Part shown: piece by piece, positions 1-64,000 of the stretch
Numbering within the stretch: the first letter of the stretch is position 1
Layout: every line of letters begins with the position of its first letter
DNA from: the human T2T-CHM13v2.0 reference genome, Homo sapiens
Direction: 5' to 3' (one strand)
Assembly: GCF_009914755.1 (NCBI RefSeq)
Contig: NC_060927.1
Length of the DNA: 64,000 bases
Notes under the pieces: generated by a model
The model's database searches: none
What the model was told of the DNA's origin: nothing
Seen by the model: only the letters and a program-made list of their open reading frames with translations
Position numbers and translations under genes: made by a program

Positions 1-506
1 TGAAATTGCTATTAGAGTCATAATAAATGTGCTAAAAATATAGAATACTTTCTCTTAAGATTCTTGGCGACTGAAAAATAATCTACCAAGAGAAAAAAAG
101 AGACCGTAACTATAGAAAGATGTCATTTCTAGTTTTACTTCACACACAAAAAAAATTTAGATTAAAATATTTTAAAATTATTGGCTTAACATAACGTACA
201 GCATCAATTACAGAAAAAGAAACATCACTATTTCTAAGGAGAAAGGGAAAAGTGTAAGAATAACAATGAATAATAAACCAGAGAATTAGTATAAAATATA
301 TTTTACATCTCAGTGGTGTAAATATAGGAATACAAGGAGAATTGGACTGTTGTTATATGAAAGGGTTGAGTGGCATTCCAAAGTGAGTAAAATTGATTAA
401 AGAATCTGACTTTTTAAGTCATTTGCCACTAATCTAAGGAAATATAATAGGCTTGGGGAAAATATCGGGAAAATTTAAGTTCCAGAATCATGCAGAGATT
501 TTAAGG

Positions 507-586
507 ATGGCTATAAGTGCCAGATCTGCAGCTGTAGCTCTACTAGGAATGATGTTCCAACATCAACATAAGGGCTGTACTCCTTG
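507..586 (+). CDS. putative coding exon 1 (MAISARSAAVALLGMMFQHQHKGCTP)
   Basis: ATG at 507 in strong Kozak context (AGGATGG). Donor TG|GTATCT at 587 leaves phase 2, matching the phase-2 start of the exon at 1215 (TG+C = Cys). Confidence 0.5.
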
Positions 587-825
587 GTATCTTATAAGCG
601 TGTGTGTGTGTGTGTTTTCATGTATACTATTAGATGCCTTTTTCTAAGACACACAGTCTATGCAGCCACCCTTACCTTTGAGGAGAATTTGTCTTAAGAG
701 ACCATTAGCCATAAAAATTTGCTTAGAACTATGAAAAGAGGTAAAAATCCTTCTAAAATCTACGGTATTATCTTTCTTTTAGGGGAAAACTTTATGCTTA
801 TAATTTGTTGTTGGTTGTGTTTTTT

Positions 826-1171
<346 letters not shown>

Positions 1172-1214
1172 TAAAACACATATATGAACACTTTAAGTGT
1201 TTTCTTTTACTCAG

Positions 1215-1359
1215 CTCCTCAGGTCAAAACACAAGTAGTCAAGAGATTTGTCCATCTAATTCATCATACTACTCTGATCCAAGTGAGACCCACACTGGGT
1301 CAGCTCCATCAAGGAGAAGAACATTCCACCCACGTTTGGATTCTGGAATATCATCCTTG
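1215..1359 (+). CDS. putative coding exon 2 (SSGQNTSSQEICPSNSSYYSDPSETHTGSAPSRRRTFHPRLDSGISSL)
   Basis: Acceptor ttttcttttactcAG, donor TTG|GTAAAT. 48 codons open in the phase-compatible frame; GC higher than flanks. Confidence 0.6.
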
Positions 1360-2315
1360 GTAAATATTTTTAATTAACTCTTTACCTGATGATAATTTTA
1401 TAGAACATATTTTATTTGATATTCAACGTTTCAAAATAAGTATATTAGCTGTTTATCCCTACCCTTGTAATTGTGAGAGGAGAAATGAAAAGTTGACACT
1501 CTCAGTTCCAATTCAAAGAGTAAAAAAGAAAGAAGTTGGATTGGAGGAAGGAAGATCAAAAAGGAGGAGAAGATGAGTAGAAAAGATAATGACCATTAAA
1601 GCCAAAATGGCACTCCTTCCTTTCTCCTGCTGAGTGCAAATTCTGTCTCTATTCTGCGATTTCCTTTCCTTTCTTTCTGGAATTTCCTTTGTCTGCAAGA
1701 TACATTTTTCTTTTTTCCTGAACTCACCACTTCTAAGACATTCTCTCTAAGCTATCTAACTGGAATCATACACGCCTTTTCCCCCTTCCCTTCATACATA
1801 ATTATTCTAGCCATCCCTCTGGCTTAAGGTGAGTTATTCAAATGTCTACCTGCCAAATTACAGAAAATTAGTTTTTCAAGCACAATTATCATGTTTTATT
1901 CAACTTTCTATCCCCAGTGTTTAACAGAATGCCTGACATATAATGTGGTAAAATATATATTTTTGAATAAAATGCGATGAAGCATGCTAGCATCAAAAAA
2001 TGTTTATTGAACAATATATTAATCAATTGGCCCATCAGAATTAAAAAAAGGAAAAATTACATGGCAAGACACAAATATTCGCTCTTCCTTTAGGAAGAAA
2101 CAACTGTCACACAGCTGCACCACTCTGACAACCTTACACAGAAATACATAAAAACATGCAGCAGCTCATTTTCCTACAATGTCAGAAGTTCCAAAATCAA
2201 CCACTTAGCTCCTTAAAAAATAAACGGGTTTTTGTACAAAAGTAGATGTCTGGTGAAAAATGAAAACTTTCCTCTCAAATACAGCTTTAGCTTAGAACAA
2301 TTTTTCTTTTCCCAG

Positions 2316-2363
2316 CACAAGCCTCATAAAATAACACAGAGGCAGTGGGTGTGGCAGTCCTAG
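2316..2363 (+). CDS. putative exon 3 (HKPHKITQRQWVWQS*), disabled: ends in TAG and in the wrong phase
   Basis: Strong acceptor tttttcttttcccAG and donor TAG|GTAACT. Phase-0 frame open for 15 codons; other two frames hit TAA early. Needs 49 nt to join the phase-1 exon at 10692. Confidence 0.55.
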   Translation, partial: HKPHKITQRQWVWQS

Positions 2364-4454
2364 GTAACTTAACTTCCAAGACATTTTTATTCTATAATAG
2401 AAGCAAGAAAAGAAAAATTCCAAACTCACATAAGGTGTTGGGAAAGAGGCTTCCATAATTATATAAACCAAACAGCCAAGAGTAGGTTGTAGGCTATATT
2501 CCTTAGTAATCTAAAATGTTTTGTGTTTATTGTTTTCCTAAAAGAATAGTACAACAGGATGATTTCATTTCTTGAAAGCACATTAACAAATCCTCAGAAT
2601 ATCTCCAAGAATTGCTCAAGCATAAGTTAACTTTTTAGTGTTACTGATAACAAGGTAGACAGCTTTTGTTACTAGTTCTATTTTTTAAATGAAGATATTG
2701 GGATATTTATTGGAGCAAGGCCAAGGTCATTCAGTGAGTAAGTAATGCAGCTAAAATATCAAAGTTAAATTATTATTAAAAAGCCAGCTCTTCTCAACTT
2801 ATTTTGGGGCAGCACTTGCCAAATTCTGCTCTAAAGAACAGAGTATTTGTTCCAAATACTTAACATTTTTTAAACTAAATATTCTGAGTTTGTTTGTACA
2901 CATGTTTAACTTTGGCTAACAGAAGAATGAATCTATGGTGTAAATATTTAATATAATATTCTTTTCAAGTAATGTGCCTTTTGTTTGTGTTAACCTTGAA
3001 ATAATAACAAGTTATATAAAACACTGGAACTTTGATTGACTACAACCTCAGTGTTAGTAAACAATTAAAATTGCCCCAAATGTGATCTTGGTACATGTTC
3101 TAGTCAGTAATATACTGTCCAGAAAAAGATAGCTTTACCTGAAATATTTCATTCAGTTTGATCTACACATTTTCAGAGCAATGTCAGTAAGTTGAAACTC
3201 TTTCCAAGAATAACCACCAAAATATTTACTAATTTATAGACCATTATCTATGAGTAATAATTGAATGACTTAGGAAGAGAATGACAACTATAATTAAACA
3301 TTTAAAACAGTAAGCATACGTGGAAGGATTCTCTGTGCAGCCTTGAAAAAATAGAACTTGTACAATTGGAGCAAGTTAGAGGGATTATGTAATAAGCAGG
3401 GTCCATGTAATGAAGACATTTTAACAATTAGAACTGTTATAAATGGAATGAGACTGCTCGTGAGATATTAAAAAATATTAAAGGATGATTTATATAAATT
3501 GGTCTAAAGGGGATCATGAATGGGTACATATATTTATTCATGCTGTCATTTACCATCAAATGTAAAACAGCTGCAGGTGTTGGGGATGCAAAATTGAATA
3601 AGAACACATAATTTAGATTGGATAAGATGATTTCCATGAGCACACCATTAGATATTTGGAGTTCAATTTGGCTAAGTGTTTGGCATGGATTTGCATTACT
3701 TTTACACACGGAAGCAAAAGAACTACATATTGCCAGATGATATAGTGTTTCTCTTCTCTCTTGTTTTAAAGCTTCCATCAGATTCTTGTAAGTACCTCAC
3801 TTGGCACAAGGTAGACATAACGTTCAAGGAAGTCAACTGCGTTGCCCAAGAGTAAGAGAAGGTAAAAGAATAAATGTGTGCCTTTTTCGTGTACATCCTC
3901 TGAATAGAATTTTTTGTGGATTAAAAGACATTACTTGAAGAAAAAAAAAAGACACCATTTGGAGGTAAAATTTTCCTTTTTCAAGACCATAGAATTGTTG
4001 ATAAGTGAAGCCACCTTTGAAGGTATATTCTTATAACTGATTATATAAATAACTAACATTCAGTAATAAATATTGGAAAATATTGAAAGATAAAGAAGAA
4101 CCTGTAACTGACTGTCCAGATTAACCACCGTGACTTTTATTTCCATTTACTTCTTACACACACATACATATATGTAATTTTTATTTCTTAAGTTTTTTCA
4201 CTTAACAGAATGATATTGTCAGCATTTCTTCCATGCCATTAAACATTACCCAAAACATACTTTTTAAAGCTTGCATACTTTTCCATCATATTAATATCAT
4301 TAAATATATTAAATATATGTAACCAATAATCGTTGTTGGAAATTTATTTACTATTTTTTATGATAACAAATAACACTGTCATTTCAACTGATGACTTTAC
4401 ATTGACTTAATTCTATATTGTTTTTTTCCAACAACATCAAAATAGAATCTAAAT

Positions 4455-5382
4455 GTGTTCATCAGTGTTCTCCAGAGAAATGGAACCAATAAAATACACC
4501 TCTCTCTCTCTCAACATATACATCTCTCTATATATATAAATCTATACATCGAGAGAGATATATATATATCTAAAGAGATAGATGATAGATAGATAGAGAG
4601 ATGAGACTTATTATAGGAATCACATGATTATAGAGACTGAGAAGTCCTACAATATGCCGTCTGTAAGCTGGAGAAACAGGGAGGCCAGTGGTAAAATTTG
4701 GTCTGTGTCTGAAGATCTGAAAATCAGGAGAGATGATAGTGTCACTCCATCAGGGTTATCAGGGGCCTCAATGGGTTGCATGATGCCTGCCCACATTGGT
4801 GAGGGCAAATCATTGCTCAGCCTGCTGATTCAAATGCTCATCTCTTCCAGAAATGCCCTCACAGGCTGTGATGGATAATTTTAGGTGTTAAATTGATTGC
4901 ATTTAAGAATAACTAGATAAACTGGTAAAGCATTATTTCTGGGAAAGTCTGTAAGGGCATTTCTGGAAGAGATTGGCATTTGAATCAGTGGATTGAGTAA
5001 GGAAGATCTGCCTCACCCAGTGTGGGTGGGCACTATCTAAGTGGTTGAGGACCTAGGGGGAACAAAAATGCAGAGAAACAATGAATTTGCTTTCTCTTTT
5101 GGAGGTGGGACACTAATCTTCTCCTGCCCTTGGACATAAGAATTCGAAGATCTCTGGCTTTTGGACTCTAGGACTTATATCAGCAGGCCGCCAGATTCTC
5201 AGGTGTTCTCAGGTCTTCATCCTCAGACTGAGTGACACCATCAGCTCTCCCGGTTCTTAGACCTTCAGACTCAGACTGAGTTACACCACTGGCTTCATGG
5301 GTTCTCCAGCTTGCAGATAGCATATGGTGGGACATCTCAGCCTCTATCATTATGTGAGCCAATTCCCATAATGACCCCCCTT

Positions 5383-5432
<50 letters not shown>

Positions 5433-5556
5433 CATATTGGTTCTGTTTCTCAGGAGAACTCTGACTAATACACAGACATATCCAGGAGTAATGTTTCACC
5501 TGTTGTCTGGGTATCCCTTAATTCAGTCAAGTTGATATCTAAAATTAACCATCACA
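4455..5556 (-). mobile_element. MLT2 (ERVL) LTR, split by a second MLT2
   Basis: ttctccagagaaatggaaccaata...aaatgccctcacag, resumes at 5473 to aaattaaccatcaca. Confidence 0.8.
4867..5472 (+). mobile_element. MLT2 (ERVL) solo LTR with (TCTA)n
   Basis: TGTGATGG...ctgactaatACA; flanks caggc/cagac (degenerate 5-bp TSD). Confidence 0.85.
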
Positions 5557-6364
5557 CTAAATAAACCAGGTAGTCTCATTTAACATTTTCACACAGCACT
5601 TTAAATTTGCTGGAATAACTATGTTTTGCTATTATTATTTTATTCTATCAGGTTTTACAAGGGTAATAGTATAACAATCTGAATAACCGCCATCTGCAGT
5701 CCTTGATATACATAATGTTTGATTTCAATAAGCAACTTTCAATAGATTATAAATTCTGTAAGAACAGAGGCCATGCATTTCTCATGTCTTTTTTTGCATC
5801 CACAAAAGCCAATGAAATAATATTAGACATAATTCCTGCTTCAGTGAGTGTTTAGTCTCCAGGAAACATCAAATCTTCGCTATCTTCCATCTATATTAGC
5901 AGATTTGCAGTAATATTGTATATTGCACAATTTTACTGTTGATTTAGGAAAAGTGGCTTTAGGTCTATTCATCTGCTCATTTTCCCTCTCAGTGGATCCC
6001 CACATGATGCTTGTCTTCTTTCACTCAAACTCAGTTGGCAAAAGAAGGGGAACTAAAATAGCGTAATTTTCTTATACTTTGAGTAAAATATGTTCTTATG
6101 CTTCAACTTTGTCAGCTCTATTTGCAGCCAAGCACTGACTCCTATTTTTAAAATGTGAGTAGATAGTACTACTAGGGATAAATCAGAGTTGTCCTTTCGG
6201 GACCTTGGGAAGATTTTTTTTTTTTTCCCAAGAGTGAGAAATTGTGAAGAATTAGGAAGGAAGGACACCAAGAGAAGTGGTGGCTGAGTGTGTCACATGT
6301 GTCAGGAGTCCTCCAGCAAAAGGAAGAGAGAGCTACGTCACAGGCTAAAGCAGGAAGGATTTTA

Positions 6365-6545
6365 GTCCTTAAGCTTTAGTGTGTGAACAAATCATCTTGA
6401 GGTGTGTGAAAAGTCAGATTCCTGGGCCCTACGCCCACTGAATCTGATGTAAGGGATGGCGCCCAGAATCCAGATTTGTAAAAAATTATCACAGGGAATT
6501 CTGTTGTAGATGATTTGAAGGCCATACTATGAGAAACACTGGTTT
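6365..6545. mobile_element. MER5-type hAT-Charlie DNA transposon fossil
   Basis: cagattcctgggccctacgcccactgaatc...gagaaacactggt. Confidence 0.65.
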
Positions 6546-9178
6546 AAGAGGTATGAAGAAAGGGAGAGAAGAAAGAAATTTGAATAGGAAGTGAATAGAC
6601 TGATAAGTAAAAATGCTGGCATGAGTGTGTGAGTGCAGAGGCAGATGGTTGATAATTGTGGCAGCCATCATAAGGCAAAAAGAAATCGTATTCTGAGCAC
6701 AAGTGCTGGGTCAGGGTTTAGAGAGAACTACAGAAACTAGAGATGACAAGGAAATAAAATGTGAGGGTAAACTGAAAATGAGCTTGTGCAGAGAATGTCC
6801 AAAGTTCTCCTTCTCTCCCTGACTTAAGTGGCCAGGTTATGTGCTGAGGTCATCACTCAGCAAAACCAATCCAATGTAATGACCATGGTGGCCATTCATG
6901 CAGAGGACATCATTGCTCTGCAGAGATAAAAGCACATTTTCCTTCTGTAGGTCATTAACAACACCCAATCTCTTGTAAGTGACTAGTCATAAAAGGACCA
7001 GAGCGTGATCTAGGGGATGGAAAACATTTGAAAAAATCCCATCTCCTCAAACCAGGGAGAAATAGATGTCCCTCCTTCATTGCTCTTAATTTTGTTTAAG
7101 TTTGTTTTGTGACATGGAGAACAAATGCTTTTCAAAAGCACTTTGAGAAGAATTACCCTCCTTCTAGATTAGATCTGGAAACACCCATCAAAGCTACTTC
7201 GGTTTATCTCAATTGCCTCAATTGTACATTCAGAAAGAGCTCATAAGACAGGAAAGGTTATCTGGTGTGTGATAAACAGCAATTGCCTAAGGCTTCGATT
7301 GCCAGATCAAGACTGACTTAAATTTTCACAATTAAATAAAGCAAAAAAGTAAACTGGTGGCAGAATTCTTTTAAAGAATAGATTCTTTCCATTCAAAAAT
7401 ATCCCGGGAAGTTAGTTCAGTGACTGCTATTATGTGTTACAAATCCAGTGAGGGGACAAAGAACAGGCTGAGAGGGAGCAAGTGAAAGTCAACATCCCTG
7501 AACTGTCAGATATTCCAGACTGTAGTTCAGCTGCTAAGATATATCTTCAATTACCAACCAAGTCTGAGAAAAAAAAGAAAAATCCAATTTAATTCAACTC
7601 CTCACAGTGGAAGTGAACTTCGGCCCCCAACTTCAAAGAAAGCTTTGAAAGCTACTTTAAAAAGAAATAATTAAAAGAGCAGAAGATCAATAACACTCAA
7701 ACAAACAATACAGGGAAGAGTTTAATAACTCTGGGTTATCTGATGTACAGAGAAAGCTGCCAAATTTGAAGTGGGGGTGGGTGAAAGACAATACAGCCTG
7801 AGGGTCTCCCTGCTCAATTAGGTGATTGCTCCAGTTTTCCACTTCTATGATTTTTAAATCCAAGCATCCTTATCAATGAAGAAGAACATTTCGTAACATA
7901 AGGATATTTTATTTGTAAGTCGGTTGAGATACTGCCTCATTCTGGGTCAAAGGATTTCCTGGGTGATAACAGCAGAGTTCATTATGAGAGAAATGACTGA
8001 AAGGGAAGTCTACACCCTGGCCTCCACCTGCCCCCGGTGTAAGAACTGATGTTCGTGCCGAAATAATAAAATACTGGACTCCCTCTTATTGCCTTCCATA
8101 AACTCTTCACAAATGAACTTACTACTTTCTATCATAGTCCACAAAAGCCCACAGGCCACAAAAGCAAAGTTTGTCTTTTGATGTCCTCAGTGTCCTTTTT
8201 CCTTTATTCTTTTACCTTTGAAATGAGGGGAGTCACGCATTCCAGAAACACAGAGTGGAGAAAGTGCATGCAAATGATACCAGATGTGACTCATAGAAAT
8301 ACACCATGATAGAGCTGGTAGGGAATTGAAGTAATTTAGTGTAGGGTTGCTTTCAGGGGCCTGGTTGACATAATATCAGAGTGAAGTTGACATAATATCA
8401 GAGGGAAGCACGAGAGAGTGTAGGGGCCTATGGCAATAAAAAAAGCCTATATTGTCCTTAAAGTACTAGAAATCAGTATTTTTGTAAAGCACCATACATG
8501 CCAAACAAACATGTTTTCTCACCAAATTCAGTTCGTGGTCAGCCCTTGATTTAGGTCTTCCCCCTATTTTTGCAGACATGAAAAACTGAAGATCAGGATA
8601 TTAAAATTAGTCATCTGGAGTCCCACATTTACCTACCAGCCAACTTCAGACTGCAAACAGGACATTCTTTCCCTAACCCTGAAAGTTGTGTGCAAACCTT
8701 ATTTGAAGGATGATAATGTTGGAAAATAGTGAGAAATGAGTTCAGAAATGGAAGTTGAGTTAAGATTATGGAAAGCCTTATCTGACAAGCTAGGATTTGT
8801 AGGCAAGAAGAAATTTCCGACATGTTTTCAGTAGTGAGTCCTGGGGTAAAAGCTGTGTTTTAGGAAGGTTGTATGGTAACGTTTGTTGTTTATATTGGAG
8901 GAGAGAATGTTGCAGGCAAGAAGATTCAAGAGAAAATAATTACAGTTTAAGTAGGAAGACATGAGAACCTGGACATTGAAAATGAAGGGACAGATTCTCA
9001 AAGGGAAAACTGCTAGGATAAGGTGACTAACTGAATTGAGACACAAAAGAGAAAGAAAATCAGGAATGACTTCACAATCCCCAAAGAGAAAATTATATGA
9101 AGATTAAATCACTATACTAGTGATTGTTCTCACTTGACTGGGCTAGAAATATTTATGTATGGTTAAAAGTTAATTCTA

Positions 9179-9504
<326 letters not shown>

Positions 9505-9751
9505 CTACCATTAATAGAAGTAACTCCCTTCTCCTTTTAATAGTTCTAGAAAGCAATTAAATTATCTGTGAACCTTGAAATATATGCCCAGAATTTAAGG
9601 TATAAAAAATAGAGATATTTTATATTTTAACTGTCACATTTTCATAGTGATGTGCTAAATCTGAATTAAAAATAAATCTATGAGTGAAATTTTAAGCTAA
9701 AGGTCATCTGCAGTAACTTAGACCATGGATAGTATAAAAAAGGACAATTTA

Positions 9752-10053
9752 GGCCTGGCGCGGTGGTTCACGCCTGTAATCCCAGCACTTTGGGAGGCCG
9801 AGGCAGGTGGATCACGAGGTCAGGAGATCGAGACCATCCTGGCTAACACAGTGAAATCCCATCTCTACTGAAAATACAAAAAATTAGCCAGGCGTGGTGG
9901 CGGGCGCCTGTAGTCCCAGCTACTCAGGAGGCTGAGACAGGAGAATGGCGTAAACCCAGGGGGCGGAGCTTGCAGTGAACCAAGATAGCGCCACTACACT
10001 CCAACCTGGGAGACAGAGCAAGACTCCGTCTCAAAAAAAAAAAAAAAAAAAAA
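9752..10053 (+). mobile_element. Alu (AluY/Sc-type)
   Basis: gatcgagaccatcctggctaaca diagnostic segment, CpG-rich, near-TSD aaaag(g/a)acaattta. Confidence 0.95.
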
Positions 10054-10691
10054 GAACAATTTAAATAACCTAATAACCTTATAACCTATATTATAGCCTT
10101 AATATAGTTTAAAAAAAAACTTTCCTTTGCTTTTTAAGCAAAGAAGATGAAAAAGAAATAAAGTTGCTGATTTGTTTCATATTTCCCCTTTTTTGTATTA
10201 CTCATCTTGTTTTGAGAGGGCTCGGTAGTAAGCCCCTCACACACAGCCACAGGCTCCTATAGCAGAAGGATAGTGAGAAAACTGAGTGGTTTAGATATTT
10301 AATAGTCATATTTTGATTAATTTATTATTGTCATAACTGTGAATCTGATTTAGTGTTGTCAAATAAGAGGTTTAGCTCAATTTTCCTTAGAAGAAATGAG
10401 AGGAAAGTTAGTTGGCAAAATTAAAAAAAAAATGATTTTCAACTATTAGAAAATGAAAAATGTGGTGAAGTCCTGGATCTTTTCCTGTCTTCAACCTTTC
10501 CCCCAACCAGGTTAGGAAGACAGGAGTGGGTTAAATCATTTTATTACTGCTCATACTATGTGGGTCAAATCATGCTTCCCCAAGTTGTGATATCTAGTGG
10601 GAGTTTCAAACAACTGGCCAATAGCAAGTGAAGATACCAGTCCTGCCCCCTAAACATACTTCCAAAATCTCAACTTGTGGTTCTTATCTAG

Positions 10692-10810
10692 GAATCTCTG
10701 AAGAAGAGCAACTTTTCAGACAGGTAGAGTGTGCCTTGCTCCCAAGGAAAAGAGTTCTTGAAAAAAACAAATGGGAAACATGGCTACAAGAAAACTGGGA
10801 AGACTGCAAG
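10692..10810 (+). CDS. exon 4 ((G)ISEEEQLFRQVECALLPRKRVLEKNKWETWLQENWEDCK)
   Basis: Acceptor ttcttatctAG, donor AAG|GTGAGA. Phase-0 end joins the exon at 12968 in frame. Confidence 0.75.
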
Positions 10811-12967
10811 GTGAGACCTTTTTCATTTAAAAAAAAAAAAAAAGCCTATTTTTCCATTGATTAAATTGTGACATCTTTTTTTTTAAAGGGAATAAATAAC
10901 ACAACTTTTAGCATCTCTTCAGAGCTTTCTGTAAAACTCCCAGTGTTTAGGCTTCTCTGTTTCTTTTTCCCCCTTCTTTTCATCATAATATGTTACATAT
11001 TTTCTAACCTTCATTTTAAGCTGATATTGCTGAACTTTGAGAATAAGTTTAAAATATTTGAGAAGAACAAAATTGTTGTTAATAATAAAAATGTCAAATG
11101 TTGGACAATAATCCATATCAATGAGTTTACAATGCAATCTGGAATCCTTTGAACGATGCATCAGGATGAAACTTTTGAGCAGCCAGCTCAAACAAAGCTA
11201 TCCTGGAATAAATCAAATTTTTCACCAGTGAGGGAGCCAGATTTTCATTTCTTGGTGCTGAAAATCACCCTGCTGACTGAGCCACTAGCATTGAAACATC
11301 CCCCGCAGTTAGTCAACCTGACCACTACAAAGCTGTGGGGCTGTGACTACTCAAGCTCCTAACTCCAACTGGATCAAGTCATGCTTAGGCAGAGGATTGA
11401 AGATTTAACTGGGGCAAGTGTTTCTGGCAATAAAAGAATAAGTCAACTTCCTCATAACAGAGTGAGAGGCTAATATTTTTGTATTTTAAAGGGATAAAAT
11501 TATACTTGAAAAGTCTAAGAAGTCTTCCAGAAGTGAAACAGAGCCTAAAACTCCTTGTTGAGGACTCGTGATGCCTCCTTTGCTTCACAGACTTACATAC
11601 CATAGAATTACGAAATTAGGGGATGAGAAGGAGCTTCACATAGGGTCTGGTTTAAATTTCTTAGTTTCAGAAAGGAAAAGGAAGTCCAGGAAGAGAACTG
11701 ACTTACCCAAAGTTATGCAATTTTTCAGGGAAAGATAAGAAAATAGAAGACTATGTCCCAGTATGGCTCTTTCTTTTCAAATTAATTTTAAGTTATTCAT
11801 ATATAATGAATGGATACAATCTAGTACAAATATAAACAACACATCTGCTTATTTATTTAAAAGATTTAAACAATACATCTAAGCCTTTGACATCCATTCC
11901 CAGACTCTCTTTAGCGGTAGTCATTTTGGTGTCTATATTCATTCCTTCTTTATACTTGCAATTTTAACCTTGGGTATACTTTAAGGTCAATGGAGCCTTG
12001 CTAATAAACTATCATAGAAAAATTAATTGTCCTTTCAATAACTATACTGTAAGAGAATGGCTAAATAAACTCTAAACTATCATAGAAAACTTAGCTGGGA
12101 AATAGTGGTACATTTTTTTAAAAACTTTTCTGAGGAGATGATTTTAATGCATAGGTGATACACATAAACTTTTATCATTTCTCAAGTTTTATTTTAAAAT
12201 AAAGACCTTGTGTGCTTTTGGAAAATAAAATTTCAAGTATCAAATTTTATAAAGTATAATATCTAAAAATATCAAGATGTTAATAACCTTTCTAAAGATA
12301 ATGTCTATATTTCCTTAAAAACAGCAAATTATCTGGCCTCAAATTTTTAAAAAAGGGGTTGTCATTCTATTCAATATTTTTATTGACAGAAATTGATGGC
12401 AAAATATGGAAATAAAAAAATTAAGTTGACTTTTAGGAATGCAGTTTACAAGAGCAATGCGACCACTGAGAGTGGTAGCAATGTATTTTACACCAAAGTT
12501 GCCTGATATTAAAAGTGAAAATAAAATATTCAGTATCTTTGAAGCACACCAAATCATTTTTAGGTATGCATCTCTAGTTACTTTAAACAAAATCATAGGT
12601 TTCATCTTCCAAATGATGTTATCTTACTCTGAAAATTTTATAAATGTGATTTCTGAGAATTTCCAAGTGAGGCTAATGATTACTGATCGTGTAAAGCAGT
12701 CAGAAATTTATCCTTTCCATTCTACACCCCTAGAAAATCTCAGAATCTGCTTGAGAATCCGGTCCTTCTTCCTCCATACACCCATGGAACACTCCCAAAC
12801 TCTGTATGCTGCTCACTAATTCTGATTAAGGTCTTCACCCTCCCTACCTTGGAAATTGCTACAACATAATTGTGTTTGTATGTATAATTAATATATACAA
12901 TACATTTTAAATGAATAACTAAAGTTGACAAAAACCTCACTTTTTTCTTTTATTTGTTTTTCCTCAG

Positions 12968-13110
12968 AATTTGAACATTTCATTTCAGGGTTTGGGGGAT
13001 CCTTACCAAGTTGAAAATTTTAACAGAATTCTTAGAAGACTAATTCGAGTTGAAACCCTCTGGTTAGTGGATAATTCACTGGTGGACTTAAGTGCCATAA
13101 GATTGCCAAG
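12968..13110 (+). CDS. exon 5, LRRs ([47 protein letters not shown])
   Basis: Long pyrimidine tract ending tcctcAG, donor AAG|GTATCT. LRR motif [11 protein letters not shown]. Confidence 0.85.
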
Positions 13111-15204
13111 GTATCTGCTCTGTAGCATGTCTAGTGAACAGGTTAAAGTTAAGTCTTTTCTATTTGGATACATGTGATCATTGGCTGTACATACTGCACC
13201 TGGCCCCCTGTGGTCAGGTCTTAAAGATGACACTTTGCACTAAAGTGGCACATACGGCAAGGCCAAAAGAGAAATTTATATATCAGAATGTCATACTTTA
13301 GAGGGAAACATCTATTTTTAAAATTAATATTTTATTACCAATTTTTAGGAAAGTTATTTGTATGAGCAGAAAAGTTTGCCATTTTCCTTGTGTTATAAAC
13401 TAGAAAATGCAATTACCTGACATATACATTATGGTTTAAGAAATTAATTTTTAGTTAGTCATATTTACTGAACACCTATGGGGAAAGACTTTACAAGGTA
13501 GTTGACAGTAGTAACCTTTAGGGTAACATTCTGTTATTGGAGCGGAGGCTGGTTATCAGATTAAAGACAGAAATAAACTAAAAATAAAATATATATATAT
13601 AGACTCTTTGGTCTTTCAAGGATTCCAAACTCATATTGTTAAAAATAATCTCTTTCTGCTCAGGGATTGCTAGAGAACCCCTTTTACAGGGAGCTGCTAT
13701 TTGCTTCAGCAGGCAGAATGCGTAGGTGGAGTGAGCTTTGGTGGCAATGAGAGGGGCCAACAGAGGTCCTCAGGAATGAATTAGATGAAGGAAATTGAGC
13801 ATCCACAAAAAGGAAAGGTAATTTCTAGACCAAGTTAATATATAATTCTGAGCATTGGCTGAGAGAAGGTCACAGAAAGAGGCCATTATAGCTGTACACA
13901 AGAGGCAAACAGGCTGGCAGACAGGAAGTGCCAGGACAGAGAAAGTTGTGTCACCATCCACTTGCTTTGCCTCCCTTCTCTCCCCTAACATTTCCTATTG
14001 ACTGGGGCAATCTGTGATGTGGTGAATCTGAGATACTGAAAGGATGAAAGGATACCCATAAAAAAGTGAGAGCATGACTGGTAAACAAGAAAATAACAGA
14101 TTTCAGAGGAGAACGGGGAGAGAGGCAGGGGGCAGGAACTTCTTGGGCTGGTTTTTCAATGAGAAATTGTCATACTACTGAAGTGCTCCTGAAGTCTGTA
14201 TGAATTCTGGAAATAAGCAGAAGCCAAAAGTTATCAAAGATAAGATGAGAGCTATATAAAATGTACATATGGAGAGGGACTGAAAGGAAACAAGAAAAAT
14301 AAAAATAATAAATTCAAAAAATTTACAATGAAATCTGGTTGGTTCAAAGGGATTTTTTTCCTAATGATTCTCTGTTGCAGTTCTCTCTTTACAGCACCCT
14401 CTTTCCCATTAGCAATGACCATTTACCAAGTGTCTTTGTGGGGCCCAAGGCCCATAAATATGTACCCTGTATTTATCTCATGATATTAAATCGTAACTTA
14501 TACATAAAGGAATTTTTCCTTAAGGCAAGATGTCAGTGATAGATTTTGAATTATTTTCTCTATTTGCACAGTCATGTACAGTTATAGTTTTAAGGCAAAC
14601 ACACTGAGAAGCATTATCTATCAGGAAAATGTATTAAATTTAAATGCCTAACACATTTTACTGTTTCTAAGGATATTTTTAGTTTTCTTTTATATTAAAA
14701 ATGCCTCTTTTCTGATTTAAAATGCTCTTTTCTCAATATAGAAGTTTTTAAATTACAGAAAGGTAGTAAGAAAAATAACTATAATCTCACTACTTAGAGG
14801 CAGTATTTTTCACAAGTTGTTATTTTTGTGTGTGTCCACTTTTATATTGCTGAGATGATATGCAGCTATTCATCCTTTTATTCAGAACATATCAAGAATC
14901 CACCATGGGCCAAGTCAGGTAGCAAGCACATTCATTGGAAAAGAAAACAGATTCCTGTGCTCCACAAACTTATGGTCTCATATATCTTGCTTATTTTCTC
15001 TTAATATTCTAATATAAATATTTCTCCTTTTTTTGCAAACCATATTTGTCACATAGTTTGCATGTGACCATCATGACAGTAACATCACTGTTACTCTGTT
15101 GAGGGGTTATTGTCTACATAAGGCATGCTAGTCCTATGTTAGATTTAGTAGTTAACCATTCTCTTTAGGAGACAAGTAACAAGATGTTTATCTTTTGTAT
15201 CCAG

Positions 15205-15402
15205 CTGCAGAATTTTAAATATGAGCAAAAACCATCTCATATCTTTCAAACAGTTACCAAGGATACCTCAGATACAGCATTTATCCTTGGCCGAAAACCA
15301 CATTGAGACTCTAACTGGATTCTCCAGTTTACGGTGCACTCCACTGGAATCCCTTATTCTCAAGAGGAACCCTTGTGAGTTCCACCAAAATTACAGGAAG
15401 CA
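15205..15402 (+). CDS. exon 6, three LRRs and start of LRRcap ([14 protein letters not shown]...[14 protein letters not shown]...[19 protein letters not shown])
   Basis: Acceptor tcttttgtatccAG, donor CA|GTAAGG. Phase 2/2 fits both neighbours; canonical LxxLxLxxN spacing. Confidence 0.9.
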
Positions 15403-18400
15403 GTAAGGCCGCAGACACACTAAGTCATCTTTTGCACTTCATTGAATATTATACTTTTAACTATATTTTAAAATATTGTCCCTCTCTTGCTCAAATTTAC
15501 CCAGCAAATACTTATAGAATCTACTCTATGTTGAACACTTCATGCTTCTGATCTCACCTAAAGACTTTTGAACTAATCTTTCTTCATCTTTTTACAATTT
15601 TTTCTTAATATACTCTTTTCTCTTGGTTAATTTATAGTTACTGTGCAGATTTTTAGGCTCCTTCTGTAATGACTTTACCTATACAAAGTTGTTTAATTTT
15701 AGACTTTCAAATTCCACATTTTCTCCCACATGCTTAATAGATATTATGTCTTTTAAAAAATTATACATACATATATATTTTATTAAGTTCTATGTGACAA
15801 TTTTATGAATTGTTTATTCTCTGGTTTTACTTTCACTCTTTGGGCCCCAAGGGCAACATTAAGTGAATACGAAGAATTCAATTTACTCCAGTGCTTGAAA
15901 GAGCTCAAAAACCTGCCAAGAAGAAACCATTTTTATTACTTTGTCACAACTGGGAACATTCCTAATGATAATAATGGAACCTAAACCTTGAAGTGTGCAC
16001 CCAGTAATATGCCCACCTATTTATCTCCAGCTAATTCCCAGTACCACTAATTAGTGTACTTAGGGGAATTAAAAGAATAAAAACAAGCAACTGAATTCTA
16101 CAACCTGTATTTCCACCCATGACTGAGGTCATCTCCCCTCCCAGGCGAATCTGTCAAACAAAGAGTTATATCATCTCCAGGGTCCATTTATATTCTATGA
16201 TTACAATCTTTTGTTTACTTCAATTTCAGTAAAAGACGTAGTTTTCACCATCTTCTTTTCTCACACTGCTCTTTTCCCATGAACAGCAACTGTATTCCAG
16301 AAGCCTATATGATGTTAGACTCTTCAACGCCTGACGTACAATGAAAATTTGTCAAAATAGAAATTATAATCTCTGTTGTTACATAAATCTCATTACTCCA
16401 GTTGTCTGCCCTATGACTGGAGTCTGGAAGCAAAATTTCATGTCTGTGATGATAATAAATTCTTAAATTGCTTTCACATAACAGTGAAAACTAGCAGCAC
16501 AGTTGCTGTAATATTGAGCTAATATTTAACCATAATAATATTTTGGAGGTTTAAAATTATATTTCCTATAATCAGAGGAGGTTTAGCTGGACATTTCAAC
16601 ATCATTCATAAGAAAGCACAGTCCTAGTCATAAGGATAATTTAATAGTATTGTATTTCAGTTTTGTTAATTCATATGTGGGGTTTTATAAAGCATTTTGG
16701 TCCCAACTCAGCCACTTGCCTCTCTTCAAAGAATGCCTTACAATAATAGTATTAAGATGAATTGTCTGAAATTGGATATGCCCTGAGGTCTTACTGTAAT
16801 TCCGTCTACAAAATTCATGATGTGGTATAGAGTTATGTAGGAATGAGGGATATAATGAGGTTCTTCTGTTTTTCCAGTATTAACTCTATTGGATTGAGTC
16901 CAAGGTGTATATACGCTGACTTTCAAGTTAGAAAAAGCCAGGTTATATTAACTTAGGTAGTGCAGGGTTACATTGAATAGAATGATGGGGTCATTTTAGA
17001 GTATGAAGAAAAGGTTTAAGCATCCACTCATGCTAAGGAACTAAGTTGGAATCAGAAGTTCATTCAAACATGGATTCAGTTACCCAGCCAAAAATCCACA
17101 CCTTGAAGATTATAACAGCTTTCATTTTGTCACTGGGTATCTGTGTTGAGGATTTGGGCCAGAGCTTCAGATGACTCTTTTTACACACCATGCTCAGAAT
17201 TATTTAAAGTACAAGCTTTTCTTGACCATTATCACCTAGAATTGTGACTGCTTTCCCTTCCTCCTTTGTTTCAGATCCACCAATAAGAAGACAGCACAAT
17301 TCAAAAGAGAAAGGACTTAATGACAGAGCTAATAATGTAAATCCCAGTAGGTTAGAAGGTGGCCCCATTTCTGGGACACCTACAGGCAAACTTCTCTATC
17401 ATTCTCTAGGAGTCAAACATGATATTAGTTCATTACTGCTTAACTTAAAAAAAAAATCAGTGGCTAGAAATTCTTGCCAGCTAAGTATGAATTTTGAAGC
17501 CAGAAGACATAGATTTTAATATTTGCTTTGTCACCTACAGGCCTTATGATTTTGAATAAGTTACTTAAAATGAGGGATAAAAACCAATCTGACAGAGTTG
17601 TTGTGAGGATTTAAAGAGATGCATAGGAAGCAATTCATGTTAAGAAAATCATGCAGCCAATGGGGGCTTTCAAGGAGGTCAGTTCCATCATTAGCTGACT
17701 TAGCATATCTGCTAAAAGGTTTCAGTATCTTTCATGCAGGCAAATTCAAATGCCATAGATTTCTCCCAGCCAGAGCCCTCAGAATTCCCAGATCTAGAAA
17801 AGCTGTCATTCTAAAGAAAATGCTGCTTTTTAATGCCGCTATGTACATGACCACTGTTAACTGGATTGAACTGAAGGATCTGTTTCTGAACATAGAAGTG
17901 ACTCCCTGAATTTGAAATAGGAGCTTTAGAAGTGCTCGCTTTCAGGAAAAAATAACAGCATAATATTATTTCCCACTCCCTCTTTTATATTTATCAGCCA
18001 GAATTCTTCTTTAACTATCACTGAATATTGTGGGCTTGCTTTACTTTCTCTCTCTTTCTAAACTTTTAACTTTGTAATGAGCATATATATCATGATCTCA
18101 TTCTTTCTCTCATGGTTAGTTGGCTAAATCCACTCATTGATTTTTTTTCCCTTATAAGACTGTAAAAACTGGAATGAAATTCTCTTATAAAAACAGATTG
18201 TAGACAGTCCCATTTCTCTGATCAATATTTACCACCTGCTGAAAGATCTATTAGATCCCTGAAAGGGCAAGCTATGGCAAGGTCATCAGGTCAATTAATA
18301 TGAATAATATTTTATTTTAGCTCTACTGCAAAGATAAGCAACACAGAATGAAGTGATAGCCATTCATCTTCCTTATAACAATAGGCAAAGTCCATTCACT

Positions 18401-18470
18401 TATAAAGAGAATAAGTGAAATAAAATGCTTTTGTTCAATATAGTTTTTTTTTTTTTAACTTTTGCTTTAG

Positions 18471-18582
18471 AGTATTCTCCTGTTTGCCAAACTTAAAAAT
18501 GCTGGATGGAATCTTGAAGCTACCAGAAGATTGCTTATCACCAGAAACCAATATTTTTTCAAAAATATGCCTTGTGTCCTAA
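18471..18582 (+). CDS. terminal coding exon 7 ([36 protein letters not shown])
   Basis: T-rich acceptor ttttgctttAG. Completes LRRcap [17 protein letters not shown] across the junction. TAA at 18580-18582. Confidence 0.9.
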
Positions 18583-18628
18583 TGCAGTCTGTATAGAAAG
18601 AAAGCAATCATCATTGTTGCTAAAAGCT

Positions 18629-18655
18629 AATAAACACAGGACATGCATGATTAAA
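18629..18655 (+). terminator. polyadenylation signals of the LRR gene (AATAAA 18629-18634; ATTAAA 18650-18655)
   Basis: About 47 nt after the stop, followed by a T-rich downstream element. Confidence 0.65.
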
Positions 18656-18694
18656 TATTGCAGTTTATTTTATATCTTTTTGCTTTTCTAAATC

Positions 18695-18900
18695 AAGGTA
18701 GGAAAATATTTTCTGTAAAGGACCAGATGGTAAACATTTCAGGCTTTCTGGGCTATATGGTCTCTGTCACAACTACTCAACCCTGCCATTGTAGTGCAAA
18801 AGCAGCCATTGATAATATGTAAATGTATGGGTGTGTCTGTGTCTCAATAAAACTTTATTTACAAAATGATGTGGCAGGCTGTAGTACTGATCTCTGCTCT
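18695..18900. mobile_element. MER58A-like DNA transposon fossil
   Basis: ttttctgtaaaggaccagatggtaaacatttcaggcttt...caataaaactttatttacaaaa. Confidence 0.75.
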
Positions 18901-18929
18901 AAATTTTAATGTCACATGGTTGATTGCAC

Positions 18930-19275
18930 TACTCTTCACCAATATCCATGTGCCTTCCTTGGAAGAGGTGTATGATTCCCTCACTATTGAAGTCAGTTAT
19001 GTCAAGCAACTTGCTTTGAGGAATGAAATGTAAATGAATGTGATATAGGTCACTTGCAGGCAGAAAATTTGAGAAACAGTTTGTGCCTTGTCACACTTTC
19101 TTTCCTTGTGCCATACCAGTGGGCAAATTTCCCGATCAAGGCCTATCTGCCTAGGTCCTGAGGTAAACCTGGCATGGAGCAGAGCCACGGTCATTCTATA
19201 AAAGATGGATAGTCAGAGAGTAAACCTCTGTTATCATTTGATGTTGCACCATAGCCTACCCTCTCCCTACTAACA
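18930..19275 (+). mobile_element. old MaLR (MLT1-type) LTR fragment
   Basis: Degenerate similarity; ends ...ccctactaaca. Confidence 0.45.
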
Positions 19276-19450
19276 CACCTCCTTAAATTTAGGGACTGCA
19301 ACATAACTCATTCAATGATGTATTTTCCCCCCAGAACAGGATAGCAGGCACTTGAAATGTTGAATGAATGAATAAATGGCTATTGTAGGAAATTATTAAT
19401 GAGTGGCAGAATTATCGGGTAGGATACAACTTCAAAAGTTTAGGTGAAAT

Positions 19451-19705
19451 GGATACCACATGTTCTTAGTTATAAGTGGGAGCTAAACATTGGGTCTCAT
19501 GGACATAAAGATGGCAACAAGAGACACTGAGGACTACTAAAGGTGGGAGGAAGAGAAGGGGAAAAGGACTCAAAAACTAACTATTGGGTACTATACTCAG
19601 CACCTGGGTGATGGAATAATTCAAACTTCAGCATCATCTAATATACCCAGGTAACAAACCTGTATATGTACTGCCTGAATCTAAAATAAAAGTTGAAAAA
19701 AAAAA
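19451..19705 (+). mobile_element. 5'-truncated L1 3' end (old L1PA/L1PB)
   Basis: ataagtgggagctaaacattggg...ctgaatctaaaataaaagttg + poly-A; near-TSD aaaag(t/c)ttaggtgaaat. Confidence 0.85.
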
Positions 19706-22700
19706 GCTTAGGTGAAATATATTGAAAACTTTAGGGCAACAGTGTTGGAAATCGACGTTATAAGGGCATAGGAAATTGGAGAGTTATGAGAGCCAACAAA
19801 TCATTTTATTGTTTAAGCTACTTTATGTTGGGTTATCTGTTTCTTGCAGGCAAAAACATGCTAACTGACAAGAAAATCATGGGTTTTATACAAGGATAAC
19901 AAGTGCTGGGTTGCTTAGCTATGAGGAAGGCTAGGCTCACTGGTAAGTGTCTCAAGATGTAGATCATGCTAATCTGAAGATATGTGTTGATGTTGCAATC
20001 TGATGTCCTGTACAGGTTCTATGAGCAGTTTGGCCGAAGTTGGTAATATCTGTCTATGCCAGAGTGGGACTGATTAGAAGACCTATAAACTAAATAACAT
20101 CAAACCCCAAAGTTGCATCTGTCTACTCACTGTAGTGGTGGTAGTTCTACCAGTCATCAGTGGTGACCCATAATGACATATCCAATAATTGCATTGCTGT
20201 AGTTTCTAGTATATCTGCTCACTTGACCTTTGTAGTACTTTCTTGCATCTTCTATAATGCACAGAGATCTGAGCCACTCTCTCCTTGGTTTTAGCATACC
20301 AGAAGATGTACAGCGTTGGAGAATTCAGGGATTTTTATCAACAATCAAACTATATTTGTGGAAATTTTGTGCATAAGTGCCAAAGATGGCTGACATCGGA
20401 CCACATTCTATTTAACTCAACTGAATGACACCAAGCTCTCATCCTAAAACTTATAGTTACATCCACCCTTCTGAAATATTTAATTATTCTCCAATACACT
20501 GGAGGTAATAGGTATAAAAAGAATGAGCATGTGCAACTTAGTATCTCATATCTAATTTTGTGTCCCAAGTTCATTCTTCCCCTGAATGTCCCATGTCTAC
20601 CAGGTGCAGGATTATCTGGATGGGTCAGTTCAAAACAATTTCAGGGAATAAATTGTGTAGGGGACTCAATTTTCTGAGACAGAAACATAATGTGAATAAC
20701 TCCTTTGTTAGAAAATAATTTCAGTGACAGAAAGCCTTTCAGTTCATAAAGAAAACTTACATATCAACAAGCCTAGCTCCTCACTAGTCCCAGTGAATGC
20801 TTACATCAATCAGCTCTACAATATCCAGTAAAGGACTTTCCAATTCGCCTTTGAATAAACTGAGGTATTGGAAACATCTAAGAAAATGGTTTTTAATTCT
20901 TCCTAATCTTCAGGGAGTTCTTCCTTATATTGAGCTGATATCTGCCCTCTGTAACTTTCAACTAATTATTCAAATCTCTCAAGTGATTATAATTAATTCC
21001 ATCTTATAAGGAATTTTTCTCAGCTTCCAGCCTCTTGAAAATACTCTGATATTTTCTCTAATATTCAAGTGGAAATGTAAATGGGTAACGTAAGAGTCTG
21101 TGGGGTTAGGAGGGTGGAGGAAAGGTAAGGGAAAGCTAATGAGAAATAACCAAAGCAAGAAAAAGAATTTTATTTTCTTCAAGTTCTTTGTACATCCAAA
21201 GTGGAAGATTCCTAAAATAAATTCCCCATACCACATTTTAAAAATTAGGTTAGCAAGCTTACTTTTTAATTTATTTAGAAGCCAACTACTTCCATTTATT
21301 ATTTCTTTCCAGAATAGAACAATTATCACTAATTGTTTGTCATTATAATGCCAAACTATGTTAATAGATGCCTATTTTTTTAAAGGCTAATTGCAATCAT
21401 GAAACCAAATATCTAATTAGTTTTAGAGCTTTGGACCACATGCATCAATATTTGAATCATTCAGGTGTATATTTGCTTTCTGCTTTTTTGTCTCTTCAAA
21501 AGAAGTATTATATGCATTCTCTTTATAATTTCTAAATGGTCATTTCAAAACTGATTATACGAGTTTATACAAATCATACTGAAATTTGTTGCTTAAAAAA
21601 TCTTCATTTTTCTCTAAGCTCTCAGTGTCCTTGAGCTATATATATTTTATGGCAATTTTTACTTAATAGTTTGTATGCTAGTTATTTTTGACAATGACTA
21701 CTAAAATGCAAGTTTCTTCAAGGGCAGATTCACCTTAGTTCTTCTTTATACCCCTCAAAAACCTCAGGGTTATTCTCAATAAGTATTGAGTAGGTGAGTG
21801 AACTTTGGATGTATACTCCTTGAAATTATATTTCTGGAGCTGGAAAACTTTAAAAAAATGTATGTCATGAGTCTAAAGAAATAAACATTATATGGCTGAA
21901 AAAATACTTTGTGAAAACCAAAAATCTCATGGAATCATGAACTTATCTATGGGACAGATGTTAGCCCTGAGGTTGTTCTGGGCTTCTTTTCTACCCACTT
22001 CCCATGACCAAATCAGTTCACTAGTCAGCAGTTCTATCCTTCCTCTCCTTCTCCTTCCATCTAAGGAGCTAGAGCTGAACTGCTTGGCCACTGATTGCTG
22101 ACATGCTGAGTTTTCTACAGCTGGAGTTTTCAAGAGGGCTTTGATTTTGCTTTCCCCAGTTTTCCTTCTTCCACACTTGAAAAGTGGTAAGGGTACCAGC
22201 TTTCTGTCTATCTCTGACTCTCTCTCTCTCTTTCACACACACACACACACACACACACTTTTTTTTTCTTCCACCCTCCTGCACAGCAGGAGACCTTGCC
22301 TTGATCTTTGAAGGTCTACAGCAAGTGGTCTAGGCTAACTCAGTGCTGGGCAAATGGAGCAAAAACTCTTTTCTGCTTCCTTGCCTCCATGTCTTTCAGA
22401 GCTAGCAGATACAGCTTTTGTTCTATAGGAGTGATTCTTTCTAAATGTCAGCTCAACAGGATGATGGTCACTCTTGTATATCACTTAGGCATGAGTTCTG
22501 TTGAATCCCAGCACAATTTACCAGACTTTGTCAGTGGCTTTTGGAGTAGCAAAGACTCAATTTTTAATAAAGTGTTATTTTGTTTAGCTGGTCATTGTCA
22601 TCATCACTTATCTCTTTCCAGAAAATTGTGAGAGGTATTTTTCTAGAGAAGGATTTTGGTATTCCAGAGTCCTGTGGCTAAAACATCATGCTAATCTCAA

Positions 22701-23949
22701 GTTACTCTCAATATTAGAGTATGTGGTTACATATGAAATACAAATATGCTGATAGTTTCAAATTGAACATTGTATCTTATTTGACCTAAGTCAAAACCCA
22801 CTATAAACCATCAAAGCAATATCTTGAATAAGTCTCATAGATTCCAGTCATCTGGATTCTCAATCTATTGCCAGTATGGTCTTAGATAGGTAAAAGATGT
22901 TCCCTATGCAGATCACATTACACAAAAAGCTAATAATATAGCAATCCCTTGTTGCCCAAATGAAGGATTAAAATAAGGAACTAATATAAACATATATTTA
23001 TTGTCACACAGAGCTATAAAATGCAATGAATAGCTGAATATTGGTCTGTATTATTCGGAGTAATTATAGTCTCTCTCTTTTTGGCTTTCTAAAATAAAAA
23101 TAAAGACACAGCAGTTGATCACTGAGTAAAAGACCTAAGATGCCTTTCAAATGAATTTGTACTAAGTATCCACAGAGTATATTGTCCACCATATTTTAGA
23201 AGTAAAACTCATTCTGATGAATTGTTTTTAAATGTTTATTTACTTCTTTTTGCAAGCAGACACCCGTTCAATGATTACATATATTTTCTCTGCTTTTAAA
23301 ATCATTATCCATCCATAACACATTTTAAGAAGTCTTGATGTCATTTTTTCTCAGTAAATTACCATGCGTAAACACAGAAAATAACTCACAGGTGAAAGAA
23401 CATAAATTTGTACAGAGAAAATTTATTTTATTATGCGTTATTGTTCTAGTACTCAAAACTTTGACGGATAGTATCTGCTCATCTCTGCCCATGCTTTTCC
23501 CCATACTTAACTCTCCCAAGCTCTTCCAACTACACAAAAGGCATTACATAATCTAGCTCTGATTTAAAAGCTATAACAGCAGGCGAACCATTAGATATGA
23601 ATCAGAAACTTCATTTTTTACAGATATCTATATTTTGATAGATAAATATTTTTTCCACGGGAACTAACATTTATTTAGCAGCTACAATATTCAAGACGCT
23701 GGGGTAACCTTTTTCGATCCTGTGCTATTCTATATGTAGCTTCTCTTCCCACTTAAAAAAAATTCTAACAATAAATAAAGCTTTAGGGTGTGTGGATCCT
23801 CATGTTGTCCCTCTGGTATATAAAGTTGTCTCCTATAAATCATTTTACATTTTGACCCTAAAATCCATCTACGAGCAGATATTCTTCCTCCTTGAATTTT
23901 GGCTGGGGCACAACAGAAAGGAGAGAGTAAGAGATAGGTTTGGCAGAAG

Positions 23950-24654
23950 TGTTACAGTACGTAGCTACCCAGGTATGAGTGGGGCAGGAGACGCCTCCCC
24001 CTACTCCACCAGGAATGTCAGGCAACCATCAGGTGATGGTGAGGTGTCAGGTGATTGTCACACTACCTCTCTAAAATAATAATTGGTTGTAGCCAGAGCC
24101 AGGGCAAGGCAGTTTCCCAATAGACAAAAATGCCTGTAACTGGTGATGGGCAGCTTCCCAATAAGATTTCAGGAATTGTGTGAGTGGGCTTGAGCATGTG
24201 TATTAAGAGGCAAAATGGTGGGGTTTAACTGGTATATGACCTTCTGGGGACATTTCACTGGAAGAGGGAAGAACACCTCAGACGAGTATGTGTATAACTC
24301 CAGTAAACACACTGCTCATGCTCACCTCTCAAGTACTAGCAGGCCACCATGCATGCAGGCAGATTACCCTAAGAGAAGAATCAAAGGAAATGGGATGCAA
24401 GACACTAGAAGTATGCCGGCATATAAAACTCCAAGTCAAAAGGTTAAATTCCACACTTGACTTCCAAAATGCCTACTTGGAGTACTTTACTTTCTTTTCA
24501 TTCTTGCTCTAAAGCTTTTTAATAAACTTCCACGCCTGCTGTAAAACTGGCCTCCATCTCTTCTTCTGCCTCATGCCTCTCAGTTCAATTCTTTCTTCTG
24601 AGGAGGCAAGAATTGAGGTTGCTGCAGACCCGTATGGATTTGTCACAGGTAACA
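23950..24654 (+). mobile_element. MER50 (ERV1) solo LTR
   Basis: TGTTA...TAACA termini, 4-bp TSD GAAG, caggaatgtcaggcaaccatcaggtgatgg motif, TATA ~24422, AATAAA 24521. Confidence 0.85.
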
Positions 24655-24679
24655 GAAGCACAACTGGGCATATGCTAGG

Positions 24680-25110
24680 TGTGATGGTTAATTTTATGTA
24701 TCAACTTGGTAGGGTAACTGTACCCAGAAATTTGATCAAACATTATTCTGAAAGTTTCTGTGAGGATATTTTTTGGATGAGGGTTACATTTAAATCGGTG
24801 AACTTTGAGTAAAACAGATTGCTCTATGTAATGTAGGTAAGCCTCATCCAATCAGTTAAAGACCTGAATGGAATAAGACTCCCCCGGCACCCTCTTCCTC
24901 CTACATGAATAAATCTTTCTAGAAGTTGGCCTTTGGACTGGAACTGCAACATTGGCTCTGCCTTGGGTCTCCAGCCTATAAACTGACCCTGTAGATTTTG
25001 AATTTGCAAGCCTCCATGATCACTTGAGTCAATTCCTTAAAAATTTTTCTCTCTCTGTCTCTCTCTCTCTCTCTCTCCTCTCTCTTTCCTATTGTTTCTG
25101 TTTCTCTACA
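24680..25110 (+). mobile_element. MLT2 (ERVL) LTR
   Basis: tgtgatggttaattttatgtatcaacttg...(TC)n...tattgtttctgtttctct. Confidence 0.8.
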
Positions 25111-25719
25111 TCAGGTAGCCAGCCTAAGACACGCATCTTTTGTTTGCTTCCAGTTTTCTCTAAAAGAGTAGTCATCATTAATGTTTTACCCTCATTTCTG
25201 TGTAGTTGGAGATGCCTCTTTCAACGTAGCCCGATATTTTCCTCTTATGTGGTTCACTTGTACTCCACGTCTGAGTCCAACAGCTTCTGACTTTTGATAC
25301 TAGAAAGAAAGATTTTGGAATTTAGAAAAGCCTTTTCTCTCTCAAGAGACTTGCCCTTGCCATTGAAAGTCTAGCTTTCAAATTCTTTTTGCTAAACACT
25401 TTTTAAAGTCTATTTTGAAAATCAAAGGTGAACAATGACTTTTTTGCCCTTGGCTTTCTCTCTATCACACCCTAAGGCAATAGATGCTTCAGCATCAATA
25501 CTTAGAGAGCAAAGGCAAAAAAACTGAATCCATCAGCTAATATTTGTAAATATTTTTACTCTGCAAGAGAGTGGCATAAAATGCGACTCAGCCCTGGCTT
25601 CATATTAGAATCATCTGAGGAGCTTTTAAAAGTACAATGCCCTATACCCACACCCCAGAGATTCTGATTTAATTCGTCTAGAATGAGGCTCAAGTGTCAC
25701 TATTTTTTTTTTTTGCTAG

Positions 25720-26037
<318 letters not shown>

Positions 26038-26884
26038 TGATTCTGATGCACAACCCAGTGGGGGAACCACTGGTGTAGAGGAAAAGCCACTAGGCGGGGC
26101 TCTAGAGCCTGGTTTTGCCATGAAGTAGCAGGGAGAGCCCAAGGGATTGATTTCACCTATCTGTATTCAGTTTTCTCATATAGAAAATGTAAAGTTCAAT
26201 TTCAATGTCTTCCAATAAACTTTGTAACACTAACATTCTGTAAATCAACCATTGTGACAACTAAAAGAGTGACTTTGGTCAGTGACTGATTCGAATATCA
26301 AAAAAAGAATTAGTCTAGACATACAAATAAGATTTCTACTTTGCTCTAAAGAAATATATGGTGACTAAAAGAACTCAGTGCTCCTTTTAATGTGATGGTT
26401 GTTCCCTGTTTCACACTGTTGGACTGTTTAGGCACCAATTTAGAACCACCACCATATGTAGTTCCACATCCTTAGCTGCTTGGCTATGCTCAATGAGATG
26501 AGCCCCAAGTATTTTCTATGTTGAAAATATGTGTCTCTAAAAAGAGTAGAAAAATTGGCCAGCTCTCACTGGTAGAGCATTTTGAAAAATGTGGACTGTG
26601 TACAGGGAATTTCGAGTAGCGCATTAGATAACACTGAATTAAGTGGGTAGAACTTTCTCCTTTTTAATTGATTTCTTTTGGTGAGTCAAGAATAGTCTTT
26701 AGTGTTGAGATATCTTCATTACATTGTTAAAACTAATATATTTTAAGAGAGAGTAAAATTTCAGACTAATAGGCTCAAGCAGGCAATGGTATTTAGCTAG
26801 TATTTAAAAACAATGTTTTACTTTCATTCTATTTAAGATATGGTACATATCTAAAAAGATTTATATGAAGACAAGATCTTTCAC

Positions 26885-27132
26885 CAGCAAAAACATTATG
26901 ACTCACTGAGGCTCAGATAATTGTTAGCATTTTTTAGCAATAAAGTATTTTTAAATTAAAGTATGCATTTTTTAGACATAATGCTACTGCATACTTAATA
27001 GACTACAGTATGGTGTAAACATAACTTACATGCACTGGGAAACAAAAAATTCATGTGATTCATTTTACAGCGATATTCACTTTATTGTAGTGTTCTGGAA
27101 CCCAGCCTGCAATATCTCTGAGGTATGTCTGT
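26885..27132 (+). mobile_element. Tigger1 3' end
   Basis: gatattcactttattgtagtgttctggaacc...caatatctctgaggtatgtctgta terminal repeat. Confidence 0.8.
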
Positions 27133-27365
27133 AAAACCATAGAAAAAGATGTGATATGCAGGCAATGACCAAAAAAGAGCTGGAATGACTATACTGAGTA
27201 TATGAAAAATAGACAAATTTAATGACAAATTGTTACTAGAAATAAATAATGATATTTTATAATGATAAGCGGCCAATCCATCAGGACGGGTATTAATATG
27301 AAAAAGAGGTTTTTTTTTTTTTTGAGGAGTTACATGTTCTGATGCTGCTTATCTAGTTATATGTA

Positions 27366-27504
27366 ACACTTGTTTTTAAAGCAATTCAGTTATTCTTACC
27401 CAAATTATTTATAGTGAATGGGAGGACTTAAGTAAAGACACTTGTTTTAAAAGCAATTTAGTTATTCTTACCCAAATTATTTATAGTGAATGAGAGGGCT
27501 TAAG
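27366..27504. repeat. two-copy tandem duplication, 72-bp period
   Basis: acacttgtttt...cccaaattatttatagtgaatg...cttaag at 27366 and 27438, about 4 mismatches. Confidence 0.9.
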
Positions 27505-28379
27505 AAAGGTTGTGGTACTTTGGTATAAGCAGTTTATTGGCATATTCACCAGTGCCTAGGCAGAATCTCTGATTTACACACAGTCCAGGAGACTCAAAGA
27601 AGACAATCTGAATCTAGTGTGTATGGAGTGACAAGAAACAATAGACTAGCGAGAGTCCCAGTGGGTACCCTGAGAGAACAATCCACATACTTGAGAAAAA
27701 AGCCTGGTACAATAGATCAGGTTCAGCAATATAGTCTGAATATAAAACTTCAGTAGGTGGAAGTGGGGGTAAAACCGCTGGTGTGTGAGGGGCATGTCTG
27801 GACAGCTGGAGAGGATTGTGTAGTAAGTCTGTGAAAACTTGCTCAGGAGAGACCTAAACTCCTCCAGTAGGAGACCCTGTCCCTCTTTCCTGAAAGAAGA
27901 ATGTATATAGTATTTTCTAACCAGCTGGCGAGAAGAAAGTAAATTAGACCCAGAGACAGGTCAGGGAGACGGGAAGAGAGCAGATTCCTCAGGCGGATCA
28001 GGACCATGTTGAAAGGTGTGAGTGAAGCCTGAGCCTGGGCAGCCTGAAGCTGTGTACATAAGCAACCAGCTCACTGCAAGAGCAGACTCCTGAGCAGAGA
28101 AAAGGCAGATGCACTGGAAAGCATTCAAATTAAATGTGAAATGAGTCTCCTTGGAGAACATGACAAAGAGATTCAAGAAAATTTTAGAAATGTCAGGAAA
28201 GGTCTAGAAAATCATAAGTAAGTTCAAATAAGGCCATTTCCTATTGAGAGCTACTAATTAATCCAGCAGGCTTAGGAATAAACTGCAAGATAAACATGTG
28301 AGTAAAATGTAGAGGACCTATTAATGTGCAGTTAGGTATTTGAATACACTGTGTAAAAATTTCTTCTTGTATTATTGCA

Positions 28380-28540
28380 TGTAATCATCAAAATGTGTCC
28401 ATGAAGTGATATTATTTCCCTTATATGGTTCAGGAAACAGACTCAGAGAGGTTAGAGTGACTTCCCTGATATCATCCAGCTAGTAAGTGTTGGAGCTAGC
28501 TCAATCTCAGGTCTTACAACTACAAAACCAGAGATCTAGC
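28380..28540. mobile_element. MIR
   Basis: ggaaacagactcagagaggttagagtgacttccctgatatcatccagctagtaagt core. Confidence 0.7.
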
Positions 28541-29565
28541 TACACACTTCTAGTTTTCACAACTTTCAGTATGACTCTACCGTGACCCTATTAAAGTCAT
28601 TCTCCAGAAGCCCCAACTACATTTTGATCAGTCAGGGTGGATACAATAGACCCAGTAGGTAGCTGGTCACATGCTGCTGGTAAGAGTGTTGCCCAAAATA
28701 GTCTCTTTCACTGTACCTGAGGCCTTAGACAAAGTCATCAATGTCATCCCAGATATATAAAGCCCTGACACTGCCATTTCCTACTTGAATCATCTCAATA
28801 GTAAAAGTCTTTTAAGCCTACAAAAGTGCAAATACCTGGAGAGATGCATTACATACTAGGGCTACTAGGGGGAGGCAGGAGAGAAAGAGACAACTGTGTG
28901 TGGTGCTGACTCAAGATAAAATGTGGAGATAGACCTTGCCATTCTCTAACCTACAGAACTCAACAAAAATTTACAACTATTACTTGTTTCAGATTCACTA
29001 AATATCAGTATTTCTGACATGTCTGGTACATATTATTAAGCTAGGATCTGACCCCATATATCTGAACTGATCAAGAGAGCAGGCGACTATTTCTTCTTTG
29101 TTCCAAAAAGTAAGGACTAGAGAGAACCACATTTATTGACAGTATAATCCTTCAAAGGTTTGTACAGGTTTGCTAAATGAGTAAATGAATCAGTTGTTTT
29201 TTTCCTGCAGGTCTCAGATTGGAGAACAAGAAAAGTAAAAAGGAGTAATTTGGGACAATAATTTGTACATAACTGTAGTTGTTGATGAGCCAGAGCATCT
29301 TTCTCCACAAAAATGCCATTTTAAAAGCTTTTGTGGCATTATACCAAGATATCTCAAAAGATTAAATGCCTCACTTCCAGTGACAGAGTCAAATGGTGCC
29401 CTTGAATGTAAAGTTTGCTGTTCCAAGAAGAGGACAAAAGAGACACATATTGTAGATTTTTAAATTAGAGTGATCTACACCAGTAACATAAACATCACCA
29501 TCATCATTATCATCACCATCATGATCATCAGGGATTCTAGGCACATATGGCAGAATGTGTTTACA

Positions 29566-29890
<325 letters not shown>

Positions 29891-30407
29891 TTATCAAAAA
29901 AGAAGAATGCCAAAAAAGGAATGCTTTTAGTAGAGCAAAATAATTAATACTCATTACATATGCTTTATTCATGCTATCTTTAATCTTTTGAGAAATTAAA
30001 CAGGGGAGCCAAGTAAGGAAGAACAAAAGAATGGTAGTAATTGCCTATGTAATAGATGCATATCCATATTCTAAAGCAAACTCACCCCATGCCTCACTTT
30101 CTCTCTCCAAAAATATCCTATGGGAATTTCATCTAGCTGATGTGCTTCATCAAGATCACCTGCTTCATACATAACTGCTCAATTGTGAGACATGCAATAA
30201 CAGTCAATACAAACTGTTCTTCCAAGCTTCTGACTTTCATTTTATCCCTTCTTCTTATCTTCCATTGGGAAATGTGTTACATTCTTTTCTTGCATGAAAA
30301 AAATTAAAGATCATTAAAAACGCCACCGATATAAGAAAAATAAACAAGTCAAGCATCTTGTGGAAGATCTTTAAAAAGTTCATAACAAACTGCTCCAATA
30401 TTGTAGA

Positions 30408-30774
<367 letters not shown>

Positions 30775-32249
30775 TCAGCATACCTAGTTGTTGTTTACAA
30801 CCAGTTTCTTTATTATATAAAAGGGAAATATTCCTAAATTTATAGTATTTGCCTTTATATAATTCATAATTTTTACTACTTATCTTGCTATTCAGTTTAG
30901 CTTATTTTTTATCCCCTTATTTTCCTAAAGGCAAGACTTTATCAATGTTGGAAACAGTGAGTTAATCTACATGTTGGGACAAGCTCCTTGATCTAGGTAG
31001 CTACTCCAGATTATTTTCCTGCCATTAAAACTATACTGTCAGAATTTTTTCCCATACTAAACTTAAGCTCTGGACCACATTTGTTGACAGAATAATCACC
31101 ATCATATTTAAATCACATACTATGAAAGAACTGTCATGTTAGCAATATCTGTGCATTTATCACATTGTGATGAAAAATACTTTGCTAGCTTTCTTTATTC
31201 TGACTTGGTTTTCCGTATCATTCACCAGTTCCAGAATACATCAAGCTGTGATATCATTGTAAGGTACTTAAGCTACCTTCTCTGCTGCAAAATATACCAA
31301 AGTTTCCAAGTAAAAATCTTTTATACATTTTTTGTTTAAGATTCAGCATCTGTATGTATTATTACATTACAGGTAACCTGTAAAGCACTAATGTTTATAT
31401 GTGAAATAGTGAACATCTACTTCTGCTGGCCTTTTATTTCAATATTTTTTCTTTGGAAGAATTATTTTAGATTTGACCGTTTCTTTATGTTATGAATGCA
31501 AGTTCTGCTTAAGTGTTCATGTTATTACTTCATTAGCCAGCGCATCTCCTAAAGTATCACACTGTGGTATTAACACATTTCTCTATCAGCGGCAACCACA
31601 AAACTAAACTCTCTACCTGAGGCATCAGATTTCCAGCTAAAACTAGTATGGATTCCTTTGATCTTCCATTCTTGGAATCACACATTTAATTGCCACATTC
31701 AGAAAGAAGTTCTTTCTCCTGATTAAAAAAAAAATCAAATGAACTACACTTAGAAAAAGGCCATATGCAAATTGGAATTAAATACAAATAATATGAATTT
31801 TACTTCTGAAACATAGCTAACAATGTTACATTGCAAAACTTTAAATTTTGAATTAAAAAGTAAAACAACACATTACAAATATTTAATGCTTATCTATTCT
31901 CAGATTTTAAAATAATTGTGGGTTCTAATTAACAGAATAACTTTAAAATATCACACATGACTAGTACACAGGTGAACCACACACAAATCCCCCTCATAAA
32001 TGCAAGTTCAACAGTATCCATACTGATCTATGTCCTATCAAACATGATGAGTTCAGTGATCATGAGCTTGGATACCGTGGTATGTCAATTGTGATAATGG
32101 TTTCTAAATGTTTACTCCCATTTTCTATACTTTTTTGGCATTATTTTGCTGTAAGCTGGTAATCAACAGTTTGCACACTGGCATCAAATGCAAAGCCCAC
32201 TTTGACACTTAATCATAGTATCATTTCAAATGTACCACATCGAATATAT

Positions 32250-32702
32250 GAGTTGGGGCTCTCCAGAGAAATGGAACCAAGAGGATCTATCTATCTATCT
32301 ATTGAGATTGAGAGAAAAATTGCATTAAGAAATTGGCTCTCTCAAATAATTATTGTAGGGGACAGAAAGTCTGAAATGTGCAGGGCAAGTCAGGAGGCTG
32401 GAGATTCAAGTAAGGGTTGATGTTGCAGTCTTGAGTCCAAAGTTCTGGAAACTCAGGCAGAATTTTTATGTCGTAGCCTGGAGGCAGGATTCCTTCCTCT
32501 CTGAGAAACCTCAGTCTTTGCTCTTAAGTCCTTCAAATGATTGGATGAGGCCCTCCCACATTATGGAGAGTCATCTGCTCTACTCGCTGTAGATGCTAAT
32601 TTTGTCTAAAAAAATACCTTTATAGAAACAACTAGACTAGTGTTTACTAAACAACTGGTCACTATAGTCTAGCCAAGTTGACATATAAAATTATCCATCA
32701 CA
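32250..32702 (-). mobile_element. MLT2 (ERVL) LTR
   Basis: ctccagagaaatggaaccaa...gccaagttgacatataaaattatccatcaca. Confidence 0.8.
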
Positions 32703-33221
32703 CTGAGTCAAAGAACCGTCTTGAAACAAGTATGTGGGAGCTCTATTTCTAATAGTCAAGCCAGGAAGCTCCAGAGTAAGAGTCTGTGATGGAATCTATG
32801 TTCTGCTACTTCAACTTCATTCAAGCTCAGTTCAACGACTGGAACAAAACTAAAACAAAGACTGAGAATTCATAATGAATTGGGAAACAGCTGAATATAC
32901 AGATATTAAAACAAAAAAGTCCACAAAGAGTATCAACTTTTTCCATTGTATTTCATATTTTAGAGTATTCTAAAAAACACACTTGTGGATATAATGTAAA
33001 AAATGTTTCCCATTTGCACATGATCTAGCAAATTATTAACCTTAAAAAACTTTACCAATATTTTTCCCATTAAAATACATTTACTTTCATGCTACAAATA
33101 TCTGTTTTTCTGCTACGATGTAACTTTTGTCTGCATTATTATCTTTCATTCTATGTTTTCCAAAAAAACTTTGTATAAATTAGATTTGTTAAGCCATTAT
33201 TATTATTTAAAACCTAATATT

Positions 33222-33550
33222 GGCTGGGCACAGAGGCTAATACCTGTATCCACAGAATATTGGTAGGCTTAGGCAGAAGGACTGCTTGAAGCCAGTTGTT
33301 CGACACCAGCCTGGGCAACAAAGTGAGACTCAGTCTCTATAAAAGATAATTTAAAAAAATTAGCTAGCTGTGACAGCATGTGCCTGTAGTCCTCTATACA
33401 TGGGAGACTGAGGCAGGAGGATTGCTTGAGCTGAAGTTTGAGGCTGCAGGGAGTCATCAACAGGCCATTGTAGTCAGGTTTAGGTGACACAGGGAGACCC
33501 TGTCTCTTAAAACCAACCAACCAACCAACCAACCAACCAACAACAATTAA
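33222..33550 (+). mobile_element. diverged Alu (AluJ-type) with (ACCA)n tail
   Basis: Dimeric Alu similarity; tail converted to microsatellite. Confidence 0.85.
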
Positions 33551-34474
33551 AAAACCCTAATGTTCTTTTTTATTTCAAGAAGTGTACCCTGGTAGGCTTT
33601 TCATTTATCCCTTAGCAAAGCCCCTAAACTCACCTCACAACTATCCCGTAGCAAAATTCACTAAGAAAATTATTTCTTAGGTTTTGAATATGTTTTGAAA
33701 CATATATTTTAAAAATATTTTCTTTAAAATGTTTTTTCAAAGAGAAAATCTGACTGTTTCAGCGTCTTTTTCCCATCCTGCATGAGAGAGACCAACATTA
33801 CCTTTTTTAAAGGCTTTCAAGCAGAGATTACAAAGGATTCTTTCAGAGAAGAGAAGTTGGTAGCAGCCCTTGGGAGAAAGAGAGTCCCTGGATTCCAAAT
33901 GAGAAGGTAATTGCAGGTTTTGTGAGAATTCGGAATTTATATCCCGTTCGCTTGCTAAAATCATGGAGGGTAGCAAGATTGCAGGAAGCACAGTGCCATG
34001 ATGAACCTAGGAAGCCTAGACTCAAGACGACAAGGCTCTGAGCCTTGGCAAGGACACAGCTTGTCAAACCTTGGCAGAGATGCAGAAGAGCAGATTGCCT
34101 CCAAGGCAACATGCAAGTGTATCAGTGATCATGCCAGGGGAAAGAAACCAGAGGGACCTTGCCAAATTTTGTGGACCTCATTAGCTTCCCAGGACCTGTA
34201 CGCAAACCTGACAAAGGACAAAGCAGCCAGTGATTAATAATATTGAGTTATCTCCCGTTTTGTTGACCAAATAGGGACTCCATGCAGAAATATGACTTAG
34301 AGAAATAAAGAGCTATAGAATTTGCAAGTAACACTCACCACACACTCAAATTTCCAAAGAGTAACAGCTAGTAAAAACGTTTCACATTCAGGTGATTTAT
34401 AAAAGGTTTTTGATGCTATTGGCTTTGTGACAAGCAATTTCAACACACCCAGCTTCTAGACAAATCTTCGTAGT

Positions 34475-35130
34475 ATTCATTCAATTATTTGCTCATTCAT
34501 CAAAAGTATACTGAATTCCTTCTATGTACTAGGAATTGTTCTACATGCTGTTGATACAGCAGGGAACAAAATAGACAACAGCCGCTGCCTCCATGAAATT
34601 TCTATTTTAGTGGAGACAGAAAGAGACAATAAACTAAGGAAGTGTAGCTCATAGCATATTAGAGAATAAGTCTTAAATAAAAAAATAAAGCACTAAAGTG
34701 GAATCTGGGTTGTTGTCTACACGTTTCAATTTCAAGTGGGGTGGTCAGGGAGGAGTCCATTAGAAGAAGACTTGTGAGCAAAGCCTTGAAGGAGGTAAGG
34801 AAGCAAGCAATATGAATATCTGGAGGGAAACTGACCCAGGCACAGAGAACAGCAAGTATAATAGTCCTTGTTTGGGGAGATTTCCGCAATGTTGGAGGAA
34901 ATGCAAAGCGGTTACTGTTGGGAGCAGAGTGAATAAGGAAAGAATAACTGAGGATGAAACCCCACAGGCAATGGAGGGCCAGATTATCCAGGATCTTTTA
35001 AGCCATTGTAATGATTCTGGCTTTCACTCTGAGTAAGGTAGAAGTGATTGGAGGGTTTTGCGCAGAAGAGTGACAGGATTTGACTTATGTTTTAAAAGGT
35101 CATTGTGGCTGCTGGGTTGTGAAGATACTG
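34475..35130. mobile_element. L2 3' region
   Basis: cattcattcaa..., gactttcactctgagt-like and gggttttg..cagaagagtgac L2 motifs. Confidence 0.65.
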
Positions 35131-36189
35131 CAAAAAGTATTTTTCCCGCACAATGTCCAGCTGCAAGGAAGTAAAGTAATTACACAATAAAAGGAAGTTT
35201 CATGACTTAATTCCTTTTCTTCCCTGTTATTAAGTAAATAGTTAATGTTTATTCAATAAATATTTACTACAATTATGGATCCATTACTTTCTTTTTCCTT
35301 TCTGATCCAGCAACACTGCCATTATTACCACTACCACCCAGATACAAATGTCATAATCTGGAAAATGGACCAGAGTGGCCAATGGAAGACTTCCTAAACA
35401 TCAACCATATTTACACTCTTTAATTGGTTTTATAGGGACTTGGCTCTAAAATAACTGCTTCTGCAAGATAATGATGGTATCAGAAGTGTCCTGGAAAAAA
35501 AACCCATGCTCTAGGTTGTGGTGCTATCAGTGTTTACTGATGTGTCAGTAATACTGCTCACTGATTCCTTTTCTCTTTTATCAGTAAGTTATTAACTACA
35601 ATAAGCAAGCTGTTCAAATAAATATGGTATTTTTTCTTCCTCTTTTTTCTCTTTTTATAACTAGAGTCACGAATATAGATATTTACTCATATTAATTTAA
35701 TTTCTCAAGATTGTGTGTGGGAGGCAGCTAAAGCAGCACTAGAGGGAAATTTGTAGTGTTCAATGCTTGTATTAAAAGAAAAACAATATCTAAAATCAAT
35801 AATCTAAGTTTCTTCTTCAGGAAGGTAGAAAAATAAAAGCAAGTTAAACATAAGAAAGGCTGAAGAGAACAAATGTATTTAATATATGTGTGTATATAAT
35901 ATACATGGATTATATATAAGGTATTTTATATAATGGTGTATATGTATTATATATGTATGTGTGTATAATATACATGGAATATGTGTGTGGGGGGCTGTGG
36001 GGATGTATACACACACACATATATATATATACATATATCCTATCAGTCTGTTCCTCTGGGGAACCCAGACTAAAACTCATGGATTACATATAGATTATGC
36101 TAATAAGTATGTAATATATAGTTATAGAATACATAATATGTCATTTATATATCATGCAAATATATATGTTTGTGTTACATATATATGTA

Positions 36190-36460
36190 GCATAAATTAT
36201 ATATATATAAATATGTATATTTATATATAATATCTAATATATTATATATATTTATATATAATATCTAATATATTATATATAAATATATATATTATATATA
36301 TTATATTTTATATATTTATATATAAATATAAATTTATATATATTTATATATATATTATATATAAATATATATATTTATATTTATATATATATTTATATAT
36401 ATTATATTTATATATAAATATATTATATATATTTATATATATATATATATTTTAAAAATA
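36190..36460. repeat. nearly pure A/T (TA)n-rich tract
   Basis: About 270 bp with almost no G/C. Confidence 0.95.
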
Positions 36461-36830
36461 AGGAATTGTCTCACAGGTTATGAAGCCTGAGAGGTCTCAT
36501 GATCTGCAGTCAGCAAGCTGGAGACCCAGGAGAGCCAATATTATAGTTCTAGTCTGAATTCAAAGGCAGGAGAAGACTGATGTTTCAGCTCCAAGACAGT
36601 CAGGCAGAGTGAATTCTCCCTTACTCAGCATTTTTGTTATACTCAGGCCTCTAACACATTGGATGAAGCCTACACACAATGGGCAAGGCAATCTGCTCTA
36701 CTTGGTCCACCAATTCAAATGTTAGTCTTTTCAGAAATACCCTCACAGACATACTCAGAACAATGTTCACCCAAATATCTGGGCACCTCCATGGCTCAGC
36801 CAAGTTGAAACACAAAATTAACCATTAAAC
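36460..36830 (-). mobile_element. MLT2 (ERVL) LTR body
   Basis: aaggaattgtctcac...gccaagttgaaacacaaaattaaccat. Confidence 0.8.
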
Positions 36831-37526
36831 CATGTTTTATTGAACAATCTGCCCAGAATAGTAAATGAAATCATAGTCATTCAACAAATTTGATAAGTAT
36901 TTAGTAGATCTTATCATGGATGTGTTCCCATTGTAGTCTCTGGGTTTAGAGTAGTGATTAAAATGGATAAAACCCCTGCCCTCATGGAGGTGACATTAAG
37001 AAAGGTAGTTCATATTTCATAGGCAATGACCTTCCTTCAAATGGTCTGTTGAAGAATCTCTAGGCCTTTGCAAAGTTGTCTCATTAGACAGCATCCAAGC
37101 ATTCTAGCAATTTAGTCAATTCGTCAACAATTACTTGCTGAATGAATGAATGTTAACCATGTTCTTCTTTTCTCATTTCTGAGGCCTGTGTTGTATCTGT
37201 GTAGTCACATGAATGTGTCTTACATCTGTGAACATCCAAGGCTCAATGCTGACCCAGCTCTTGATGGTCACTGCTGCCATCCTCTAAGATCCTTGAAAGG
37301 CCAAAGGGATCTTGGTTCCCTGGAGTCCTCAGATTAGGAAAGACATTCTATATTTCATGCAGAAGTGGAGATGGGTAGATGGGGTTTGAGTGCACACCCC
37401 CCAACTCTCACTCTTTGATGTTATGCTATGAAACACAGGTAAATAGAAAGGGCTGATTCTTTCCAAATAATTTAAAGAGCTGTTATTATAGGTTTATGAC
37501 AAAAATTATTTATAATACCTGAATTA

Positions 37527-37554
37527 ATCTTCTCCAGAGAAACAGAACTAATAG

Positions 37555-37600
<46 letters not shown>

Positions 37601-38067
37601 GAGGGGATTTATTATGAGAATTGGCTCATGCAACTGTGGAAGCTGAGAATTCTCACAATATGCTATCTGCAAGTTGGAGAGCCAAGGAAGCCAGTGGCAT
37701 AGCTAAATCTGAGTCCGAAGGTCTAAGAGCCTAGGGGGATGCTGGTATAACTCTTAGTTCCAGGCTGAAGGCTAGAGAATCTGGAGTTCTGGTGTCCAAG
37801 GGCAGAAGAAGAAGAGAACTGCAGCTCTAGAAAGGAGAGAGAAAGTATTTGCCTTTTTTCTTTTCTCCTTTTTTGTTCTATCTGTGTCTTCAACTGAATG
37901 GATGGTGCCCACCCACACTGGGTAAGCGTGGCTCTTCCTTACTCAGCCCACTGATTCAAATGCCAAACTCTTCTAGAAACACTCTCACAGAAATATCCAG
38001 AAATAATACTTTACCAGATATCTGAGTATTGCTTAACTCTGTCAAGTTGACACCTAAAACTATCACA
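37527..38067 (-). mobile_element. MLT2 (ERVL) LTR containing a perfect (GATA)n STR at ~37554-37599
   Basis: tctccagagaaacagaactaatagg(ATAG)n...gtcaagttgacacctaaaactatcaca. Confidence 0.85.
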
Positions 38068-40451
38068 ATTCCTAAAATGTATACGAACGCCAGAAAATTG
38101 GAAGAAGGTTGGGAGGCTGAGAATCTAAGTAACATAAACCATGCTATCCTCAAAATTACCTGTCAGGTGACATAGTCTTTGCCATTGAACCAGCCCCATA
38201 TATCTGATTCCTCTTCCCTTTAGGATGATTTACGTCCTAGGAGGTGCTTCATTCCTAATATAAATAGATTTCTGGTGAACCAGTCTCACGTGTCCTCCAG
38301 ACATGACTGGTCATGTTTTAGCTCCAGCAGGGCACTCAGCTGCAGACCACACTGGCACCCACACTACACACATAACCCGCTTGAATCTGCACTACCACCT
38401 CCTTGAACAAATCAATAATAAACTTGTTTTCTCTCCCTGAAGTTTTAAGACAAATGTGTTCAGTGTCTTGACATATGAGTAGAAAATTCAATCTTGTGAG
38501 TCATAAAGGATCTGAAAAGTTGGTTTCTTTAGAGGCCTTTAATTCTAAGAAGTTCATGATTTGAAAAATGTCCTCTGAAAATCTCTGCATCGAGCTTCCT
38601 ATGTGATTAAAATGTAAAACTTATATTTCTAGACTTTGCTTCATCTTCTTTTAACGAGCCATACCCCGGCAGTATTTAAAGGCCACAACAAAGAGAAAAG
38701 TTTCAAACTTGATATCTCCCTTTCTGCCCATCATACAAAATCTGACTTGCAAAGCTCATAGCACAGAATCTCCTAATGCATGATGCAAAAGAAGTGTGAC
38801 ATATCAGTCTCCTTTCTGGCTTGAGCAAACTGCTGAAATTGTCCCTGCTGCCTTTTGGTTGTAGATGCTCCACTTGTGATAAGTTAACTTAGCACTTCCA
38901 GGTTTGTAACAAATTTCTCAAATTCTTTTCTTGCTAATAAGTTAACCTCTCCTAGTTATTTTGTGCTTACATGTTCAGTTTTATTGTGTTTTGTCTTTGT
39001 ACTGAATTATCAACAATTGTCATTAATGAGAGCTAGGCATGGTTCTAAGACAATTTCTCTGATCTGCATAACAGCATAACAACTTGCAAGGCAGATGTTA
39101 TTCTCTTGATTGAAAGAAATGTAGCTAAATAATAACTTTACTCGCTTTCCCAAGGTCACCCAACCAGAGGCTATAAATTGAGGTTTAAAAAAGTTTTTGC
39201 TAAATATCTCATAGTCCCCGTATGTCCATAATACTTAATGCAATAATGGATGATGCCATTACAGCACAACTGCAGTCAGAAAGAAAGAGCGAAATGTTGC
39301 GGTTTAGTTAATGCTTTGGAAAAAATGTTTTTAAAACTGGCCTCCACCCAGTTTCCTGTGTTCAACTTGCTGATACTGTTACTTCAGTTGGTTCATCATC
39401 TTAGTGATCCTCTTAAATACATTTTGTACAGAGTGCATAGCCCTTTAATCCATTTTTATTCTTTAAGCAGTCTCATTTTGGCATTTAAAGAGTCAGTATC
39501 AATTATTCCTAAAATTCTGCCTCTTTATCTAATATAATGTTCCTCTTTCCCTTTTCCCCTTTGTAGGCTGTCTAGTTCTCATGTGACTTGGAAAAGAGAC
39601 ATCATCTGCTTACATCCAGCTTCTTTGCGGTTTCCTCCAGCTTCTTTGTGGTTTCCCCCGCCCTCTCTGCTATTAGGCAGGAGGAAGGTTGGGGGAAGTC
39701 ATTCACTATGGCTCAGAGACAGCTGGAAGCCCTCGTTTGTTCTTTATCACTGTTTCTTAACACTGTCTGGCCAACTGATTTCCATAAGAGTCTGGTTTCT
39801 AAATATTGGCTTTATCATGGGGCACAGGCTTCCTACTTCCCTCCCCTGCTCTAGGTGTTCCAGCCAGTTTGATCTCTTCCTCTGTCCCTGCTGTTCATTC
39901 TGCAATCTATTGCAGATGTGTTCTGAAAAAAATGGCTCTCTAGGGTGGGAGAACTAGTGGAATTAATCAACTCCATGATATTTTGGTGTCCAAAGGACCT
40001 CATTAAAATGACTATTATAAAATGACAATCAGGAAAACAACAACTAGAACATTTCAAAGACATACATTTCCAAGAGAAAGAGACAGGAGAGGAAACAACA
40101 ATAGAAAAAGATGGCAACAAATTTTCCAAGAAACAAGGTAACTCAATCTGTAAAACCCCAGACATGCAGGAATTGGAGTCATCTGCCTGATGGGAAGTGT
40201 TCAGAGTGGGGCTAAAAACAGGTGGATCTGTGGAAAGCATTTAGATGTGGCACTTAGACCTTCACACCAAATGTATATACTGCATAACCAGGCGTATACT
40301 CCCTTCTTTTCCTTGGCAGAAAATTCAAGGTTCAGCCTTGTAGAGATAAGACAACAGATCCAAGGACATCGTGTACAACCAAGGCAACATATGAGGCATG
40401 AAAACATTATATTAAGAAGAGTGGTACTAAGAGAAAGACATTGATACACAC

Positions 40452-40626
40452 CGTATTAGTCTGCTCAGGCTGCCATAAAAAAACGCCACAGAATAGGTGG
40501 CTTAAATAACAGAAATTAATTTTCTTACAGTTTTGGAGGCTAGAAGTCCAAGATCAAAGTTCAGAATGGTTGGTTTCTGGTGAGCATATAAATATAGAGG
40601 AGACACAAACATTCAGTCCATGACAC
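40452..40626 (-). mobile_element. internally deleted MLT1 (MaLR) LTR
   Basis: gtattagtctgctcaggctgccata...gacacaaacattcagtccatgaca. Confidence 0.7.
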
Positions 40627-41115
40627 CCTCTAACCCGTTTCATTTGCATGGCTCTCAAAATACCAGAAATAAGCCTCATCTCCAAGAGCACAGCAATAAA
40701 GATTCCCTTCTGGGGAAACTCAGTAGCCTAACAAAAAAGACCTATCAATACTCACTTTTGGAGAGCTTCTGATGCACCTTATAGTAAGCTCACACGTAGA
40801 TAAGTCCCACCTATACGTGCAGAACTTCTAATCAATATTCTAGTGATTATTTCTTAAATATGAGCAGACGTTAAAGGCTCATCAGGTATTTATGCCTCTG
40901 ATGCAAAATAAAAAAGCCAAAACAAACAATGAAATTCTAGGAGAAAGAGACAATTCAGGGAATAGAATAAAATATAAAAGGAAAAAATGTATAATTAACT
41001 CCCACAGAGATATAAAATAAGTGTTTATAAAATAAGAGCAACAAGCTACCACAAAGAGATATTGAGAAAATAATAAAAGAGCTTTAGAAATGAAAAATAT
41101 GCACATATAAAAATC

Positions 41116-41602
41116 TGTATTGGTTTGGGTTCTTCAGAGAAACCAACAGGAGATACACACACACACACACACGAAGATATTTACTATGAGAAATTGGCAC
41201 ACACAAATACAAAGGCTGGAAGGCTGAGAATTTTCAGGATCTGCACTTGGCAAGCTGGAGACCTAGGAAAGCCAGTAGTATAGTCCCAGTTCAAATCAAA
41301 GGTCTGAGAACCAGGAGAGCTGATGGTGTAAGTTTTAGCTCAAGTCCAAGTTTGAAGGCAGAAGACCAATGTCCCAGCTCAAACCCCGTTAGGCAAAGAG
41401 AGCAAATTCTCTCTTACTTAGCATTTTACTCTATTCAGGCCTTCCACACATTGGACAAGACCCACTTACACTGGGGAGGACAATCTGCTTTACTTAGTAT
41501 ATTAATTTGAAAATTAATCTCATCAAGAAATACCCTTATGGATAACCCAGAAATAACGTTTAACTAAATATCTGGCCAACCAATAGCTCAGTCAATTTGA
41601 CA
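41116..41602 (-). mobile_element. MLT2 (ERVL) LTR, within old L1-like sequence
   Basis: tgtattggtttgggttcttcagagaaacc...(CA)n...caatttgacatacgtaattaacc. Confidence 0.75.
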
Positions 41603-42949
41603 TACGTAATTAACCAAATACACAATATATGTGTATGTATGTATAAATATACCAAAAATAAAAATTTTAATACGAATTCTGGAAGATAGAATTAAGGACA
41701 TTTTTTAGGATCTAGCTTTTTTAAAAAAAAAATAAAACTATGGAGAAATTTGAAAATTAGAGTATGGTTATAAGAAGTCTAATGTTCAAAACAGCAATAC
41801 TCAGAAATAGAAAATGTAACACAAAATTTCCAGATAGAGTGCATCTCCTGAGTTTCCAACATAGCGAAGGAAAAAAGATCCACACGAAGTAGAGACTTAA
41901 GAAATTCCAGAACACCGAGCAAAGAAGTAAACATGAAAGCGCTACAGAAAAAAAATCATTATTTTATTAAAAAGGTCAGAAATCAGCCTGGCATTGGTCT
42001 TATTAATAACAACACAAGAAGGTAGAGGAAAATGGAAAACACCTCTTCAAAAATTTAAGAGGAAAAATATATTCAACTTAGAATTCTTCGCCCAGCCCAA
42101 ATTAATCAGAAATGAGGGTTAAACAAAGAAATTTTCCGACTTGAGGTATCAAAAATTGTACTATCCATGTATCTTTTCACAGAAAGCTGTGGGTGAATTT
42201 AATGATGATCTCCACCAAAATAAAATAAGAATGTAAATAAAGAAAAAAGATAAATGGCATATTTGTCAAACTGAGATCTTACACTCATGGAGATCTTACA
42301 AACTGGGTGAAAAGGTAAGTTTGATAAAGGAATAATAGGGTAGCCTGAGGCTAGCAACTGTGTGAAGCTATTACAATCATTAGTCCTAAAAAACAGGAAC
42401 AGGAGCAATTACCAAATACGTGAGTTTTCCAGTAAAGTCTACCGGGCAAGAGATGTGGCCTTTAGCATTGGACACAGTCAACCTGTAGTCACTTCTCAGG
42501 GCACAAGCTAGAAGAATAAGTGCCTCAAACTTACTCTTTTCGAAGCTGCCAGCTCCAGCCAGCATCCATCATTGACATAACCCAACAAGAAACCATAGAA
42601 GTCAGTACCCTGGGCAAAAGGAAGGGTGAGAAAAGTTTGAAAATAGACCCAAGGGGACAAACAGAAAATATCTCATATATACCAAGAAACAGTGAATCAC
42701 GCAATAAAGACTTCCCAGGAAATGGTGAAGAACAGTCCCAGGCAGGTTCACTTTAAAATGTGTGTGGTCTGAGACGAAAGTACATTTAACCTCCACAGCT
42801 GCACCCCAACTCACAAGTCCAATATTCCTCCAATATTGTGTTCCATTTCCTGCATGATTTTTTAAGTGGAGAAGAAGAGAAATCTGAACACTAAAATAAA
42901 AGGCCAACTAGTATAATTGGAAGGAATGATAACTAAAAGAATTCACACT

Positions 42950-45900
42950 GCAAGAAATGAAGCAAAGCAATATCATGTACCTCCCTGAGAACACAAAATC
43001 ATTTTTATAAAATTTTTACCACAAAATATTACCTGAATCTAATCGTGAGAAAACAACAGAGAAGGCCATATTGAGGAACATCTTACCAAACAACCAGCCT
43101 GTACTATTCAAAAATATCAAAGTCATAAAAGACCAAAAAAAAAAAATTAACTAATACTGAGGAAAATTATCTATTGGCAGTGACTAAAAAGCAATTATAA
43201 GTAAACACAGCACATAATCTTGGATTGAATTTGGACCAGAAGAAAAAAAGTTTGATATAAAAGCATTATTGGAGGATTCTAGCGAGGTCAATTAGGTTTT
43301 TCTAGAGAAAAAGTAAGAAGTAAAGCTATTTCTATTTGCAGATAATATTCTGTACAGAAATATAGAACAATATATAATAATTTTCTGTATAGAAAATTCT
43401 AATGAATATACTAAAAGTTATTTGAGCTAATAAATGAATTCAACAAAGTTATGGTATACAAGATCAACATACAAAAATCAGTGATATTTATATGCATTAG
43501 TAATTAACAATTTGAAAATTAAATTAAGAAAACAATTTCATTTGCAATAGCATCAAAAAGAAAAAAAATTTCAGGGACAAAAGCAGCAAAAGAAACACCA
43601 GACTTGTACACTGAAAACTATAAAACATTGTTGAAAGGAATTAAAGGACATCTAAATAAGTGAAAAGACATATCGTGTTTATGAATCAAAATACTTAAAA
43701 TTAAGACGGCAAACCTCTCTAAACTATTCTACAGAATCAATTCCAATCAAAATCTTAGCTGACTGCTTTTTTTATTCTTTCTTTTTTTTCAGCAATTAAC
43801 AAGCTAATGTTAAAATTCTTCTGGAAATACGAGAGACTTAGAATGACCAAAACAATCTTGATAAAGAACAAAGTCGGAAGATACGCACGTCCCCATTTAA
43901 AACTTATTATAAAACTATGTATGTAATTAAGAACATGTGGTTCTATCATAATAGCAGACATATAGGCCAATGGTAGAACTTAGGGTCCAGAAATAAATAT
44001 TGGCATTTATAGGCAATGGGCTAACCACAAGGGGGCCAAGTAATTTAATGGAGGTGGTGGGGAACAGTCTTTTCAACATATAGTGCTAAGACAACTAAAT
44101 ATTCACTTGCCAAAGAATGAAGTTGGACTTTTACCTCACACAATAAATGAAATTAACTCACAATGGACCAAAGACCTAAATTTAAGAGCTAAACTATAAT
44201 GCACTGTGAAGGTGTAAATTTTTATGACCTTAAGTTAGGTAATGTTTTCTTAGGCATGACACCTAATACACACACACACAAAAACAAAACAAAACAAAAC
44301 AAAAAACAAAAAAACAAACAGGGGAAAAGTAGGTAAATTGGACTTCCTCAAAATTTTAAAATGTGCTTCAAAGGGCACTATCAATACACAAAGAACTATT
44401 GCATAAAACTGAAACCAACAGCACATGAAAAAGATTATACACCATAATCAAGTGAGATTTATCCCAAGGATGCAAGGACGGTTAAACATTTGCAAATCAG
44501 TAAATGTGGTATATCACATCGACAAAATGAAGGACAAAAATCACATGATTGTTTCAATAGATACAGAAAAACTATTTGATAAAATTCAACATCCATTCTT
44601 TATAGAAACTCTCAATGAATTAGGGATAAAAGAAATATACCCAAACACAATAAAGGCCATATGTGACAAAAGGACAACCAATATTACACTACACAAGAAA
44701 AAGCTGAATGTTCTCCCTTTGAGAACTGAAATGAGGGCCAGGTGCAGTGGCTCATCCCTGTAATCTCAACACCTTGGAGGCTGAGGAGAGAGGATGGCTT
44801 GAGCCCAGGATTCAAGATTAGCCAGGGCAACATGATGAGACCCTGTCTCTATGAGAAATAAATAAAAAAAAAACCGTCTATTGTGGTGCACACATGTAGT
44901 CCCAGCTACTCAAGAGGCTGACAGAGGATCGCATGAGGCTGGGAGGTCGAGGCTCCAGTGAGCTGTGACTCCAAGCTGGGCAACAGAGCAAGACCTTGTC
45001 TAAAAAAAAAAAAAAACAAACAAAAACTGGAAAAAGACAACGATATCCACTTTCACTGCTCTTATTCAACACAGAACTGGAAGTCCTAGCCAGAACAATT
45101 AGGCAAGAGGAAAAAACAAAGGACATTCAAATTGGAAAGGAGAAAGTCAAATTATGCCTGTTTGAAGATGACATGATCTTATATACAGAAAAACCTAAAA
45201 ACTCTACAAAAAAAAAAACCTCTCAGAATTATAAAAGAATTCAGAAAAGTTGCAGGACGCAAATAAACATACAAAAATATGTAGTATTTCAATATACATG
45301 AACAAGAAACTAGCTGAAAAAGAAATCAAGAAGGCAATCCCATTGACAATAGCAATAAAAAAAAATACTCAGGAATAAATTTAACCAAGGAGGTGAAAGA
45401 CGTCTACTAGAAAAACTACAAAACACTAATGAAAGAAATTGAAGAAGATACAAACAAATGGAAAGACATATCCCATGCTCATGAATCAGAAGAATTAATA
45501 TTGTTAAATGACCATACTACCCAAAGCATTTTACAGATTTAATCCAAGCCCTATAAAAATACCAATGACATTTTTCACAGAAATAGAAACAAATTTCTAA
45601 AATTTGTGTGGAACCACAAGATACCTTAAATAGCCAAAAAGTCTTGAAAAAAAGGAACAAAGCTAGAAGCATCACACTAACTAATTTCAAAATGTACTAC
45701 AAAGCTGTAGTAACCAAAACAGCATAGTACTGGCATAAAAACAGGCACTTAACCAATGAAACAGAATAGAGAACCCAGAAATTAATCCATAAATCTACAG
45801 CCAACTAATGGTGCCAAGAATTCTTATTGGGAAAAGGCCAACCTTTTCAATAAATGGTGCTGGGAAATCAGAATATCCACATGCAGAAAAAATGAAACTA

Positions 45901-47950
45901 GACCCCTATCACCATACACAAAATCAGCTAAAAAAAATCAAGATCAAAATGCAAGACCTGAATCTGTTAAAGTGCTTGAGGAAAACATAGGAGAAATCCT
46001 CCCAGACATATGTCTAGGCAAACATTTTATGGTGAAGACCTCAAAAGCACAGGCAACAAAAGCAAAAATAGACAAATGAGATTATTTCTAACTAAAAAGC
46101 TTGTACACAGTAAAGTAAACAATCAACAGAGTGAAGAGATGACCTGAAGAATGGGAGAAAAATATTTGCAAAACATTCATTGCATAAGGGATTAACATTC
46201 AGGCTATGTACTGGAACTCAATAGCACAAAACCAAATGATCCTTTTTAAAATTGGGCAAAAGATCTAAGTAGACATTTTTCAAATGAAGACTTACAAATA
46301 GCCAACAGATTCATAAAAAAATGCTTAAAATCTCTAATCATCAGGGAAATGCAAATGGAAACCATAATGAAATATTATATCACCCCAGTTAGAATGGCTA
46401 TTAGCAAGAAGACAAAAGACAAATGTTGTTGAGGATGTAAAGAAAAGGGAACTCATACACTGTAAGTGGGAATGTAAATTAGTACAGCCATTAATGAAAA
46501 CAGTGTTGAGTTTCCTCTAAAAGCTAAAACTAGAACTGTATAATCCAGAAATCCCGCAACTGGGTACATATCCAAAGGAAAAGAAAGAAGTATGCTGAAG
46601 GGATATTTGCACTCTCTTGTTTATTGCAGCACTATTCACAATAGCTAAGATATGGAATCAACCTATGTGTCCATCCACAGATGAATCAAGAAATTGTAAT
46701 AGACATATGGAATACTATACAGCCTTAAAAATGAATGAGATCCCATCATTTGCTGAACCCTGGAAGAGCATGGAGGACATTATATTAAGTAAAATAAGTC
46801 AGGCACAGGAAGACAAATACTGTATGGTCTCACTCACATGTGAAAACTAAAAAAGGGTTGCTCTTATAGAAGTAGAAAGTAGAATAGTGGCTACTAGAGT
46901 CTAGGAAGGATAGGAAGAAGAGAGGATAGGAAGAGTTTGGATAATGAATACAAAATTATAGGTAGATAGGAGGAATAAGTTCTAGTATTCTATAGCAATG
47001 TAGGGTGACTATAATAAACAATAATTCATTGTATTTTTTCAAATAGAAGAGAGAATTTTGAATGTTTCCTACACTAAGAAATGATAAATGTTTGAGGTGG
47101 TAGATACTCTAATTACCCTGATTCAACTATTATTTATTTTATACAAATATCAAAATATCACGGTATGCTTCATAAATCTAAATGATTATTGTGAGTCAAT
47201 TAAAAATATGTATATTTTTTAATTGTTAAGAAGAACTGTCACATATATAAAAATCTCATAACTTACATAGAAATAACAGTATTTTAAAATGGGCAAACAA
47301 TTTGAATATTTAATAAAAAAGTAAAATATTGAATTCAAAAAATATTGAATATTTAAAATAGACAAAAAGTACATAGAACTCAAATGTCCAACAACAGATA
47401 AAAGGATATGCAAAATGTAGTATATCTATACAATGGAAAATCATGTCCCCATTAAAAGGAATTAAGTATGGATAGGTGCTACAACATGGATGAACCTGAA
47501 AACATTATGATAAGTGATTGAAGCCAGGCACAAAGAACCACATATTGTATAAATCTATCTATATGAAATGGCCACAATCAGCAAATCTACAGACATGGAG
47601 AGTAGACTGTAGTTAGCTAGAGCTAAGTGGAGGAAGGAGGAGAATAACCAATAATGGGTGTAACGTTTCTTTAGGGGGTGATGGAAGTAATCTAAACTTA
47701 GATTAAAGTGATGGTTGCACTACAAATGTACTAAAAATCATTGAATTATGAACTTTTAACAGGTGAACTTTATGATAATGTAAATCATATCACAAATCTA
47801 TTAAAAATAATATGCACATATAGAGAAAATGGTAAGTTAAATGTAACACAATGTTAATAACTGAGGAATCTTGTAATAGGTATATGGGACTTTTAAGTTT
47901 TGTAGCTTTTATGGAAGTGAAGTTTATTCCAAAATAAAAAGTAAAAATAA
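42950..47950 (+). mobile_element. nested L1 block: older L1M fragments interrupted by an L1MA/L1PB-type ORF2-3' segment (~44400-47205)
   Basis: ORF track shows degenerate ORF2 RT and C-terminal peptides ([31 protein letters not shown]); at least two distinct L1 3' UTRs. Confidence 0.85.
44736..45025 (+). mobile_element. Alu (AluJ-type) inside L1
   Basis: Alu dimer interrupting L1 ORF2. Confidence 0.85.
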
Positions 47951-48254
47951 GCTTCATGGTGATGATTTTTAAACTAAATACATGTATCGTGGTGATAACA
48001 TTAAAGAAACAAAACAAATATGAGTTTAGAATGAGGCAAAAGATGTTATGTTCTATTGAGGACCACCCCAGAATTCCAAGGAACATCATTTAATACTAAT
48101 ATAATGGCCTGACATTCTCTACTTAATCTGTAGCTTTAAATTCAATACGTGCGGTCCATGTGGCAAAACAGGCAAAGCTCCAGTGTCAGCCATCGGTTCA
48201 AATGTCAGTAAATTTTAGATGTGTTGCCTAGGAAAGTTATTTATGCCATCAGAG

Positions 48255-48845
48255 TGTAGCAGGCAGAATTATTACATCACCTGCAGTGAACCACTCCCTG
48301 TATAATGTTCTGCTCCTTGCGTGTGGATGTGAACTGTGAATGTTATAGAATAACCACTCCCATGGTTTAATATTGCATAATTGACTCTAAGAAAGGATGA
48401 ACCTGACTAACCACATGAGCCTTTTAAGTCTGGGTCTAGAGGTCCGAGACAAACAAATCAGAGATTTCTTTGTCAAGAGACATTTCTGCTGTCTTCTTTA
48501 AAGATGGAAGGGCCACATGGCAAGGGCATGTGGGCAACTTCTGGGAGCAGAGTGACCCCCAGCTGATAGCCAGCAAGGAACTGGGGACTTCGGTTCCACA
48601 GTCTCCAGGAACTAGATTCTGCCAACAACCTGAAAGAGCTTGGAAGTAGATTCTTCCCCAGAGGCTCCAGATGAGAACGCAGCCCAGCTGACATCTTGAT
48701 TTTTGCATTGTGAGATCCTAAGAAGAGAACCAAGCCATGTGGCCCCTGGACTTCTGCCCTACAGAACTATGAGCTATTAAATGGCTGTTATTTTAAGCTG
48801 TTAAATATGTAGTGATTTGTTATGAATAAATAGAAAACTGATACA
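48255..48845 (+). mobile_element. MLT1E-like MaLR solo LTR
   Basis: TGTAGCAGGCAGAAT...aatagaaaactgatACA with perfect 5-bp TSD cagag. Confidence 0.85.
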
Positions 48846-51800
48846 CAGAGTATCAGTTTCTTCACATGAAATGAAAAGAACAGCACTATCTACCTCATAA
48901 GATAGTGTATCCTTATCAAATAAACAGCCATATAGTACATGTTTAATTTAGGTTAGCTCTCATTACCATTGTTATTACTATTGTTATTGAGATGAGGTAA
49001 AGCAAAATCTCAAAAAGAAATCAGAATTGGAAATCCACAGTCAACAATTTTTTCATTAATATGCCAACCAAGATATTTTGGCATACCCAGGACATTAATA
49101 GTATTCCTAAAAGCTTTGGCTTTTATTCAATATCTGATTCATCCCACAGGTAGCATTTCTTAGTGAAAGATAATGTTCTCAGTCTTTTAAAGTATTCATC
49201 ACAAGGCTACCTGTCAAGTTTTGATGATTGGTGGAAAATGATGTAGACAGCAGGGAACACTCTTATAAATGTCCCCTGAATATGGCATTTAAAGTTTTAT
49301 ATATTAACTGTAAAACTGACGTACTCCTAAAAATGAAAAGAGCCAAGGTGATACTTATAAAACAGACAAACCAAACCACCCAGAAAAAAAGTTACACTTG
49401 TAAAATGGACTAAATAATTTTGTGTCATTCTAATCCCAGCTGTGGGCCAACACTCAGCATAGGTGATGCCCATATTCTGAAAAAGACAGATTGTAAATGT
49501 GCACTTGTGTTTATGTGAAGCAAAATAGCACTTACTCCCAGGAGGTGTTTATCTTTAGCAATGAAGCAGAGAAATTGTTAACCCTTATAATCTTAAGCAA
49601 AGACAGCCTTACCTCAGACATCATAATTTCTATTGGTTTCATAATATCACCAAAATTGCCATGAAGTAAATCCTCTTTATTACCAAGTAAGGACTTCATC
49701 CACTCCTTGGTCCTCACTGTCTATCAAATTTAAAACAAATTTAAAAGATACTAGTATTTTTTAATCTCTGGAATTGACAGAAATGTATCATCCAATTGTC
49801 AGGGCAATAGAGAATGGCATACCTTCTAAAGTATGCCCAAAGATCTGCAGTAAAGCTATTAAAAATTGCTAGAGAAATGAAATAGAAACATACCTTTAAA
49901 CAAGGGGAAACTGTCATTAAGCTGTATGACTGTTTTTGAGGAGAGTCATAATTTTGAAAAAATTACTAACCAAGAGGCATCAGATACCTGCCTATGATAA
50001 ATAATTTTCAATAACTGGCATTTCTGCTAAGAAGATTAATTTTAAAATTTATTTAAAGTCTCATTCAGCTCCCCTCATCTTAGACATAAGTCTATTCTAA
50101 CCTATTGAAGTCATTTCATATGGCATTTTATATATTTTTAAAATCGTGATTTTTTAAAAAATTATTTTAAGTCTTATGGTCACACATAATTCATAAATTT
50201 GTGTGTATCTCCTCTACTTCATTCCTTCTAATGAGTTGAAAATCACTATTACCAATCACACATACACAGTTCTACCATTTTCTATGCTTCTGAATAGCTG
50301 TTAAAAGACAATTCTAAATTATAAATTAGTCTGACTTAGTAAAGAGCTCAAAAGCAAAGTTTAACATGCTGCTATTTCTTGTCACACTGACTTTTAAAGG
50401 CATCTGACCTTATAGATTGTCTGTAAAATGGGAGAAGTGTTAAATATTCTTTATGTGATATTATACATAAACCACATTAAAATGCCTTTCAATAAATAAA
50501 ATGTAGCATTTTAGATTCAGATAATTCTAATTAGATTGGCATGAAAGTCAAAAATATAAAGCAGACATTGCTACCTTATCGTCAGCCCTTGCCTTTAACA
50601 AGCTGATGAACACAAATTAAAACCCAAGTAAATCATGCTTTGTTCTGAGACTGTGAATGAATTTCCCCAGTATTTAAATATATTCAGTTATATATTATTA
50701 TCATATGTTTATATATAATATATTAATTTATCTATATTTATTAGAATATATTTAATATCATTTACTATATTTTTATCATATTTAGATTTCTATGACTAAT
50801 AGAAATCTAAATATAAAACCAATCTCCAATAGGTTGTCAGATGACATTTCCCCATCTCTGTGAAAAGTTGAACAGTACTAATTAGGTCTAATCATATCTT
50901 TAGAAGGAGAAAAGATTAATAGAATTTACTTTTTTTATATTTTTATAAGTGGTTATATATGTTTAAAAAAAAAATGGTGGAGACAGCGTTTCTTCAAAGC
51001 CCAGGGCAATTGGCAAAGCTTATTCTTATGAATGCAGAGTCCTCGCTTCCACTCATTGAAATGCTAAATCCATGAGTATGCGGTAGCCTCTAAGAAAAAA
51101 AACCAGCCCATGCTGAGGTGCATTGGATTGTTATATCTGATATTCGAAACAACTTCAAAGAGGTTTTTAGCCTAAACTAAGTTTAAAAAAAAATTTCCAT
51201 AGGTTTTTTGGGGAACAGGTGGTATTTGGTTACATGAGTAAGTTCTTTAGTGGTGATCTGTGAGATTTTGTGCATCCATCACATAAGCAGTATATCTTGA
51301 ACCCAATTTGTAGTCTTTTATCCCTCATCACCTTCCCATCCTTTCCCCCTGAGTCCCCAAAGTCTACCGTGTCATTCTTATGCCTTTGCATCCTCAGCTT
51401 AGCTTTCATTTATGAGTGAGAACATAGGATGTTTGATTTTCCATTCCTGAGTTACTTCACTTAGAATAATAGTCTCCAGTCCTACCCAGGTTACTGCAGA
51501 TGCTATTAATTCATTCCTTTTTATGGCTGGGTAGTATTCCATCGTATATCTATACCAGAGTTTCTTTATCCGTTCTTTGGTTGATGGGCAGTTGGGTTGG
51601 TTCCACATTTTTGCAATTGTGAATTGAGCTGCTATAAACATGAGTGTGTAAATATCTTTTTCATATAAAGACTTCTTTTCCTCTGGCTAGATACCCATTA
51701 CGGGGATTGCTGGATCAAATGGTACTCCTACTTTTAGCTCTTTAGAGGAATCTTCACACTGCTTTCCACAGTGTTATACTAGTTTACATTCCCACCAACA

Positions 51801-52384
51801 GTGTAGAAGTGTTCCCTGTTCACTACATCCGTGCCAACATCTATTAGTTTTTTATTTTTTGATAATGGCCATTCTGGCAGCAATAAGGTGGTAGCACATT
51901 GTGGTTTTGATTTGCATTTCCTGATCATTATTGATATTGAGCATTTTTTGATATGTTTGTTGGCCATTTGTATATCTTCTTTTGAGAATTATCTATTCGT
52001 GTCATTAGCCCACTGTTTGATGGGATTGCTTGTTTTTATTCTTGCTAATTTGCTTGAGTTTGTTGTAGATTCTGGATATTAGTCCTTTGTCAGATTTATA
52101 GATTGTGAAGATTTTCTCCCACTCTATGGGTTGTCTGTTTACTCTGCTGACTGTTGCTTTTGCTGTGCAGAAGCTCTTTAGGTTAATTGAGTCCCAGCTA
52201 TTTATCTTTGTCTTTATTGTGTCTTTATTTTTGGGTTCTTGGCCATGAAATCCTTGCCTAAGCCAATGTCTAGAAGGGTTTTTCTGATGTTATCTTCTAG
52301 AATATTTATAGTTTCAGGTGTTAGATTTAAGTCCTTGATCCATTTTGAGTTGATTTTTGTATAAGATGAGAGATGAGTATCTAG

Positions 52385-52760
<376 letters not shown>

Positions 52761-53234
52761 CTTTCCCCACTTTATGTTTTTGTTTGCTTTGTTGAAGATC
52801 AGTTGGCTGTAAGTATTTGGCTTTATTTCTGGGTTCTCTATTCTTTTCCATTGGTCTATGTGACTATTTTTATACCAGTACCATGCTATTTTGGTGACTA
52901 TGGCCTTATAGTATAGTTTAAAATCAGGTAATATGATGCCTCCAGATTTGTTCTTTTTGCTTAGTCTTGCTTTGGCTATGAGGGCTCTTTTTTGGTTTCA
53001 TATGAATTTTAGGATTGTTTTTCCTAGTTCTGTAAAGAAGGATGGTGGTATTTTGACAGGAATTGCACTGAATTTGAAGATTGCTTTTGGCAGTATGGTC
53101 ATTTTCATAATATTGATTCTAACTATCTATGAGCATGGGATGTGTTTCCATTTGTTTGTGTCATCTATGATTTCTTTCAGCAGTGTTTTTGTAGTTTTCC
53201 TTGTAGAGGTCTTTCACCTCCATGGTTAGGTATA

Positions 53235-53241
53235 TTCATAC

Positions 53242-53273
<32 letters not shown>

Positions 53274-53510
53274 ATATGCACATATATATACGTATATATG
53301 TGTATATATATAATACACACATATATACACACACATACAAATATATATGACACATATATACACATATATATGTGCATATATATACACATATATATGTGCA
53401 TATATATACACATATATATGTGTGCATATATATACACATATATATGTGTGCATATATATACACATATATATGTGTGCATATATATACATACATTATATAT
53501 ATATATATCA
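53235..53510. repeat. (TG)n/(TA)n compound microsatellite with a ~22-24-bp tandem unit (atatatacacatatatatgtgtgc)
   Basis: Directly visible; source of several low-complexity ORFs. Confidence 0.95.
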
Positions 53511-56500
53511 GCCATTGTAAAGAGAGTTGAGTTCTTGATTTGATTTTTGGCTTGGTTGCTGTTGGTGTATAGGAGAGCTACTGTGTGTACATTAATTTTG
53601 TATCTGGAAACTGCTGAATTCTTTTATCAGTTCTAGGAGCTTTTTGGAGAAGTCTTTAGGGTTTTCTAGTTATACTATCTTATCATCAGCAAACAGCAAC
53701 AATTTGGCCATATAGCAAAAAAGGATTGATAAAAACAATCTTTTTTATCAATTTGAATGCCCTTTCTTTCTTTCTCTTGTCTGATTGCTCTGGCTAGGAC
53801 TTCCAGTACTATGTTAAAGGGAAGTGGTGAGAGTGGCATCCTTCTCTTGTTCCAGTTCTCAGAGGGAATGCTTTAAACTTTTCCCCATTCAGTATTTTGT
53901 TGGCTGTGGGTTTGTCATAGATGGCTTTTATTAGATTGAGGTATGTCCCTTGTATGTGGATTTGGCTGAGAGAAAACAGTGACAGCATTTACTGATTAGA
54001 ATTGTTACCAATTTTTAAAAAACTTATCGTGTTTATTTAACCACAAGCCAGTCTTACTTAAATCAGGACTCCCCAACAAAAATATCCTGTCAGTCATTTA
54101 TGATCTGGATTCTGGTGTATGAGATCAGTTAAATTATGGTACACATAAAAAAATCACGAGACATTTCTTTTTTGTAATAGATAAAGCAATGGCCAATTAT
54201 TACACATCAGTAACTTTTTTGAGATAAGCTATCAAGTCTACTCTTTCTGTCTTTTTCTAAATGCCAGAGAAGATCATTTTTGTTCCAGAGATGTACTTCT
54301 TTGGATTCTCCAAATACTACATCAGTGTCTCCTCTCCCCAGCTGATGTCTTTGTTTTTGCTGGCATCTGTATAAGAGAACGCAGCAGCCTGACCTGTCTT
54401 CTGCCCAGAAATCATGGAGATATGGCCCAGTCTTGTGCTTGCCCCTCTTTTCCATGGTGTGACACTGGGGACACTTCTAAACAAAAATCTTCTTGCCTTC
54501 CTCAGCATCACTCATATTTAATTCTATCTTTTCATGCTCGTACTGCAAAGGTTCCTGCTCAGAAGCCAAACATCTTTCTCCCTCTTGTATTTTGAATCCT
54601 AACAAAATCTAACATCCTTGAAACATTACTAATTTTTGGAGGGAAGTTTATTCATTATCTTTACGAAACGCTTTAGCTTATCATCAAAAAGAATGCCCAC
54701 TTACAAGATTATTCTATCATATGTAATTTATATCTTAATTATTTATATGAACATCATATTCAAAGCACATTGCTAGTTGAGCAGAATGACACATCAATAA
54801 ATGAAATCCAAACCAAATCCTGATATCTGAATGCTGATAAAGGGCACATCTCCATATATGAAAACAGAGTGGAGTGGAAGAAAGATTTTCCACATTAAAA
54901 GACTCAAAGTGACTTAACTATTTAAAACATTTGGTCAAGGCTTGTTCTCAAGCATTGGGGTTTTCACAAAGATGTTCTTGTCTGTGGATAGTTGTTAGTT
55001 AAACTTTCTGTTGGGAGGAAGTAGTGAAGCCTAAGACTTCCTATTCTGCCATCTTGCTCAAGTTTAATCTTCTTGGTATAACATCTTCACAGAATAATTG
55101 ACAATATTTACGAATAGATATTTACATTTTTATTTTAAAAACATTAAAAATATATTTATATATACTCATGTAAATATATATTCTTATATATTTATATATA
55201 TATTTCATATATATAATGTCCATGTGGACACCTGCATGGACCACAGAACTGGATGAAAGTTGCATCAGAAAGTTTCACTTTGATGATACCACTCCTCCCT
55301 CTCCCCCAGATAGGCACAAGGCCACATGGGGAGGATTCCCGTAAGCCTATGTATCCTCCAAGAGGAAAAGAGAACTGGAGATGCACATCCAGCTTCCCCA
55401 GCATTCTGAGACACTTCCCAGGAAACCCACGCTGGTCCACATTGTATTTAAAAATCATAACATCACTTTGTACCCCATAAATACATACAATTATAATTCA
55501 TCAATTTAGAATAAAAATTACACTGAGTTATATTCTTATCACAGAATATAAGTAGGCCATTTAGTTTTATTCTTTATCATTTTATTTTTTCTAATTTTCT
55601 ATGAAGAGCATTTATTTTCTTAAAAGGAATCATCATTAAAAAGAAAATGAGCTTTTATTTTCTTGATCATTCTAAAATTTAATAGTCTAAATTTGAAAAT
55701 TACTGATATCATTTAGACTACAGTGCTATTTTTTTCATTCATTTATTTCAGTACCTAATTTATAAAGATTGTTATTTCAATGTCAATCATTAATTTACTA
55801 CCAAGTCGAAACCTTACAACATGCTTACTGGGGCAGAGAAATTAGAAAGAAAGGCTTAAGTAGTTCTCCAAAGTCAGTTTTGCCTTATAATTTTCACAGA
55901 GTAGTGTGACAAGAGTTTTTAAAATAATAAATAATTTTGATTTATTAATCATGATAATTTATTAATAAGTCAATATATCTGCCTCTCAGTTGGCTCTGTT
56001 AGCTAAAACCTGGGGGTTTGGGGAACATAGTAAACTTTTAAGAATACACAAAATAGATTTTAGTTTCTAAATTTGGAACATTTAGGAGCAGCTAATAGAT
56101 GAAAGAAGGAGTTAGGAATTTCTTATTCAGTTTTAAACTTCACCTTATTGCTCAATAAGTGTGACTGACTTTGATAATGTGTTGTCTCTCTATAAACATT
56201 ATATTATTGACCCAGAGTCATGATACTAAGCTGCTTATTCAGACTCGTTGATAAATGGCTGTGACTCATTCACACACATTTGCATCCCATCTAATTGAGA
56301 TTAGGGTAAGTTTTATGTCAGCACAAAAATATTTTTGTTGTGAGGGGAAAACAAACCAGTGGCTGTAATAGCAACTGGACCCTTCTTTACTGCCATGGTC
56401 CTCCAACTGAACTAATTGATCCAGGGACAACATTCAGTGTTTCCTTCTAAACAGTTCAGTTCAGGACAGTTCCTTCTAACAAATATTTATAACCACTGAA

Positions 56501-56609
56501 CTTCAGATCTACATAATAACAACTTGTAAATAACCAAATAGAAAATCTGTGAGGAATAGAAAAAACATCCCACCTTAATCAACATCAAAGGATACTTTTC
56601 AATGCCATG

Positions 56610-57775
56610 TGAGCAGTGTGAAAAGGTGAGAATGACCCCTGGACCCAACAAAGCTCATGTATAGCTGCATCCCTGCAGCCAGTACCTACAACTCGCAGCT
56701 GTTGACACCATGCCCAAGAAAAAGGCTGAAGGATGAAACAAGGTTAAGAACAGACCACAGAAAAGATCCACAAGATTGTCTGCTAGACCTCCTTCTCCAA
56801 AGCTAGAGCCCAAGCCAGAAAAGGCCCCTACAAAGAAGGGAGAATGTTTATATAAAGAGAAAAAGAGAAAAACTTATGTCGGCAAGGATGGAAATAACTT
56901 TGCAATAAACAAAGATGTCAAAACAGACCAAGCACAGAAAGTTAAAGGTGTTCTGAGATGACAAGTGAAGTGTGTGCATTTTTTGATAACTCTGGACTTC
57001 TGGTGACTGTACAATTTGAAGTACTATTTTTTATCAAGTTTTATAAAAATGTAGAATTTAAGCTATGCTGTTAGCTCACAGAACACTTTATTGTTTTTTG
57101 GAAAGGGTCATATGTCACTAATAGAATGTCACTGAAGCTGGATTGATGTGGGGAAAACACCTTTCCCTTCTAGTTTTGAGACTTCCTCTTAGCTCCCAGA
57201 AGAGATTCTCTGGCATTGACACACATATCCAACTTAGCACAAATGCTCGTGGTGTAGAAAAACAAATTCATTTTAATGTTTTTTCTCCCTTTCCACCTTC
57301 GAAGCATAGGCTTAACTCCCTTAAATCCAGTCACCTTTTGGTACCTGACCCTCAATAATTGGTTACCAGTATGTCAAGCAATCTGGACTTGCCCACAAAA
57401 GAGCAGCAAGCAATCTGCTGCCCGCAAAAGAGCAGCAATTCCATTTCTAGACTGTAGGTCTTCAGAGAAATTCTGCCATTTTCATTTCACTTCCGGAAAG
57501 TGAGGGTCAGCTTGGGAAAAGTTGTTAAACAACATGCTAAATGGGAGATGTCAACCCTCACTCTAAACTTTTCCTGTTTAGAGCATCATATAAAGACTTC
57601 ATTGCATTTTATAGTAGCTTTCTGATTTTGGTAGCCCATTGAAGAAGGGAGTTTGAAAGTTGTTGCATACTGTTAATGATTGTCTGCCCATGTTCTACCT
57701 GAAATACCATGATTGTTTATGAAAAATAACTTTAATAAAGTTGGATACAGTTTGGCTTGGAGTAAATAAATAAAT
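56610..57775 (+). pseudogene. HMGN2: processed HMGN2 pseudogene
   Basis: MPKKKAEG*...[30 protein letters not shown]...GKDGNN...KTDQAQK from ATG 56710, with premature TGA at 56734. Intronless, with 3' UTR (gtgtgtgcatttttt...), AATAAA 57734 and a degenerate A tail. Confidence 0.92.
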
Positions 57776-59564
57776 GCTCTGCGCGCACGCGCGCATGTAA
57801 ATCCTGCCCTCAGGGAACTTGAATTTTGCCTAGTAGGCAAGAAGATTAAGAGAAAGATGTAAGCCAGGAAATACAGCAATTTGAGTAGGTATTATGTCTA
57901 GAGTTAAATCTTATGATGCTTCACCTCAGTGTTATAAAAAATTATAATGAACCAGTACCTTTGCTGGATGAGCAAACACAATGAGATAATGAGAGAGCTG
58001 TCAAATCTCAGTTGGATTTCCCAGATGAATTAAATTCCTCTGCATGGTTGATCCTGATGCTAATCCCAACACCTAGGTGATCCTTGCACTCTGTTTTTTT
58101 AACTTTCTCCTCTAATTAACATACTTAGTTCTACTCAGATTTCTTCATTCTTTTTTTTCATCTTTTCCCTAGCCATTAAAAAGTTAACTTTCCAACCTGT
58201 GAATGCATCTCAACCTCAAGTATTTGCATGGATGAGCTTCAAAAGGCCTATATGTTTCTTTAAAAAGGTTTTTATGGGAGAAATTTTTTTGAATTTAAGA
58301 TATTGCCCTAATCTTAACAAGAACAGGGCACTAATCAAATCCCTTGTTGGTTAAAAATCAATATCCTTCTTGTCTTATTTAAAAGTGTCTGCCAAAGACC
58401 TTGAAGGCATTACATTATTGTAAAATTTTCAGATGAATTTATTAAAAGATGTATTCTTATATTTACCCATGCTCTGTGTCTATTTTTGTCCCATTGTTTA
58501 CATCAATATCTTTTTCCATGCAACTTCCATTCTTTATTTTTTCACTGGGACAGTACTATCACATTGTTGAACCTGGTCAACCAAAGATTCGCTTAATGAC
58601 TTAACTCTATAGACATTGATTAAACACCTTCTCTGAGCAAAGTAAAATGGTAGCCACTCAGGTAAATACAAAGATAAATTATCAAATATCCGATTCTCCT
58701 AAAGTTCACCATCAAGTGGAAGAGGTGGTGATAATACACATAATTCAATGCCTGTGTAAGATATTGAGGAAAAAATAGAGAAGGAGAGTAAAATCGAGAT
58801 GCCAGAATTTCTGGCAATAAACTAAAGCATCAAAGAAGTCTTCATAACACCTGTAAATCTCAGGATTTCTCTGGTAGATTTTGTTAGAAATGACAATATT
58901 CAAAACAGTTTTCATCCTCCCAGCTGGGAATAGCTATCAAATCATAAGTCCAAGTTTTCTCATAGTTCACTAAATTCTCTTGGGTCTTGAAGAAGATAGC
59001 CAAAAAGCTATCAATTGATATTCACATTATTTTGGTGATATATAGAATATTTCATAAATTTGACATAGTAAAATATTTAGCTCCTTTTAATGGTGGCAAA
59101 ATATACTTAGATATAAAAATGCTCACTAAAAATGTAGACATCTGTTATACCCACTTGATTATGTTCAAGAGTTAATAATTGATTTGTGTGAAATAAAAGA
59201 TTGAAAGACAATTAACAAGAGAAATTGATTCTTTTTATGAAAAGGAGACTTGCTGCTCATAGAAAAATCATATGGGAAAAAATATATTCAATTTTATGCC
59301 CAAATGATCAAGTATTGAGAATTGAATAAAGAATTGGCAAAAGTGCAAGGACTCAAAATCCCATATGTACGTGTTCAAGAAGTAACTATAAGATGTGTCC
59401 TAGCAAACTGTGGTAGAAAAACAAGAAAAAGGTAGATTGGTATCTAGAACATAGAGAACCAAACACAGAGAGCTACACAGTGGAATTTTACCAGGACAGC
59501 CATGACTTAGGCTAGAAAGTAACCAGTATGGGTCAAAGCAGGAAGAACAAGGACTCCAGGGATA

Positions 59565-59910
59565 TCTTAGTTTATTTGGGCTGCTATAACAAAAAATGCC
59601 ATAGACTAGGTGGCTTGCAAACAAGAGAAATTTATTTCTCTAGAGGGTGGAAAGTTTAAGATCAACGCTGTGGTAGATCCAGTGTCTGGTTAAGGCTGTC
59701 TTCCTGATTCATCAATGATAACCTCACTTGGTGGAAAGCGAAGAGGAGGTCACTGGGGTCTCTTTTATATGAGCACTAATCCCATTCAGGAGGGCTCCCT
59801 CTGCCCAAATGAACTATTCATCTCTCAAAGGTCTTACCTCCAAATAGCCTCACATTGACAATTAGGTTTCAATATATGTATTTTGGGAGGACATAAACAT
59901 TTTGTTCATA
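59565..59910 (-). mobile_element. MLT1/MST-type MaLR LTR
   Basis: tcttagtttatttgggctgctataacaaaa...ttttgggaggacataaacatt. Confidence 0.75.
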
Positions 59911-60446
59911 ACAAGAGGTAAGCTTTATAAATTATTATAGTTATTTGTACATTTGAGGAAATAATAGTGGTGAGTTTGGTTGATACGACAGGATTTGTAA
60001 AGGTATATGGAAATTCAGACAAAACAAGAAAGAGAATAAAGCAGTTATGAATTCCAAGAGTAGCAAAAGACTGCAAAAAAGTAAAATACAATAATGGTAT
60101 ATTACTTAACTCATTAACAAACAATATGTACATAGTAAATACTGACAATAACTTAAGCAAATGTTTTATAAGATATTGAGAAGGTAGAGGAAAGGAAGAC
60201 AGGTTAGTGCAAAAGAGAGAAATTTGTAAGTCAATAAGTAAATCTACATGTGATAAATCAAGAAAAAGTGATGTACATATATAATTTAGATATGGAAGAG
60301 GGAGAAATGTCAGAAGACTCAACTAAATTTGTTATGTCTCTGGGTAATGGCACTGGAAATGAAGAAACGTGGGAATGTATCTGATGTTTATTATAACCTT
60401 TTATTTTTAGAAAGCTATATGTATATTATTTTGATTAAAAATCTTT

Positions 60447-60815
<369 letters not shown>

Positions 60816-62384
60816 CTAAGTAGGAAGGAATTTGTTAAAGAATATAAATGGAGCTAAGGAAACAGAACTGACCATCCAAAGAGCACACAGAGATTTGGTC
60901 CAACAAAGAAATTTCTACCACCAAAAGTTGCTATTCCAGCTAACACACTTTCCAGAAAAATGGATGCTACACTTCCAGGTTGCTTACTTTTGAATCAGTC
61001 TTCTAGAGAGTGAATGCTATGTCCTCAGCTGAGAAGCAAAGGAGTCTAGAAAAGTGAATTTTCTGGATCCTCCTTTGAAAAAGCAAAACTTTAAGTGTGG
61101 AGAATTATCCAAATATAGACAAGGAGTTCAAAAAATACTGGGCATCCAGAAATGATACAGTTTAGTACATACAGATGCATAATTCCTCTCCTAGAATGTA
61201 TGTTTTTCTCAATGATATCTGACCATTTAAATAAAAGCTTCATTAATAATTCTAAAAAAAATCCTAAGAAAATGTTGTAATTCTGGATTGGCTACTTCTG
61301 GCGACTCATGTGTTGCGATGGGCTCGATATATCTTAGCATAATCTAGTGAGTATAGATTCTGGGCTGGAATTTAACAAAGCAAGTTTGAATAACAGCTGG
61401 AACATTTTGTTATATGGAAAGATACAGAAGGCCAGATTTAAACATTAACACCTTCAGAAAATAGTTATGAATGGCTTTGTACTGCTAACTTTATTTCTTC
61501 TGCACACTACACATTAAATGTTCTTTTGACTTTAGCTGTAAATTGGCCATCTTAAGTACAAGTTTGATGAGTGTATTTTTCTTTAGCTAAAATTACCAAA
61601 AATTACTTTACTTATTAGCAGTGATTATGTGATCGTCAACTATGTTAAGAAGTAAACATACCGATTCATCTTCAGGATAATTATCTCTGAATAATTAAAG
61701 GCAAGTGAAGACATAAAGAACACGAGAAAATCAAGTCCAAATCCATTCTATAATATAGAACAAAAATTGGAATAGTTACCTGGTGAGATGAATCCCAGTT
61801 TCATTTGCTAATCTGAGTCAACATAACATTAGGAAACTAGGCTAGCCTAACAATTTAAATATTATTTATATATCCAGAAAACAACTCCTAGGAATATAAT
61901 CACTCCAAAATTCTTCAGACACATGAGTCCTTCAAGACAGAATCACAGATAGTAGATATCACGTAATAGCATCCCATTAATTATGTTCTGCTTCTGGGAA
62001 AGGTGATAATAGTCACTGATTCACAAAATGTATGTGGTGGGAATAAATTTAGAGTTGATCTTATATATATCAGGCTCATTTTACAGATCATAAAACCCAC
62101 AATGTTGGAATTAAAAATAATCACACCTTCATTTTGCATGTGAAAAGAAAAACTCAGAAAGTAAAAGCAATAACGTATGTGGCAGAAAATGCTTGGAACA
62201 CAGATTTCTTGATATCAAAGAAGTAAGGAGCTAAGAAATCATGTCAGACAGCGTACACATCTTAACTGCTACACTATACCGCCCCTTGACGAAAAAGGAA
62301 AAACAGTTAATAAACATGAAAAGTCCAATTTTAACAATAATAAAGATATGCAACTTAAAACAAGAAGAAATCACATTTCACATG

Positions 62385-63245
62385 TAGTTGATCTCATTAG
62401 TCACAGTAATTATGTCCTATAAAGTTGTTGAGAATACTACAGTAGTGAGTACTGAGTCATTGCTTTTAAAAGAAATATAGGATAAGACTCCTGTAAGATT
62501 TCAGTGACAACATTTTTGTCAAATGATTAATATATTAATATAATTTAATTTCATTATATACAGTAACTGAGAAGGGTTTAACATTTTCCTAATCCTGGGT
62601 GACATGAACATAAATTTCTTTGGCATTTGGCATCACAACAAGGCTACCTACTATTCCTTTTTTTACTTGTCATCTTATAAATCTACAAAGTTCGCTGCTT
62701 TTCCATCTTTTCCATGTCATCAGCCTGGACTATAGATGTTACTTGAGCATTTTTCCAGAGCTGCTCACATACAGAGGAACAAATTTTCACTTGCTTTTTC
62801 TGGATGTAGCATAGCGTTGACTTATTAACATTAACCACATGTTCAACAGCACTATAACTCAGCCCTGAATGAAGCTTATTGGACATACGTATTTTCTCCA
62901 GAAGACACATTACAGCTTTCTTACAGATAGGAACACTAGACAGCACTTTAGCACTGGGATTGGGGACCATTTTAAACAGCAAAACCACTAGCAAAAGCAC
63001 AAAAATGCAAAAATTTTGGCACTAAATTGACCTAAAAGCGATGCCTGTTTACAATAAGAAAGTTGAAACAAGAAGGCAGAGTGTTGCCTTGTTCAGCTTT
63101 AGCTGGATATGTGTCAAATTTTTTGCCCAACTTATTCATTCATGAATGCTCATGAATGACCAGGAAAGTGCTTCAGGGTTTCAAATACATCTTAATGAGT
63201 AGGCAAATTCAAGAATACAGAATTTATGAATAATGAGGACTGGTT
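62385..63245 (-). mobile_element. Tigger-family DNA transposon remnant (MER82/Tigger6-like) with transposase N-terminus
   Basis: Minus ORF 62683-63000 resembles Tigger/CENP-B HTH (VLSSVP..KKAVMCLLEKI..LHSGLSYSAV..NVNKSTL.YIQKK). Confidence 0.75.
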
Positions 63246-63398
63246 ATATATTGACAAAGAATTAGATAAGATTAGTGTTGGCAAGGATGAGGGACAGTGG
63301 ACACACTCCACTGCTGGTGTGTGCCTTTTGGATTAGTACAGAATTTCCAGAAGCCAACTTGGAAATACAAATCAGAAACTTTAAAATTGTTCACATGC

Positions 63399-64000
63399 TG
63401 TGATGGTTCATTTCATGTGTCAATTTGACTGGGCCACAGGTTGCTCAGATGTTTGAACAAACATTATTCTAGATGTTTCAGTGAGGGTGGTTCTGGATGA
63501 GATTAACATTTAAATTGCTAAACTGAGTAAAGCAGGTTGCCATCCTCAATGTGTGTGGGCCTCATCCAATCAGTGGAAGGTCTGACTAGAACAAGAAAGC
63601 TGATCTTCCTCTGAAAAGGAAAGAATTCCTTTGGCCTAATCACCTTCAAACTGGAACATCAGTTTTTTTCCTGCCTTTGGACTCAAACTGAAGCATCTAC
63701 TCTTAATGAATCTTGAGCCTTCAGATGGAACTACACTGGCTCTCCTGGTTCTCAGGCTGTCAGATTCAGCCTAGAACCTACACTACTGGCTCTTCTGGAT
63801 CTCCAACATGCTGAATCATCATGAAAATTTTGGGACTTGTCAGCTGCCATAATTGCATAAGCCAATTATTTATAATAAATCTCTTTACATACATATATAA
63901 ACACATGATGTATATGCATTCTATGTACACGCACAAATTGTGTGCATACATTTGAGCATATGTGTGTGTCCATATATATGCGTGTGTATTGGTTGTTTCT
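63399..64000 (+). mobile_element. MLT2 (ERVL) LTR, runs to window end
   Basis: tgtgatggttcatttcatgtgtcaatttgactgggccac. Confidence 0.85.

What the first reader, a model, noticed from the sequence alone, without database searches (positions are those of the whole stretch)
2316..2363. A single missing base appears to be the only lesion in the gene
Seen: exon 3 reads ...cag tgg gtg tgg cag tcc TAG|gt. It ends in phase 0 with a stop, while exon 4 needs phase 1. One added base (e.g. tcc cta g|ga, giving WVWQSLG-ISEEE) makes an open 846-nt CDS (281 aa). The other six exons have no stops or frameshifts, and their splice sites and polyA signal are intact. Inference: very recent, possibly lineage-specific gene loss, a segregating null allele, or an assembly error. 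As written, the mRNA makes a 90-aa peptide and should be an NMD target. The exact position of the lost base is a guess.
Basis: partly seen in the sequence, partly recalled or inferred. Interest (0 to 1): 0.82.

Follow-up and report, generated by a model that had tools for sequence, protein, structure and literature searches.

The report
Decoy exon; real frameshift is elsewhere
The flagged 48-base "exon" is a chance pair of splice-like sites inside an intron of the known human pseudogene LRRC77P, and the break that really disables the gene is a four-base shortfall in its true third exon about 1.5 kb downstream.

Summary
Window 2316-2363 is 48 nt, follows cag|, is open in frame 0 and ends TAG|gt. 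The arithmetic also holds: 90 aa as written, 846 nt / 281 aa with one extra base.

The segment is not an LRRC77 exon. In 110 of 120, a 32-residue peptide lies between the exon-2 and exon-4 peptides. It maps to the RefSeq exon 3772-3861.

In human that exon is 90 nt where orthologues imply 94. Two codons are replaced by GA at 3814-3815, and the shifted frame stops at TAA 3853-3855. With XX at the break, the seven true exons read 273 aa with no other stop, the same length as macaque. This includes an intact ATG exon upstream of the window. All splice sites are canonical and the genome holds no second copy.

So "one small indel is the only lesion" holds, but at a different site and size. The gene is already annotated as a transcribed pseudogene. 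Interest is low.

The parts
2316..2363 (+). The flagged 48-nt segment. It is a decoy splice-site pair inside intron 2 of LRRC77P, not an exon.
   Evidence: The sequence is as described. Its peptide is in 0 of 120 orthologues. No tblastn hit from 10 orthologues. It is one of 39 such pairs in 1380-10670. The 2200-2480 stretch is single copy in the genome.
507..586 (+). It is spurious and lies in intron 1.
   Evidence: Its peptide is in 0 of 120 orthologues. The real first coding exon (ATG TCT GAA AG|gtaaga) is at window -6021..-6011, which is L002 2979-2989. That exon gives the MSES start shared with primate orthologues.
1215..1359 (+). True coding exon 2 (145 nt, phase 2 in, phase 0 out), intact.
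   Evidence: 96% identity to macaque P0017 residues 4-53 by tblastn. Canonical ag|...|gt. RefSeq exon.
3772..3861 (+). True coding exon 3. It is 90 nt in human, while orthologue proteins imply 94 nt (31 codons + 1 base).
   Evidence: Orthologues align in frame 1 over 3772-3813 and in frame 3 from 3816 on. The exon-3 peptide is present in 110 of 120 orthologues, and 106 align without gaps across the break. RefSeq exon of the second transcript.
3814..3815 (+). The break. Two bases (GA) stand where orthologues have two codons (E-Q), a net loss of 4 nt.
   Evidence: The exact deleted bases cannot be fixed without ape DNA.
3853..3855 (+). Premature TAA in the shifted frame. It gives a 79-aa product that lacks all LRRs.
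   Evidence: As-is translation. Pfam LRR matches in orthologues start at about residue 146.
10692..10810 (+). True coding exon 4 (119 nt, phase 1 in, phase 0 out), open.
12968..13110 (+). True coding exon 5 (143 nt), with the first LRRs, open.
15205..15402 (+). True coding exon 6 (198 nt, LRRs and the start of the LRR cap), open with canonical sites. It is absent from the transcript listed in the hub table.
   Evidence: (120 listed proteins match it, up to 96% identity).
18471..18582 (+). Coding part of exon 7 up to TAA 18580-18582. It ends at the same residue as the orthologues. AATAAA lies at 18629.

Best explanation
The window holds LRRC77P, the single human copy of the vertebrate gene LRRC77. 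LRRC77 encodes a ~273-aa protein with SDS22-like leucine-rich repeats and an LRR cap.

The flagged 48-nt segment is an intronic decoy, a chance acceptor-like and donor-like pair. It is not part of the gene.

The gene is disabled in its true exon 3 (3772-3861). Four bases are missing at 3814-3815 relative to the length kept in orthologues from amphibians to apes. Reading shifts by one frame and stops at TAA 3853-3855. That leaves a 79-aa product without any LRR, and a stop several junctions upstream of the last exon.

Shown: the exon map, the frame switch, the stop, the intact remainder and the single-copy status.

Inferred: that the event was one 4-nt deletion, that the transcript undergoes NMD, and that the event lies on the human lineage after the gorilla split. 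Whether chimpanzee shares it was not testable.
For: -: 120 vertebrate LRRC77 proteins are listed, including mouse 'Leucine rich repeat containing 77'. They were retrieved with exon 6.
- tblastn of 10 orthologues maps them to 1215-1359, 3772-3861 (frame 1 then frame 3), 10692-10810, 12968-13110, 15205-15402 and 18471-18579. None maps to 2316-2363 or 507-586.
The two halves of the true exon 3 hit 99 and 109 of 120.
- the macaque exon-3 peptide is found in 110 of 120 orthologues. 106 align ungapped across the break, 3 have compensating gaps and 1 has an in-frame one-residue gap. The other 10 are partial or alternative models.
- the as-is reading stops after 79 aa. With XX at the break the reading is 273 aa with no other stop, and all six in-window exons have ag|...|gt.
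- the upstream exon has ATG and a gtaaga donor.
- macaque LRRC77 matches the human genome only at this locus. All five matches at E <= 0.001 lie here, out of 66 candidates scored.
- (passages of PMC13491712): cattle LRRC77 lies within 0.5 Mb of GOLIM4, as in the hub table for human.
- Hub table: RefSeq calls the locus a transcribed pseudogene and lists exon 3772-3861.
Against: - No primate DNA was available, so the 4-nt loss is inferred from protein models only. Most of those are automatic predictions.
- Several ape models are odd isoforms. Gorilla P0065 and Pongo P0002 lack part of exon 5 and use another 3' end.
- My splice-site scan is crude and misses the true exon 3 acceptor.
- I could not see transcript or RNA-seq data, so rare inclusion of 2316-2363 in some human transcripts is not excluded.
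- Human-lineage residue changes at otherwise conserved positions were read by eye. They suggest constraint may have been relaxed for some time, so the frameshift need not have been the first event. Examples are P to I at the start of exon 4 and D to G in exon 5.
Confidence: 0.9

Rival explanations
1. One reading: 2316-2363 is the ancestral exon 3 of the gene, and one base lost near 2359-2361 is the only lesion.
For: The acceptor tract is strong and the donor is fair.
Against: The peptide is absent from 120 of 120 orthologues. The place between the exon-2 and exon-4 peptides is filled in 110 of 120 by the peptide of 3772-3861. The model also needs an 'exon 1' that no orthologue has, while the real ATG exon lies upstream of the window. 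Three other decoys fit with no repair at all.
Confidence: 0.02
2. 2316-2363 is a real but young, non-conserved alternative exon (a 'poison' exon with an in-frame TAG), included in a minority of human LRRC77P transcripts.
For: Splice-like flanks are comparable with those of the real exons. The locus shows much alternative splicing in primate models. Examples are the alternative exon at 5171-5257 in Hylobates P0122 and the alternative 3' exon at 17275-17320.
Against: It is in neither of the two RefSeq transcripts of the hub table, and no protein model of any species uses it. About 39 comparable pairs lie in the same 9.3 kb.
Confidence: 0.06
3. The 4-nt shortfall in exon 3 is an assembly error or a private allele of this assembly, and most humans carry an intact LRRC77.
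For: I could consult no population or read data. Everything else in the gene is intact.
Against: RefSeq curates the locus as a transcribed pseudogene and places a 90-nt exon at 3772-3861 from its own transcript (hub table). No cluster named for Homo sapiens appears among the LRRC77 proteins returned, and nothing of 26-84 aa was found. Clusters at 90% identity could hide members, so this is weak evidence. The break is not in a homopolymer.
Confidence: 0.03

Closest known systems
LRRC77 (mouse Lrrc77 A0A1B0GT72, cattle LRRC77 and unnamed LOC models in about 120 vertebrate clusters)
   Same: The exon-by-exon match runs from 96% identity (exon 2, macaque) down to 43-85% (chicken). The exon order, phases and C-terminal end are the same. 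The neighbour GOLIM4 is also shared (hub table).
   Different: The human copy is 4 nt short in exon 3 and stops after 79 aa. The listed human RefSeq transcript also omits exon 6 and adds downstream non-coding exons (hub table).
Unitary pseudogenes of the human lineage (genes with no functional paralogue, lost by a small frameshift; the class name is recalled, not from a call)
   Same: The locus is single copy. The orthologue is conserved in other vertebrates. There is one small frame-breaking indel, the structure is otherwise intact and the locus is still transcribed (hub table).
   Different: Nothing distinguishes it from the class. Whether the loss is human-only or shared with chimpanzee is unknown.
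SDS22-like LRR plus LRR-cap proteins (PPP1R7/SDS22, LRRC23, ANP32, DRC3, axonemal dynein light chain 1)
   Same: The intact orthologues match PPP1R7 chains at E 2.4e-9 and LRRC23 at 1.3e-8 over residues 146-250. They also match Pfam LRR_4, LRR_9 and LRR_NXF1-5.
   Different: Only the C-terminal ~110 residues resemble these proteins. The N-terminal ~125 residues (exons 1-4) match no Pfam family. No function is known for LRRC77. The human product would lack the LRR part altogether.

Membership tests
Conserved coding exon of LRRC77 (claim for 2316-2363) | The encoded peptide is present at the corresponding place in orthologous proteins | tested here: not met
   0 of 120 orthologues at E <= 0.01. 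No tblastn hit from 10 orthologues.
Conserved coding exon of LRRC77 (claim for 2316-2363) | Phase-compatible with its neighbours and open | tested here: not met
   It is 48 nt, runs phase 0 to phase 0 and ends in TAG, while exon 4 needs phase 1.
Conserved coding exon of LRRC77 (claim for 2316-2363) | Splice-site-like flanks beyond chance | tested here: inconclusive
   The flanks are good. However, 39 comparable pairs lie in 1380-10670, and 3 of them fit phase and frame with no repair. The scan is crude.
Conserved coding exon of LRRC77 (claim for 2316-2363) | Present in annotated or observed transcripts | not testable with these tools
   It is absent from the two RefSeq transcripts in the hub table. 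No RNA-seq or GENCODE data were on hand.
LRRC77 orthologue, unitary pseudogene | Exon-by-exon similarity to LRRC77 proteins in conserved order and phase | tested here: met
LRRC77 orthologue, unitary pseudogene | No other copy in the same genome | tested here: met
   All five matches of macaque P0017 at E <= 0.001 lie in this locus, out of 66 candidates scored.
LRRC77 orthologue, unitary pseudogene | A frame-breaking lesion in a conserved coding exon | tested here: met
   Frame 1 switches to frame 3 at 3814-3815 and TAA follows at 3853-3855. The exon-3 length is kept in 109 of the 110 orthologues that carry it, the exception being one in-frame residue loss.
LRRC77 orthologue, unitary pseudogene | Conserved gene neighbourhood | tested here: met
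   GOLIM4 is the next gene in human (hub table), and it lies in the same 1-Mb interval as LRRC77 in cattle (passages of PMC13491712). Only these two species were seen.
NMD substrate | Stop codon more than about 50-55 nt upstream of the last exon-exon junction (rule recalled) | tested here: met
   The stop is in exon 3, with at least three junctions downstream (hub table). Actual decay is not testable here.
SDS22-like LRR / LRR-cap proteins (for the intact orthologues) | Pfam LRR models above the curated cut-off | tested here: inconclusive
   LRR_4 scores 35.4 bits (mouse) and 29.8 bits (cow) against a cut-off of 27, but 24.1 bits in macaque. LRR_9 scores 26-30.2 bits against 30.5. PDB: PPP1R7 at E 2.4e-9.

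The most novel reading that the evidence does not exclude
LRRC77 is kept from amphibians to Old World monkeys and is becoming dispensable in anthropoid primates. It has been broken several times independently. Human has the 4-nt loss in exon 3. The Nomascus model (P0121) and the Callithrix model (P0004) each run into a shifted frame within exon 4. The human event would be specific to Homo, after the chimpanzee split.
Probability: 0.25. Interest if true: 0.35.

Novelty: already known. Interest (0 to 1): 0.15.

Why it matters
The finding corrects a false lead. There is no lost base at 2359-2361, and no 281-aa protein to look for. The report gives the actual lesion of LRRC77P (net -4 nt at 3814-3815, stop at 3853-3855) and a complete seven-exon coding map. 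That map includes an intact LRR exon (15205-15402) that the listed RefSeq transcript omits, and the ATG exon upstream of the window. None of the six papers that name LRRC77P or LRRC77 appears to describe the lesion. I judged this from their titles and abstract openings and from passages of three of them. As biology it is an ordinary unitary pseudogene, of modest use to people who catalogue gene losses on the human lineage.

Tried and rejected
- Searches failed on a wrong frame and a peptide that was too short. They were corrected.
- Pfam on single human exons gave only LRR matches for exon 6. Exon 4 had only sub-threshold chance hits.
- A search for a short human or chimpanzee truncated protein (26-84 aa) with exon 2 found nothing.
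- The 'longer' search with exon 2 returned 16 proteins at E <= 0.001 out of 22 candidates. None is named for Homo or Pan. Clusters at 90% identity may hide such members, so chimpanzee status stays open.
- I considered whether an alternative acceptor inside exon 3, or the long form 3772-3964 (193 nt, also phase 0 to 1), could rescue the frame. The long form has four stops in frame 0. By my reading, the AGs inside the exon at 3780-3781 and 3791-3792 do not open the needed frame.
- I tried to date the loss from lineage-specific residue changes read by eye. The counts are too small, and Pongo also changes fast, so no conclusion was drawn.
- No fold, complex or RNA-family search was run, because none bears on the question.

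Full report
**1. The observation**

A 12-of-12 pyrimidine tract and cag precede 48 nt that are open in frame 0 and end ...cag tcc TAG, followed by gtaact.

As written it stops after 90 aa. With one placeholder base it is 846 nt / 281 aa without an internal stop. The description and the sums are therefore correct.

**2. Is it an exon?**

I searched the 5.8-billion-protein collection with the translated LRR exon 15212-15400. The call found 126 candidates, 121 of them at E <= 0.001, and listed 120. They run from amphibians and birds to apes, and include mouse 'Leucine rich repeat containing 77' (P0020) and models from cow, pig, macaque, gorilla and orang-utan.

I ran tblastn of four of them (macaque, cow, mouse, chicken) and six more primate models against the window. 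This gives one consistent exon map:

| Exon | Window coordinates |
|---|---|
| 2 | 1215-1359 |
| 3 | 3772-3861 |
| 4 | 10692-10810 |
| 5 | 12968-13110 |
| 6 | 15205-15402 |
| 7 (coding part) | 18471-18579 |

Nothing maps to 2316-2363 or to 507-586.

- The true exon peptides hit between 70 and 120 of 120.
- Between the exon-2 peptide (...DSGISSL) and the exon-4 peptide (PSEEE...), orthologues carry a 32-residue peptide that starts LPSDSCKYL.
- The macaque version of that peptide is found in 110 of 120 orthologues. In 106 it aligns without gaps, in 3 with compensating gaps, and in 1 with a one-residue in-frame gap. The 10 without it are partial or alternative models.
- This peptide is encoded by 3772-3861, which the hub's table lists as a RefSeq exon.

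**3. Is the flagged pair more than chance?**

A crude scan of 1380-10670 found 29 acceptor-like sites, 67 donor-like sites and 39 pairs of 30-250 nt. The flagged segment is one of the 39. Three others (5269-5353, 5317-5353, 7168-7264) are open in phase 0 and have length 1 mod 3, so they would join exon 2 to exon 4 with no repair. A candidate that needs a repair is therefore not special.

The scan's acceptor rule misses the true exon 3, which has A at -3, and this shows its limits. The stretch 2200-2480 is single copy in the genome.

**4. What is really broken**

Orthologues align to 3772-3813 in frame 1 and from 3816 onward in frame 3. Between the codon for V (3811-3813) and the codon for H (3816-3818), human has two bases (GA) where orthologues have two residues (E-Q in most mammals). 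Human exon 3 is 90 nt. Thirty-one codons plus one base imply 94 nt, which is exactly the phase 0-to-1 exon that exon 4 requires.

Read as it stands, the frame runs on to TAA at 3853-3855 and yields 79 aa. Pfam LRR matches in the orthologues start at about residue 146, so this product lacks every repeat.

**5. Is it the only lesion?**

I fetched the 9 kb upstream of the window from the same assembly. ATG TCT GAA AG|gtaaga lies at window -6021..-6011, about 126 nt downstream of the annotated transcript start. It supplies the MSES start seen in primate orthologues.

Joining the seven true exons with XX at the break gives 273 aa with no other stop. That is the same length as macaque P0017 and it ends at the same residue. 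All six in-window exons have ag|...|gt, and AATAAA follows the stop at 18629.

The macaque protein matches the human genome only here: all five matches at E <= 0.001 lie in this locus, out of 66 candidates scored. So this is a unitary pseudogene with one frame-breaking lesion.

**6. Timing**

Exon 3 is unbroken in the protein models of gorilla, orang-utan, two gibbons, macaque, snub-nosed monkey, capuchin, squirrel monkey, marmoset and lemurs. The shortfall therefore arose on the human lineage after the gorilla split.

No cluster named for Pan or Homo appeared. Clusters at 90% identity can hide members, so chimpanzee status is open.

Reading by eye, human has several changes at otherwise conserved positions: P to I at the start of exon 4, D to N in exon 3, D to G in exon 5, and T to I in exon 6. 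This fits relaxed constraint for some time, but orang-utan also changes fast and the counts are too small to date anything.

**7. Mechanism**

Shown: the frameshift, the premature stop and the loss of all LRRs.

Inferred: the stop sits several junctions upstream of the last exon, so the spliced RNA should be an NMD substrate. The locus persists as a transcribed non-coding RNA. It is treated as a lncRNA in an expression study (passage of PMC8291889).

The intact protein resembles SDS22-like LRR plus cap proteins. It matches PPP1R7 at E 2.4e-9 and LRRC23 at 1.3e-8, and also ANP32, DRC3 and dynein light chain 1. Its own function is unknown.

The only mentions I found are a mouse spatial-transcriptomics marker (passage) and a cattle GWAS interval that places LRRC77 near GOLIM4 (passages). 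The cattle interval matches the human neighbourhood in the hub table.

**8. Literature**

Searches for 'LRRC77P' (4 papers) and 'LRRC77' (2 papers) were made. I saw titles and abstract openings for all six, and passages of three. None appears to deal with the lesion or its evolution. I did not read supplements. Older catalogues of human unitary pseudogenes could list the locus under another identifier, and I did not search for that.

**9. Verdict**

The flagged exon and its missing base are not real. The gene-level phenomenon is real but already annotated: LRRC77P, a transcribed pseudogene. Novelty is 'already known' and interest is low.

Noticed in passing
window 15205-15402: An intact 198-nt LRR exon with canonical splice sites, matched by all 120 listed orthologues. 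The exon list of NR_033843.2 in the hub table omits it. Skipping it keeps the frame.
   Followed up: partly
window 17275-17320: An alternative 3' coding exon (cag|A TCC ACC ... TAA) that gives the ending ...STNKKTAQFKRERT. The same ending closes the protein models of Pongo, Rhinopithecus, lemurs, Otolemur and Tupaia. In another frame it supplies PPIRRQHNSKEKGLNDR in gorilla and capuchin models.
   Followed up: partly
window 10749-10810 (exon 4) compared with P0121 and P0004: The Nomascus model (147 aa) and the Callithrix model (224 aa) leave the conserved frame inside exon 4 near the A-run after ...VLEK. Nomascus runs to a stop in exon 5. Callithrix skips exon 5 and regains the frame. These may be independent frameshifts in other primates, or assembly or annotation errors.
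   Followed up: partly
window 5171-5257: Hylobates moloch isoform X2 (P0122) ends in a 29-residue peptide that matches this intronic stretch at 86% identity. It is an alternative terminal exon in gibbon.
   Followed up: no
window 5269-5353, 5317-5353, 7168-7264: Three decoy AG...GT segments that are open in phase 0 and have length 1 mod 3. They would link exons 2 and 4 perfectly, yet no orthologue uses them.
   Followed up: partly
L002 2964-2989 (window about -6036..-6011): Non-primate mammals start M-H/P-Q-Q-D-M-S-E. Human has TTG CAC CTG CAA GAC before the ATG, so the upstream start seems to have been lost, and primate models begin at MSES.
   Followed up: partly
window 3772-3964: The long RefSeq form of exon 3 is 193 nt (also phase 0 to 1) but carries four stops in frame 0, so it cannot rescue the reading frame.
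   Followed up: yes
window 13052-13062 / 15205: Gorilla, Pongo and Tupaia models join ...RVETL directly to CCRILNM, dropping 16 residues of exon 5. On the human sequence this would need a donor after 13062 followed by GC. It may be a conserved alternative splice.
   Followed up: no
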